Shown here in pieces: positions 1-40,631 of a stretch of 40,631 bases of DNA; positions within the stretch are counted from its first letter, which is position 1, and each line of letters starts with the position of its first letter. The DNA is taken from contig CAVZJN010000024.1 of the NCBI GenBank assembly GCA_963775585.1, forward strand, positions 1 through 40,631. Reading direction: 5' to 3'. Position numbers and translations under genes: made by a program. This DNA is from an uncultured Chloroflexia bacterium (GTDB lineage: Bacteria > Chloroflexota > Ktedonobacteria > Ktedonobacterales > Ktedonobacteraceae). The notes beneath the pieces were generated by a model that saw only the letters and a list, made by a program, of their open reading frames with translations, was not told where the DNA came from and did no database searches.

Positions 1-300
1 CGAACTCAGAGGACTCTACACCTACCTTAAACACAACAACCATGACAGCAAAACTGACAGCAAAACCCACGATTTTATACGGTTTTTAGCGAACATCAGC
101 GAACAACCAGTTCATTCAATTAAAGCACTAGAGCCAATCCACCAAGGCCCAAACAGCCATAAAAAAAGCCAAGGCCGAGAACACACCTCTGCCTTGTCTT
201 TAAATTCAGTTTCGTGGTGACACAATGTCTTTAGCGGAGTTTGGGCACCTACAAGGGGAACCCACCCTATCACGACGACATCAAGAGCAGCACACAGGGG

Positions 301-606
301 TTAGTTGCGTGCGACCCGGACTTTGTCGTAGCAGGGGTTGCAATAGACGGGACGATCATTCTTGGGCAAGAATGGGACTTGCGTCTCGACACCGCACTCG
401 GCACAAATGACTGTGTGCATCTCGCGTGGGGCGCGCTCGCCAGAACGCCCACCCATGGACGCGCTGCGGCGTGCTGCGCGGCAGGATGGACAACGACCAG
501 GCTCATTCACCAGACCTTTTTGCTGGTAAAACTCTTGTTCACCGGCAGTGAATACGAAATCGTTTCCGCACTCACGGCACCTGAGGGTTTTGTCTTCGAA
601 GTTCAA
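301..606 (-). CDS. tandem CxxC zinc-ribbon domain protein (putative nucleic-acid or metal binding), TTG start
   Basis: 101-aa ORF with two CxxC...CxxC pairs (C10/C13-C39/C42 and C68/C71-C90/C93). N-terminal motif TLxCxxCGxxFVFTAGEQEFY is typical of a widespread small zinc-ribbon family. AAGGAGG RBS lies 7 nt upstream of a TTG start at 604-606. Confidence 0.6.
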   Translation of the reverse strand: MNFEDKTLRCRECGNDFVFTAGEQEFYQQKGLVNEPGRCPSCRAARRSASMGGRSGERAPREMHTVICAECGVETQVPFLPKNDRPVYCNPCYDKVRVARN

Positions 607-1054
607 CGAGGGACCTCCTTGTGATATGTTGGTATTCCTTCCATTTCAGGTCCATATCCTTGCAGATGTCACCAGTCGCCGACTCCCTTAACCAGCGAGG
701 GACTGGACGGATAACCTGACGAGCCATCAATATAGGAATCATGCGCGAGAAGTTTCACAGTTCTGCATTTCTCGCCAGAGTCACCGGACTCTGTGATTGC
801 GCCCTACATGTGTTGCGAGACCGACCGAGATAATCGAGGATACCGAAAAAAGCATACATCATACATTTCCGTTTTGCAAGGGTTTTCCCGTCAATTTGCT
901 GTTTCTCTTACCATCTTTATAAATTTTTTATGTCTATTCTTTACATTACGCATCGTTTTTGTATGGATAGTGTGTATGTGCGTATGGTTCGCTTGCATAA
1001 CCTGCTTTTCTGTGCTATCTTGCAAGCATCGTTCATTGTATATTTGGGTGGACT

Positions 1055-1134
1055 CGCGACAGGTCGCTCGTCAAAGAACTGTTGTGTGGGATTGGCTGCC
1101 AGTGACTTCGTCACTGGCAGCCAATCCCACACAA
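1055..1134. repeat. composite element: 16-nt motif CGCGACAGGTCGCTCG (1055-1070), 11-nt spacer, perfect 25-bp-arm inverted repeat (1082-1106 / 1110-1134, 3-nt loop)
   Basis: Read directly from the sequence. The arms are exact reverse complements. The same architecture recurs at 40271-40348 in opposite orientation. Confidence 0.8.
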
Positions 1135-1209
1135 AGAATAAAGTCTCCAAAACGAAAAGAGTCTCCAACGTAAAGAATCTCTCCGGGTGAATGGCTAAAA
1201 CAAGAATAT

Positions 1210-2394
1210 ATGACAGCATTTTTCTCTTTCGCGATTGACGCGGAATGTCCTGGTACGTGGGCACGGGCGGGCACTATCCACACGCCTCATGGTACTATTC
1301 ACACGCCAATTTTTATGCCGGTAGGCACGCAAGCTACGGTGAAAAGCGTCTCACCGGAGGAATTGCGCGCGGCAGGCGCGCAGATCATTCTCTCCAATAC
1401 CTACCACTTGATGTTGCGGCCTGGCTCGGAACTGATTGCTGCGTTCGGCGGATTGCACTCTTTTATGCACTGGGACGGGCCTATACTGACCGATAGCGGC
1501 GGCTTTCAGGTCTTTAGCCTTGGACACCTGCGTAAATTGAGCGAAGAAGGGGCCGCCTTCAAGTCGCATCTCGACGGCTCGCCGCACCTGTTGACACCCG
1601 AAAGCGTCATGCGCATCGAGTCCGAACTGGGCGCGGATATCATCCTGCCGCTGGATATCTGTGCCCCTTATCCCTGTACGCCCGTTGCCGCGAAGGAGGC
1701 AATGGAGCGTACCCACCGCTGGGTCGTACGCGCGCTGGTTGCCAAAGAAGAGCATCGACCTGAGCAGACGCTTTTTGGCATTGTGCAAGGGGCATTTGAA
1801 GCCGAACTGCGCCGGGAAAGCGCTCACTTTGTGGGAGATTTGCCCTTCCCAGGCCTCTCCATTGGCGGACTATCGGTTGGGGAACCCAAACAGCTGATGT
1901 GGGAGATGTTGTACGAGGTCACCCCGGCTCTGCCGCGTGAGAAGCCGCGCCACATGCTGGGCGTGGGATCACCGGAAGACTTTGTCGTCGCCGTTGGGCT
2001 GGGCATGGATATGTTCGACTGCGTTCTGCCCACCCGCGTGGCTCGCCATGGTGGACTTTTCACGCCCGGCGGGCGCATCAACATCAAATCCGCGCGCTTC
2101 CGCACTGAGCACGGTCCCATCGAAGAGGGCTGCGACTGCTATACCTGCCGCAATTATACTGCCGCCTACGTGCATCACCTGGCACGAGCGGAAGAGCTGC
2201 TCTATTTCCGCCTGGGCACTATCCACAATATTCACTTTATGCTGCGCCTGGCCAGCCAGTTGCGCGAGTCCATCATTGCTGGCACCTATCCTGCCTTCCG
2301 CGACGAGTTTATAGCAAGATATAAGCCCTCCTCGGAGAAAGTACGAGAAGAGCAGCGCGAAAAATGGAAGGTGGCACGATCACACATTGTATAA
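1210..2394 (+). CDS. tgt: queuine tRNA-ribosyltransferase
   Basis: Full-length similarity to Tgt: N-terminal PIFMPVGTQATVK motif and C-terminal zinc-site CxCxxC region (CDCYTC) are present. 394 aa. Confidence 0.9.
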   Translation: MTAFFSFAIDAECPGTWARAGTIHTPHGTIHTPIFMPVGTQATVKSVSPEELRAAGAQIILSNTYHLMLRPGSELIAAFGGLHSFMHWDGPILTDSGGFQVFSLGHLRKLSEEGAAFKSHLDGSPHLLTPESVMRIESELGADIILPLDICAPYPCTPVAAKEAMERTHRWVVRALVAKEEHRPEQTLFGIVQGAFEAELRRESAHFVGDLPFPGLSIGGLSVGEPKQLMWEMLYEVTPALPREKPRHMLGVGSPEDFVVAVGLGMDMFDCVLPTRVARHGGLFTPGGRINIKSARFRTEHGPIEEGCDCYTCRNYTAAYVHHLARAEELLYFRLGTIHNIHFMLRLASQLRESIIAGTYPAFRDEFIARYKPSSEKVREEQREKWKVARSHIV

Positions 2395-2406
2395 TGGACT
2401 ATAACC

Positions 2407-3225
2407 ATGCACGAACCATATCGTTTTCTTGACACAAATATACAGGATGCCGCCATGAATATGGCGATCGACGAGGCTATCCACATCCACCACCTGCGCG
2501 GGGATGTGCCACCGACGCTGCGCGTATTTCGCTGGCAACAGCCATCAATCAGCCTCGGACGTTTTCAAAGCGTCGAACGCGAAATTGAGAGAGAACAATG
2601 CCAGCAGCTTGGCGTGGCCCTGGTACGCCGTCCTACGGGAGGTCGTGCTGTCTATCACCGTGACGAGTTCACCTATAGTATCGTGATTGGCAAACAATAT
2701 GGCGTACCGAGCGGCGTCGTCACGGCCTATGCCTACCTGGCGCAGGGCCTGCTCGCCGCGCTGCAAAGCCTGGGAGTGCAGGCCGAGTTAAGCAATGAGC
2801 GCGTCAGCAAACACCCTTCTGCGGCCTGCTTCGCCTCCTCAACACAGGCGGATCTGACCAGCGGCGGCTTCAAACTGGTCGGCAGCGCGCAAGTGTGGAA
2901 AGATGACACGCTCCTGCAACAGGGTTCGCTGCCGCTTGACGACCGTGCCGCCGAATTTTTCTCCCTGCTGCGCTACCCTACTGAGGCAGCGCGCGCGGAG
3001 GCATTATCCTTGTACCGCGAGAAAACGAACCCGTTGCATACCTTCGCCCCCAATGCCTCGTGGGAAGACGTGGCAAGAGCCTTCCGCCATGGTTTTAGCG
3101 CGGCCTTGCAGGCAGAATTTGTGCCCGGCGATTTGAGCAAAGCTGAGTGGGAGTTGGCGCAGCAACTTGTTGAAGAGAAATATAGTAAGCTGGAATGGCG
3201 CAAGGAACGCTTGAAATTAGTGTAG
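2407..3225 (+). CDS. lipoate-protein ligase / octanoyltransferase family protein (BPL/LPL catalytic domain)
   Basis: The N-terminus (LDTNIQDAAMNMAIDEAI...LRVFRWQQPSISLGRFQ) matches the LplA/LipM catalytic domain. 272 aa, no C-terminal LplA accessory domain. Confidence 0.7.
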   Translation: MHEPYRFLDTNIQDAAMNMAIDEAIHIHHLRGDVPPTLRVFRWQQPSISLGRFQSVEREIEREQCQQLGVALVRRPTGGRAVYHRDEFTYSIVIGKQYGVPSGVVTAYAYLAQGLLAALQSLGVQAELSNERVSKHPSAACFASSTQADLTSGGFKLVGSAQVWKDDTLLQQGSLPLDDRAAEFFSLLRYPTEAARAEALSLYREKTNPLHTFAPNASWEDVARAFRHGFSAALQAEFVPGDLSKAEWELAQQLVEEKYSKLEWRKERLKLV

Positions 3226-3412
3226 GCGCCTGAGCAATTCTCACCCCTGCTACATTGCACTCAATTTCGCGCCCCTCAATTGCATATATGGGGGCTTGCC
3301 CCCACCCTTGCAATACGCTATACTTGCAACAACACTTCTTCAGGTTTTATTGAGAAATTATTGGGAGACGCTTTTATACACATATGCGCCTTCGCTAAAA
3401 GGAGCAACCTGC

Positions 3413-4144
3413 GTGAACTTGTCGATAGACATTGCGCGTAAAATACTAGAAGCGAGCAAGCAGCGCGCCAGAGAGCTACGAAGTCCTGTTAGTATCGCTA
3501 TTGTCGATGCTGGCGGGCACCTTGTGCTCTTTGAAAGGATGATGTCACCGTATGGCTGGGCAACGGGCAACATCAGTATCGCGAAGGCTTGCACTGCTGT
3601 GATGTTCAATCAGTCCACAGACGCGGTCGCCCAATGGGGATCGGGCATTCCCGGTTTTGCTTCCAGTATGGCTGAGATGTCACAAGGAAAATTTATTATG
3701 GCAGCTGGTGGTTGGCCCATTCGTATCGGCGGCGCTACTATTGGAGGAATCGGCGTCAGTGGCGGCAACGCCCCTGGGAGAGACGATGAGATTGCACGAG
3801 CAGGACTGGGAGCATTAGAAGCAGCGGCGCCACCAATACCCGCACAGCCAGCGCAATCCGCGCTACCTGTCGGGTCGGCACAGCAACAGCAGCATTCACG
3901 CCCATATATGCAGCCCTCGCCTGTCTATCCATCCATGCCAGCATCCACTATGCCGTCTACTCCATTATCTCCCGGCGGTTTCCAATCACCATCTTTGGTA
4001 CCGTCATCAAATAGTAGCGTTTCAGGTCCAGAGGAAAGCGTCGTCACGCATTATCTCACTCCTGAGCAGCAACAAGAAGACAATTCGATGAATGACCAGG
4101 CAAACGTACAATTGAACGAAAACCGTTCTGGAGGACAACAATGA
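3413..4144 (+). CDS. GlcG/HbpS-like (DUF336, heme-binding-like) protein with S/P/Q-rich disordered C-terminal tail
   Basis: Core IAIVDAGGHLV...AAGGWPIRIGGATIGGIGVSGGNAPGRDDEIARAGL is typical of the DUF336/GlcG fold. Preferred start is GTG 3413, in frame, with AAAAGGAG RBS 8 nt upstream. The ORF track begins at 3296. The 4-nt ATGA overlap with the next gene suggests coupling. Confidence 0.6.
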   Translation: MNLSIDIARKILEASKQRARELRSPVSIAIVDAGGHLVLFERMMSPYGWATGNISIAKACTAVMFNQSTDAVAQWGSGIPGFASSMAEMSQGKFIMAAGGWPIRIGGATIGGIGVSGGNAPGRDDEIARAGLGALEAAAPPIPAQPAQSALPVGSAQQQQHSRPYMQPSPVYPSMPASTMPSTPLSPGGFQSPSLVPSSNSSVSGPEESVVTHYLTPEQQQEDNSMNDQANVQLNENRSGGQQ

Positions 4145-4965
4145 CACAGGATTCTGACCGTCAATCTTCTTCTAGTAACAGGCGCTCCGCCCGTACCAGT
4201 CGGAACCGCCCTGTGCTTGTAACCTCGCAAGAAGGTGAGGGGACTGAAGAGGGGAACAAAGAGGAAGCCTCTCCCACGCTCGAGCAAAGCCAGCCTGAAA
4301 TGGAGGCGGGAAACGCTCCTATTGCACCACCTAAACGCAGGATGCCCGCTTTCTTCTCCACCGTAGGCAAGCGGACACATACAGAGGAGCCGAAAGAAGT
4401 TGATCAAGCGCAGGCCAGGATAGCCCGCGCGACACGCAGCAAAGCATCTCCCGCGAAGACGTCAAGCGAAGACAAAAAAGAACAGCAGCCAGAAGTAAAG
4501 AAGGCGCCTGCCAGCAGAAGCGCCGCGGCAACCAGGCCTGCCAGTCCCTTTAAGACAAAATACCTGATTGGAATAGGCCTTTACCTGCTCGCTGCAAATT
4601 TCATCGGCGCCTTAGAGACGCAGTTCATGCGTGCATACCATCTCGACTTCGTTCTGGGTCAATTTCCTCTCTTCGGCAGCAAAATAGTTATCAGCACGTC
4701 GACGGTGGTGTTCCTTGCGACACTGGTGATCATCCTGGTAGCGCTGGCCCGCTTCGACCTGATTCCCCGCAATTTCAGCGCCATTATGGGCGGAAAACCT
4801 ACTTCCCAGCAAAACAGTCGCGGCAGTAGTTCATCCAGTAAGAACCAGGGGTCAAGCGAAGGCGGCAGGAATATTCCCCCCACGATGAAACAAGGCGTGA
4901 AGGGCGCGAATGACGACCTGTACCAGGAATACCGTGCCAACCAGAAACGCGCGAAAAAGAAGTAA
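4141..4965 (+). CDS. hypothetical membrane protein: K/E/S/R-rich disordered N-terminal half, two predicted TM helices, S/G/K-rich C-terminus
   Basis: ORF only. Hydrophobic stretches YLIGIGLYLLAANFIGAL and IVISTSTVVFLATLVIILVALA. Translationally coupled to the GlcG-like gene. Confidence 0.45.
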   Translation: MTQDSDRQSSSSNRRSARTSRNRPVLVTSQEGEGTEEGNKEEASPTLEQSQPEMEAGNAPIAPPKRRMPAFFSTVGKRTHTEEPKEVDQAQARIARATRSKASPAKTSSEDKKEQQPEVKKAPASRSAAATRPASPFKTKYLIGIGLYLLAANFIGALETQFMRAYHLDFVLGQFPLFGSKIVISTSTVVFLATLVIILVALARFDLIPRNFSAIMGGKPTSQQNSRGSSSSSKNQGSSEGGRNIPPTMKQGVKGANDDLYQEYRANQKRAKKK

Positions 4966-4990
4966 AATAACATGATTTATTATTAAACCC

Positions 4991-5020
4991 TTGACACAAC
5001 AATACAATTCACCCTATAAT
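4991..5020 (+). promoter_or_regulatory. consensus sigma70-type promoter TTGACA-N18-TATAAT
   Basis: TTGACA at 4991-4996 and TATAAT at 5015-5020, both exact hexamers with an 18-nt spacer. A 5' hairpin GACAACG/CGTTGTC lies just downstream at about 5030-5050. Confidence 0.5.
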
Positions 5021-5061
5021 CAAAACAGACAACGAAAACAGCCGTTGTCAAAAAAAATTGG

Positions 5062-5145
5062 ATGAATCGAATGCTCAGCGACCGTACGATCATACACGCA
5101 AACACTCAATACGGTTTTTACTATTGGTTTAGCCCTCCAGCATGA
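5062..5145 (+). CDS. candidate attenuator leader peptide MNRMLSDRTIIHANTQYGFYYWFSPPA (aromatic codon run)
   Basis: 27-codon ORF between the promoter and the terminator. Codons 17-23 (5110-5130) are Tyr-Gly-Phe-Tyr-Tyr-Trp-Phe. Stop TGA 5143-5145 lies inside a segment, CCAGCATG 5137-5144, complementary to CATGCTGG 5183-5190. Confidence 0.5.
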   Translation: MNRMLSDRTIIHANTQYGFYYWFSPPA

Positions 5146-5194
5146 TGGTGGGCCCTTTGGGCTGAGCAAAAACATTCACCAGCATGCTGGACGA

Positions 5195-5222
5195 GCAGAG
5201 GATAATACCTCTGCTTTTTTGT
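5195..5222 (+). terminator. intrinsic terminator / attenuator hairpin GCAGAGG-ATAATA-CCTCTGC followed by TTTTTTGTTTCTTTC
   Basis: 7-bp GC-rich stem followed by a T-run, 64 nt upstream of the DAHP synthase start. A self-complementary CCAGCATGCTGG precedes it at 5179-5190. Confidence 0.55.
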
Positions 5223-5285
5223 TTCTTTCTTTTGGTTCTTATTGTTTCGTAATTCGTAGTAGAAAGACAGAGAGGACTCTTTCAG

Positions 5286-6368
5286 ATGATTATCAGTATT
5301 CGTAGTCAGGCCAGCAGCGAAGAACGCGCCCAGTTACTGGCTTTGCTGGGTCGAGTGAAACAGCACCAACAGCCAATTACGCCCACCTCTATCGATGGGC
5401 GCGAGGTCATCACGCTAGATGGCAGCCATGTAGATGCCCAGGCCAGCGCTCTCCTGCGCCAGCAAGGGGCGGTTGAGCGCGTCATGCATGTGAAGACTCC
5501 CTACAAGCTGGTCAATAGAAGCTTCAAGCCGCAGGGGAGCAGTTTCCTCCTCGGCTCTCTCTCCAGTGGAAAAGCCGTGACCATTGGCCCCGATGCACAT
5601 GGGGTAACCTCGCCAGTGATTATCGCGGGGCCGTGCGCCGTTGAAAACCGCGAGCAGTTGCTTACCACAGCCAGAGCTGTCAAGGCAGCAGGTGCACAGG
5701 TGTTGCGCGGCGGAGCCTTCAAACCGCGTACCTCCCCCTACCAGTTCCAGGGACTTGGTCTCGAAGGGCTGCAGCTACTGGCGGAAGCCCGGGAAATAAC
5801 GGGGCTGCCGGTGATTACTGAAGTGATGGAGCCGGGATTGGTGGAAACGGTGGCAGAATACGCCGACATCTTGCAGATAGGCAGCCGCAATATGCAGAAC
5901 TTCCCTCTCTTATTGGCGGCGGGACGCAACAGTCATAGGCGCCCTGTGATGCTCAAACGTGGGCTGTCAGCCACCATCGACGAGTGGTTGCTGGCCGCGG
6001 AGTACATTGTCTCGACAGGAAATCCCAACGTCATTCTCTGCGAACGAGGCATCCGCGGCTTTGATCCACAGACGCGCAACGTGCTTGATCTCTCCTGTGT
6101 GCCGTTGCTTCACGAATTGACGCACCTCCCCGTGATTGTCGATCCCAGCCATGCCACAGGCCGGCGCGAGCTAGTCCCCACCATGTCACGTGCATCCATC
6201 GCCGCAGGAGCCGATGGCCTCATCCTCGAAGTACATCCCAACCCCGACAGCGCGCTCTGCGATGGCCGCCAATCAATCACCGATGAACAACTGCGCTCCA
6301 TCGTACGCGACGCTCGGCTGATGGCCCAGATGATCAATGGAAAGGCGGAAGTCACGTGTGTAGCCTGA
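5286..6368 (+). CDS. 3-deoxy-7-phosphoheptulonate (DAHP) synthase, class I-beta, with N-terminal ferredoxin-like/ACT regulatory domain
   Basis: [10 protein letters not shown]...[13 protein letters not shown]...QIGSRNMQN...VDPSH motifs of the KDO8PS/DAHPS I-beta family. The about 100-aa N-terminal extension resembles the Thermotoga-type regulatory domain (MIxxxK...PYKLVxRxF). Confidence 0.9.
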
Positions 6369-6569
6369 AATGTAGGGGCCAGGCTTGCCCCAGCCCTGGT
6401 TGACCTAACCCTGTAAAGCTCGCTTTGATAAATATCCACAATCTCATCTCGACTCGTCTGATGTTATATGTTATACTCTTCGTATCTAAGCACCCAGGCG
6501 TGAAGTGATGGCTGTGGTTAGTGGTTACATTGAGAGTGCGACCAGGGGGCTGGATAAGGATTAGACGAG

Positions 6570-7151
6570 GTGATAGAGATGCCAACAAGAGTTATTATCG
6601 CTGACGACGAAACAATTCAGCGAATGGATCTTAAAGATGTACTGACCAAGCAGGGCTATCTTGTAGTAGGCGAAGCGGGCGATGGACTGAGTGCCGTCAA
6701 CCTCGCGCGCGAGTTACGGCCGGACCTGGTCATTATGGATATCAGAATGCCTGATATGGACGGCATCGCTGCCGCCGAGACGCTCACCCAGGAGAAGATT
6801 GCGCCAGTATTGTTGCTCACCGCCTTTGGCGACTTACCGCTAGTTGAACGCGCTAAAGAGGCCGGTGTGGTGAACTATATTGTGAAGCCACTACGAGAGA
6901 GCGAAGTTACTCCTGCTATTGAAGTGGCCCTGGCTCGCTATAATGAATTCCGCGCACTCGAAGAGAAGACGCGTACTCTCAGTGAACAATTGGAGACACG
7001 TAAAATTGTGGAGCGGGCCAAAGGTCTCCTGATGGAAAAGCAGGGGCTGAGCGAGCAGGAAGCCTTCCGTAAGATTCAGAAGGCCAGTATGAACAACCGC
7101 AAATCCATGCGCGAGGTAGCTGAAGCGATCCTGTTGACCAATGAAATGTAA
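6570..7151 (+). CDS. response regulator with receiver and ANTAR RNA-binding domain (AmiR/NasT/PdtaR-like)
   Basis: N-terminal REC domain (IIADDE...D...IMDIRMPDMDG). C-terminal ANTAR (RKIVERAKGLLMEKQGLSEQEAFRKIQKASMNNRKSMREVAEAIL). GAGGTGA RBS. Confidence 0.85.
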   Translation: MIEMPTRVIIADDETIQRMDLKDVLTKQGYLVVGEAGDGLSAVNLARELRPDLVIMDIRMPDMDGIAAAETLTQEKIAPVLLLTAFGDLPLVERAKEAGVVNYIVKPLRESEVTPAIEVALARYNEFRALEEKTRTLSEQLETRKIVERAKGLLMEKQGLSEQEAFRKIQKASMNNRKSMREVAEAILLTNEM

Positions 7152-7157
7152 AAACGA

Positions 7158-7183
7158 CGCGGCAATGAAGCCGCGCTTTTTCT
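7158..7183 (+). terminator. intrinsic terminator CGCGGC-AATGAA-GCCGCG followed by TTTTTCT
   Basis: 6-bp GC stem and T-run immediately after the ANTAR regulator stop at 7151. Confidence 0.6.
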
Positions 7184-7208
7184 ATGACCAGTAAAGATAA
7201 TATAAGTC

Positions 7209-8222
7209 ATGGTATCAGCAACACTTAGCGAGAACGTTGTTGTCATCACCGGTGTTCGTTTTCGTCCTGCCGGACGTATTTATTACTTTGACCCACAGGG
7301 ACAGTCGTATAACACAGGCCAATTTGTAATTGTTGAGACTGTGCGAGGGACAGAAGCCGGACGCGTAGTTATTGCGTCGAAGAAGATGGCTGAGAAGGAC
7401 CTCAGTGATCCGCTCAAGCCGGTATTGCGCCTGGCTACCGAAGACGAATTGCGTTTGATGCTCTCGTTCAAGAGCAAAGAGAAGGAGGCCCTTGTTAAGT
7501 GTGCAGAGCGGGTGACACAACACGCGCTGCCCATGAAGCTGGTAGAGGCCGAATACACCTTTGATGGCAGCCGTCTGACCTTTTATTTTACGGCTGATGA
7601 ACGAGTTGACTTTCGCGCGCTGGTGCGTGACCTGGCGGCGGCCTTTCGTACGCGTATCGAGCTGCGCCAGATCGGGGCACGCGACCAGGCCAAGCTGCAA
7701 GGAGGGCTGGGACCATGCGGTAAAACCCTCTGTTGTAGCTCGTGGATTGCTGACTTTGGCGTTATCTCAATCAAGATGGCGAAGGAGCAGGGTTTACCCC
7801 TGAATCCTGCAAAGATCTCGGGGGTCTGCGGCCGCCTGTTATGTTGTCTCTCCTATGAGAACGACAACTACATCCAGGCGAAGCAATCGATGCCACAGAT
7901 TGGCACGATGCTCAACACGCCCAGCGGCCCTGGGAAAGTGGTCTCGGTCAATGTACCGCAGGAGTCGGTCGAGGTCATGCTGGAGAGCGGCGTCACTATC
8001 CAGATACCGGTAAACCAATCCTCGGGGCCAGTAGCGCAGCTTGTAGAGCAAAAAATCGAGAGCAAGGGTGGCTGCGGGAGTTGTGGTCTCAACAAAGGCG
8101 GAGGCTGCGGGAGTGGGGGGAGTGGCTGCAGTTGTGGCAGCGGAGGAGGTGGTTGCGGCAGCGGGAGTTGTGGTACAAAAAGCGGGAGTTGTAGCACATG
8201 CGGCGTAAAAAGAACCATGTAA
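7209..8222 (+). CDS. PSP1 C-terminal domain protein (RicT/YaaT-like) with Cys/Gly-rich C-terminal tail
   Basis: N-terminus VITGVRFRPAGRIYYFDP...VIVETVRGTEAGRV matches YaaT/RicT. The last about 50 aa are (G/S/C) repeats with 12 Cys. Confidence 0.8.
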   Translation: MVSATLSENVVVITGVRFRPAGRIYYFDPQGQSYNTGQFVIVETVRGTEAGRVVIASKKMAEKDLSDPLKPVLRLATEDELRLMLSFKSKEKEALVKCAERVTQHALPMKLVEAEYTFDGSRLTFYFTADERVDFRALVRDLAAAFRTRIELRQIGARDQAKLQGGLGPCGKTLCCSSWIADFGVISIKMAKEQGLPLNPAKISGVCGRLLCCLSYENDNYIQAKQSMPQIGTMLNTPSGPGKVVSVNVPQESVEVMLESGVTIQIPVNQSSGPVAQLVEQKIESKGGCGSCGLNKGGGCGSGGSGCSCGSGGGGCGSGSCGTKSGSCSTCGVKRTM

Positions 8223-8282
8223 TACGCACCAGGTTAAACCAAAAACCAGGGATCGAAATCACCATGCTACACCAGGCTCGTC

Positions 8283-8325
8283 TATAGGAGGGGCGACCCT
8301 AGCGATCGCCCTGAAGCCCTGGAGC
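8283..8325. repeat. intergenic GC-hairpin repeat element, copy 1 (TATAGGAGGGGCGACCCTAGCGATCGCCCTGA...CCCTGGAG)
   Basis: 28/32 identity over the core with 21701-21732. Forms a GGGCGAc/gTCGCCC hairpin. Sits between a gene stop at 8222 and a start at 8356. Confidence 0.6.
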
Positions 8326-8355
8326 TTTGATGATGAGAGGGAGGAAGCTCTATTT

Positions 8356-9957
8356 ATGTCGCCAGATAGCCAGGAACCCAAAGCCACGTGGCAGGGACCC
8401 AGTTTGCACTGGGAGGGACAACCAAACGAGGGGATGCCCCCACTCTCCTACGAGCAGGACGAAGCGGAAGAGGTCAATTCCGACCAATTAATAGTTTCAG
8501 AGGATGAGGATCGCGGAACGGGTGATTTGCAAGACCCAGGTTTAAGATTTGAGAAACTGAAAAAATTTGGACAACAAATCTCACACCTCATCATCCCACT
8601 GCTTTTTGGTGGTATCACCTTTTTATTTCTTCAACCGTTGATGCGCAGCGACCAGTTCTATCTCCACGCGGATCGCCTCTGGCCTGTTGGTCTCGTCATC
8701 ATTGCCGCCATGATATTGCAAGGGACTATGCTCTACTATGCCGGTACGAACAACACCTACTGGACACTTGGTATTGTTGGAGGCTTCTTCCTCTTCCTTC
8801 TCGTGGGTTGTTTCACTCTCTTTGGACCTGCCCCCACGTTGGGCCTGCTGATCGTACTGCTCATTGCCAGCATAATCGCGGCCCGTTTCGCTACTCACCC
8901 GGTCGCCGAAGGTTCCGTCGATATCATTTATTCTTTCGGCAAATACAGCCGCACCCTCTTCCCTGGCCTGAATTTCATGCTTCCCTGGGAGAAGGTTACT
9001 GCTCACCTGCAAACAAAAGAACGAACGTGGACCTGCCCTGAGCAGGCAGCCCCCATTGCCCCCGACGAAGATGTGCATCTCAAAGCAATGATCTCCTACC
9101 AATTGATGCCGGAGGACGCTCACCTGGCCGTGCTCCAGGTTGAAAAATGGGAGGAGAGTCTGCAAGAGCTTTTCAAGACCATCCTTCAGTCCACCGTTGC
9201 CCACCTCACTCCAGACGACTTTCTTACCTGGTCAGACAGATTTCGCTTACACCAGAGCAGTGCCGGCGGTTTGATGCTCAACAATCCGGATAAAGAGAAT
9301 GCGGCGCATTGGGGGCACATCAACCTTCTCCTGACGCAGCAGATGCAGGATCATGTTGCGCCCTGGGGAGTACAGATGAATTGGGTGCACATCCGCGATA
9401 TCACCCTCACACCTCGCGCAATTGCCCCGGTCGTTACTGATGCCAACATTTTGATGAGAGCGGCGGCTGCGACAACACCACCAGTTCAAGGGCAGGCTCA
9501 ACCCTCGCCATTGAATATGGCATCGAGCACCGCCGGAAGGGCGACGGTACCACCTGTCATGGGCAACCGGGTTCCTCCGGTCGTCAACAAACCGGCTGCA
9601 GAACCTCGCCCGGTTGCCGCAGCAAGAACGAAACCTCCGAATGAAGAGGTATTAAAGAACGCCTACAAACAGATACAAAACGGCTCGATTACGTCTCCAG
9701 AAGCCATTCGTTCTATCGCGGCAGGTTTTCAAGCCATCGCCGACGATCCCGAAGCTAACAAAAATGCCAGCTTCGATGCTGCCTTAGCCGCGCAAACCTT
9801 ATATGAACGGGCTAATCTGTATGAAGCTCAAGCCAGTGCTGCTTCTCCAGTGACTCCTCCCGTGAGCGCTAGCAAAGCATATCGCGAAGATGTGCCTACT
9901 CAGTCTGGCTGGTCGTACCGCACTTCCAGCGATGATAATATGCTGGCTGGAGGGTAA
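8356..9957 (+). CDS. membrane protein with SPFH/band-7-like domain, four N-terminal TM helices and disordered P/A-rich C-terminal region
   Basis: Segment VDIIYSFGKYSRTLFPGLNFMLPWEKVTAHL matches the start of the SPFH fold (fGkysr.l.PGLhf.iP). The acidic N-terminus is followed by 4 hydrophobic helices. GGGAGGAAG RBS. Confidence 0.5.
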   Translation: MSPDSQEPKATWQGPSLHWEGQPNEGMPPLSYEQDEAEEVNSDQLIVSEDEDRGTGDLQDPGLRFEKLKKFGQQISHLIIPLLFGGITFLFLQPLMRSDQFYLHADRLWPVGLVIIAAMILQGTMLYYAGTNNTYWTLGIVGGFFLFLLVGCFTLFGPAPTLGLLIVLLIASIIAARFATHPVAEGSVDIIYSFGKYSRTLFPGLNFMLPWEKVTAHLQTKERTWTCPEQAAPIAPDEDVHLKAMISYQLMPEDAHLAVLQVEKWEESLQELFKTILQSTVAHLTPDDFLTWSDRFRLHQSSAGGLMLNNPDKENAAHWGHINLLLTQQMQDHVAPWGVQMNWVHIRDITLTPRAIAPVVTDANILMRAAAATTPPVQGQAQPSPLNMASSTAGRATVPPVMGNRVPPVVNKPAAEPRPVAAARTKPPNEEVLKNAYKQIQNGSITSPEAIRSIAAGFQAIADDPEANKNASFDAALAAQTLYERANLYEAQASAASPVTPPVSASKAYREDVPTQSGWSYRTSSDDNMLAGG

Positions 9958-9968
9958 CATTGCATTCA

Positions 9969-10019
9969 TAAACGAGATGAGATCCTGTCGATATGTTCGA
10001 CAGGGTCTCATCTCGTTTA
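9969..10019. repeat. 22-bp-arm near-perfect inverted repeat (one G-U position), 7-nt loop, between convergent genes
   Basis: TAAACGAGATGAGATCCTGTCG / CGACAGGGTCTCATCTCGTTTA. No U-tract on either strand. A second 7-bp hairpin CGAAAAA/TTTTTCG follows at 10021-10047. Confidence 0.7.
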
Positions 10020-10030
10020 CGAAAAAACGA

Positions 10031-10888
10031 TTAAACCGATTTTTCGATAGGCGCGGCAATAAGGCTTCCCCACTCAGTCCAGGAACCGTCATAGTTCCGT
10101 ACATTTGGATAGCCTAGCAGATAGTTGAGCACGAACCAGGTGTGGCTACTGCGCTCACCAATGCGACAATAGGCAATAACCTCTTTGTCGGGAGTGACAC
10201 CCTTACCACCGTAGAGCGCGCGCAGCTCATCCGCTGATTTAAAGGTACCATCTTCACGCACCGCCTGTGACCAGGGGATATTCGCCGCGCCGGGAATATG
10301 ACCGCCGCGCTGCGCACCCTCCTGAGGCAGGTTGGCTGGAGCCAGCAGTTCTCCACTGTACTCAGCGGGAGAACGCACGTCGACTAAAGCCAGGCTTGCG
10401 TTGCCAAGCTCTCGCAGAACCTGGTCGCGCAGCGCGCGAATCTCCGGGTGTGGCGCATTTGCATGATAGGTTGCTCGTGGGTAAGATGGGACTTCGGTGG
10501 TGATCTCACGCTTGTCGGCCAGCCATTTCACTCGCCCACCGTCCAGCAGTCGGACATCCGAGTGCCCATAGTATTTGAGAATCCACAGCGCCCAGGCGGC
10601 AAACCAGTTGTTATTGTCACCGTACAGTATTACGGTGGTGTCATTGCTTACGCCCGCGCGCCCTAAGAGATCCTCAAGATGATGCTGGCTCAGTGGAGCG
10701 CGCACCACCTGGTCCTGCAGTTCTTTCTGCCAGTTGAAACCGACAGCGCCGGGAATATGTCCCTGGTCATAGGCGGAGCTATCTACGTCAACTTCGATTA
10801 AACGTACCTTGGGGTCGCGCAGATGGGCCTGTACCCAATCTGCATCTACCAATACCTCTGAATGGATATACCCTTTGTTTTCAGACAT
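10031..10888 (-). CDS. thiosulfate/3-mercaptopyruvate sulfurtransferase (tandem rhodanese domains)
   Basis: Two rhodanese modules. Active-site Cys in CRIGERSS. N-terminus LVDADWVQAHL is typical of the SseA/TST family. GAAGGAG RBS. Confidence 0.8.
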   Translation of the reverse strand: MSENKGYIHSEVLVDADWVQAHLRDPKVRLIEVDVDSSAYDQGHIPGAVGFNWQKELQDQVVRAPLSQHHLEDLLGRAGVSNDTTVILYGDNNNWFAAWALWILKYYGHSDVRLLDGGRVKWLADKREITTEVPSYPRATYHANAPHPEIRALRDQVLRELGNASLALVDVRSPAEYSGELLAPANLPQEGAQRGGHIPGAANIPWSQAVREDGTFKSADELRALYGGKGVTPDKEVIAYCRIGERSSHTWFVLNYLLGYPNVRNYDGSWTEWGSLIAAPIEKSV

Positions 10889-10936
10889 GAACTACTCCTT
10901 CTGTACATTGATGTGGCGTATAGATTATACGCCACC

Positions 10937-10966
10937 ATAATATACTTTGTTGCTTCACTATGTCAA
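10937..10966 (-). promoter_or_regulatory. putative promoter TTGACA-N18-TATTAT for the rhodanese gene, followed by a 5'UTR hairpin GTGGCGTATA/TATACGCCAC (10912-10934)
   Basis: Read on the minus strand. Hexamers are spaced 18 nt apart, about 50 nt upstream of the start codon. Confidence 0.35.
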
Positions 10967-11014
10967 CAATACCATGGTACAATCATGCTTTCATAGTATG
11001 AAACATAAAGGATC

Positions 11015-11512
11015 CTATCCCTCTTTTATAGCCGCTATAGCCTCTTTCAATTTTTGGTACACACCATCAAGGAGTTCCGGCATGACCTTGATATCGGCAA
11101 CCACCGGCATGAAATTGGTATCACCATTCCAGCGAGGCACGACATGTAAATGCGTGTGATCGGCAAAACCGGCGCCCGCGACTTTTCCTTCGTTAATGCC
11201 CATATTGTACCCATCGGGTTGCATTGCGAAGCGGAGAGCTTTAAGCGCGAGCTGCGCCTGCGCCATTAGTTCAGTGAGCGTCTCAGCAGGGAGTTTCTCG
11301 ATTGTGCCTATGTGCTGATAGGGTGCAATCATCAGGTGGCCGTTGTTATAGGGATAGAGATTCAGCATCATGAAACAGCGCTCGCCGCGGTAGAGAATAT
11401 GGTACTCTTCGTCGCGGTTCTCGGCTGGTTGAGTGCAAAAAATACACCCCTGGGGTTGTGGTGTTTTCGGCGCAATATAAGCCATGCGCCAGGGAGCCCA
11501 TAAACGTTCCAT
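11015..11512 (-). CDS. HIT family protein (histidine triad nucleotide hydrolase/transferase)
   Basis: HTHLHVVPRW histidine triad motif. N-terminal WAPWRMAYI...CIFC is typical of the GalT-like HIT branch. 165 aa. Confidence 0.8.
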   Translation of the reverse strand: MERLWAPWRMAYIAPKTPQPQGCIFCTQPAENRDEEYHILYRGERCFMMLNLYPYNNGHLMIAPYQHIGTIEKLPAETLTELMAQAQLALKALRFAMQPDGYNMGINEGKVAGAGFADHTHLHVVPRWNGDTNFMPVVADIKVMPELLDGVYQKLKEAIAAIKEG

Positions 11513-11549
11513 GACACAATTATAGCACAGGCTGCTTCAGGTGCGTTCG

Positions 11550-11936
11550 TTACTCAGCGGGGGATTGAAGTGACGAATCAAGCAACGTGACCCACGATAT
11601 GGCCCATTTTTGTATCTCCAGCACAACAGGCTCAAGGGCTCGCCCTTTATCGGTCAGCTGATACTCGACACGAACCGGTATCTGGGGATAGACTACGCGC
11701 TCAACCACACCTTCTAGCTCCAGCTCACGCAGCCGATCACTGAGTACACGGTCCGAGAGGCCCTCAACCGTGTTGGTCAACTCGCAAAATCGCCGCGGAC
11801 CCTCCAGAAGCGCGTATAAGAGCAGGCCGGTCCAACGCTTACCGAGTAACTGGATGGCGTGTTCATACCTTGGACAAATGTTGCCAGTTGTTGTAGTTTG
11901 TGTCATTCTTGTTTCTGTGATTGGCTTCGTTGCCAT
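11550..11936 (-). CDS. HxlR-family winged-helix transcriptional regulator
   Basis: CPRYEHAIQLLGKRWTGLLLYALLEGPRRFCEL...LSDRLRELE matches the HxlR/DUF24 family. GGGGAGG RBS. Confidence 0.8.
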   Translation of the reverse strand: MATKPITETRMTQTTTTGNICPRYEHAIQLLGKRWTGLLLYALLEGPRRFCELTNTVEGLSDRVLSDRLRELELEGVVERVVYPQIPVRVEYQLTDKGRALEPVVLEIQKWAISWVTLLDSSLQSPAE

Positions 11937-12071
11937 GTTCTGCCTCCCCTTCTGATCATGTATAGGAAGACCAGAATAGGGTAGTAATTGACAGTATGTA
12001 TATCAAGTATACCATGTATCTCTCTCTAAGGCAAGTAACGAAACTTATAAAAAATTAGTGACTACCGTTAT

Positions 12072-12100
12072 TTGACACTCTACACACCCTGTGCTACCAT
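12072..12100 (+). promoter_or_regulatory. putative nuo operon promoter TTGACA-N17-TACCAT
   Basis: Hexamers at 12072-12077 and 12095-12100, about 100 nt upstream of nuoA. A second similar TTGACA...TACCAT element lies at about 11985-12012. Confidence 0.35.
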
Positions 12101-12200
12101 ACGTGATGAGGTAGTGTACTAAAGACACTAGGTACTGTAGGGGTCCAATGAAGCCGCCCCTATTTGTAATATTTGTTACGAGAAATGAAGGATCCCACCA

Positions 12201-12551
12201 ATGGGAACACTCCCCATTTTTGTGCTGGTGACGCTAGCTATTCTCTTTGGCCTGTTTGTTATGGTATTGACCACTTTCCTGGGGCCAAAGAAACCATCGC
12301 CCGAGAAGCTAGCCCCATATGAATGTGGCATTCAAGAGATTGAAGCGCCTAAGCGGCGCTTTCCTATCAAGTATCTCTTGACGGGCATGCTTTTTATTGT
12401 GTTCGACATCGAAATCGTTTCTTTTTATCCTTTGGCCATCCTGCTTCACAGCCTCAAAGTCTATGGGTTGATTGAACTGCTCGTCTTTCTGCTGATTTTG
12501 ATGATTGGCTATGTCTATGTCTGGCGAAAAGGGGCGTTCACATGGGAGTAA
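12201..12551 (+). CDS. nuoA: NADH-quinone oxidoreductase subunit A
   Basis: 116 aa, 3 TM helices, conserved ECGI motif. First gene of a collinear nuoA-N cluster. Confidence 0.9.
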
Positions 12552-13135
12552 AAAATCCGTGGGAGCCAGTGCAGACTGTTTCGAATAATCAGACGCCCCG
12601 GCGGCAGCTCCATGTGAAAAATGGCGAGCCGGGTATTTTGACGACCCAGGTCAGTAAATTCCTGGATTGGGGGCGCAGTTCCTCGCTCTGGCCTGTATCC
12701 TTTGGCCTGGCCTGCTGCGCCATTGAGATGATGTCGACCAGCGCTGACCGCTGGGACATCTCGCGCTTTGGGGCAGAGGTGTTCCGCGCCTCGCCACGAC
12801 AGGCCGACCTGATGATCGTCGCCGGACGCTGTTCGATCAAGATGGCACCTGTGCTGCGGCAGATATATGACCAGATGCCCGACCCCAAGTGGGTCATTGC
12901 TTTGGGCGCCTGTGCTTCATGTGGTGGTGTCTTTAATAACTATGCGATTGTACAAGGGGTAGACAAAATTGTGCCGGTCGATGTCTTCATTCCGGGCTGT
13001 CCGCCGACACCCGATATGCTACTCTTTGGGTTTAATGAACTGCAACGAAAAATCCGTGAAGATATACCCAATCCACCCGATCCTTTGAAGGCCAGTGGTA
13101 TAAAGCTGGTGGGACCAATCGGAGAAGAACTATAA
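12542..13135 (+). CDS. nuoB: NADH-quinone oxidoreductase subunit B
   Basis: [17 protein letters not shown], GxCxxxGG and CPP motifs (N2 cluster ligands). Confidence 0.95.
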
Positions 13136-13138
13136 TTT

Positions 13139-13179
13139 TGTGATGGGGTATTGATGCTCCGCGCCGTTACCCCATCACA
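13139..13179 (+). other. intercistronic hairpin (12-bp perfect stem TGTGATGGGGTA/TACCCCATCACA, 17-nt loop) between nuoB and nuoC
   Basis: Exact complementarity of the two arms, read from the sequence. Confidence 0.6.
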
Positions 13180-13209
13180 AATAACTTCTATTTCAAGGAA
13201 CATATTTTT

Positions 13210-13827
13210 ATGGCCATAACAGCGACATCAACGGTCGAGAAGGTGCGGCAGAAATTTCCGCAGGCGATAGTTGAAACGGTCGAGTTTCGTGATGAGCAGA
13301 CGATGGTACTGAAGCCAGAAGACCTGGTAAAGGTTTGCAGCTACCTTCAGAAAGATCTACTGTACAACTTCCTTTCAAGTGTGACTGCGGTAGATTGGCC
13401 CGAGCGTCTCCCCCGCTTTGATGTAGTCTACCACCTGCTCTCGATCCCCAATCAATGCGTGCTACGCCTGAAGGTGCGTGTTGGCCTGCGGCGTGAAGAG
13501 CATCCAGCCGTACCGACGGTGGTTGAAGTGTGGCCAGCGGCAAACTGGTATGAACGAGAGGTGTACGATCTCTTCGGCATTACATTTACCGGCCACCCCG
13601 ACATGCGCCGCATTCTCATGCCAATAGATTGGACGACACACCCCTTACGCAAGGACTACCCACTGACAGGCTTTGATTTGCCGGAGCCACACTGGGGTGG
13701 CCAGGTACCGTATGATACCGACCCTGGCGTTGGAAGTCAGACGCTGCGCTCACCTGGTGGGCGAGAACTCAACGAGAGCCGCAGCAAAATCAGTCAGAAT
13801 CAGGAACCAGGGACAAAGAAAAGATGA
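13210..13827 (+). CDS. nuoC: NADH-quinone oxidoreductase subunit C
   Basis: [24 protein letters not shown] signature. AAGGA RBS. Confidence 0.9.
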
Positions 13828-13868
13828 TTTGAGGGCGACAGGCGCCCGACCCAAGAGTCGCCCCTACA

Positions 13869-15125
13869 ATGGACGGGAACGGCGTTATGCAGCAGCAAGA
13901 CATAGAAAATATCTACACCATCGAGGACAGCCAGCCCGGTGAAGATGGGCAGCGCAACGATACGATGACAATCAATATGGGGCCACAGCACCCCAGTACA
14001 CACGGCGTGCTGCGCCTAATATTGACCATCGAGGGTGAAACGGTCATCAAATCAGTGCCCGACATTGGTTTCTTGCACACTGGTATCGAGAAAACCGCCG
14101 AGGCGAAAACCTACCACCAGGCGCTGGTCTTAACCGACCGCATGGATTACCTGGCACCCCTCTGCAATAACCTGGGCTACTCGCTGGCCGTCGAAAAGTT
14201 GCTCGGCATTGAAGACGAGATCACGGACAAAATCAAATATGTGCGCGTCCTGCTGGCAGAACTCCAGCGCATCGCCAGCCACCTTGTCTGGCTGGGTACC
14301 CACGCGATCGATCTCGGCGCTATGAGCGTTTTCCTCTACTGCTTCCGCGAGCGCGAGATGATCCTGGACGTCTTTGAATATATCTCGGGCGTGCGCATGA
14401 TGACCAGCTATATTTGCCCTGGCGGACTGCAGGCCGATCTCCCTGCTAAATTCGATGCCAAAGTACGTGAATTCACCAGTATCTTCCCCGCTCGCTTGCA
14501 GGAATATCACGATCTCTTGACGAATAACCAGCTCTGGCTGGAACGCACCAAAAACGTTGGTTTCCTGAGGGCGGAGGATGCCATTGCGTATGGCGCTACC
14601 GGCCCCGTACTGCGTGGCAGCGGCGTAGTATGGGATATCCGCAAAGCATTTCCCTACAGCGGTTATGAGCAGTTCGACTTCGACATCCCGGTGGGAACCA
14701 ATGGGGATGTATACGACCGTTACCTGGTGCGTATGCTGGAGATGGAACAAAGCCTGAACATTGTAAATCAAGCGCTCGAAGGCATGCCCACAGGTTCATA
14801 CCGTATCGACAACCCGAAAATTACGCCGCCGCCGAAGTGGCAGATTACGGGCAGCATGGAGGCGCTGATCCATCATTTCAAGTTGTTTACCGAAGGCTAT
14901 CGTCCACCGAAAGGGGATGTGTTCGTACGCACCGAATCACCGAAAGGTGAGTTAGGTTTCTATATTGTCAGTGATGGCAGTGCAAAGCCATACCGGATGC
15001 ATGTGCGCGGTGCCTCATTCGCTAATCTCCAGGCTCTACCACGCATGATAGAAGGAAGTTTCCTCTCTGACGTGGTCGCAGCTATTGGTAGCATAGACAT
15101 CGTGCTTGGTGAGGTTGATCGATGA
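13869..15125 (+). CDS. nuoD: NADH-quinone oxidoreductase subunit D
   Basis: MTINMGPQHPSTHGVLRL near the N-terminus and full-length 49-kDa subunit similarity. The start could instead be ATG 13896. Confidence 0.9.
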   Translation: MDGNGVMQQQDIENIYTIEDSQPGEDGQRNDTMTINMGPQHPSTHGVLRLILTIEGETVIKSVPDIGFLHTGIEKTAEAKTYHQALVLTDRMDYLAPLCNNLGYSLAVEKLLGIEDEITDKIKYVRVLLAELQRIASHLVWLGTHAIDLGAMSVFLYCFREREMILDVFEYISGVRMMTSYICPGGLQADLPAKFDAKVREFTSIFPARLQEYHDLLTNNQLWLERTKNVGFLRAEDAIAYGATGPVLRGSGVVWDIRKAFPYSGYEQFDFDIPVGTNGDVYDRYLVRMLEMEQSLNIVNQALEGMPTGSYRIDNPKITPPPKWQITGSMEALIHHFKLFTEGYRPPKGDVFVRTESPKGELGFYIVSDGSAKPYRMHVRGASFANLQALPRMIEGSFLSDVVAAIGSIDIVLGEVDR

Positions 15126-15664
15126 TTTCAGAACAGGCGAAACAACGTATGCGTGACCTGGCAGATCGCTATCCTGTCGCGCGTTCAGCAGTGATGCCCG
15201 CACTCTATATAGCACAACAAGAAGAGGGCTACATTACCCAGGCCGCCCTGGAGGCAGTAGCCGAAGCAATTGGCTTGACCGTCGATGATGTTGAAAGCGT
15301 GGCTACTTTTTATACCATGTACTACCAGCAGCCTCCCGGAAAAAAGGTCATCAAGGTGTGTACCAGCATTTCATGCTATCTACGCAACTGCGACGCGCTG
15401 GTCGATCACTTCGAACAACGACTGGGCATCAAACGCGGCGAGACAACTGCCGATAGGAATTATACGTTGATGACGGCAGAATGCCTGGCCTCCTGCGGCA
15501 CCGCACCGGTCATCCAGGTCAATGACGAGTTTGTCGAGAATGTCACGCCGGAGATGGCCGATGCGCTGGTCGATGAGTGGGAGAGAGAATTGCATGCGAA
15601 TGTAGGGACGCAATTTATTACGTCTTCCAGCGACCAGGAGATATCGGTGCCACGAGCGCAATAA
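15122..15664 (+). CDS. nuoE: NADH-quinone oxidoreductase subunit E (24-kDa, 2Fe-2S)
   Basis: CxxxxC...CxxxC thioredoxin-like 2Fe-2S motif (CTSISC...CLASCG). ATGA overlap with nuoD. Confidence 0.9.
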   Translation: MISEQAKQRMRDLADRYPVARSAVMPALYIAQQEEGYITQAALEAVAEAIGLTVDDVESVATFYTMYYQQPPGKKVIKVCTSISCYLRNCDALVDHFEQRLGIKRGETTADRNYTLMTAECLASCGTAPVIQVNDEFVENVTPEMADALVDEWERELHANVGTQFITSSSDQEISVPRAQ

Positions 15665-15718
15665 CCCAACAATCAATACATTGCGTCCCTACGGGCAAAT
15701 CCAAAGGACTGATAGAAT

Positions 15719-16996
15719 ATGCCGGAACTTATCATTACAAAAGATATAGATGCTCCAGGTTTGGATACGCTGGAAGGGTATCGCCAGCATGGCGGTTATG
15801 AAAGCCTGGCAAAGGCACTCAAGGAATACCAACCTGATGACATCGTCGAGTTGGTGAAAAAATCAGGCTTGCGTGGACGTGGAGGCGCGGGCTTCCCGAC
15901 AGGTATGAAGTGGGGATTTCTTGCGAAAAGCCAGCCGCGTTACCTCTGCTGCAATAGTGACGAGAGCGAGCCGGGCACCTTCAAAGACCGCATGTTGATG
16001 GAGAAAAATCCGCACCAGTTGATCGAGGGGGTCATCATCACCAGCTATGCTTGTCGCGTCTCGATCGCCTTTATCTATGTGCGCGGCGAACTGGCTTTAG
16101 CTGGTCAGCAGATTGAACGAGCCATTGAAGAAGCGTATGCCGCGGGCCTGATTGGGAAAAATATTTTGGGCAGTGGCTATGACCTGGAAGTCATTATGCA
16201 TCGTGGCGCTGGCGCCTATATTTGTGGTGAAGAAAGCGCGTTGATGGAGTCATTGGAGGGACGGCGGGGGTATCCACGCTTAAAGCCGCCCTTCCCGGCG
16301 GTAATTGGTTTGTATGGCGGCCCTACCGTGATTAACAACTGTGAGACGCTCTCGACCATTCCAGCCATTATCAAGAATGGGGCGGACTGGTATACCTCAT
16401 TCGGAACGGAGAAAAGCAAGGGGACGCGCGTCTTCTGCCTGAGCGGGCATGTGAAGAGACCTGGCAATTATGAACTGCCCCTGGGGACCCCGCTGCGCAC
16501 GCTCATCTACGATGAGGAATATGGCGGCGGTATCCTGGATGACAAGCAACTCAAAGCCATCATACCTGGCGGATCATCGACTTACATACTCGGCGCTGAT
16601 AAAGTAGATACGCCGCTAGACTTCGAGGCCATAGCCGCGGCAGGCTCAATGCTTGGCTCAGGCGGCGTGGTTGTCATGCACGAGGATACCTGTATCGTGG
16701 GGGCCGTCCTGCGCATGACCGAATTCTACCGCGACGAGTCGTGTGGCAAATGTACTCCCTGCCGCGAAGGCACGTACTGGATGACAGAAATTTATGAGCG
16801 CCTCGAACATGGACGAGGCAAGGAGAGTGATATCGATCTGCTGCTGGACGTTTGCGATAATATCATCGGTAAATCATTCTGTCCCCTGGGCGATGCAGCC
16901 ACCAGTCCTGTCTCGAGTAGTATCAATTTGTTCCGCGAAGAATACGAATATCACGTCCGTCATGGACGCTGCATGGTAGGAAATCACAATACCTGA
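15719..16996 (+). CDS. nuoF: NADH-quinone oxidoreductase subunit F (51-kDa, FMN/NADH binding)
   Basis: GRGGAGFPTGMKW FMN site and C-terminal 4Fe-4S CGKCTPCREG motif. Confidence 0.95.
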   Translation: MPELIITKDIDAPGLDTLEGYRQHGGYESLAKALKEYQPDDIVELVKKSGLRGRGGAGFPTGMKWGFLAKSQPRYLCCNSDESEPGTFKDRMLMEKNPHQLIEGVIITSYACRVSIAFIYVRGELALAGQQIERAIEEAYAAGLIGKNILGSGYDLEVIMHRGAGAYICGEESALMESLEGRRGYPRLKPPFPAVIGLYGGPTVINNCETLSTIPAIIKNGADWYTSFGTEKSKGTRVFCLSGHVKRPGNYELPLGTPLRTLIYDEEYGGGILDDKQLKAIIPGGSSTYILGADKVDTPLDFEAIAAAGSMLGSGGVVVMHEDTCIVGAVLRMTEFYRDESCGKCTPCREGTYWMTEIYERLEHGRGKESDIDLLLDVCDNIIGKSFCPLGDAATSPVSSSINLFREEYEYHVRHGRCMVGNHNT

Positions 16997-17017
16997 TGAA
17001 ACGGTATATTTGAAAGC

Positions 17018-17064
17018 CATCCCTGCAACGACGCTATCGCGTCTACTTTCAGTCAGCAGGGATG
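17018..17064 (+). repeat. structured intercistronic RNA element, copy A (outer 9-bp stem CATCCCTGC/GCAGGGATG enclosing conserved AAC-GACGCTATCGCGTC-TA...TCA)
   Basis: Same architecture and 20/21-nt conserved core as 22119-22166, with a different but compensatory outer stem. Confidence 0.6.
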
Positions 17065-17079
17065 CAAGGAAATAAATAT

Positions 17080-19260
17080 ATGCCAGAAGAGAAAAAAGAC
17101 GGGCGCAATGAATTGAGCCCCTACGTACACCTGACAATAGACGACATTCCCGTCGCTGTTCCTGCTGGAACGCTGGTCTGGGCGGCAGCGCAACAGGCGG
17201 GAATAGAGATTCCCATCTATTGCTACCACCCCAAAATGCCGCCGCTGGGCGCCTGCCGCATGTGCTTTGTTGAGATCGAGAAATTGCCCAAGCCACCTCA
17301 GACAGCCTGCACCACTCCGGTTAGTGAAGGCATGATCGTGCATACAAAGACGGAGAAGGTACTCAAAGCGCGCAGGGGCACACTGGAATTTCTCCTCATC
17401 AATCACCCCCTCGATTGTCCCATCTGCGATAAAGGAGGGGAGTGCGATCTGCAAGACTTCACCTTGCGCCATGGCCCTGGCGGCACCCGCTTCGACCAAC
17501 CCAAACGCCACTTTCTGAAGCCTATACCGGTCAGTGATAGGGTGATGCTTGATCGCGAACGCTGTATTTTGTGCCAACGTTGTACGCGCTTCAGTTCGGA
17601 GATCTCCATGGACAACGGGCTGGTAATGATCTCGCGTGGCTATAAGATGGAAGTCGGGACGGCTCCCGATCACGCCTTTGACTCAATATTTTCTGGCAAT
17701 ACCGTCGAGATGTGCCCGGTCGGTGCGCTAACGGCCACGGCCTATCGTTTCAAGTCGCGCCCCTGGGAGTTGAAACGCATTCCCAGCGTTTGCAACAACT
17801 GCAGCGTTGGCTGCAACATACGTATCGATGTACGTGTAGACAAGATCATGCGCAATATGTCACGCGCAAACGATGCCATCGATGATGGCTGGCTCTGTGA
17901 CCGGGGTCGCTGGGGCTTTGAGTTTGTCAATAGTCCGCAGCGCCTGCGCACACCGATGATTCGGCGCAATGGGCAACTGGTGGCAGTGACATGGGAACAG
18001 GCCTTTTATACCATCGCATTACGCCTGGGAGAGATCACCAAAAAGCATGGGGCCAGCGCGGTTGGCGGCATTGGCTCGACCCGCACCACCAATGAAGAGG
18101 CGTACCTCTTCCAAAAGCTGCTCAGACAGGTTATCGGCACACCGCACGTCGATCATCATCATGGCCACTTCCCTACCACCCACGCTCCACGCGACAGCAT
18201 GACCGGGAAACCATGGATGATGACTAATAGCATCGCGGAGATCGAGCAGGCATCTCACATCGTGCTCATCGCGGCAGACCCCTATCAGCGGCAGCCCATC
18301 CTTGATCTGCGCATCAAGAAGGCCATGAAGGGCGGCGCGAAAATCTATATCGTCAACGCCAATCAGACCGAGCTTGACCACTTCGCTGTGCAGAAGATTA
18401 CGCTGCCCCAGCAGGGGGCAGGCGCAGCAGCGAAAGTGCTGCTGAGTACGGTTGTCCGCCAGGAAGAGCTGAAGGCACCAGACGAAGCGCTGAGAGCAAA
18501 AATATTACAGGAGGATGCCCTTATCCGCGACCACGAGGAGTCGCTGGGGACCGAGGTCACTGCTCAACTACGGGGACTCGCCCACGAGATCGCGGAAGCC
18601 AGGGGAGCGATCATCCTGTACGACGAAATGGCGACACTTGAGCCTGGCTGCGAAGACCTGGCAACTGACCTCCAGGCCCTGGCGGTTGTCACCGGCAACA
18701 TTGATCGTCCCGGCGCCGGTGTTGGGCCGCTCTTTGAGGATGCCAACTCGCTTGGCGCACGCGATATGGGTCTTTTGCCTGACGCTCTGCCCGGCTATAA
18801 ACCAGCCGAAGAGGTCGGTATGACGTACGCCGAGATGTTGAGCAGCCCGCAGATCAAAGCGCTGTATGTGATGGGAGCCAATCCCGCGCGACATGTAGAG
18901 AAGCTACCTGGCACCCTGGAATTGCTGATTGTACAAGACATTATGCTGACTGAGACGGCCCAGCAGGCCGATGTCGTACTGCCAGCCGTCACCTTCGCGG
19001 AAAAAGATGGCAGCATGACCAACATCGACCACCATGTGCAGGCTATTCGACAGGCGTTACGGCCCCTGCCAGGAACAAAAGCCGACTGGGAGATCATCGT
19101 CGAGATAGCCAGGCATATGGGTATTCGGTGGAGTTATGCCAGTCCAAAAGCAATATTATTAGAGATTGCTGAAGAGAATCCTTTCTATACAGGTTTAGAC
19201 TGGGAAGAACTGGGGGCACAGGGTGTGCGCACCCAGGAGCAGGAGGTGGCGCGTGCTTGA
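17080..19260 (+). CDS. nuoG: NADH-quinone oxidoreductase subunit G (75-kDa, Fe-S and molybdopterin-like domain)
   Basis: N-terminal 2Fe-2S and 4Fe-4S cysteine motifs ([32 protein letters not shown]). Start chosen at ATG 17080, with AAGGA RBS 9 nt upstream. ATG 17062 of the ORF track lies inside the upstream stem. Confidence 0.9.
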
Positions 19261-20503
19261 CTTTCTCAATAACGAAATCGTCGCCGCTGTCATCAAAAGC
19301 GCGATCGTGATCGTCGCCTTGCTGACGGCCTTCGCGTATATGACGCTGATCGAGCGGCGCGTGGTCGCAAAGATGCAGGGACGCCTGGGGCCAAACCGGA
19401 CCGGCCCAAACGGCCTATTTCAGCCAATAGCCGATGCTGTTAAGATGGCCTTTAAAGAACAGATTATCCCAACGCAGGCCAAAGTTGTCACGTATTTGCT
19501 GGCACCGATCATCTCGGTAGTGGTAGCCCTTTGTGCCTTTGCCGTTGTGCCTATTGGCATTGGCTGGATAGCTGGCAAATCCTCTGTATGGGACCCGGTT
19601 ATTGGTGATATCAATGTTGGTATTCTCTGGATACTGGCCATCTCTTCGCTGTCAGTCTACGGTATTGTGCTCGGCGGCTGGTCCTCCGGCAACCGTTATT
19701 CGCTGCTCGGATCACTGCGCAGCGCAGCCCAGATGGTTTCATACGAGACAAGCCTGGGACTTGCCCTGAGCGGTACCCTGATGTGGGCAGGTACGTTGAG
19801 TATGGTTGGCATCGTCAAGGCCCAACTGCCCTATGGTCCAACCGGCCAGGGTATCTGGTTTATCGTCGCTCAGCCGCTCGGCTTTGTAATCTATTTCATC
19901 GCGGGTGTCGCGGAGGTAAACCGCGCACCGTTTGACCTGCCAGAGGCCGAACAGGAATTGACCGCGGGCTACCTGACCGAGTACAGCGGGCTGCGCTGGA
20001 GCGTCTACCAGATGGCCGAATACATTAACATGATTACAGTGAGCGCCGTGGCCACAACGTTTTTCTTTGGTGGCTGGAGTTTCTTTGGCTTAGAGCGTAT
20101 TCCCGGTATATCGATACTCATTTTCCTGGTGAAAGTGGCCTTTTTCCTGTTCCTCTTCATCTGGCTGCGTGCCACGTTGCCGCGTATCCGCTATGATCGC
20201 CTGATGCGCCTTGGCTGGCTATTACTCTTACCACTGGCAGTGCTCAACGTGGTCATTACAGCCACCGTCGTTGCCCTCGGTCTGCCCTGGTGGATCAATG
20301 GCCTGGCAGGCCTGGCAATCCTGGCGGCGGTCCTGCTCCTGGTGCGCAGTCGCACAAGAGAGGTACAAACGGGTGTAACCACTCAAGTAGGAACCACTCA
20401 AGTAGGAACAATTCCCATGCCCGCGACTGTGCGTTTGGCCAAGTTTGAGCCTGTTGGCAAACAGGTAGTGTCTGCCAAACAGGAGCAAGACGTGATAGTA
20501 TAA
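19253..20503 (+). CDS. nuoH: NADH-quinone oxidoreductase subunit H
   Basis: Polytopic membrane protein with the conserved NuoH loop ([18 protein letters not shown]). Start chosen at GTG 19253, with AGGAGG RBS 6 nt upstream. The C-terminus carries a TTQVG x2 microduplication. Confidence 0.9.
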
Positions 20504-20524
20504 AATTGTGGCTAGGAGTCAAGC

Positions 20525-21166
20525 ATGTCTTTTGACATAATCAAAGGGATGGCAACAACCCTTAAAAATATGGGCAAAAAGCCAACCACCGTCTCGTATC
20601 CAGAAGAGGAACGCGAGCTTCCGCCGCGCTTCCGCGGTCGCCATGTGCTGCACCGTTACGAAAATGGCCTGGAACGCTGCGTCGGTTGCTTTCTCTGCGC
20701 GGGCGCCTGTCCAGCTGACGCGATCTATATCGAAGCCGACGAAAATAGCGAAGAGACCCGCGTCTCACCTGGCGAACGTTACGCGAAAGTCTTCGATGTC
20801 AATTTATTGCGCTGTATCTTCTGCGGCTACTGCCAGGCAGCATGTCCCACCGGAGCTATCACGCTGGAACACGAGTATAAACTGGCCGCTTTCTATCCAG
20901 AAGATATGGTCTACCATAAAGAGCAACTGCTTGAGCCCAAAGGGCAGTCCACTGTCGGCTCGAATACTGTCTGGACCGACCCGGCTCCCACGGAGGCAGC
21001 GCAACCCGTACCACAGGCGGCCAAAGTGTTTGACGGTGCGCAGGCCAGCGCCGCCGCCGTCGGCCTGGGTGACCTGCGCACCGAGGAGGAAGTCTTGCTC
21101 ACCAACGAGGAACAGGACGAAGATAGGAGAAAGTTGGCAAGCGGAAAGGACTGGCAGAAACGATGA
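20525..21166 (+). CDS. nuoI: NADH-quinone oxidoreductase subunit I (2x[4Fe-4S]) with P/A/E-rich C-terminal extension
   Basis: CVGCFLCAGACP and CIFCGYCQAACP ferredoxin motifs. AGGAG RBS. Confidence 0.9.
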   Translation: MSFDIIKGMATTLKNMGKKPTTVSYPEEERELPPRFRGRHVLHRYENGLERCVGCFLCAGACPADAIYIEADENSEETRVSPGERYAKVFDVNLLRCIFCGYCQAACPTGAITLEHEYKLAAFYPEDMVYHKEQLLEPKGQSTVGSNTVWTDPAPTEAAQPVPQAAKVFDGAQASAAAVGLGDLRTEEEVLLTNEEQDEDRRKLASGKDWQKR

Positions 21167-21694
21167 CAGGAGTGCAAATTTCATTCTTTGTGCTGGCCGT
21201 AGCCGCTGTGGCATCAGCACTCGGCGTGATTATCTTTAAGAATGCCGTCCACTGCGCATTGAGCCTCATTCTGACACTGCTCTTCCTGGCGCTCTTTTAC
21301 CTGCAACTGGGGGCGATGTTTATCTCCATTGTGCAAGTCCTGATCTATGCAGGTGCAATCATGGTCTTATTCCTCTTTGTGGTCACCATGCTCGCTTCGG
21401 AAGCCGCACGATACAGAATTGGCCGATCGTATCCCATGGCAGCGCTGGGTCGCGGTGGTACTGGGACTGACATTGGTTGGCACATTGAGTTACCTGCTCT
21501 TTACGGGAACAGCCATCGATAGCGGACCAAAGGCAACGGCTGCGAATAGCCTCTCTCATGTAGTGAATACACAGGGCAACACAGAAGCCTTTGGCCAGGC
21601 CCTTTTCCACGGTTTCGTCTTTCCCTTTGAGGTGACAAGCCTGCTGATTATCGTAGCGATCCTTGGCGCGATGGTGCTGGGCAGGAAAGCGTAA
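21163..21694 (+). pseudogene. nuoJ: NADH-quinone oxidoreductase subunit J, reading frame interrupted by a +1 frameshift near 21400-21412 (genuine or sequencing error)
   Basis: The N-terminal half (IVQVLIYAGAIMVLFLFVVTML) is in frame 1 from 21163. The C-terminal half (RIPWQRWVAVVLGL...FEVTSLLIIVAILGAMVLGRKA) is in frame 2, ending at 21694. Together they give a normal-length NuoJ. Confidence 0.6.
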
Positions 21695-21700
21695 ACCGTG

Positions 21701-21753
21701 TATAGTAGGGGCGACCCTTGCGGTCGCCCTGGTTCTGGGCGGTCGCCCTGGAG
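21701..21753. repeat. intergenic GC-hairpin repeat element, copy 2 (TATAGTAGGGGCGACCCTTGCGGTCGCCCTGG...GGTCGCCCTGGAG)
   Basis: 28/32 identity with 8283-8314. Perfect 8-bp stem GGGCGACC/GGTCGCCC. Lies between the nuoJ stop and the nuoK start. Confidence 0.6.
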
Positions 21754-21759
21754 GTGTCT

Positions 21760-22059
21760 ATGCCATTATCAGCATATCTCATAGTGAGCGCTATTATTTT
21801 TACGATCGGCGTCACCGGCGTGCTCATTCGACGCAATCCGCTCATTATTTTTATGTCCATTGAATTGATGTTAAATGCGGTCAATTTATCGTTTGTGGCC
21901 ATCTCAAGCTACCTCGACTCGGCGGACGGGCAAATGTTTGTCTTTATCGTGCTGACGGTCGCAGCCGCGGAGGTTGTTGTTGGCCTCGCTATTATCGTCT
22001 CCATCTTCCGCACCCGCCGTAATATTGATGTTGACGACATGAATTTGTTACGAGGATAG
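21760..22059 (+). CDS. nuoK: NADH-quinone oxidoreductase subunit K
   Basis: About 100-aa, 3-TM protein with the [22 protein letters not shown] signature. Start chosen at ATG 21760, with GGAGGT RBS 5 nt upstream. The ORF track begins at 21718. Confidence 0.85.
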
Positions 22060-22118
22060 TAGTGTAACGTAGCGCTGACGCTTCTTGAAAGACATGCTGC
22101 AACGGCGCTGAACTTAGA

Positions 22119-22166
22119 CAGATTGCCAACGACGCTAGCGCGTCTAGCTAGCGCTCAGGCAATCTG
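22119..22166 (+). repeat. structured intercistronic RNA element, copy B (outer stem CAGATTGCC/GGCAATCTG enclosing AAC-GACGCTAGCGCGTC-TA...TCA), within a highly structured 156-nt nuoK-nuoL spacer
   Basis: See copy A. An additional long-range pairing CATGCTGC (22097-22104) / GCAGCATG (22199-22206) flanks it. Confidence 0.6.
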
Positions 22167-22215
22167 CAAGGAGTGCGCGCGCCTACGCTTCGCGTCAGCA
22201 GCATGAAAGGAATAT

Positions 22216-24204
22216 ATGACAAATTTAACGGTATTGGCGCTGCTAGCGCCACTGCTTGGGTTCGTGATCCTCGGTGTGGCTGGCAGCGCTCTGACAAACA
22301 GGGCTATAATCACTGTAGCGTGGGGTGGCTGTGGCCTCGCTTTTCTTTTTGCGACTATCAGCTTCTTCTCGATGCTTGGTACGCCTGTTGCGGCACGAAC
22401 CAGTGACCAGGTATTCTATACCTGGGTCTCCTCTGGCAACTTTCAACTGAGCTTTGGCTTGCTCCTTGATCCCTTATCGGCCACAATGTTGATGATTGTC
22501 ACGGGCGTAGGACTCTTGATCCATATCTATTCAGCAGGATATATGAAAGATGATCCTGGCTTCTGGCGCTTCTTCTCCTACATGAACTTCTTTATTTTTG
22601 CTATGGTTCTGCTGGTAAGCGCGGATAATTTTCTCTTCCTGCTGGTCGGTTGGGGCCTGGTTGGCCTGGCCTCATTCCTCTTGATTGGTTTCTGGTATCG
22701 CCGGCCCAGAGCGGTCGCGGCGGCCCAAAAAGCCCTGGTCATCAACATCATAGGTGACTTTGGCTTCATGATCGCTATTTTCCTTATCTTCAAAGAGTAT
22801 GGCGTACTGAACTTCTACAATAACGCCAGCAGTATTGGTGTCTTTTCCATTCTTAGCCCTACAAGTTCCGGGACCATGCTACAGACAATCATCGCCCTGT
22901 GCCTCTTTATCGCCTGTGCGGCGAAATCGGCACAGTTGCCACTCTATATGTGGCTGCCAGATGCTATGGAGGGCCCCACTCCTGTCAGTGCTCTCATCCA
23001 CGCGGCAACCATGGTAACAGCCGGTGTTTACCTGGTTGCGCGCGCACATCCGCTCTTTGAACTGTCTCCAACAGCATTAACCATCATAGCGCTGATTGGG
23101 GGATTGACCGCGATCTTCGCGGCTAGCATCGCCATCTTCCAACTGGATATCAAGCGCGTGCTGGCTTATTCGACCATCAGCCAGCTGGGCTATATGTTTA
23201 TGGCCGAGGGTGTGCATAATTATACTGCTGGTATCTTCCACCTCACGACTCATGCCTACTTCAAAGCGCTGCTCTTCCTTTGCGCGGGCGCCGTCATCCA
23301 CGCCCTTGACGGAGAACAAGATATGCGCCAGATGGGCGGGTTGAGAGATAAACTTAAGATCACCTTCTGGACTTTTTTGCTGGCTGCTCTGGCGATTAGC
23401 GGCATACCTCCGCTCTCCGGCTTCTGGAGTAAGGATGAAATTCTCAGCTCATTACTGGCGCAGGCAACGGTCAATAATCAACCCCTGTCATACGTGCTCT
23501 GGGGTATCGGCATCATAACGGCAGGCCTCACAGCATTCTACATATTCCGCCTCTTCTACGGCATCTTTCTGGGAGATTATCGTGGCACAGGCCAGTCCAG
23601 CCATGCGCAAGACGAGGATGAAGAAGAGCCGTCGCGGCATACAGGACGCTTGAGGATTCACGAAGCTCCAGCCGTCATGACCGTACCGCTCATTATTTTA
23701 GCGTTCCTCTCCTGTGTGGGCGGCCTGGTTGGCTCGTTTGCCATCATTGGATTCCCCCAGTGGGATCCGATCGGGAATTTCCTCGCGCCAGTCTTCGCCG
23801 ATGTGCATACCATGGCAACGGCTTCACTCGGCGTCCAGTGGACCTCAACAGTCTTGAGCGTTGGCATCGGTCTGCTTGGTATCCTGGCAGCCTGGAGAAT
23901 ATACGGTCGCGGCTTCCAATACAAAGAGAACGATAACCAGCTCTACCAGCTGGTACTGCATAAGTACTACGTTGATGAAATATTGGACGCGGTGATTGTT
24001 CAGCCGATTCTCTGGTTTGGGCGCACCGCAACACGCCTTCTTGAAGGCGACCTGCTCGATGCCGGAGGACGGGCCGTAGCCGGGGGACTGCGAGGAATCA
24101 GTGCAGGCTTGCGCCGCCTGCAAACGGGCTACGTGCGTAACTATGCCCTGGCAATTCTGATTGGCGTGTTGCTCATTATTTTGTACTATGCAGTGAGGGG
24201 GTAA
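22216..24204 (+). CDS. nuoL: NADH-quinone oxidoreductase subunit L
   Basis: 662-aa antiporter-like subunit with the long C-terminal amphipathic helix region. Confidence 0.9.
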   Translation: MTNLTVLALLAPLLGFVILGVAGSALTNRAIITVAWGGCGLAFLFATISFFSMLGTPVAARTSDQVFYTWVSSGNFQLSFGLLLDPLSATMLMIVTGVGLLIHIYSAGYMKDDPGFWRFFSYMNFFIFAMVLLVSADNFLFLLVGWGLVGLASFLLIGFWYRRPRAVAAAQKALVINIIGDFGFMIAIFLIFKEYGVLNFYNNASSIGVFSILSPTSSGTMLQTIIALCLFIACAAKSAQLPLYMWLPDAMEGPTPVSALIHAATMVTAGVYLVARAHPLFELSPTALTIIALIGGLTAIFAASIAIFQLDIKRVLAYSTISQLGYMFMAEGVHNYTAGIFHLTTHAYFKALLFLCAGAVIHALDGEQDMRQMGGLRDKLKITFWTFLLAALAISGIPPLSGFWSKDEILSSLLAQATVNNQPLSYVLWGIGIITAGLTAFYIFRLFYGIFLGDYRGTGQSSHAQDEDEEEPSRHTGRLRIHEAPAVMTVPLIILAFLSCVGGLVGSFAIIGFPQWDPIGNFLAPVFADVHTMATASLGVQWTSTVLSVGIGLLGILAAWRIYGRGFQYKENDNQLYQLVLHKYYVDEILDAVIVQPILWFGRTATRLLEGDLLDAGGRAVAGGLRGISAGLRRLQTGYVRNYALAILIGVLLIILYYAVRG

Positions 24205-24213
24205 CTGAGAGGT

Positions 24214-25764
24214 ATGTATCCAATCTTATCAATTATCACATTTCTCCCGCTTGTGGGAGGAATTGCCATACTGCTCATTCCCAAAAACCAGCTAGCCGCG
24301 ATCCGCTGGACGGCCTTTGCTGTTGCATGTGTCAATCTACTCCAGACCCTGGGGCTCATGTTGGCCTATTCTCAGGCCAATGTATCATCCGCCTCGTTAG
24401 TGGTCGACAACGCTCCAAATGGTACCTTCCTCTTCAACGAGCAGTTGCAGTGGATTCCGTCGGTAGGCATAAGCTATAGCCTCGGCGTTGACGGTATCAG
24501 TCTCTTGTTGGTCGCCCTGACAACCCTCCTCACAGTGGTCTGTATCGCCGCGTCATTTCGCGTTGAGCAGAAGGTCAAGAACTACATGGCCTTCATGCTG
24601 CTGCTTGAAAGCGGCATCATCGGCGTCTTCCTCTCCACCAATCTCTTCCTCTTCTATATTTTCTGGGAAGTGATGCTGATTCCGGCCTATTTCCTGGTCG
24701 GCAGCTGGGGCGGAGAGCGACGTATTTACGCGGCCTTCAAGTTCGTGCTCTATACCTCGTTGGGTAGCCTGTTGATGCTGGCAGGCATCATCGCCCTGGG
24801 GTATTTTCACCAGCAGACATCCGGGGGCAACTATACACTCGACCTGGCCACGCTGCTCAATAGCAAGCTCGATCCTACCGTACAACTCTGGCTGTTCCTG
24901 GCTTTTGCGGCGGCCTTCGTGGTGAAAGTACCCTTTGTGCCATTCCATAGCTGGCTGCCCGACGCCTATAGCGAGGCCCCAGCACCGGTTACAGCCATGC
25001 TGGCCGGAGCCATGTCAAAGACGGGAGCTTACGGCTTTCTGCGCCTGTGCCTGCCGCTCTTCCCTTCGGCGGCGCACGCGCTGGCGCCGCTCTTCAGTAC
25101 CCTGGCGGTCGTCAGTATTCTCTACTGCGCGCTGCTGGCCCTGGTGCAGACTGACCTCAAACGGCTGCTGGGATATTCAAGTATCAGCCACCTTGGCGTC
25201 GTCATGCTCGGCATGTTCGCCTTCAATATACAGGGGATAGAAGGTTCCGTGCTACAGATGGTCAATCATGGTATCACCACTGCCACGCTCTTCCTCATCG
25301 TGGGCTTGATTGAGGCTCGGACAGGTACACGCAACATCAACGACTTCGGTGGACAGGCGAAGCGCGTTCCTATCCTGGCGACGGTGTTGCTAATCGCTAC
25401 GCTCTCATCGCTTGGACTGCCTGGCCTGAATAGTTTCGCCGGCGAGTTCCTGGCCCTACTTGGCGCCTTCCTCAGCAACGCGCTCTTCGGTGTGCTGGGT
25501 ACTGCTGTGGTGATACCGGCCGCCTGGTACATGATCCGTTTTTTCCTGGGCCTTATGGAAGGGCCTCGACCAACCGAAGGTCCTGTAGCCGCACTTGAGC
25601 GCAGAGGAAAGCTGCCTGACTTACACTTCGCTGAATTCCTCACCCTCTCGCCATTGCTTGTGCTGATTTTTTTTATCGGGCTTCAACCTGCCCCGCTGAT
25701 TTATTTAATGGAACCTTCAGTGGTGAACACACTGCAAAATCTAGGTAGTGCGTTCATACATTGA
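24214..25764 (+). CDS. nuoM: NADH-quinone oxidoreductase subunit M
   Basis: 516-aa antiporter-like subunit (WLPDAYSEAPAPVTAMLAGAMSK). Confidence 0.9.
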   Translation: MYPILSIITFLPLVGGIAILLIPKNQLAAIRWTAFAVACVNLLQTLGLMLAYSQANVSSASLVVDNAPNGTFLFNEQLQWIPSVGISYSLGVDGISLLLVALTTLLTVVCIAASFRVEQKVKNYMAFMLLLESGIIGVFLSTNLFLFYIFWEVMLIPAYFLVGSWGGERRIYAAFKFVLYTSLGSLLMLAGIIALGYFHQQTSGGNYTLDLATLLNSKLDPTVQLWLFLAFAAAFVVKVPFVPFHSWLPDAYSEAPAPVTAMLAGAMSKTGAYGFLRLCLPLFPSAAHALAPLFSTLAVVSILYCALLALVQTDLKRLLGYSSISHLGVVMLGMFAFNIQGIEGSVLQMVNHGITTATLFLIVGLIEARTGTRNINDFGGQAKRVPILATVLLIATLSSLGLPGLNSFAGEFLALLGAFLSNALFGVLGTAVVIPAAWYMIRFFLGLMEGPRPTEGPVAALERRGKLPDLHFAEFLTLSPLLVLIFFIGLQPAPLIYLMEPSVVNTLQNLGSAFIH

Positions 25765-25770
25765 ACCCCG

Positions 25771-25830
25771 CCTACGGCGGTCCCTCCGATAAATCGGGGG
25801 CCTACAGTAGACCCTCGATATATCGAGGGG
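25771..25830. repeat. tandem duplication of a 30-nt hairpin-containing unit in the nuoM-nuoN spacer
   Basis: Unit 1 is CCTACGGCGGTCCCTCCGATAAATCGGGGG. Unit 2 is CCTACAGTAGACCCTCGATATATCGAGGGG. Each folds into a 7-8-bp hairpin. Confidence 0.6.
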
Positions 25831-25852
25831 CGAGCGAAGCGAGGTATTATCT

Positions 25853-27583
25853 ATGACATTTACATATACAGTGACTGCCGCCGATTGGGGGCGTATCGCA
25901 CCAGAGCTAGTGCTGGCGATTATGGCACTCCTGGTGATGATTACAGATATAGTGCTGCCACGGCAGGGAACAACCGCAAAAGACAGCGCCCCCACAAATA
26001 TTGTCGTTTTGCCAGCATTGAGCCTGCTGGGTCTGGCGGGAGCTTTCGTGGCGACCGTCGTGCTCTATGCGACGGGAGATCAAAAGACGGCGTTCAACCA
26101 GATGGTTAGCTCCGATTACGGCTCCCTCTACGCCTATATCATCATTCTGAGCGCGAGCTTTCTGGGTATTCTGCTCTCGCCCGCCTACCTCAAACGGTTG
26201 AACCTGATTCACCAGGGAGAATACTACGCCCTGCTCTTGTTTGCTACCGTTGGTATGATGCTGCTGGCCGCCGCGGTGAGCTTCCTGATAGTCTTCGTGG
26301 GATTGGAACTGTTTTCGCTGGCCCTGTACATCCTCTGTGGCTATGTTGTACGGCGCAAGAGCTCGCAAGAATCGGGCATGAAGTATTTCCTGCTCAGTTC
26401 GTTTGCCTCGGCCTTCCTACTATATGGCATTGCCCTCACCTACGCGACAACAGGCAACACCTCTTTCGCGGGCATTCGTAATTACCTTATTAGGACCATG
26501 CCTATTGCGTTTCCTCTAAATCAGCCTGTCTCTATTTTCAATGCCTCAGCCACTCATAGTCCAACCCTCTTGCTCACCGCCATGGGCCTTCTCATCGTTG
26601 GCTTTGCCTTTAAGGTGTCAGCCATTCCTTTCCAGGCATGGGCGCCCGACGTCTACGATGGCGCGCCGGCCCCTGTCACAGCCTTCATGTCTGTGGCGAC
26701 GAAAGCCGCCGCCCTCATCGCCTTTGCACGCGTCTTCGATGTCGTCTTCCAGCCCGCCAGGGGAGATTGGACGGCCATCATCTGGGCCATCGCTATCCTC
26801 ACCATCGTTGGCGGTAATATCATGGCGCTCGTCCAGAGCAGCGTTAAGCGCATGCTGGCTTACTCCAGCATCGCTCACGCCGGCTACCTCTTAATCGGTG
26901 TCGTCGTCGGCGGCATAGTCGGCATATCCGCTATCCTCTTCTACCTGCTCTGCTATACCTTCATGAACCTGGGGGCCTTTGGCATCGTCTCCCTGCTGGA
27001 GCGCGTCGATAACAGCGGCAGCAACTATACCGAGTTGCGCGGCCTATGGTATCGCCAGCCTACGTTGGCGGGCCTGCTCTCATTCTTCATGCTGGCCCTG
27101 GCAGGTTTCCCACCTATGGCAGGTTTCGCCGCCAAATATTATCTCTTCTATGCTGCCCTGCGGGGCGGTTACCCCGAACTGCTCATCATCGGCGTGCTCG
27201 CCAGCGTCCTGGGCATGTACTATTACCTGCGCGTCATCGCCACCATGTTCATGGAAAAAGAAGTGGCCGTAGCACCTTCAGTTTCTCCTGCCCCAGTTCC
27301 CAACAACAATAAAAAGATCCCCGGGAAACTTGGCGATACAGGTACCCTGACCTCAAGGGGCGCCGCCACAGCGGTAGCGGTAAAACCAGCCACCACATCG
27401 GCTATGGCTAGCCCTCCAAAGACGGCAATCACAGTTGCCGAGAAGAACCAACCTGTAAGCATCAGTTGGGTATCCTGGGTTGCGGTAGGGATCGCTGCTG
27501 TGGGCACACTGGCAATGGGTACCATCCTCCCGTTCTGGTTCATCCCACTGGCACAGCAGGCGGCACTAATGATGTTTAAGTAG
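25853..27583 (+). CDS. nuoN: NADH-quinone oxidoreductase subunit N, with about 100-aa C-terminal extension ending in an extra TM helix
   Basis: Antiporter-like subunit (WAPDVYDGAPAPVTAF). The extension after residue 470 or so is P/A/T-rich. Confidence 0.9.
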   Translation: MTFTYTVTAADWGRIAPELVLAIMALLVMITDIVLPRQGTTAKDSAPTNIVVLPALSLLGLAGAFVATVVLYATGDQKTAFNQMVSSDYGSLYAYIIILSASFLGILLSPAYLKRLNLIHQGEYYALLLFATVGMMLLAAAVSFLIVFVGLELFSLALYILCGYVVRRKSSQESGMKYFLLSSFASAFLLYGIALTYATTGNTSFAGIRNYLIRTMPIAFPLNQPVSIFNASATHSPTLLLTAMGLLIVGFAFKVSAIPFQAWAPDVYDGAPAPVTAFMSVATKAAALIAFARVFDVVFQPARGDWTAIIWAIAILTIVGGNIMALVQSSVKRMLAYSSIAHAGYLLIGVVVGGIVGISAILFYLLCYTFMNLGAFGIVSLLERVDNSGSNYTELRGLWYRQPTLAGLLSFFMLALAGFPPMAGFAAKYYLFYAALRGGYPELLIIGVLASVLGMYYYLRVIATMFMEKEVAVAPSVSPAPVPNNNKKIPGKLGDTGTLTSRGAATAVAVKPATTSAMASPPKTAITVAEKNQPVSISWVSWVAVGIAAVGTLAMGTILPFWFIPLAQQAALMMFK

Positions 27584-27755
27584 CAAACAGGTATATTCCT
27601 CACAATGGAACAGCCTCTTTCAGGACACGCTCTCTGATACGCTTCTCGCAGTCCCCGTTCGGTTACAACATCTACTTTGTAACCGAGCAGGTTCCTGCAG
27701 GTCCATCAGTAGTCCCCCGAGGTCGAAGAGGCTTGTGATTTTTCGTCTGCTGAAG

Positions 27756-28655
27756 TTACACTACCCTGAGATACTGCACACTGAACAACTGCTGTGGGTC
27801 TGTCCACACGGCTTCAACGATAAATCCCGCTGCTCTTGCCAGTCGTGCAAACTCCTCCAACGTGTACTTGTACGAACTCTCTGTCCAGATACTCTCGCCC
27901 AGCTTGAAGGCGATCTCGACCTCCCCAATGCGAACCGTCTGGTTGGTAAGGCTGACCAGGTGCATCTCGATCCGACTCTGCCCCGGATTATAGAAAGCAT
28001 AGTGCCCAAATTGGTCCAGCTTGAAGTTGGCGTCCAACTCCTCGTTGATGCGCTCAAGCAGGTGCAAGTTGAACTGAGCCGTCACCCCTTGCGCATCGTT
28101 ATAGGCACGATGTAGGATGTTGAAGTCCTTCTTCAAATCCACCCCAATCAGCAGGCCACCCCCTGTGCATGCCTTCGCAATCTGTTGCAGAAAGCGTTTG
28201 GCTGGCTCACGGTCAAAGTTGCCAATGGTCGATCCGGGAAAGTAGGCGATTCTCCGTGAGACGGGCTTTGAAGACAAGGGCAGTGCGAAGTCACTCGTAT
28301 AATCAGCACACACCGGAAGCACTTCCAACGCTGGATAGGCGGTGGCAAGTGATGCCACTGAGCGGAGCAGCTGTTCTTTTGCAATGTCGATCGGCACGTA
28401 GCCAGCCGGGTCTTGCAGGGCATCCAGCAGCATGCGGATCTTCGTACTGTTGCCGCTGCCATACTCGATGAGTAAGCAATTGGGCCCAAGCAGTGTGACC
28501 ACCTCGGCCATCCGTTCCTGCATAATGCTGTGCTCGGTACGTGTGAGGTAGTACTCGTCCAATGCACAGATTTGCTCGAACAGGTGCGAGCCGACGTCAT
28601 CGTAAAAGTACTTACTAGGCAGTTCTTTTCGCGCATCTTGCAACCCCTGAAGCAC
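27756..28655 (-). CDS. egtD: L-histidine N-alpha-methyltransferase (ergothioneine biosynthesis), start codon unresolved
   Basis: ELPSKYFYDDVGSHLFEQICALDEYYLTRTE...GSG SAM-MTase motif, full-length EgtD-like. Homology (FRDEVLQGL) continues upstream of the first canonical in-frame starts (GTG 28655, TTG 28643) as far as the egtB stop at 28729-28731. Confidence 0.75.
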   Translation of the reverse strand: MLQGLQDARKELPSKYFYDDVGSHLFEQICALDEYYLTRTEHSIMQERMAEVVTLLGPNCLLIEYGSGNSTKIRMLLDALQDPAGYVPIDIAKEQLLRSVASLATAYPALEVLPVCADYTSDFALPLSSKPVSRRIAYFPGSTIGNFDREPAKRFLQQIAKACTGGGLLIGVDLKKDFNILHRAYNDAQGVTAQFNLHLLERINEELDANFKLDQFGHYAFYNPGQSRIEMHLVSLTNQTVRIGEVEIAFKLGESIWTESSYKYTLEEFARLARAAGFIVEAVWTDPQQLFSVQYLRVV

Positions 28656-28728
28656 CTCGTCGCGAAAGGTCTTCCGCTGCGGCTCAAAGTCATAGGGCCC
28701 GAGTGAGCTTTTTCTCTGCTGTTGGATG

Positions 28729-29928
28729 TCACACCTCCCTTGCCAGTCGGATACCCATGAATTGCCATTGGGCGTTGGCAGGAAAGAAGTTGCGGTAGGT
28801 GGACCGGATATGCGACAGGGAGGTGGCGCACGAGCCACCGCGCAGGACGTACTGGTTGCACATGAACTTCCCATTGTATTCCCCGATCGCCCCCGGACCT
28901 GGCTTGAAGTTCGGATAGGGCGCGTAGGAGCTTTGAGTCCATTCCCACACGTCGCCATATATCTGCGCGAGTTTCCCACCGGTGGTGGAAACGTTGAGAG
29001 AAGCCGGGTGGTACAGACCGCTCTCAACGAAATTCCCTTCGACGGGAACGTCTTGCGCTGCCGCCTCCCACTCGGCTTCAGTCGGCAGGCGTGCATCTGC
29101 CCAGCGCGCATAGGCATCGGCTTCAAAGTAGCTGACGTGACAGACAGGCTCAGCTTTGTCTACCTCACGCAACCCGGAGAGGGTTATCATCCACCACCGA
29201 CCATCGCGCTTTTCCCAGTACAGGGGGGCCTTCCACTCTTCCGCACGCACCGTGTTCCAGCCTTCTGAGAGCCACAGGAGGGGATTTTCATAGCCTCCAT
29301 CTTCCATGAACTCCAGGTATTCACCATTCGTGACCAGGCGCGAGGCCAGTTGGAAGGGTTCCACGAACTGCCGGTGCCGGGGTCCCTCGTTGTCAAAGGC
29401 AAACCCATCGCCCTCATGTCCAATCCAGTGGATCCCCTCAGGAAAGGACACCCAGTCCACTGGTGGGATGCTCGAAACACTCGCAGGTTCTTGTGCTCGA
29501 TAGGTCGGGTAGAGGGGATTGCAAGAGAGCACATGCTTGATGTCGGTGACCATCAGTTCCTGGTGTTGCTGTTCGTGATGCATGCCAAGCGTAATGATGG
29601 GCGCGAACGCTGCCAGCCGCCTCTCATCGATCTTCTCCAGCAGCTCAAGGACACCCTCATCGACGTACCTCCGGTAGGCATACGTCTCCTCGACGGTAGG
29701 CCGGGAGATCAGCCCACGTTTGGGTCGGCAATGCCGTTCTCCCAGCGTATTGTAGTACGAGTTAAAGAGGTACGCGTACTGTGGATGAAGCGACTGGTAA
29801 TCAGGAACTGCCGGAAAGAGCAGGAAGGTCTCGAAAAACCAGCTGACGTGGGCGAGATGCCATTTGGTTGGGCTGACATCTGGCATGGACTGGATGACAT
29901 AATCTTCGGTGACCAGCGGTTCGCACAA
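28729..29928 (-). CDS. egtB: hercynine oxygenase / sulfoxide synthase (DinB_2 + FGE-sulfatase domains)
   Basis: HHEQQHQE (H-x3-H-x-E iron motif), SMPDVSPTKWHLAHVSWFFE and C-terminal FGE-like GGSCATS...YRNFF. TTG start. Confidence 0.85.
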   Translation of the reverse strand: MCEPLVTEDYVIQSMPDVSPTKWHLAHVSWFFETFLLFPAVPDYQSLHPQYAYLFNSYYNTLGERHCRPKRGLISRPTVEETYAYRRYVDEGVLELLEKIDERRLAAFAPIITLGMHHEQQHQELMVTDIKHVLSCNPLYPTYRAQEPASVSSIPPVDWVSFPEGIHWIGHEGDGFAFDNEGPRHRQFVEPFQLASRLVTNGEYLEFMEDGGYENPLLWLSEGWNTVRAEEWKAPLYWEKRDGRWWMITLSGLREVDKAEPVCHVSYFEADAYARWADARLPTEAEWEAAAQDVPVEGNFVESGLYHPASLNVSTTGGKLAQIYGDVWEWTQSSYAPYPNFKPGPGAIGEYNGKFMCNQYVLRGGSCATSLSHIRSTYRNFFPANAQWQFMGIRLAREV

Positions 29929-30146
29929 GTGCTCAGTAAAGCGGCGAACGCTCTAGAGAGACCTCAGTGATCCTATCATCTAGAGGCAGCATGCAATAAC
30001 GCCACCGCCGAAGCGATGTATGCCCCTGGCTGGTATTATACCTGGCTATACCCATTCGGGTTATCCTGTTTCATCCTGTCTAAAGATGTGATACTTTGTA
30101 CTGGTGAGAGTAATATATGATAAATGCGTAATGCAAAATAAAGGGT

Positions 30147-31412
30147 GTGCGCATGTTCGAAAGAATATTCAGCAGAACAAGATTTCTCTTTCCCCTTCTA
30201 GTCGTCTTGTTCGCGGTGTTCTTGACTGGTTGGCTCCTTGTCGCTGCTCCAAGGCAGGGTGGGGCCTGGCTGCAGGCCGTCTCACTGCAGTCGCAACAAG
30301 CTCTCACCATCAATACTGACACGTCAACCCCTCGATTTTTAAACGGGAAACTTGCTTCGCTGGGTTGGATTGTTGGACACGATTGCCAGCGAGGTATGCG
30401 CGCCTACCTGCAAACCGCCGACACGAATCCCGACGCAGCCCTCGTAGGTACCGGCTGGCTTGACCCCACCACCGGCAAGTTCATTAGCGGTCAAAGCAAT
30501 AACTGCATGCCCGGCAGCCTCAGTATGGATAATGTGGTGCAACTGGTGCATAGCAAAGGTGGCATGGCCTATTTCACGGTGACCATGATGACCGACGGCT
30601 CGTCGCAGGCATGGACCTCACAACAGCAGTCGGACTACATTCGTAGAGCCACGACTGACCAGAGCTATATCGACAACATTGTGCACGAGGTTGAACGCGC
30701 CCACTATGATGGGGTCATCATGGATTTAGAGGCTGGCCTGGCCACGTATCCCAACATCCAGCAGCTCTTTGCCGCCTTCAACCAGCATATGTGGGCTGCT
30801 CTCAAGCCCCTGCACAAGTGGTATGGCATCGCCCTCATTCATAAACTCAGTGACCACGACGATTATTACAATCTCAATGCCTTTGAGAACTGGTCGCTGC
30901 TGGCTCATGTCTCTGACTTCATCGTTATCATGGCAGTTGACCAGTCCTACTTCTCTCCAGGCCCAACCGTCAGTATTCCCTGGCTAAAACAACTCCTGGC
31001 CTACACGGTGCGCACAATGCCCAATATGCTCCCACGCATCATTTGGGAACTCCCGCTCTATGGCGCCACCTGGCGCCTCTCAGGCGGTAAGTGGGTCTTT
31101 GACGGCGGGGTCAACTACTCCGATGGAGTTGCTCTTGTGCAGCAGATACCATCATCACAAATCGATAAAGCCGCCAGTAATTTGAATGATCCCACATGCG
31201 CCCACCTTGTCTATACCGACTCGTCTGGCGTTGAGCACTCCCTCTGGTACCACACAGCCAGGAACCTCTACTACATTATTTCGAACTTCCGCAAGATGAT
31301 AGAGCAGGTGCCGCAATTTGATCACAGCCATCTACAAATTGCCGTCTGGTACCGCGCAACCTGGGAGCCGGGAGATGTGTGGCCTATGCTGAAGGATGTG
31401 CTGCCTAACTGA
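30147..31412 (+). CDS. secreted/membrane-anchored GH18-like (chitinase-like TIM-barrel) protein with divergent catalytic motif
   Basis: N-terminal signal/anchor (FLFPLLVVLFAVFLTGWLLVAA). HYDGVIMDLEAG aligns with the GH18 FDGVDIDWE motif, but the middle Asp is Ile. Confidence 0.4.
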   Translation: MRMFERIFSRTRFLFPLLVVLFAVFLTGWLLVAAPRQGGAWLQAVSLQSQQALTINTDTSTPRFLNGKLASLGWIVGHDCQRGMRAYLQTADTNPDAALVGTGWLDPTTGKFISGQSNNCMPGSLSMDNVVQLVHSKGGMAYFTVTMMTDGSSQAWTSQQQSDYIRRATTDQSYIDNIVHEVERAHYDGVIMDLEAGLATYPNIQQLFAAFNQHMWAALKPLHKWYGIALIHKLSDHDDYYNLNAFENWSLLAHVSDFIVIMAVDQSYFSPGPTVSIPWLKQLLAYTVRTMPNMLPRIIWELPLYGATWRLSGGKWVFDGGVNYSDGVALVQQIPSSQIDKAASNLNDPTCAHLVYTDSSGVEHSLWYHTARNLYYIISNFRKMIEQVPQFDHSHLQIAVWYRATWEPGDVWPMLKDVLPN

Positions 31413-31415
31413 AAT

Positions 31416-31459
31416 AAACGCTGAGAGCAGGTAACTCGCTCTCAGCGTTTTTCTTTCAG
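31416..31459. terminator. bidirectional intrinsic terminator (13-bp stem AAACGCTGAGAGC/GCTCTCAGCGTTT) between convergent GH18-like gene and groEL
   Basis: The stem is followed by TTTTTCTTTC on the plus strand and by TTTATTTCAG on the minus strand. A second perfect palindrome CCTTTATCGCGATAAAGG lies at 31461-31478. Confidence 0.65.
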
Positions 31460-31478
31460 CCTTTATCGCGATAAAGGG

Positions 31479-33182
<1,704 letters not shown>

Positions 33183-33485
33183 TTACTCCACAATACCCAT
33201 AATGTCGCTTTCGCGTAGGATCAAATACTCTTCGCCATCCATCTTGACTTCGGTACCAGCATACTTCGCAAACAACACCTTCTCTCCCACCTTGACCTCC
33301 AAAGTGGTGCGCTTGCCATTGTCCAGAATCTTGCCAGGACCAACTGCCAGAACCTCGCCCTCCTGGGGCTTCTCTTTCGCGGTATCCGGTAGCACAATGC
33401 CGCTCTTTGTGACGGTTTCACGCGTTGATGCTTTGACTACCACACGGTCACCCAGCGGCTGAATTTTTAGGCTCACTGTTGACAT
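33183..33485 (-). CDS. groS: co-chaperonin GroES (10 kDa)
   Basis: [19 protein letters not shown]... Start at ATG 33485, with GGAGAAAAAGG RBS. The ORF track extends to 33563. Confidence 0.9.
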
Positions 33486-33550
33486 ACCTTTTTCTCCCTG
33501 ATTTTTCACTATGTGAATTTCAGACGAGCTATACCTCGTCCCTTCAAATG

Positions 33551-33577
33551 TTAGCACTCTCATAATAAGAGTGCGAA
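33551..33577. promoter_or_regulatory. CIRCE operator (HrcA binding site) TTAGCACTC-N9-GAGTGCGAA
   Basis: Near-perfect match to the CIRCE consensus TTAGCACTC-N9-GAGTGCTAA, 66 nt upstream of the groES start. Confidence 0.85.
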
Positions 33578-33585
33578 CCTCCCAT

Positions 33586-33614
33586 ATAATACACCATTAG
33601 AGGCCCCACCGCAA
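33586..33614 (-). promoter_or_regulatory. groESL promoter TTGCGG-N17-TATTAT (minus strand)
   Basis: Hexamers at the correct spacing place the TSS at the edge of CIRCE. Confidence 0.45.
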
Positions 33615-33623
33615 GAGTCTATT

Positions 33624-34433
33624 TTATTGGGAAAAGAGCATACCCACCATTTCACGCAACAAATTCACCATTCCCTCAACCTCCTGTACCAGTACATCTG
33701 CGTGTTCCAACATTGCAGGTAACAAATCCGCGTGCTGCACAACAACCGACACCCCCGCCAACACCTTCTTCTCATCTCGCAGCCGCTCTACCTCCAACAC
33801 CGCATCCAGATCGGTAAGATCATCGCCCGCAAAAACAACCCCCTGCACCTGAAAATGCTCCACAAAGTGCCGCAGTGCCTTCCCCTTATCCACCGCCAAC
33901 GGAGCCAGCACCTCCACCATCATTCTCCCCTCCCTCAGCCGCATATTCAGCCGCTGCGCAGGCTCTTCCAAAATCGACAATATGCCCTGCCTTGACCGCT
34001 CAGGATCACGTGAGAGCCGGTAATGCAGCGTTCCCCCCACGCGCTTCCGCTGCACATAGACTCCCGGCAGTTGAGGCAACTCCCTCTCAACCAGGTCAAG
34101 CAGGTAGGTACCAGGTTCAATATACTGCAACGCCTCCGGCACAATCTCCACGGGATGTAGCGAGGGCAAACCATCGCACCATTCCAGGCCGTGCGTTCCT
34201 ATATACGTCAACCCATCCACATTGACCATCCTTGCCCCATCGTCAATCGCTCGCCCCGTCATAATCGCCACGTGGGCGCGCTCCTTGGCGCGTTCCAACA
34301 GGGGCACAACTCCAGGAAAGAGCCGCGCCTCGTCAGAAGTCGGCGCCATCGGGCTGAGCGTGCCATCGATATCGAAGACAAGGCCAAGGGGACGTTGAGA
34401 AAGAACGGTTTGAAGTTCGTTTGATATCGTCAT
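33624..34433 (-). CDS. HAD-IIB phosphatase, trehalose-6-phosphate phosphatase-like
   Basis: LVFDIDGTLSPMAP...VAIMTGRA...IGTHG motifs of the OtsB/T6PP family. The true start is more likely ATG 34433 (MTISNELQ) than 34490. Confidence 0.65.
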   Translation of the reverse strand: MTISNELQTVLSQRPLGLVFDIDGTLSPMAPTSDEARLFPGVVPLLERAKERAHVAIMTGRAIDDGARMVNVDGLTYIGTHGLEWCDGLPSLHPVEIVPEALQYIEPGTYLLDLVERELPQLPGVYVQRKRVGGTLHYRLSRDPERSRQGILSILEEPAQRLNMRLREGRMMVEVLAPLAVDKGKALRHFVEHFQVQGVVFAGDDLTDLDAVLEVERLRDEKKVLAGVSVVVQHADLLPAMLEHADVLVQEVEGMVNLLREMVGMLFSQ

Positions 34434-34573
34434 GGAATTAAGATATCTTTCTTTTATACAAAGGAACAAAAAGATCACAACCATCGTCAAGATATTACAC
34501 TGATCATATCGTTTGTTCCACTCCTACTCAGGACTAAGTCAGAGTAATACACTACAAGAAAAGAGGACTTTTT

Positions 34574-35008
34574 ATGAAGATCAAACCGTTGTCCTTCCTT
34601 GTGCTTCTGTTCGTTTTGCCTTTCATACTTTTGGGTGTCTATAGTACTATATCACGCGCATCGCATGGAGAGCCTGACAAGCTGCATCTCGTCAAAAGCA
34701 TCCTGGTGTACAGTAACAATGCTCCTCCTACGATAAAGATTGTTACTGATAAGATCATCACTACCCAACCGATGGTGGAAAAACTCTATGAAAAGATACA
34801 ATCGCTGCCGCCAGCCAACTTTCCCATAAACTATCTGTGCGTGAGAGGGGTGCCTTCCTACCAGCTTACCTTCTCGCAACAGGGGCGTACCGTTCTGGAG
34901 GCCGATAGCGGCTACTGCTTCAGGCTCATTATCGACAAAAACGACAAGGACCAGCGTGAAGCTGACGAGGCGCTTTTTACTCTCCTCAAGCAGGTCGAAG
35001 CAGCATAA
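34574..35008 (+). CDS. hypothetical small secreted protein (signal peptide/anchor MKIKPLSFLVLLFVLPFILLGVYS)
   Basis: ORF with AAAAGAGGA RBS and an N-terminal hydrophobic signal. No recognised domain. Confidence 0.45.
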   Translation: MKIKPLSFLVLLFVLPFILLGVYSTISRASHGEPDKLHLVKSILVYSNNAPPTIKIVTDKIITTQPMVEKLYEKIQSLPPANFPINYLCVRGVPSYQLTFSQQGRTVLEADSGYCFRLIIDKNDKDQREADEALFTLLKQVEAA

Positions 35009-35209
35009 TATGACGATATGATTTATTATTGGATACGTTCATTTTTTTGCAAAGGGGAGAAAGGTGGTAGAAATAGCATGGCTGCATTGTTAAGCTCATC
35101 TTTTCTTACAAATCTGGCACCCTGCTAGACCAGCATGATATAATACTCTAACCGCTCTAATGGAAGGATGGGTACCCTGCGCAGCAGGTGTAGCCGCACA
35201 GGTGTGTCG

Positions 35210-36559
35210 ATGTTTCGTAAAATATTGATAGCTAATCGTGGTGAAATCGCCTTGCGAGTCATCCGCGCCTGCCGTGAAATGGGCATTCCAAGCATCATCG
35301 CCCACTCGGAAACTGATCGTGATTCTCTTCCTGTACGCCTGGCCGATGAACATATCTGTATTGGGCCAGGCGCAAGCAGCAAAAGTTATCTCAATATTCC
35401 CAACATCATCAGCGCTGCGCTCATCTCTGGCGCCGACGCCATTCATCCCGGCTATGGCTTTCTCTCAGAGAATACCAGTTTCGCCGAAATTTGCTCAGAT
35501 GTCCAGATCACCTTCATTGGCCCTCCTGCCTCCGTCATGTCACTTATGGGAGACAAGGTTGATGCGCGCACAACCATGGCCGAGTTAGGATTACCAATAC
35601 TTCCTGGCACCCCCGTCCTGCGCACACTCTCCGAAGGATTGGACGCCGCGCGTGAGATCGGCTTTCCCTTAATGCTCAAGGCCGCTGCTGGCGGCGGTGG
35701 GCGTGGCATTCGCCTGGTAAAACGTCCAGATGAATTTGAGCGCGTCTTTACCGTAGCGCAAATGGAAGTGCGCGAAGCCTTCCGAGATGATGGGCTGTAC
35801 CTCGAACGCTACCTGGAACGCACCCGCCACCTAGAAATCCAGGTCCTGGTCGATAATTTCGGGCACGGCGTGCACCTCGGTGAACGCAACTGTTCATGCC
35901 AGCGACGCAATCAAAAAGTCCTTGAAGAGTCGCCCAGCCCGGCTTTGCCGCCAGAACTGCGCCAGGAAATCGGCATGAAGGCTCTTCGCGCCGTGCAGGC
36001 CATAGGCTATCGCAACGCCGGTACGCTCGAACTTCTGCTGGACGAAGATAACCGCTATTATTTCATGGAGATGAACACCCGCTTGCAAGTTGAACACCCG
36101 GTGACAGAACTGGTCACCAGTACCGATCTCGTCAAGGAACAGATCCGCATCGCGGCTGGCTTGCCGCTCCATCTTCAACAGGAAGATATTCGCTTCCACG
36201 GTCATGCCATCGAATGCCGTATCACCGCCGAAGATGCCGAGTTAGATTTCCGTCCACAAACGGGCACGATAGAACGCTATTTACCGCCTGGCGGTCCCGG
36301 CGTGCGTGTCGACAGCCACCTCTATGCTGGCTACCACGTACCGCCGCACTACGACTCGCTGCTGGCAAAGCTGATCGTCTGGGCCGAAACCCGCGAAGCA
36401 GCCATTGCTCGTATGCTACGAGCACTTGACGAGTTCGTCATTGAAGGTATCGTCACAACGATACCATTTCATAAAAGGCTCCTTAAACATGAAGGCTTCA
36501 TCCGTGGAGAAACATACACCCGCTTCATCCAGGAAGAAGCCGTCGCGTTAGGTTTATGA
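35210..36559 (+). CDS. accC: acetyl-CoA carboxylase biotin carboxylase subunit
   Basis: MFRKILIANRGEIALRVIRA... ATP-grasp biotin carboxylase, about 449 aa. Start at ATG 35210. Confidence 0.9.
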   Translation: MFRKILIANRGEIALRVIRACREMGIPSIIAHSETDRDSLPVRLADEHICIGPGASSKSYLNIPNIISAALISGADAIHPGYGFLSENTSFAEICSDVQITFIGPPASVMSLMGDKVDARTTMAELGLPILPGTPVLRTLSEGLDAAREIGFPLMLKAAAGGGGRGIRLVKRPDEFERVFTVAQMEVREAFRDDGLYLERYLERTRHLEIQVLVDNFGHGVHLGERNCSCQRRNQKVLEESPSPALPPELRQEIGMKALRAVQAIGYRNAGTLELLLDEDNRYYFMEMNTRLQVEHPVTELVTSTDLVKEQIRIAAGLPLHLQQEDIRFHGHAIECRITAEDAELDFRPQTGTIERYLPPGGPGVRVDSHLYAGYHVPPHYDSLLAKLIVWAETREAAIARMLRALDEFVIEGIVTTIPFHKRLLKHEGFIRGETYTRFIQEEAVALGL

Positions 36560-36594
36560 TCAAGGGATAACACTCTTTCATAGGAGGTAACAAC

Positions 36595-37833
36595 ATGTCT
36601 CGTGTAGTTGTAACTGGCTTAGGATTAGTTACCTCGATGGGTAATGATCTGGCTTCGTCGTGGGAGGCTCTCTGCCAGGGAAAATCCGGCGTTGCAGAGA
36701 CCACAGGCTATGATAACAGCCGGTTCCGTGTTCGCTTCGGCGCTCAGGTCAAAGGTTTTGATCCTCTCCTTTATATGGATCGCAAAGAAGTACGTCGCAA
36801 TGACCCCTATGAGCAAATTGCCATCGCCACTGCGAAACAGGCGCTTGCCCACTCAGGCTTACAAATCAGCGATGAGAATGCCGATGATATTGGCGTATAT
36901 ATCGGCAGCGGTATTGGTGGGCTGGTGACACTACATGATCAATTCCAGGTTCTCTTTGAAAAAGGCCCCGAACGTATTAGCCCATTCTTCATCAATATGA
37001 TGATCATCGATGGCGCCCCCGGCATTGTTTCCATCATGACCGGGGCCAGAGGTCCAAACTGGGCCGCCGTCTCCGCTTGCGCCACTAGCGCCAATACCAT
37101 TGGAGAAGCCTGGGAAACCATCCGTCGCGGTGATGCAAAAGCCATGATTGCTGGTGGTGCGGAGCGCGGCATTACCCCTATTGCCATGGCCGCCTTCGAC
37201 AATATGCACGCCCTCTCACGCCGCAATGACGACCCTCAGGGAGCCAGTCGTCCCTTCGATGCTACACGCGACGGCTTTGTGATGGGAGAAGGCTCCGGCA
37301 TTTTGATCCTGGAAGACCTGGATTTCGCCAAAGCTAGAGGAGCTACTATCCTGGCGGAATTGGTGGGCTATGCTTCAACGGGTGATGCACATCACATCAC
37401 CGAACCTGCCCCTGGCGGCACAGGCCTGGTACGCGCGATGCGCCGCGCCTTGGAAAAAGCGAACTTGCGTCCCGACCAGGTGGACTATATCAATGCTCAC
37501 GGCACATCAACCCCGTTCAATGATCGGACTGAAACGCAGGCCATCAAGACCTGTTTCGGCGATCATGCCTATCGCCTGGCGATCAGCTCCACTAAGTCGA
37601 TGACCGGCCACACCCTGGGAGCGGCTGGCGCTGTGGAAGCGGTCATTTCCATCATGGCTATTCAAACAGGTATCATTCCTCCCACCATTAACCTGCACTA
37701 CCCTGATCCCGACTGCGATCTGGACTATGTACCAAATAAGGCGCGTCAAAGCACGGTCAACGTCGCTATGTCCAACTCGATGGGTTTCGGTGGCCACAAT
37801 GCTTGTTTGATTTTTAAGCGCTACGAAGAGTAA
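36595..37833 (+). CDS. fabF: 3-oxoacyl-[acyl-carrier-protein] synthase II
   Basis: VVVTGLGLVTSMG... Active-site Cys (ACATSAN) and His-His motifs. 412 aa. Confidence 0.9.
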   Translation: MSRVVVTGLGLVTSMGNDLASSWEALCQGKSGVAETTGYDNSRFRVRFGAQVKGFDPLLYMDRKEVRRNDPYEQIAIATAKQALAHSGLQISDENADDIGVYIGSGIGGLVTLHDQFQVLFEKGPERISPFFINMMIIDGAPGIVSIMTGARGPNWAAVSACATSANTIGEAWETIRRGDAKAMIAGGAERGITPIAMAAFDNMHALSRRNDDPQGASRPFDATRDGFVMGEGSGILILEDLDFAKARGATILAELVGYASTGDAHHITEPAPGGTGLVRAMRRALEKANLRPDQVDYINAHGTSTPFNDRTETQAIKTCFGDHAYRLAISSTKSMTGHTLGAAGAVEAVISIMAIQTGIIPPTINLHYPDPDCDLDYVPNKARQSTVNVAMSNSMGFGGHNACLIFKRYEE

Positions 37834-37838
37834 AAAAG

Positions 37839-38315
37839 ATGGATACACACGAGCAGAAGGTGTCGTCATGGATCAAGCGAGTTGAAGACTTGATAAACAT
37901 GCTCGAAGGGAGTACCATTGGCGAACTAGAACTGACCGAGGGAGGCACCGAGATCATCATCCGCCGGCAACCCCGGATGGTGATGGTTTCAACTCCTGCT
38001 CAATTGAGCAATCCGGGCCAGGGGGGCACGCAACTTCCTCCTGGCACTCCTGCCCACCCCGTGAAAACTGATACCAGCGTCGCTATCATTGCCCCGCTCA
38101 CGGGCGTCTACTATTCCTCTCCTTCGCCCTCCTCCCCACCCTTTGTCTCTATTGGTGACACGGTGCAGATCGGCCAGGTAATCGCGCTGGTAGAGGCAAT
38201 GAAGGTGTTCAATGAGATTCAAGCAGAAGTATCAGGCCTTGTCAGCGCGCTTGTCGCCACCAATGGTGAGGTGGTGCAGAGGGGTGATACGCTCATTCGA
38301 ATCCAGCCTCTGTAA
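37839..38315 (+). CDS. accB: acetyl-CoA carboxylase biotin carboxyl carrier protein
   Basis: C-terminal biotinyl domain with the EAMKVFNEI (AMK) biotinylation motif. 158 aa. Confidence 0.85.
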   Translation: MDTHEQKVSSWIKRVEDLINMLEGSTIGELELTEGGTEIIIRRQPRMVMVSTPAQLSNPGQGGTQLPPGTPAHPVKTDTSVAIIAPLTGVYYSSPSPSSPPFVSIGDTVQIGQVIALVEAMKVFNEIQAEVSGLVSALVATNGEVVQRGDTLIRIQPL

Positions 38316-38332
38316 TCGTATGGGAAAATTTC

Positions 38333-39244
38333 ATGCACATTCTCATTATCCGTCCCGGGGCCATCGGCGACACCCTGCTCACATTTCCCATTATACAGGC
38401 TATAAGAAACCAATATAGCAACCCTCATATCGCCCTGGTCGGCAATCCCGCCGTCCTGCCTCTCGCCCTGGCCTCTGACCTCGTGGACAAAACCTCCGAT
38501 TACGGACAACTCCAGTGGAGCGGCCTCTTCTCAACAAATAACACGTTCTCACCCGCCATGCTCAGTCAGCTCCAACATACCGATCTTGTCATCTGCTGGC
38601 TGCGCGACCCCGAAAGCGTGGTAGAGCGAAACCTGCGCCTGGCCGGTGTCAAAAAAGTAATTATCGCCGCTGGCCGCCCACCAGAAGGCGAGGCAATACA
38701 CATTGTTCAATACCTGGCGCAAACCATCGAACTACAACATGTCGAGATGCCCTATACACTCTCCCTCAAACCTGCTGAACAAACCACAGGAGAGACTGAT
38801 AACCGGCGCATAGTCATTCATCCTGGGAGTGGGAGCGTACAGAAATGTTGGCCCGTTCCCTTCTTCGCCGCCCTCATCGAACAGCTCTGGCAGCGTAACC
38901 ACCCTGTTCTTCTACTCGCAGGCCCTGCCGATCACCAGCGCGTCAAAGATATTCAGCGCCTGCTCTCACCTCAACCGCAGCCGGGTCTGCTCTCCACTCT
39001 TATAGATATGCCGTTGATAGATGTTGCACAGCATTTGCTACAGTGTTGGTGTTACATCGGCAATGACTCCGGCATCACGCACCTGGCGGCCATGCTCAAT
39101 GTACCTACCGTCGCCCTCTTTGGGCCAACCGACCCCAACACGTGGGGGCCAGTTGGACCTGCTGTAACCATCATCCAGGAGTACCAATTGAAGAACTTAT
39201 CTGTACAAACCGTCCTGAACTGCATCTTGCACCGTTTTCCGTAA
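38333..39244 (+). CDS. glycosyltransferase family 9 (heptosyltransferase-like)
   Basis: MHILIIRPGAIGDTLLTFP... and the C-terminal IGNDSGITHLAAMLNVPTVALFGPTDP motif. Confidence 0.8.
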   Translation: MHILIIRPGAIGDTLLTFPIIQAIRNQYSNPHIALVGNPAVLPLALASDLVDKTSDYGQLQWSGLFSTNNTFSPAMLSQLQHTDLVICWLRDPESVVERNLRLAGVKKVIIAAGRPPEGEAIHIVQYLAQTIELQHVEMPYTLSLKPAEQTTGETDNRRIVIHPGSGSVQKCWPVPFFAALIEQLWQRNHPVLLLAGPADHQRVKDIQRLLSPQPQPGLLSTLIDMPLIDVAQHLLQCWCYIGNDSGITHLAAMLNVPTVALFGPTDPNTWGPVGPAVTIIQEYQLKNLSVQTVLNCILHRFP

Positions 39245-39402
39245 TGGGCAGAAGGGAATGTGACGTTATAACACAGTAATTCAAAAGCAAATATAGCCCT
39301 TCTGGTATACATGACTGTACACACCGTAAAAGAAAGTGTACACTGAACAGTATTGGAACAGATCAGCGAAACAATGGAGAAGAGGAGGAGCATGTCACCC
39401 GG

Positions 39403-40254
39403 ATGATTAATCAGCCTGAAACACAGGGAAAGCAACCTGAACAGGGAAACTTAGTACTGCCGGCTTATCCCCGGCAAGTGCCGCCAGTCTACCCTGACCC
39501 TGAAAATCATGTAGCAAGTAATAACACTGGTAACTTGCCTTACCAACCGATTCGCCCTGATCAGCTTATTCGTCGCACGACAACGCCCCCTCCCCAAAAC
39601 CTTCTTGCCAGGCTACTCTATTTCTGGAAAAAAGATCCCGCATACAAAGTACTGATGATCGCGGTGGTTCTGATCTTTATCTCAAGCTTATTATTTGTCT
39701 CACTGATTGGTAACGCACTGTTTCGCAACCCAAATTTCTTGACTATAGGCAATAACTTTTCGCCGAATCCTCCCACACCGGTAGTGCCTACCGGAACGGT
39801 TGATCTCCGCCCGACATTTCCACCACCCAGTGGTGGCAACGGCAGCACTTCCAGCAGTCAGCCTCCGGCGCAAGGGACTCCTGCGCTGCAATCAACCCCC
39901 GACGCTAATCCCAGTCCAACCCCCAATCCCGGTGGAGGAGGTCCATTAACTATCACCGTTACCAATATCCCTACTCAAGTAGTGAATTACAGTGTAGTCA
40001 GTGTGAGTGTCAACACAAGTCTACCAAACATCACTGTCACATTGGGGGTCTATTATAACGTTGCTCCCTACAGGTATGTCTCTGCCCCTGTAACAACCGA
40101 TGGCAATGGCAATGCCGTCCTATCCTGGTCGGTGGCAGTCATTATGAATGGTCGCCATACCCGGGCCTTCGTCTTCGCGGTAGCCCAGAACCAGAACGGC
40201 CAAAAAGCCCAATCCCAGGCGGTAAATGTCCAAATAACAGCCCGCGGCAACTAA
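39403..40254 (+). CDS. hypothetical proline-rich membrane-anchored protein with beta-rich C-terminal domain
   Basis: One TM helix (VLMIAVVLIFISSLLFVSLIG), then a P/T/S-rich linker and a about 100-aa region of alternating hydrophobic residues. Confidence 0.45.
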   Translation: MINQPETQGKQPEQGNLVLPAYPRQVPPVYPDPENHVASNNTGNLPYQPIRPDQLIRRTTTPPPQNLLARLLYFWKKDPAYKVLMIAVVLIFISSLLFVSLIGNALFRNPNFLTIGNNFSPNPPTPVVPTGTVDLRPTFPPPSGGNGSTSSSQPPAQGTPALQSTPDANPSPTPNPGGGGPLTITVTNIPTQVVNYSVVSVSVNTSLPNITVTLGVYYNVAPYRYVSAPVTTDGNGNAVLSWSVAVIMNGRHTRAFVFAVAQNQNGQKAQSQAVNVQITARGN

Positions 40255-40270
40255 TAACATCATCCTCTCT

Positions 40271-40348
40271 GTGTCGAGTGGACGGGTCGCGGTGCACCGC
40301 GACCCGTCCACTCGACACATCATACTTCTTGGCGAGCGACTTGTCGCG
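40271..40348. repeat. composite element, second copy in inverted orientation: perfect 48-nt palindrome (24-bp arms, 40271-40318), 14-nt spacer, motif CGAGCGACTTGTCGCG (40333-40348)
   Basis: The motif is the reverse complement of CGCGACAAGTCGCTCG, 15/16 identical to 1055-1070. The palindrome arms are exact reverse complements of each other. Confidence 0.8.
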
Positions 40349-40368
40349 AAACGTGAAATTTATTGCCT

Positions 40369-40402
40369 TTTGTGCGTATAATTTCTTTGTGCGTATAATT
40401 TC
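40369..40402 (+). repeat. perfect 17-nt tandem direct repeat (TTTGTGCGTATAATTTC x2) duplicating a TATAAT -10-like box
   Basis: Read directly. The second TATAAT at 40395-40400 is 18 nt downstream of the TTGTGC of the first unit. It lies about 90 nt upstream of the MoxR-like start. Confidence 0.6.
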
Positions 40403-40490
40403 AAAGTACATGTATCCAAATTTCGTGTCAAAAACCAGGTAGGTTCCCACCCAATATTACAGGTTCCTGAGACCAAGGATTACACCACGC

Positions 40491-40631
40491 ATGACACAAA
40501 CAGATGAAATTCGCCAGGTGCAAGAGGCCGCTCGCTCCATTCGCCAGAACACTGGCCGCGTAATAGCTGGTAAAGAAAAAATCATAGACCTGCTGATGGT
40601 CGCTCTCCTCTGCGCAGGACATCTCCTCTTT
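40491..40631 (+). CDS. MoxR-family AAA+ ATPase, 5' end (truncated by window edge)
   Basis: MTQTDEIRQVQEAARSIRQNTGRVIAGKEKIIDLLMVALLCAGHLLF matches the MoxR N-terminus (...vigqeevie.lliallaggHvLleg). Confidence 0.5.
   Translation, partial: MTQTDEIRQVQEAARSIRQNTGRVIAGKEKIIDLLMVALLCAGHLLF

Follow-up and report, generated by a model that had tools for sequence, protein, structure and literature searches.

A clade-limited module of a long perfect palindrome and a conserved mini-hairpin in intergenic sites of Ktedonobacteraceae

The window analysed here is a stretch of 40,631 nucleotides of DNA from an uncultured soil member of the Ktedonobacteraceae (Chloroflexota). Near its left end, as the earlier note described, a zf_Tbcl zinc-ribbon gene and tgt point away from each other, and the region between them holds a short motif next to a long perfect palindrome (Table 1). 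The composite was confirmed at both ends of the window. At the left copy (site 1, 1055-1134) the motif, the 11-nt gap, the 25-bp arms and the 3-nt loop are as they had been reported. The right copy (site 2) is the mirror image of site 1; it lies upstream of moxR, and its palindrome begins 16 nt past the stop codon of a gene for a 283-aa membrane protein (39403-40254). Here the mirrored layout and the agreement with the reverse complement of the 16-nt motif (15 of 16 bases identical, 40333-40348) held up, while the arms and the spacer are 25 and 13 nt rather than 24 bp and 14 nt. Neither the membrane protein nor the protein encoded at 38333-39244 had an exact-sequence database record. A third long hairpin, between convergent Band_7 and rhodanese genes, does lack the motif, with its limits moved outwards from 9969-10019.

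Table 1. Positions of the features discussed in the text (window coordinates; L numbers denote related loci).
Feature	Position	Strand	Sequence or remark
zf_Tbcl zinc-ribbon gene	301-606	-	
Promoter-like site	993..1021	+	TTGCAT-17 nt-TATCTT; TGc directly before the -10 hexamer
tgt leader segment missing in L004	1030..1209	+	dinucleotide AT at both junctions
Conserved tail, site 1	1043..1052	-	TCCACCCAAA; module 3' end; homology to other species' empty sites resumes about here
18-nt motif core, site 1	1053..1070	-	CGAGCGACCTGTCGCGAG; mini-hairpin GCGAC-CT-GTCGC flanked by CGA and GAG
Motif 16-mer, site 1	1055-1070	+ (reading)	CGCGACAGGTCGCTCG
Spacer, site 1	1071..1081 (11 nt)	-	CAGTTCTTTGA; pyrimidine-rich; matches TTCTTGG of other sites
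Palindrome 1	1082-1106 / 1110-1134		arms TTGTGTGGGATTGGCTGCCAGTGAC / GTCACTGGCAGCCAATCCCACACAA; 25 nt, 100% complementary; 3-nt loop TTC
tgt	1210-2394	+	
Third long hairpin	9965..10023		27-bp arms, 2 mismatches (93% complementary), 5-nt loop, no motif
Palindrome 2	40270-40294 / 40295-40319		arms TGTGTCGAGTGGACGGGTCGCGGTG / CACCGCGACCCGTCCACTCGACACA; perfect 25 nt, no unpaired centre
Spacer, site 2	40320..40332 (13 nt)	+	TCATACTTCTTGG
Motif core, site 2	40333..40350	+	CGAGCGACTTGTCGCGAA
moxR promoter-like site	40353..40382	+	GTGAAA-18-TATAAT; immediately downstream of the module, outside it

Read on the strand of the downstream gene, the module is a non-coding unit of about 95-110 nt (also put at about 100 bases) in which the palindrome is followed by a pyrimidine-rich spacer of 10-14 nt, an 18-nt mini-hairpin and a CCAC..CCAAA tail. 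The motif first described as 16 nt long is present, but the conserved stretch of which it forms the core extends over about 35-40 nt (TTCYTKG-CGA-GCGAC-YT-GTCGC-GAG-NCCAC..CCAAA) and takes in spacer and tail; the mini-hairpin itself has the consensus CGA-GCGAC-YT-GTCGC-GAG, with invariant flanks CGA and GAG. Order, orientation and an 11-14-nt spacing of palindrome and motif are repeated at three loci, and the motif always stands upstream of a gene on the same strand. The palindromes have arms of 23-25 bp with outer ends TGTGT...ACACA and an interior free to vary. It had been stated that the two long palindromes are unrelated in sequence; this is so for their interiors, which differ entirely between loci, but the ends TGTGT(C/G)G(A/G) are shared at all loci, and only these outer 5-8 bp of the arms are common. 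Short tandem duplications sit just 5' of the left arm at site 1 and at three modules of related loci (L118up, L118dn and L173). At site 2 the CCAC..CCAAA tail is gone through a deletion of about 60 nt relative to L126. Folded as RNA, the L118 module reaches -70.6 kcal/mol (z = -9.1). The palindromes are not an assembly artefact, since the same ones were recovered in independent Illumina and Nanopore assemblies (ENA, JGI, NCBI).

The association of the two parts exceeds what chance provides. Shuffles gave an expectation of 0.45 motif matches at no more than three mismatches, and in five shuffles of the window perfect inverted repeats of at least 12 nt were lacking, whereas the real sequence has 14 seed positions. 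In other taxa the motif occurs by chance about 150 times, and in no case does a palindrome whose arms exceed 10 lie within 150 nt of it, in agreement with the earlier proposal that motif and palindrome form a single non-random composite. Among 185,579 species genomes scanned with a 19-mer there were 73 matches, never more than one per genome, and of these only two, in the Ktedonobacteraceae L118 and L126, were intergenic relatives of the window sites. JGI metagenomes scanned with a 20-mer returned 25 matches; 6 were real, all of them orthologues of site 1 or site 2, and only these two window sites were recovered. All 60 matches of a 16-mer scan of viral contigs, which served as a null set, were single and none lay near a palindrome. 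BLAST of the L118 module against plasmid and phage collections gave no matches, and a search with nhmmer profiles built on the motif region added no copy from Ktedonobacteraceae loci (within 1.4 Mb of loci). In the collection scans, the pairing of motif and long palindrome is thus limited to this clade, one sub-lineage of soil Ktedonobacteraceae, where it occupies three intergenic sites in a single syntenic region of about 40 kb. The resemblance shown by GCGACAGGTCG, next to the RelA/sigma-70 palindrome of L173, was set aside as coincidence, since the stretch is part of the RelA coding sequence and L171 and L174 do not have it.

No known family was recognised. The whole window had no Rfam matches at gathering thresholds, and the segment 950-1230, run in E-value mode, matched nothing but generic miRNA hairpins, at scores far below threshold; for the conserved tail that travels with the palindrome there was no counterpart in Rfam or in the literature searched. 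Identities as a tRNA T-arm, an att site or an attC site were ruled out on sequence. A sigma-54 promoter (TGGC-N7-TTGT) was rejected by eye, with TGAC instead of TGGC at site 1 and the -12 GC missing. An origin or terminus of replication as the source of the mirror orientation was likewise rejected, there being no GC-skew switch within the window.

What the palindrome may do is best judged from where such structures lie. All three convergent gene junctions in the window carry a hairpin, and the third long hairpin of Table 1 is a member of a class of long gene-end palindromes. At the RelA/sigma-70 junction three species have perfect palindromes with arms of 27, 24 and 21 bp and unrelated sequences, and long perfect palindromes of unrelated sequence are found at convergent gene ends clade-wide. 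A stem free of mismatches over 21-27 bp, which had been called unusual for evolved RNA hairpins, is therefore not peculiar to the composite. Because unrelated perfect palindromes fill convergent gene ends across the clade, the reading that leads, also for site 2, is that the palindromes are most likely terminator or insulator hairpins lacking a U-tract, a role suggested by position. The long hairpin would act on RNA, marking transcript ends or insulating in both directions. A stable GC-rich stem-loop with perfect 25-bp arms is present, as in an intrinsic terminator. Against the terminator reading, scans reported no terminator-like site at 1082-1134 or 40270-40319, no U-tract follows either palindrome, and a T-rich TTCTT sits 6-10 nt beyond the stem. 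At site 2, L118up, L118dn and L173 the module lies 16-55 nt past a stop codon. A further point against it is that site 1 is not behind any gene; it occupies the tgt leader, downstream of a promoter-like site and ahead of the start codon. This promoter-like site is kept in related species and scores below the promoter-scan threshold; as a putative promoter it would transcribe motif and palindrome into tgt. The earlier placement of site 1 in a leader or promoter region was correct. The mirror-image open reading frames that had been called spurious do run through palindrome 1, and one of them is annotated as a gene in L001, a public assembly.

The arms of the palindromes change together. In the covariation analysis 97.5% of cells were paired and 14 of 23 pairs had changed on both sides; none of 500 shuffles reached the observed value, and slid controls were 30-39% paired. 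Near-identical strains differ by two A-T to G-C changes, each compensated, and in palindrome 1 the strains are divided between A-T and G-C at one arm pair, both arms having changed. Compensated arm changes are also found in the site 2 orthologues of L148, L118 and L173. It had been suggested that the composite is of recent origin, but the site 2 palindrome is common to lineages with no more than about 92% identity between their FabF proteins, its arms being about 30% diverged with compensation, and it is by this comparison old rather than recent. The centres, in turn, are inverted. The loop of palindrome 1 in other strains is TTC, GTC or GAA; GAA or TTC stands on the same strand depending on the strain, and the orientation does not track the arm variant. 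In the third hairpin the central 19 nt of L006, together with their mismatch markers, are the exact reverse complement of those in L004, L005 and L007. Loop calls are less reliable in L001 and L002, which are Nanopore-style assemblies, while the flips of L162, L166 and L006 come from short-read assemblies.

Template switching is known to create perfect stems, compensatory changes and loop inversions (PMC8794818), and homogenisation of inverted repeats by template switching is described for yeast (PMC8604942). Spacer inversion and arm homogenisation between close relatives, as in an inverted repeat maintained by that process, are both found here, and exact loop or centre inversions combined with compensated arms would be the signature of template switching between arms. 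They also favour the view, put forward in the earlier note, that the arms are templated. During replication a change in one arm would be copied to the other by switching between the arms, and the same switching would invert the loop; stems might stay perfect while their sequence drifts because arm changes are copied across in this way.

The module is gained or lost as a unit at three intergenic sites of the syntenic region of about 40 kb, so that the presence/absence polymorphism that had been raised as a check is borne out. Site 1 has it in the window, L001-3, L152, L162 and L166. In three related species with Tgt 84-86% identical (L167, L168/169 and L171) the tgt leader is without it, and the outgroups L167 and L169 retain a leader of 40-47 nt lacking the module. 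The strain L004 (GCA_009772695.1), about 99% identical, has lost the whole tgt leader, leaving its promoter-like site to end 6 nt before the tgt ATG. L004 was rejected as an empty site on account of the outgroups, which show a deletion of the whole leader; Helitron/IS91-like ends at this 180-nt indel were also rejected, the termini not fitting. At a third locus, between a GT9 gene and a gene for a 286-aa protein, the MAG L118 carries a module with an identical motif and a different perfect palindrome of 25-bp arms (L118up), which is absent there from its sister L173 and from the window, L172 and L174. At site 2 the module is present in the window and L148, in L118 (L118dn) and in L173. L126 and L176 have the motif with only right-arm-like sequence, L172 and L175 have a different hairpin and L174 has none. 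Since the empty sites come from diverged species, the boundaries of module insertion are approximate.

This record could reflect a PATE-like, non-autonomous IS200/IS605 element, in which palindrome and mini-hairpin would serve as subterminal hairpins for a Y1 HUH transposase acting in trans by peel-and-paste. Two hairpins, the lack of any terminal inverted repeat apart from the palindrome and of a target-site duplication, clean presence or absence at three sites and a conserved mini-hairpin with invariant CGA and GAG flanks would all fit. The motif of L118up is of the window type, unlike the variant of its neighbour L118dn, and it is argued that the donor therefore lay elsewhere. Ktedonobacter genomes are rich in IS605-superfamily elements (ISC, IS605B); the ends of this superfamily carry imperfect hairpins, and some members target GT|GG, GT|GA or GT|GT (PMC4810608). 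A hairpin recognised by a transposase should, however, be conserved, and the interior of the long palindrome differs wholly between copies, while its perfect 25-bp arms far exceed known IS605 end hairpins. The left flanks, with boundaries that are approximate, share no target tetranucleotide (TCTT, CTCTC, TACC, TTCC, TTCT), collection-wide scans gave only three loci, and no tnpA was noticed in an unsystematic look at about 220 kb of related DNA. We regard this explanation as unlikely.

More doubtful is the possibility that the palindromes were made in place, an older motif having gained its partner when fold-back or template switching copied adjacent sequence, with L126 as the pre-palindrome state. 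L126 and L176, with a motif and a right-arm homologue only, would be such intermediates; palindrome interiors unrelated between loci and tandem duplications 5' of the left arms, typical of slippage or template switching, point the same way, and one-step formation of perfect stems by template switching is documented (PMC8794818). The phylogeny runs against it: L126 groups with the window by MoxR (L126 and L148 are 96.6% identical, L148 and L173 90.3%), while the distant L118 and L173 share a homologous palindrome. Loss of an arm in L126 is therefore the simpler history. At site 1 and at the L118up site motif and palindrome are absent together from relatives, which argues that they arrived together. 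Copying of local sequence also does not explain the shared TGTGT(C/G)G(A/G) ends.

The motif appears to depend on its palindrome. In L176, where the palindrome is broken, the motif has decayed to CGAGCGACTTGGTGCGAG, which suggests that constraint on it may last no longer than the intact palindrome. The mini-hairpin loop has grown from 2 to 5 nt in L118dn and L173, where an A-U pair has also become G.U, with the stem register kept. The stem has only 5 bp, its changes are one-sided (A-U to G.U) with no double compensatory change, and in L173 one pair is broken. The distance to the downstream promoter ranges from 4 to about 65 nt. Since the loop expands with register kept and the promoter distance is variable, the motif is probably a small hairpin rather than a duplex operator. 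Our best guess is that a putative protein recognises it as a hairpin, which is the weakest step in the argument.

The opposite view is that the parts are independent, ordinary terminators typical of the clade standing incidentally beside a motif that acts as a duplex-DNA operator. As an operator the motif would control the zinc-ribbon gene or a conserved leader, moxR, and the gene for the 286-aa protein. The core GCGAC-NN-GTCGC is indeed a 12-bp dyad always upstream of a same-strand gene, and motif-free palindromes are common at gene ends. Incidental adjacency is, however, hard to reconcile with an order, orientation and 11-14-nt spacing that recur at three loci when none of about 150 chance motifs lies near a palindrome, with joint gain and loss, and with decay of the motif once the palindrome breaks. 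A dimeric operator should not tolerate a dyad centre that widens from 2 to 5 nt (L118dn, L173), nor is the promoter distance fixed. We consider independence quite improbable.

Perfect duplexes of at least 20 bp are ideal substrates of RNase III, and the module stem would suit this enzyme. It might be asked whether the module is a cis-regulatory leader RNA, an attenuator or RNase III site that sets the expression of tgt at site 1 and, at the other loci, of moxR or the 286-aa gene. At site 1 it does follow a conserved promoter-like site and precede the tgt start codon; L152 has two A.C mismatches that would be G.U on the tgt-sense strand, and the leader deletion of L004 brings the promoter to 6 nt from the ATG. 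Yet at site 2 and in L118dn the module is upstream of the moxR promoter, which is conserved in L126 and L172-L176, and falls outside the transcript. The orientation relative to the regulated gene is reversed at site 1, Rfam has no match, and the tgt of three related species manages without the module. This is the least probable of the explanations weighed.

Taken as a whole, the best explanation, to which we give a probability of about 0.42, is a clade-limited module in which a gene-end hairpin is kept up by template switching, is partnered by the motif and can be transferred as a cassette. Motif and tail would form a sequence-constrained partner that works only together with the palindrome, the small motif hairpin being read by a protein, and the module would be a low-copy REP/BIME-like or PATE-like transferable hairpin cassette rather than a fixed regulatory site. 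A bolder and doubtful reading is an undescribed hairpin-dependent DNA transaction, in which a protein would read CGA-GCGAC-YT-GTCGC-GAG on single-stranded DNA and move or seed a self-correcting palindrome, making the module a mobile terminator cassette. Were such a mobile cassette real, the stem would be free to drift because only the ends and the tail are read.

If the preferred reading, a gene-end hairpin maintained by template switching, holds, these loci offer a clean natural case in bacteria of template switching that keeps long hairpins perfect, with compensated pairs and loop flips visible between near-identical strains; such switching has so far been known chiefly from rRNA, miRNA and yeast inverted repeats. 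Ktedonobacteraceae also appear to use unusually long, perfect, U-tract-free palindromes at gene ends whose sequences turn over fast, which bears on termination and on terminator prediction in a little-studied phylum. For annotation, the palindromes matter in that they yield mirror-image false open reading frames. The conserved tail is a concrete handle for finding the protein that reads it, for instance as pull-down bait.

Compared with known systems, the module is an undescribed variant among the intergenic hairpin elements of other bacteria and not a new type of system. Integron attC sites have R''/R' core sites (RYYYAAC / GTTRRRY), extrahelical bases and an imperfect palindrome, and lie in arrays near intI; the module has TGTGT/ACACA ends, perfect arms and housekeeping neighbours. 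MITEs, including foldback types (Correia and similar), are small, non-coding, palindromic and polymorphic in presence or absence, and can carry terminators or promoters to new sites. The module resembles them in size, lack of coding capacity, palindromic structure and polymorphism. It is all the same no typical MITE of the kind suggested earlier: the check for target-site duplications found no direct repeat flanking the module at any of the three loci, only the AT at the ends of the L004 deletion; no transposase or defined ends were found for it, and in place of a multi-copy family of near-identical copies the scans gave three loci with no more than the outer arm ends in common.

REPs, which are linked to RAYT transposases, are imperfect, sequence-conserved palindromes of about 35 nt that occur in hundreds of copies. 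Like the REP/BIME units of enterobacteria, the module is an intergenic, non-coding palindromic unit with an adjacent conserved motif; it shares their occurrence in 3' UTRs and at convergent gene junctions and their variability between strains. The high-copy, conserved, imperfect units with a 5' tetranucleotide that define REP/BIME differ from what is seen here, namely a perfect palindrome of about 50 nt, variable in its interior, at about three loci and with no known mobilising enzyme. A role for REPs as context-dependent 3'-UTR regulators has been proposed in a preprint (bioRxiv 10.64898/2026.03.23.713779). PATE and IS200/IS605 elements (Kapitonov et al. 2016, PMC4810608) are likewise short, non-coding and hairpin-bearing, without terminal inverted repeats or target duplications. 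Their short end hairpins are imperfect and keep their sequence, in contrast to a long palindrome that is perfect and not conserved between loci, although the mini-hairpin and its flanks are conserved. IS605 elements have specific tetranucleotide targets and multi-copy families, neither of which was seen for the module in the scans.

Intrinsic and bidirectional terminators (Safina et al. 2017, PMC5381666) are also GC-rich stem-loops after stop codons and between convergent genes, and their stems evolve by compensated Watson-Crick switches. The arms described here, 21-27 bp without mismatch or G.U, are far longer and cleaner than those of usual terminators; they have no U-tract, one copy lies in a 5' leader, and a conserved tail motif is attached. 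Hairpins shaped by template switching (Monttinen and Loytynoja 2022, PMC8794818; PMC8604942) have the same perfect stems, multi-base compensation and inversions of loop or spacer between strains. That work treats a mutational process in rRNA, miRNA and coding genes, whereas here it is in palindromes at bacterial gene ends that the signature accumulates, and it goes with a conserved motif at their flank.

The motif and the palindromes of the window (Table) are not chance features; shuffles gave an expectation of 0.45 matches to the motif at three mismatches, and no shuffled window held a perfect inverted repeat of at least 12 nt. Nor are the palindromes an assembly artefact, since the same ones occur in independent ENA, JGI and NCBI assemblies. 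By exact-protein look-ups and the names of homologues, the window belongs to uncultured soil Ktedonobacteraceae (phylum Chloroflexota). The earlier note had proposed a composite of motif and palindrome, and this composite recurs, beyond chance, at three loci in the same clade only. Its layout of site 1 (the module in the tgt leader), a 16-mer followed after 11 nt by perfect arms around a short loop, was found in full, as was a third long hairpin without the motif (hairpin 3); at site 2, the mirror-oriented module upstream of moxR, the order and the 15/16 match held, and the arms and spacer, given as 24 and 14 nt, measure 25 and 13 nt. Spurious mirror-image ORFs, also described earlier, do run through palindrome 1, and one of them (930-1190 (+); 9721-9981 in the related sequence L001) is called in a public assembly as an 86-aa gene, almost certainly spuriously.

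Table. Positions and structure of the features discussed (window coordinates unless a related sequence is named).
Feature	Position	Description
Site-1 motif	1055-1070 (+)	16-mer CGCGACAGGTCGCTCG
Site-1 palindrome	1082-1106 / 1110-1134	arms 25 nt, 100% complementary; loop 3 nt
Site-1 flanking genes	301-606 (-); 1210-2394 (+)	zf_Tbcl zinc-ribbon; tgt
Site-2 palindrome	40270-40319	perfect; arms 25 nt, no central spacer
Site-2 motif	40333-40348	reverse complement, 15/16 bases; 13 nt beyond palindrome
Site-2 flanking genes	39403-40254 (+); from 40491 (+)	283-aa proline-rich membrane protein; moxR
Hairpin 3	9965-10023	arms 27 nt, two mismatches; between convergent Band_7 and rhodanese genes
L118up palindrome	L118 5252-5304	perfect 25-bp arms; between GT9 gene and 286-aa gene
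L118dn palindrome		TGTGTCGAATCGGCTGGGCACGGC-ttc-GCCGTGCCCAGCCCATTCGACACA, one mismatch; site-2 orthologue
L118dn motif		variant CGAGCGGC-CGCAG-GTCGCGAG
RelA/sigma-70 convergent junction palindromes	L171 1847-1903; L173 3138-3188; L174 2201-2244	perfect arms of 27, 24 and 21 bp
moxR -10 duplication	40369-40402	perfect 17-nt tandem duplication, TTTGTGCGTATAATTTC x2
Conserved block upstream of 283-aa gene	39293-39342	ATAGCCCTTCTGGTATACA, then TGTACAC-N13-GTGTACA inverted repeat

Three collections were scanned for the motif. In viral contigs the 16-mer gave 60 single matches, and no perfect inverted repeat within 150 nt of them had arms longer than 10 nt. In 185,579 species genomes the 19-mer GRCGAGCGACYTGTCGCGA gave 73 matches, one per genome and in many phyla; 70 of them, with no neighbouring repeat beyond 9-nt arms, are chance matches in GC-rich genomes, L108 is coding-like sequence of an unrelated GC-rich Chloroflexi MAG, and the two informative ones, L118 and L126, are both Ktedonobacteraceae MAGs. 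In JGI metagenomes the 20-mer gave 25 matches, 19 by chance in unrelated, mostly GC-rich coding-like DNA and six in strain-level orthologues of site 1 (L152, L162, L166) or site 2 (L148, L149, L158). The motif is therefore rare and confined to one clade, within which it adjoins a long palindrome or its remnant, as had been suspected; matches outside the clade have no long palindrome nearby. Rfam, plasmid and phage searches gave no match to the module.

The third locus lies in L118, which is syntenic with the window's right end (accC-fabF-BCCP-GT9-286-aa gene) and carries two modules, L118up and L118dn. Their palindromes differ, the motif and tail of L118up are almost identical to those of L126, and no module occupies the L118up position in the window, L172, L173 (L118's sister) or L174. 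At site 2, a homologous palindrome (20-bp arms, two mismatches) stands beside the variant motif in L173; L126 and L176 keep the motif with the palindrome reduced to right-arm-like sequence; in L172 and L175 the moxR -35 is overlapped by a different hairpin of 12-15 bp; and L174 has neither module nor hairpin. Considered with the grouping by protein identities, ((window/L148, L126), L172), (L118, L173), L174, this distribution makes the site-2 module old, contrary to the recent origin that had been suggested for the palindromes; it was apparently half-deleted later in L126 and L176, and replaced or lost in L172 and L175. The L176 motif has decayed (GTCGCG to GGTGCG), which hints that constraint on the motif lasts only as long as the palindrome is unbroken. 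The hairpin over the moxR -35 has the form CACCC...GGGTG (L172 5792-5825; L175 ~1867-1903), and degraded remnants of both it and the module are present in L126 and L176. The 17-nt unit over the moxR -10 region is single in L126 and L172-L176 and double in L148, with the second copy mutated. Conservation of the block upstream of the 283-aa gene extends to all species examined (L118, L172-L176), so the block is probably an operator or promoter.

Seven strain-level sequences carry the site-1 module; L004 (GCA_009772695.1, ~99% identical) lacks window 1030-1209, that is, everything from the promoter-like TTGCAT-17-TATCTT to the tgt ATG. In three related species (Tgt 84-86% identical) the tgt leader is 40-47 nt long, its ends are homologous to those of the window leader, and it has neither motif nor palindrome; thus the ~95-nt module (about 1043-1134) is an insertion in the window lineage. 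L004 has secondarily lost the whole leader, with six bases left between the promoter-like -10 and the ATG, so that a leaderless tgt mRNA is possible. Comparison of relatives for presence or absence, as the earlier note had advised, thus gave indel polymorphism at site 1, site 2 and L118up. The stretch from the zf_Tbcl start to the tgt promoter (~620-1030) contains long non-coding blocks, such as CAGTCCCTCGCTGGT.AAGGGAGT.GGCGACTGGTGACATCTGCAAGGATATGGACCTGAAATGGAAGGAATACCAACATATCACAAGGAGG, that are nearly invariant in four Ktedonobacteraceae species and have no Rfam match; they are candidates for a structured 5' UTR or ncRNA of the zinc-ribbon gene. Immediately left of position 1, a short way past the zinc-ribbon gene, strains diverge completely (L001 1-9000 against L002 1-9000), with a DDE_3 transposase, ADH genes and an integrase in L001 and an integrase fragment, DUF6444 and polysaccharide genes in L002, so the left edge looks like a variable island boundary.

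When seven palindromes from the three loci were aligned from their outer ends, 97.5% of cells were paired and both sides had changed in 14 of 23 pairs; none of 500 shuffles reached this, and shifting the partner one to three columns left 30-39% paired. Between the window and L118dn, the orthologous arms at site 2 have 7 differences in 24 positions, and for six of these the opposite arm carries the compensating change. Compensated A-T to G-C switches also separate near-identical strains (window and L162 at site 1, window and L148 at site 2), with single-arm intermediates in L152 and L166. The site-1 loop reads, on one strand, GAA (window, L003, L152), TTC (L002, L162, L166) or GAC (L001), and its orientation is independent of the arm variant, so flips recur. 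The L006 form of hairpin 3 has a 19-nt centre that is the exact reverse complement of the centre in L004, L005 and L007, asymmetric mismatch markers included, which is unambiguously an inversion and not a set of point mutations. In published work, homogenised arms and an inverted spacer together mark replication template switching from one arm of an inverted repeat to the other, a process described as both creating and repairing perfect stems (PMC8794818; PMC8604942). Such switching would keep the arms perfect and flip the loop, and the templated origin proposed earlier is thereby backed as templated maintenance. Compensation acting on RNA usually goes by way of G.U intermediates (PMC5381666); G.U pairs fill 2 of 160 cells, a scarcity that would fit correction at the DNA level or a requirement for pairing in both strands. 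Site 1, L118up, L118dn and L173 each have short tandem direct duplications directly 5' of the left arm, as read on the motif strand (approximately window 1135-1175; L118 5217-5251 and 6610-6654; L173 10871-10895); these may be slippage or template-switch footprints.

Long palindromes also occur outside the composite. A hairpin is found at all three convergent gene junctions of the window (9965-10023, 27654-27691, 31412-31454), and the modules of site 2, L118up, L118dn and L173 start 16-55 nt past a stop codon. The best reading of the palindrome part is thus the clade's own form of gene-end hairpin, putatively a terminator, insulator or 3'-end stabiliser, and a terminator role, which the earlier note held unlikely at site 1, is not to be dismissed. 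The RelA/sigma-70 junction palindromes of three species share an orthologous position and are unrelated in sequence, which points to rapid turnover; gene-end hairpins would turn over fast while being held perfect by template switching. A canonical intrinsic terminator is weakened because terminator scans found no U-tract after either composite palindrome and because site 1, unlike the gene-end copies, lies in a leader.

When the two sites are aligned on the palindrome-to-motif strand, the conserved sequence extends beyond the 16-mer core to TTCYTKG-(A)CGA-GCGAC-YT-GTCGC-GAG-NCCAC-(0-2 nt)-CCAAA; at site 2 of the window the CCAC..CCAAA tail is gone through a ~60-nt deletion relative to L126. 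The outer palindrome ends, TGTGT(C/G)G(A/G)...ACACA, are common to the loci, and the interiors are not. The motif sequence is under constraint and its CGA...GAG flanks are invariant. The 5-bp stem persists in L118dn and L173, where the loop has grown from 2 to 5 nt and an A-U pair has become G.U; the mini-hairpin has no double compensatory change, and one stem pair is broken in L173. The three-base change at the dyad centre, and a spacing to the next promoter that ranges from 4 to about 65 nt, argue against a duplex operator and favour recognition of a small hairpin in single-stranded nucleic acid. Our best guess is a protein-recognition hairpin that might either mediate module transfer or aid action at transcript ends, and this role is the most tentative part of the combined explanation, to which as a whole we give a probability of about 0.4. 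Anatomy, distribution, indel behaviour, co-variation and inversions are observed directly; the gene-end role as terminator or insulator, the template switching and, most of all, the role of the motif are interpretation.

From the earlier interpretation the composite, the indels and the templated upkeep of the arms survive, while recency, a typical MITE and the dismissal of a terminator do not; the module shares indel polymorphism with MITEs, and the absence of target duplication and of a high-copy conserved family speaks against a typical one. Foldback MITEs and bidirectional terminators are related, but the module has neither the target duplication of the former nor the U-tract of the latter, and we file it as an intergenic palindromic element outside any named family. 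REP/BIME elements, in which a palindromic unit of 3' UTRs is joined to a conserved flanking motif, come closest, as the module likewise pairs a palindrome with such a motif, although it forms no high-copy conserved family. PATE-type non-autonomous IS200/IS605 elements rank next, differing in that the module's long hairpin is not conserved, and the host clade is rich in the IS200/IS605 superfamily (PMC4810608).

Follow-up and report, generated by a model that had tools for sequence, protein, structure and literature searches.

The DNA analyzed here (the window) is a stretch of 40,631 nt from an uncultured Chloroflexia bacterium of the Ktedonobacteraceae (GenBank assembly GCA_963775585.1, contig CAVZJN010000024.1), and all features described below lie on its forward strand. 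The window carries at 5286..6368 a gene encoding a type I-beta DAHP synthase, recognized by its match to DAHP_synth_1 (Pfam PF00793; E 4e-78, residues 106-338) and preceded by the Shine-Dalgarno sequence GAGAGGA (5270-5276). The best solved relatives of this enzyme are 1VS1 and 1RZM; the alignment with the Thermotoga enzyme 1RZM begins at residue 60, and residues 1-60 showed no match in the Pfam search or to solved structures. An N-terminal regulatory domain, as suggested in a preliminary description of this sequence, is plausible. The same description had taken the genome to be GC-rich, but the window contains 53.6% GC and is not notably so.

Upstream of the gene, a consensus scan detected a -35 hexamer TTGACA (4991..4996) and, after an 18-nt spacer, a -10 hexamer TATAAT (5015..5020), together a promoter with a 12/12 score that represents the sole perfect match within 4000-7500. 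Among Ktedonobacterales, 11/11 loci have the motif TTGAC(A/T)-N17-18-TATAAT in this position, and transcription would be expected to start near 5027. The RNA would then begin with a predicted stem-loop, GACAACG..CGTTGTC followed by an A-run (5028..5049), and a stem-loop of unrelated sequence occupies this 5'-proximal place in 10/11 related loci. The first ATG, at 5062, opens a leader ORF that extends to 5145 (MNRMLSDRTIIHANTQYGFYYWFSPPA). This start, adopted in the preliminary description, is indeed present; the one kept in relatives is instead the in-frame ATG at 5071 (ATGCTCAGC), 3 codons further on. ATG 5062 itself is located within a weak Shine-Dalgarno-like GGATG (5060..5064; alignment consensus nGGAnnAATAnnATG) that would serve the start at 5071, and the consensus of the alignment has a conserved GGA 7-11 nt 5' of that ATG. 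Counted from the conserved start, the leader ORF established by alignment of relatives occupies 5071..5145 and reads MLSDRTIIHANTQYGFYYWFSPPA plus the stop codon at 5143-5145, with a length of 24 codons.

Translation and comparison with relatives delimit within this ORF a putative regulatory codon run, Tyr-Gly-Phe-Tyr-Tyr-Trp-Phe, at 5110..5130. The run had been considered very unlikely to occur by chance. We counted the seven-residue stretches that contain 5 or more aromatic residues in the six frames of the whole window and found 11, against 1.9 in shuffled sequences, so that rarity is weak evidence when taken alone; the run is accepted as real because it is conserved and not because it is rare. 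Conservation in relatives, which the preliminary description had itself put forward as a check, was indeed observed for both ORF and run, with aromatic runs present in more than 100 homologous leaders.

More specifically, 27 Chloroflexota genomes have the same promoter, leader ORF, long hairpin, and terminator before DAHP synthase, and so do over 100 metagenome contigs. The full arrangement is present in the Ktedonobacterales loci L001-L014, and Limnocylindria-type genomes carry a compact version with an 11-codon leader. A scan of metagenomes with the terminator motif led mainly to DAHP synthase loci that carry leaders of this kind. All 36 relatives compared keep the ORF in frame, over 7 distinct lengths and with no internal stops. 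Its conserved tail varies synonymously, the Pro, Pro, Ala, and Tyr codons differing at third positions only, and substitutions inside the run mostly exchange one aromatic residue for another (FYYWF, FWYWF, YWYWF, FYF, YWF, and others). The leader preceding an AroH-type chorismate mutase reads FYYF with zero Trp codons, and further copies stand before prephenate dehydrogenase and an AroG-type DAHP synthase; judged from these sequences, the aromatic codon mix of the leader is one that tracks the regulated gene, and the leader is not a chance ORF. Taken together, the conserved arrangement, the frame kept over different lengths, the synonymous variation, and the gene-matched codons strongly support a ribosome-mediated attenuator. 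Very probably, the locus is a leader-peptide transcription attenuator of this kind, in which translation of the leader would respond to tRNA charging and tie DAHP synthase, the first enzyme of the aromatic pathway, to the charged forms of tRNA-Phe, tRNA-Tyr, and tRNA-Trp, so that more of it would be made under a shortage of aromatic amino acids.

The end of the leader ORF overlaps a possible second mini-ORF (MMVGPLG*, 5142..5165), whose ATG shares nucleotides with the leader stop as ATGA. This overlap is shared by 37/38 leaders of the Ktedonobacteria type and 59/59 of the Limnocylindria type; of these, 32/37 and 58/59, respectively, reach a stop in the second frame within 2-7 codons, suggesting that the mini-ORF may have a function.

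The leader stop codon is also part of an RNA helix. The preliminary description had reported that CCAGCATG (5137-5144), which holds part of this stop, is complementary to CATGCTGG (5183-5190). The pairing is real, is supported by covariation, and lies at the base of a 15-bp helix that itself covaries and is named P here, with TCCAGCATG-A-TGGTGG (5136..5151, including the leader stop) as its 5' strand and TCACCA-G-CATGCTGGA (5176..5191, identified by folding and covariation) as its 3' strand. Helix P is paired in 99.1% of the cells of the alignment, with compensatory changes, and 39 different complementary versions of its outer 10 bp were counted across lineages. The folding energy of the P domain is -27.6 kcal/mol in the window, with a median of -32.4 kcal/mol in 122 homologs. 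The loop of P contains a small inner hairpin, GCCC-TTT-GGGC (5152..5162), in which 2/4 pairs covary (GCCT/AGGC, GCCA/TGGC, GCTC/GAGC). A second covarying helix, A:A', pairs the start codon region (5072..5079) with GCTGAGCA (5161..5168) and crosses P; 98.3% of its cells are paired in 38 sequences, with compensatory changes at 2 pairs, and Limnocylindria-type leaders are without it. In modeled ribosome-free RNA the two states are nearly isoenergetic (-65.0 kcal/mol for A:A' vs -63.2 for P), and A:A' could sequester the leader start codon and take the place of P as long as the RNA is untranslated.

The intrinsic terminator, detected by scan and folding at 5193..5224, consists of a stem-loop GAGCAGAGG-ATAATA-CCTCTGCTT (5193-5216; core GCAGAGG/CCTCTGC) followed by T6-G-T3, the U-tract being TTTTTTGTTT (5215-5224). 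It lies 64 nt before the DAHP synthase start and is located between leader ORF and gene in all homologs. With this, the promoter, leader ORF, pairing, and terminator of the preliminary description were all recovered where it had placed them. The hairpin has a predicted energy of -14.0 kcal/mol (median -13.6, range -12.2 to -17.7 in the 122 homologs), and its GCAGAGG/CCTCTGC stem is identical in the 27 genome loci and invariant across clades. P and the terminator have zero nucleotides in common and are separated in the window by a 1-nt gap. This spacer is 0-4 nt long in 86/122 homologs, a range reached by 15% of shuffled controls; the other 36/122 leaders have 6-7 nt, with the last Phe codon in the A site. 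The stop codon falls inside P in 122/122 homologs, the aromatic codons end 6-8 nt short of the base of P, and the closing pair of P starts right where the footprint of a ribosome on the final aromatic codon ends. In lineages whose terminator stems are unrelated, P likewise abuts the terminator. With P open, small local hairpins of its 3' strand also lie near the terminator.

The preliminary description had attributed to this locus all the parts of a classical attenuator. The ORF, the codon run, and the terminator stand, but the competing pairing uses no nucleotide of the terminator. An antiterminator overlapping the terminator was searched for by constrained folding, with ribosome masks placed on each aromatic codon and on the stop codon, in the window, in three Limnocylindria-type leaders, in eleven divergent lineages, and then in all 122 homologs. 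No overlapping antiterminator was found by this mask folding of the 122 homologs: none of them loses the terminator, whose predicted pairing probability stays at or above 0.92 with the mask on any aromatic codon and at or above 0.90 with the mask at the stop. The same procedure applied to an acidobacterial leader used as positive control (L045) brought the modeled terminator probability from 0.84 to 0.01 with the ribosome on the aromatic codons. In these thermodynamic models, the mutually exclusive conformers for which the preliminary description had suggested folding the leader did not appear in the window or in its 121 homologs, and L045 switches.

An overlapping antiterminator might still form kinetically and escape equilibrium folding, for example by pairing of CCCUCCAGC (5133-5141) with GCAGAGG, an explanation that we consider unlikely. 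The 5' strand of Ktedonobacteria-type P does resemble the 3' arm of the terminator, the intermolecular estimate for CCCUCCAGC with the 5' arm is -8.2 kcal/mol, both terminator arms are invariant, as would be expected if each had a second partner, and the acidobacterial relative L045 does possess a canonical overlapping antiterminator. Nevertheless, the CCCUCCAGC pairing would compete with P at -27.6 kcal/mol, whose partner is transcribed earlier, and it is missing in Limnocylindria-type leaders, which share the terminator; as a main switch it was rejected because it is weak and absent from other clades. The persistence of the terminator in all stalled states and the P-abutting layout of lineages with unrelated terminator stems also speak against this explanation. 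Other candidate pairings were examined as well. In Limnocylindria-type leaders, CUUCUACUUU, covering the Phe-Tyr-Phe codons, can pair with AAGCAGAGG in the terminator 5' arm, but this is not conserved and forms, in the models, solely in the ribosome-free RNA of a few sequences; its logic is moreover wrong, because a stalled ribosome would cover it. Pairing of the A-rich linker with the U-tract and a purine tract extending the terminator were judged by eye and are inconsistent between clades.

Between P and the terminator, which share no sequence, we propose a steric switch that would be set by the position of the ribosome. A sigma-70-type promoter would drive a leader RNA of about 195 nt. When aromatic aminoacyl-tRNAs are ample, the ribosome would enter P to reach the stop codon and keep P open, perhaps for longer through re-initiation at the overlapping ATGA mini-ORF or in leaders with an extended ORF; the moderately weak terminator (-14 kcal/mol) could then fold and transcription would end. 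When aromatic tRNAs are uncharged, the ribosome would stall 6-8 nt before P, and P would remain closed; this stable helix, lying against the 5' shoulder of the terminator, may block completion of the hairpin in the RNA polymerase exit channel. A terminator hairpin kept incomplete in this way, a "tug-of-war" steric antitermination, would allow the polymerase to read into the DAHP synthase gene. The explanation as a whole, an aromatic leader-peptide attenuator with P abutting the terminator, appears probable, and to the steric switch taken by itself, which is suggested by geometry and modeling, we give about an even chance. Against this switch, a closed P as the sole block of termination would imply read-through in untranslated leaders, unless A:A', which Limnocylindria-type leaders lack, were to prevent it. 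The 6-7 nt spacers of 36/122 leaders and the local hairpins of an opened P also count against it. A steric model needs no given terminator sequence, yet GCAGAGG/CCTCTGC is invariant across clades.

The position of the UGA stop inside P is also compatible with an arrest peptide of the TnaC kind, which would sense free aromatic amino acids and stall at the stop codon, so that P would be open and transcription terminated. UGA is indeed the stop of all 97 compact leaders, and the C-terminal tail is kept as ..WFSPPA* or ..FYFRCPA*, with Pro-Ala-stop nearly universal. However, the order and composition of the run are free (FYYWF, FWYWF, FYF, YWF, WYYYYF), which fits codon counting better, and the Trp codon is missing exactly where Trp is not a product of the pathway. 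In L158, an Ala-to-Thr change of the last residue is matched by a compensating change in the facing strand of P, which indicates that RNA pairing and not the peptide explains the conservation of the tail. The extended-ORF lineages end at a different point and with UAA. Overall, we regard arrest by the peptide as very improbable.

The conserved structures could also belong to an RNA that is not translated and in which the ORF would be incidental, for example a riboswitch, a T-box-like tRNA sensor, or a protein-binding leader. P, A:A', and the inner hairpin do show conservation and covariation, and the UGGUGG:CCACCA pairing resembles the recognition of the acceptor end by T-boxes. Against this, the frame is kept over 7 lengths with synonymous variation, the interior of P has no sequence common to different clades, and UGGUGG is missing in Limnocylindria-type leaders. 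Moreover, Rfam was scanned with the whole window at the gathering score and with 4900-5400 at E <= 10; nothing but noise came up (CRISPR-DR65 and MicX, well under threshold), with zero T-box matches at E <= 10 in 4900-5400; T-boxes and known leader families were rejected because of this result, and an untranslated RNA is hardly credible. Finally, a constitutive leaky terminator, with the ORF as an unrelated micropeptide or the leader as a trans-acting small RNA, might be suggested by the occurrence of the same stem downstream of unrelated genes (for example, the pilin genes of L090, L091, L169, and L191), which indicates that the terminator sequence is not attenuator-specific, but this explanation is extremely improbable, given an ORF that is tied to DAHP synthase, chorismate mutase, and prephenate dehydrogenase genes across phyla, an N-terminal half of the ORF conserved in neither sequence nor length, and many loci too tight for a second promoter before the gene (the gap is 31 nt in L004).

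The aromatic leader-peptide attenuator would represent a large conserved family, with over 100 distinct leaders from Ktedonobacteria, Limnocylindria, and further Chloroflexota and with relatives in Acidobacteriota and Planctomycetota, whose codon content appears to predict which enzyme of the aromatic pathway is controlled. A literature search for aromatic leaders in Chloroflexi, Ktedonobacter, or Acidobacteria returned no description, and this seems to be the first description of amino-acid attenuators in Chloroflexota. That ribosome-gated "tug-of-war" attenuators using a non-overlapping helix as antiterminator are widespread in this phylum is a tentative proposal, a little on the doubtful side. 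Cultured carriers exist (Ktedonobacter racemifer DSM 44963, Dictyobacter kobayashii, D. arantiisoli, and Thermosporothrix hazakensis), which makes the model directly testable; the K. racemifer locus (L009) lies around 2.272 Mb of NZ_ADVG01000002.1.

In the E. coli trpL and pheL (pheA) leaders, the stall codons lie in region 1, and the antiterminator 2:3 shares region 3 with the terminator 3:4. As in the window, a short leader with a run of end-product codons and a terminator precedes the structural gene, and, as proposed here, the position of the ribosome chooses between termination and read-through. In contrast to the E. coli systems, the stall codons of the window lie just upstream of P, P does not overlap the terminator, the terminator folds in every modeled state of the ribosome, and codons for Phe, Tyr, and Trp are combined in one leader. 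The acidobacterial L045 (Bryobacterales) has an aromatic leader (..SYSFRFWRF..) and a terminator before the orthologous type I-beta DAHP synthase, and differs from the window by its canonical overlapping antiterminator.

The preliminary description knew of no such control for DAHP synthase in a GC-rich Chloroflexi-like genome, and its claim of novelty proved too broad. In Corynebacterium glutamicum, experiments have shown that aroR, a Phe-Tyr-Phe leader before aroF, controls a DAHP synthase gene, whose expression is up under Phe limitation (Mentz 2013, PMC4046766; Neshat 2014 as cited in PMC11802643). Its triplet is that of Limnocylindria-type leaders, to which it is likened by this run alone; the phylum is different, and the leader of the window has Trp too. 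In Acholeplasma, the uORFC-13-1 motif was predicted upstream of aroF (Brewer et al. 2021, PMC8632094), with 24 examples in Mollicutes and codons for Phe only (a U-run), as compared with Phe, Tyr, and Trp in the window when the two are set side by side from its description.

A parallel for the geometry is offered by "tug-of-war" riboswitches (Bushhouse, Fu and Lucks 2026, doi 10.64898/2026.06.17.733018), in which a stable structure is located less than 5 nt before the terminator without overlapping it; inside the exit channel of RNA polymerase, such upstream structures suppress termination sterically. The same study found the effect to be greatest with weaker terminators and short spacers, plain upstream hairpins having a clear effect on the weakest terminator tested only; natural tug-of-war riboswitch terminators are mostly stronger than -15 kcal/mol, and leader peptides are not mentioned (doi 10.64898/2026.06.17.733018). 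The architecture described here is without the overlapping antiterminator that defines textbook attenuation and matches this steric principle, shown in 2026 for riboswitches. If the model is true, steric antitermination would gain a second natural input in the position of the ribosome, in the first case where translation and not a ligand drives such antitermination without sequence overlap, and searches that require mutually exclusive helices would overlook a whole class of attenuators and riboswitches. Window and tug-of-war riboswitches thus have in common a stable, non-overlapping structure less than 5 nt upstream of the terminator (1 nt in the window); they differ in that the riboswitch structure is a ligand-stabilized ZTP aptamer, whereas in the window it is a plain long hairpin, for which the candidate toggle suggested by modeling is the translating ribosome.

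The type I-beta DAHP synthase gene (5286-6368, forward strand; Pfam PF00793, E 4e-78; closest solved structures 1VS1 and 1RZM) is preceded on the same strand by a promoter, a leader ORF, a complementary pairing and a terminator, all of which we recovered where the preliminary description had placed them. The promoter, TTGACA-N18-TATAAT (4991-4996 and 5015-5020), is the sole 12/12 match within 4000-7500. The 27-codon leader ORF (MNRMLSDRTIIHANTQYGFYYWFSPPA, 5062-5145) is present as proposed, but the start kept in relatives is the in-frame ATG at 5071 (ATGCTCAGC, with GGA 7-11 nt upstream) and not 5062. Its stop codon lies within CCAGCATG (5137-5144), the complement of CATGCTGG (5183-5190), and the terminator hairpin, GAGCAGAGG-ATAATA-CCTCTGCTT (5193-5216) with T6-G-T3 after it, scores as terminator-like. 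The aromatic run had been judged improbable by chance, a view that we abandon, as 11 such stretches occur in the six frames of the window versus 1.9 in shuffles; nor does the label GC-rich fit a window of 53.6% GC. The N-terminal regulatory domain ascribed to the enzyme is plausible; residues 1-60 match nothing in Pfam or among solved structures.

Immediately downstream of the predicted transcript start is a stem-loop (5028-5049) with an A-run behind it, and 10 of 11 Ktedonobacterales loci have one of unrelated sequence at the equivalent place; it may serve RNA stabilisation. The upstream ORF (4141-4965, 274 aa) matches no Pfam family; its product has a high content of Ser, Lys, Glu and Pro and a single hydrophobic stretch. 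In the 26 nt that separate this ORF from the leader promoter no terminator was detected. Downstream of DAHP synthase, 6570-7151 encodes a response regulator whose output domain is of the RNA-binding ANTAR type; a bidirectional terminator-like hairpin (7158-7175) comes after this gene.

A genome scan with the DAHP synthase protein, using one genome per species, grouped the enzyme with Ktedonobacterales (top identity 74%), while metagenome contigs reached 82-84%. Upstream regions of the homologous loci L001-L014 are strikingly conserved: after the promoter come ATGCTCAGC, a stretch that varies, an aromatic run that closes with ..FSPPA-stop, the block TTTAGCCCTCCAGCATGATGGTGGGCCCTTTGGGCTGAGCAAAAA, then CCACCAGCATGCTGG and the terminator. 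The terminator stem GCAGAGG..CCTCTGC and its T-rich tail are identical in 27 genome loci. Among these are loci of Limnocylindria-type and further Chloroflexota genomes, which have a compact leader ORF of 11 codons, e.g. MRPTFYFRCPA. Using the terminator motif as query, a metagenome scan returned 120 loci, with DAHP synthase in nearly all that had sufficient downstream DNA; genomes and metagenomes together gave some 120 distinct leaders that contain an aromatic run. A few motif matches are ordinary terminators at the ends of unrelated genes, among them pilin genes (L090, L091, L169 and L191). Over all Ktedonobacteria- and Limnocylindria-type loci, stem and tail (5195-5224 in the window; GCAGAGG..CCTCTGC-TTTTTTGTTT) are invariant, whereas the other helices have fully diverged between clades. 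The I-beta DAHP synthase genes of Acidobacteriota (L035-L038, L042, L045, L059, L063, L065, L067) and of one Planctomycetota genome (L075) likewise have an aromatic leader and a terminator upstream; the runs include FSFRYWF, SYSFRFWRF and FFFFGYWF, and the conserved terminator is another one, CCCACTC..GAGTGGG. In an Alicyclobacillaceae locus (L064), T-box-like motifs AGGGTGGCACCGCG and AAGGGTGGTACCGCG, each with a terminator, lie ~150-330 nt upstream of DAHP synthase, suggesting that Firmicutes relatives may control this gene via tRNA-sensing RNAs.

In 36/36 Ktedonobacteria-type leaders the stop is in frame with the conserved ATG; their ORFs come in seven different lengths (57-84 nt) and contain no internal stops. 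In this set the Pro, Pro, Ala and Tyr codons of the conserved tail differ at third positions only, and substitutions within the run are mostly from one aromatic residue to another. By these patterns the leader ORF behaves as a reading frame. Codon content also follows the regulated gene. Chorismate mutase of the AroH type serves Phe and Tyr only, and the Ktedonobacteria-type leader upstream of such a gene instead of DAHP synthase (L100, 2862-3011) reads FYYF, with no Trp codon. Other leaders lie upstream of prephenate dehydrogenase, sometimes followed by DAHP synthase (L131, L108, L145 and others), or of an AroG-like DAHP synthase (L096). Such a pattern would be expected of an element that senses aromatic tRNA charging. 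A short ORF ahead of an aspartate-semialdehyde dehydrogenase gene in L114 (minus strand, motif 807-837) contains Thr-Thr-Thr (..NETTTAS..); the terminator stem there is again GCAGAGG/CCTCTGC and an outer helix ends right at the terminator, which makes this a possible threonine attenuator with the same architecture.

Helix support came from an alignment of 38 Ktedonobacteria-type leaders (A1). The pairing of CCAGCATG with CATGCTGG is the base of a long helix, P (5136-5151 with 5176-5191), which is 99.1% paired, with U-A, C-G, G-C and U-G variants at the basal pair and A-U or U-A at an inner one. Over all lineages, the outer ten pairs exist in 39 distinct complementary versions, for example UCCAGCAUG/CAUGCUGGA, CCCGGCAUGA/UCGUGCCGGG, CGGCUUGGGC/GCCCAAGCCG and GUCGCCGUGG/CCGCGGCGGC. 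Because P is paired, covarying and kept in so many versions, we consider the proposed pairing real. RNAalifold on 57 Limnocylindria-type leaders recovered both P and the terminator. A small inner hairpin (5152-5162) covaries at 2/4 pairs, and a helix between the start-codon region and a downstream segment, A:A' (5072-5079 with 5161-5168), is 98.3% paired with two compensatory pairs. As A:A' crosses P, the two are alternatives or form a pseudoknot; at equilibrium they are nearly isoenergetic in ribosome-free RNA (-65.0 for A:A' vs -63.2 kcal/mol for P). We speculate that A:A' confines translation to the pioneer ribosome or sets the default state.

The preliminary description had credited the element with all parts of a classical attenuator and had suggested folding it with and without a ribosome footprint to look for mutually exclusive antiterminator and terminator conformers. 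We ran this test at equilibrium, placing the ribosome over each aromatic codon in turn, over the stop codon, or nowhere. In the window the terminator had p = 0.999 in every ribosome state, and over 122 homologs its minimum was 0.92 among the stalled states and 0.90 for a ribosome on the stop codon; Limnocylindria-type leaders and eleven divergent lineages likewise kept the terminator, with no switch. The procedure can detect a canonical attenuator, as in the acidobacterial leader L045, where terminator p goes from 0.84 (ribosome on the stop codon) to 0.01-0.13 (ribosome on the last aromatic codons), and whose predicted fold is that of a canonical attenuator with overlapping helices. P has no nucleotide in common with the terminator (C5192 lies between them in the window), and the element as modelled lacks a classical overlapping switch. 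Pairing of CCCUCCAGC with the terminator 5' arm is possible but was rejected as the main switch, being weak at -8.2 vs -27.6 kcal/mol for P and missing in other clades. For some Limnocylindria-type sequences (L118, L129, L017), folding of ribosome-free RNA predicts a pairing between the Phe-Tyr-Phe codons (CUUCUACUUU) and the terminator 5' arm, which lowers terminator p to 0.03-0.38.

Between lineages whose sequences are unrelated, it is position that is conserved. The first pair of P follows the end of the aromatic run at a distance of 6-8 nt, so that a ribosome whose A site is occupied by an aromatic codon would abut P and not open it. The leader stop codon always lies within the 5' strand of P or its interior, and finishing translation thus requires P to be unzipped. 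The spacer from P to the terminator is 0-4 nt in 86/122 leaders vs 15% of shuffled controls, and 6-7 nt in the other 36, which have the spacer CGAACGAA; in these the last Phe codon lies in a basal extension of P, giving a 6-nt spacer with that codon in the A site. The terminator is moderately weak (median -13.6 kcal/mol) and P very stable (median -32.4 kcal/mol). The layout is kept with different terminator stems in the Chloroflexota loci L058, L060 and L070.

By physiological logic, read-through is needed at a stalled ribosome, when P is closed, and termination at the stop, when P is open. We propose that a ribosome stalled on an aromatic codon would leave P closed and allow read-through, and that one at the leader stop would hold P open and permit termination. 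An AUG overlaps the leader stop UGA (AUGA) in 37/38 Ktedonobacteria-type (A1) and 59/59 Limnocylindria-type leaders (alignment A2), opening a second frame that closes after 2-7 codons (MMVGPLG*, 5142-5165, in the window). The Limnocylindria-type mini-ORF stop, in the inner-hairpin loop, is UAG in 30, UGA in 25 and UAA in 3, with UGG in one sequence; in other lineages the leader ORF itself runs 30-40 nt further into P. The mini-ORF may reflect termination then re-initiation, holding P open, and both arrangements fit a need for open P during terminator synthesis. The invariance of the terminator stem between clades finds no explanation in a sequence-independent steric model.

Leader-peptide attenuation is textbook, and Rfam returned no family match for this leader. 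This is a genuine, strongly conserved regulatory element, very probably a ribosome-mediated aromatic attenuator of DAHP synthase, that in the equilibrium models departs from the classical family in lacking an overlapping antiterminator. The claim of novelty stands for the phylum, since the searchable literature library yielded no such leader from Chloroflexota, Ktedonobacteria or Acidobacteria, but not in general: C. glutamicum aroR-aroF places DAHP synthase under an aromatic leader with a Phe-Tyr-Phe run (PMC4046766, PMC11802643), and aromatic-leader control is predicted for Acholeplasma uORFC-13-1 (PMC8632094). The regulatory idea is thus known, and the leader family is large and undescribed. 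The anatomy resembles that of tug-of-war riboswitches (Bushhouse, Fu and Lucks 2026, doi 10.64898/2026.06.17.733018), in which a stable upstream structure suppresses termination, according to the authors through steric competition for the RNA polymerase exit channel, an effect that needs a short spacer and is greatest with weaker terminators. They report this design in ~10% of natural ZTP riboswitches and modest effects for plain hairpins; leader peptides do not enter their considerations. There a ligand toggles the upstream structure, whereas here the ribosome would take its place. By this analogy we propose, at about even odds, a ribosome-gated tug-of-war attenuator, and give a steric helix that acts with no sequence overlap an even chance or slightly less; the architecture would be a natural case in which a mechanism only just reported could be tested directly.

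Follow-up and report, generated by a model that had tools for sequence, protein, structure and literature searches.

A three-way-junction repeat in the nuo operon of a Ktedonobacteraceae bacterium and its probable identity as a mobile palindromic element

Introduction

Does a folded motif that recurs between the genes of one operon serve that operon, or does it belong to a wider population of repeats that has reached the operon by chance? The question is raised by a 40,631-nt stretch of Ktedonobacteraceae DNA (hereafter the window), in which a sequence-only reading had noted two short copies of one structured motif, in the nuoF-nuoG and nuoK-nuoL spacers. The outer stems of the two copies were seen to keep their complementarity while differing in sequence, and this was taken as the mark of a selected RNA structure that might direct processing of the nuo mRNA, set the stoichiometry of its segments, or couple the translation of neighboring genes. 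The genomes of Ktedonobacteria are large and rich in repeats, and they have been little studied. Here, the two copies are dissected and a third is described, the family to which they belong is followed through related genomes, and the explanations for its presence in nuo are weighed against one another.

Three copies in two nuo spacers

By their Pfam domains, the genes around the copies are nuoE, F, G, K and L. Those adjoining the two spacers are nuoF (15719..16996; Complex1_51K and NADH_4Fe-4S), nuoG (17080..19260; Fer2_4, NADH-G_4Fe-4S_3 and Molybdopterin), nuoK (21718..22059, with the real start probably lying later; Oxidored_q2) and nuoL (22216..24204; Proton_antipo_N and Proton_antipo_M). 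These genes, and all three copies with their parts, are on the plus strand.

Copy A (17018..17064) scores 76 bits against the covariance model, with an E of 1e-19. Its outer stem, P1, is formed by 17018-17026 paired with 17056-17064, and the junction bases AAC (17027-17029), TA (17044-17045) and TCA (17053-17055) set this stem apart from an inner hairpin, P2 (GACGC-TATC-GCGTC, 17030-17043), and a small hairpin, P3 (CTTTCAG, 17046-17052). The core is preceded by the flank TTGAAAGC (17010..17017), of a TTGAAA(K)N type that recurs in many copies, and is followed by CAAGGAA (17065..17071), an instance of the MAAGGA that stands after the 3′ arm of P1 (P1′) in most copies. Copy B (22119..22166; 69 bits) is built in the same way, from P1 (22119-22127 paired with 22158-22166), AAC (22128-22130), P2 (22131-22144), TA (22145-22146), P3 (GCTAGCGC, 22147-22154) and TCA (22155-22157). 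Its 5′ flank is TGAACTTAGA (22109..22118), of the same type as the TGAACTAAGC that stands before the nested copy at locus L044, and its 3′ flank is CAAGGAG (22167..22173).

The sequence-only reading had placed and transcribed copies A and B correctly, and the two are indeed homologous members of one structured family. It was also right that both outer stems are perfect 9-bp helices, although to call them completely different slightly overstates the case: six of the nine pairs differ on both sides, while the first two pairs and the last are held in common. The inner hairpin and junction stand as described, whereas the 12-13 nt that had been taken for a 3′ strand fold upon themselves as P3, so that the motif is a three-way junction and not a hairpin with an internal loop. 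Besides P3, the earlier account had missed the conserved flanks TTGAAAG-N (5′) and MAAGGA (3′) and a further copy, C.

Copy C (22093..22205) was found by descriptor scans (stem-AAC...TCA-stem) and encloses copy B, which interrupts it in the P2 loop. Its P1 arms are CATGCTGC (22093-22100) and GCAGCATG (22198-22205), its junction bases are AAC (22101-22103), TA (22184-22185) and TCA (22195-22197), its P2 arms are GGCGC (22104-22108) and GCGCC (22179-22183), and its P3 is CGCTTCGCG (22186-22194). The flanks are TTGAAAGA (22085..22092) and AAAGGAA (22206..22212). The nested arrangement is reproduced by the minimum-energy fold of the whole nuoK-nuoL spacer, the 156 nt (22060-22215) in which copy B had been reported to lie.

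The 40.6-kb window has exactly two occurrences of the 19-nt core AACGACGCTAKCGCGTCTA, compared with 0.01 expected from shuffles, and a scan of the window with covariance model R1, filters off, returned no canonical copies besides A and B; copy C was missed by this model because of its large insert. Copy A folds at -21.8 kcal/mol (z = -3.4), with P1, P2 and P3 all present in the minimum-energy structure, and copy B at -30.5 kcal/mol (z = -4.2). The antisense strands of these two copies fold equally stably. Rfam 15 gave no hits across the window at gathering thresholds, and under permissive settings the best match in the spacers reached E = 0.12 and 17.9 bits, where the gathering score is 44.5. 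None of the papers searched described a Ktedonobacteria repeat family or the core sequence, and on this basis the family is previously undescribed.

A family with a constant junction and free stems

The family was collected by scanning the 19-nt core against one genome per species (GTDB representatives); genes at the resulting loci were called from ORFs, with no gene finder. The scan gave 61 loci, 59 of which fall in 21 MAGs named as Ktedonobacterales, Ktedonobacteraceae, Dictyobacter or 'Chloroflexia', and each of these genomes has between 1 and 12 copies of the exact core. The two others, in Rothia and Corynebacterium, are without every other feature of the element and were set aside as chance matches. 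Further copies with covarying stems, for which the sequence-only reading had suggested a search, do therefore exist. The exact P2 core served for ascertainment, which biases both these copy numbers and the apparent invariance of P2; in fact, P2 is invariant in the core-scan sample only because the search required it. Variants recovered from model or descriptor matches and from outer nested copies keep their pairing (GGAC/GTCC, GCGC/GCGC, GCTGC/GCAGC, GGCGC/GCGCC, GACAC/GTGTC and GAAGC/GCTTC).

Aligned copies show a unit of about 65-70 nt including flanks, with a core of about 47 nt, in the order 5′ flank, P1, AAC, P2, UA, P3, UCA, P1′ and MAAGGAR. The 5′ flanks are of three types, TTGAAAKN, CTTATTC and GGCACNTAYC. 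P1 is 6-11 bp long and free in sequence, P2 is usually GACGC-UANC-GCGUC, and P3 is a variable mini-hairpin of 2-5 bp, mostly with a UUC or UAC triloop. The constant part is the junction, which reads C-AAC-G, C-UA and UCA-G.

The covariation of P1 is genuine, as had been proposed. Among 55 distinct copies, all nine pairs change on both sides, and 96% of P1 cells are paired, a share that falls to 68% after column shuffling and to 29-41% if the partner strand is slid; these values describe copies with at least 7 of 9 positions paired, a threshold at which 8 of 63 were dropped. The covariation score for the same copies is 0.63 versus 0.12. RNAalifold found both P1 and P2 unaided. P3 behaves similarly: its 37 distinct sequences form hairpins with 2.78 closing pairs on average, whereas shuffling gives 0.64, with a maximum of 1.19 across 1000 shuffles. 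A structure descriptor made 50 matches in the loci and none in reversed-sequence controls.

The level at which this pairing is selected is another matter. Mismatches in P1 occur in roughly 9 of 63 copies and are transitions on both strands, with 7 U-G against 13 C-A plus A-C. G-U is thus not in excess over A-C, and the covariation, which the sequence-only reading had attributed to a selected RNA, does not speak for selection at that level rather than on DNA. Moreover, the mismatches show no strand preference, so that P1 is Watson-Crick on both strands, as expected of palindromy in DNA and not of an RNA helix. The flanks do not extend the fold: 14-nt flanks outside P1 pair at -3.6 kcal/mol with their own partner, at -4.1 when cross-paired and at -3.6 when shuffled, and an outer helix, a terminal inverted repeat and Shine-Dalgarno/anti-Shine-Dalgarno pairing were all rejected, own-flank energy being no better than in controls.

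Placement in spacers, in other copies and in genes

One relative of the window is locus L009, where NuoF is 97% identical to that of the window across the 199 C-terminal residues (227-425) present on the contig and NuoG is 91% identical over its full length. Even here the nuoF-G copy is antisense and lies at a position different from that of copy A. Searches by tblastn with the window's Nuo proteins placed the element elsewhere again in other species: in the nuoE-F region of L045, where it is in frame in the C-terminal tail of NuoE, in nuoJ-K of L033 and in nuoM-N of L012. Conversely, nuoF-G of L045 is without a copy, and the nuoK-nuoL spacer is only about 10 nt long in L012 and L033.

Another 16 orthologous nuoF-G junctions were obtained by scanning metagenomes for the conserved nuoG start. 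Fifteen of these carry no element, being either empty or occupied by GTAG-type REP hairpins. The sixteenth, on metagenome contig L066, contains copy A with an unchanged P1, yet an insert of about 120 nt (357-480) divides the P2 loop behind GACGC-TA; this insert includes four tandem 18-nt GGTTGACCGCCAGGGTCA units and a CCCTAC tag. It is a REP array that has entered the three-way-junction element. The flanks of L066 are identical to those of the window, and the contig therefore derives from the same or a very close strain. Model R1 gave no hits in the 16 metagenomic nuo loci (124 kb), which indicates that the density of copies is uneven between lineages.

Orientation was scored between co-directional ORF pairs, since divergent and convergent pairs are, by symmetry, uninformative. 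There were 14 sense and 10 antisense copies, or 14:13 on a looser count; the ratio becomes about 20:10 in favor of sense if copies lying under read-through ORF calls are counted as sense copies in 5′ untranslated regions.

Copies are nested not only in the window but also at L002, L006, L024, L032 and L034, and L010 has a tandem pair. Nesting is always in an unpaired part of the host copy, either after the P2 loop (L002, L006, L034 and the window) or between P2 and P3 (L024, L028 and L044). The P1 subfamily of copy C, together with its flanks, recurs at an unrelated, non-nuo site of another species (L039). Filled and empty sites could be compared for nuoF-G of the window, L009 and L045, for the nuoE tail of L045 and for nested copies, and the boundaries are ambiguous by 0-2 nt, possibly T or TA.

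Copies also lie within coding sequences, where the in-frame ones usually read AAC GAC GCT AGC GCG TCT, or NDASAS. An insert in a Hydantoinase_B protein has 29 residues where the solved homolog 7hk5_A has 3. Other in-frame copies occur in an NRPS condensation domain just before HHxxxDG, in the HisKA helical hairpin of a histidine kinase and in another sensor kinase, and one antisense copy lies in an SbcC/SMC-like coiled-coil ORF. This is a dispersed family that inserts in either orientation in intergenic and intercistronic spacers, in the unpaired parts of its own copies and in frame in coding sequence. In light of such insertional behavior, the copies in nuo are incidental insertions.

Ribosome-binding sites of nuoG and nuoL

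In relatives that have no sense copy, nuoG is preceded by ACGGTAAAAATATATG. The corresponding ancestral leader in the window has been displaced upstream of the element, by about 60 nt. Similarly, nuoL in L012 and L033 has the Shine-Dalgarno sequence GAGG inside the end of nuoK, and in the window the GAGG of the nuoK end is some 150 nt upstream of the nuoL start. The only well-spaced Shine-Dalgarno-like sequences in the window are then those at the 3′ ends of copies A and C, namely AAGGAA (17066-17071) before nuoG and AAAGGAA (22206-22212) before nuoL, whose ATG is at 22216. The sequence-only reading had correctly seen that the element stands immediately upstream of the nuoG ribosome-binding site and that an in-frame ATG (17062-17064) is held in the outer stem of copy A, where it makes up the last three bases of P1′. 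Its preference for the nuoG start at 17080 was well founded, as this start is the conserved one and tblastn alignments with relatives begin at residue 1.

The arrangement is not peculiar to nuo: among single copies there are about 10 in which a start codon follows P1′ by 12-18 nt, and several outer nested copies show the same use of their 3′ end. The AAGGA at the 3′ end of the element incidentally supplies what are, by spacing and position, the putative ribosome-binding sites of nuoG and nuoL, and these two genes probably now rely on a Shine-Dalgarno sequence borne by the element. That of copy A is predicted to be unpaired, while the CAAGGAG of copy B is not used in this way because it lies inside copy C. 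With its 3′ AAGGA(G), the element delivers a Shine-Dalgarno sequence in place of the displaced one, and this is probably what allows sense insertions between cistrons to be tolerated.

According to the fold models, the elements can be expected to form stable structures in the nuo mRNA, and any effect on its stability or processing would presumably be a by-product. Copies A and B contain no terminator-like site or U-run and no promoter-like site. A role as terminator or attenuator was rejected for lack of a U-run, and TTGAAA as the -35 box of an element-borne promoter for lack of any promoter-like site.

Other repeats and irregularities in and around the window

Several further repeats were observed. 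Two GTAG hairpins, at 8279-8313 and at 21697-21731 (continuing to ~21760), are 89% identical, share the form GTAG-GGGCGACC-CTWGC-GRTCGCCC and are canonical REPs of the GTAG type. The second is in the nuoJ-nuoK spacer, which is about 5 nt long in L012, and is followed there by a partial repeat, GGGCGGTCGCCCTGG. The nuoM-nuoN spacer of the window (25765-25852) holds REP-like hairpins with GTAG/CTAC tags (CCCCGCCTACGGCGG..., GGGGGCCTAC and GTAGACCCTCGATATATCGAGGG); in L012 the three-way-junction element is found in this spacer instead of REPs. At 15602-15692, an 18-nt inverted repeat (GTAGGGACGCAATTTATT / AATACATTGCGTCCCTAC; 94% complementary, with 55 nt between the arms) extends from the 3′ end of nuoE into the nuoE-nuoF spacer and has a GTAG tag at both ends, like a REP dimer. 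CCCTAC is the reverse complement of the GTAG tag of the REPs seen in several spacers; CCCTACRG occurs 4 times in the window against 1.7 expected, which is not significant. Six loci (L014, L025, L032, L036, L037 and L047) share a longer repeat that surrounds the element (GGACAYCCGCTGGCACNTACC...element...AAGGAGAAGGGRTGTCCCTACATTTCA), adds an outer stem, GGACACCC/GGGTGTCC, and carries a CCCTAC tag; the element and a GTAG-type REP seem to be combined in it.

Near-perfect palindromes with arms of 25-27 nt and loops of 0-5 nt are present at gene ends (1082-1134, 9965-10023 and 40270-40319) and may be terminators or further repeat families. Three copies of GGTGGCTGCGGGAGTTGTGG, 33 and 54 nt apart, lie at 8067-8173 in the ORF 7209-8222 and form a Gly/Cys-rich coding repeat. 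Finally, a +1 frameshift at ~21400-21410 (GAA GCC GCA C|GAT ACA GAA) splits nuoJ into the overlapping ORFs 21163-21522 and 21347-21694. The gene is in a single frame in L012 and L033, and the split is either a sequencing error or the sign of a pseudogenized or recoded nuoJ.

Relation to known elements

REP elements are assigned to GTAG- and CGTC-tagged families and are recognized as single stem-loops of 20-40 nt with one of these tetranucleotides at one end (Di Nocera et al. 2013, PMC3733652). The present element resembles them as a short, GC-rich palindromic repeat that is lineage-specific, folds as a single strand, is dispersed in spacers in both orientations (59 loci, 21 genomes) and sometimes enters ORFs; GTAG-type REPs even coexist with it in the same nuo spacers. 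Where REPs have one stem-loop, however, the element has a compound three-way junction. Neither tag stands at the foot of its outer stem, where P1 starts with CA or CG, and CGTC appears only internally, at the 3′ end of P2. Furthermore, the outer stem is free and conservation is confined to the junction and the inner hairpin, and copies of the element nest rather than forming head-to-head dimers.

Bacterial MITEs such as Correia/NEMIS, ERIC, RUP and Nezha (reviewed in PMC3184786, PMC2229807 and PMC10969869) offer a second comparison. Like them, the element is a small non-coding insertional repeat of operon spacers that is co-transcribable, folds into long hairpins and can carry a functional motif, here a Shine-Dalgarno sequence. 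Its presence and position vary between relatives at orthologous sites and its copies occupy non-homologous sites, as is characteristic of mobile repeats. Unlike MITEs, it has no terminal inverted repeats conserved in sequence, its flanks are not complementary, and searches for a clear target-site duplication or a parent insertion sequence found neither; in length, the unit is also close to the lower limit for such repeats.

A third likeness is with the palindromic elements of Rickettsia (RPEs), which Ogata and colleagues reportedly described in 2000 as selfish DNA in protein-coding genes. RPE-4 and RPE-6 have been classed as CGTC REPs (PMC3733652). In both systems, palindromic repeats persist as in-frame peptides in conserved proteins and are also found in spacers. 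The present element is nonetheless unrelated in sequence, belongs to another phylum, is shorter (inserts of 16-25 aa) and has the form of a three-way junction. It also recalls the attC sites of integrons, given a folded single strand (presumed for the element), a free stem, a conserved structure and the possibility of a branched top. In attC, however, conservation falls on the paired R′′/R′ boxes at the stem's foot (RYYYAAC/GTTRRRY), whereas here it falls on the unpaired junction bases atop P1, the 3′ counterpart is UCA and not GTT, and no cassette array or integrase context accompanies the element.

Origin of the nuo copies

Together, these observations make it likely that A, B and C are members of a Ktedonobacterales-specific family of non-autonomous mobile palindromic elements of the REP/MITE/RPE kind. 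The nuoK-nuoL spacer would then have grown from about 10 nt to 156 nt by the arrival of copy C, which was subsequently hit by copy B. The element would be moved by a separate enzyme, and its probable recognition form is the folded single strand, since conservation sits in the junction bases and not at the termini and since insertions land in unpaired regions. Complementarity of the stems could be maintained by selection on the fold or by arm-to-arm correction through template switching. The 59 loci and the window yielded no transposase, autonomous parent or clear target-site duplication, nor any split copy flanking 0.2-4 kb (about 0.42 Mb searched, with one in the reversed control). Two features sit uneasily with a mobile repeat of the usual sort: the only inverted repeat, P1, is the part that varies in sequence, unlike in classical MITEs, and conserved unpaired junction bases joined to covarying helices form the pattern of a functional RNA. 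We give some weight, while regarding it as rather unlikely, to the idea that the AAC/UA/UCA junction with its free helices is a functional fold, either as the single-stranded DNA substrate of a mobilizing enzyme that inserts in unpaired loops or as a small active RNA. If this were true, a new mechanism of mobility, and not the decay of an insertion sequence, would lie behind the family, and the Shine-Dalgarno sequence at its end would have to be seen as an adaptation for colonizing operons without polarity.

The pattern of conservation is also what would be expected of a portable cis-acting mRNA module that benefits the host, for example as a 5′ stabilizer, as a translation enhancer, as a standby site for the AAGGA or as the target of a global RNA-binding protein. 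On this view many genes, nuoG and nuoL among them, would have acquired it in their upstream regions. The frequent use of AAGGA(G) after P1′ as a ribosome-binding site, the predicted accessibility of this sequence in copy A and a possible mild sense bias would fit such a module, but cis-regulatory elements are expected in a consistent sense orientation and at conserved orthologous sites. Here, about 40% of the copies between co-directional genes are antisense, among them the nuoF-G copy of L009, others lie in ORFs, orthologous sites are not conserved and copy A itself is disrupted in L066; the stems, too, are without a G-U excess. Such a module is thus improbable. A device specific to nuo, which would set segmental stoichiometry through RNase processing or translational coupling as first proposed, could point to three copies in two nuo spacers, each in sense and each immediately followed by a ribosome-binding site. 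It must be reconciled, however, with a family that is spread through 21 Ktedonobacterales genomes beside unrelated genes and inside ORFs, with a nuo position that differs in every species examined (nuoE-F, nuoF-G, nuoJ-K, nuoK-L or nuoM-N), and with 16 metagenomic nuoF-nuoG junctions of which 15 are without the element and the last is broken by another insertion. Together with the antisense copy of L009, these comparative sequence data largely refute a nuo-specific device, which we now consider extremely unlikely.

Hammerhead-type small ribozymes combine an invariant junction with free helices, and the resemblance invites the proposal that the element is a self-cleaving or retro-mobile RNA that has its active site in AAC/UA/UCA and spreads through an RNA intermediate. 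Insertion into unpaired regions of other copies would suit this proposal, as would the absence of a match to any known Rfam family. Yet the junction has only 8 nucleotides, the stems have no preference for G-U, and persistence in frame within ORFs argues against excision. Read against the hammerhead, twister and pistol consensus, the element shows none of the known ribozyme cores, and identity with these three or with attC was rejected on the junction sequences. A catalytic RNA is accordingly very unlikely. It might finally be supposed that the covariation is non-adaptive, quasi-palindrome (template-switch) correction having preserved P1 and P3 in copies that are neutral relics. Transitions spread over both strands, the P1 mismatches in roughly one copy in seven (~9/63) and the tolerance of both orientations are all as such correction would have them, but it leaves unexplained why the junction bases and P2 are conserved across 21 species while P1 varies. 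As a full explanation we hold it to be highly improbable; template-switch correction is compatible with a mobile element as a sub-mechanism.

Implications

For the annotation of Ktedonobacteria, a mobile palindromic element of this kind has practical consequences, in that it inflates intercistronic spacers, replaces native ribosome-binding sites and adds peptides of 16-25 residues to enzymes. With its covarying stems, it is also easily mistaken for a regulatory RNA, and a general caution follows: covariation between two paralogous copies shows selection or correction for pairing and not a local regulatory role. At the same time, the invariant junction, the free stems and the insertions in unpaired regions make the family a tractable candidate for finding a structure-specific mobilizing enzyme.
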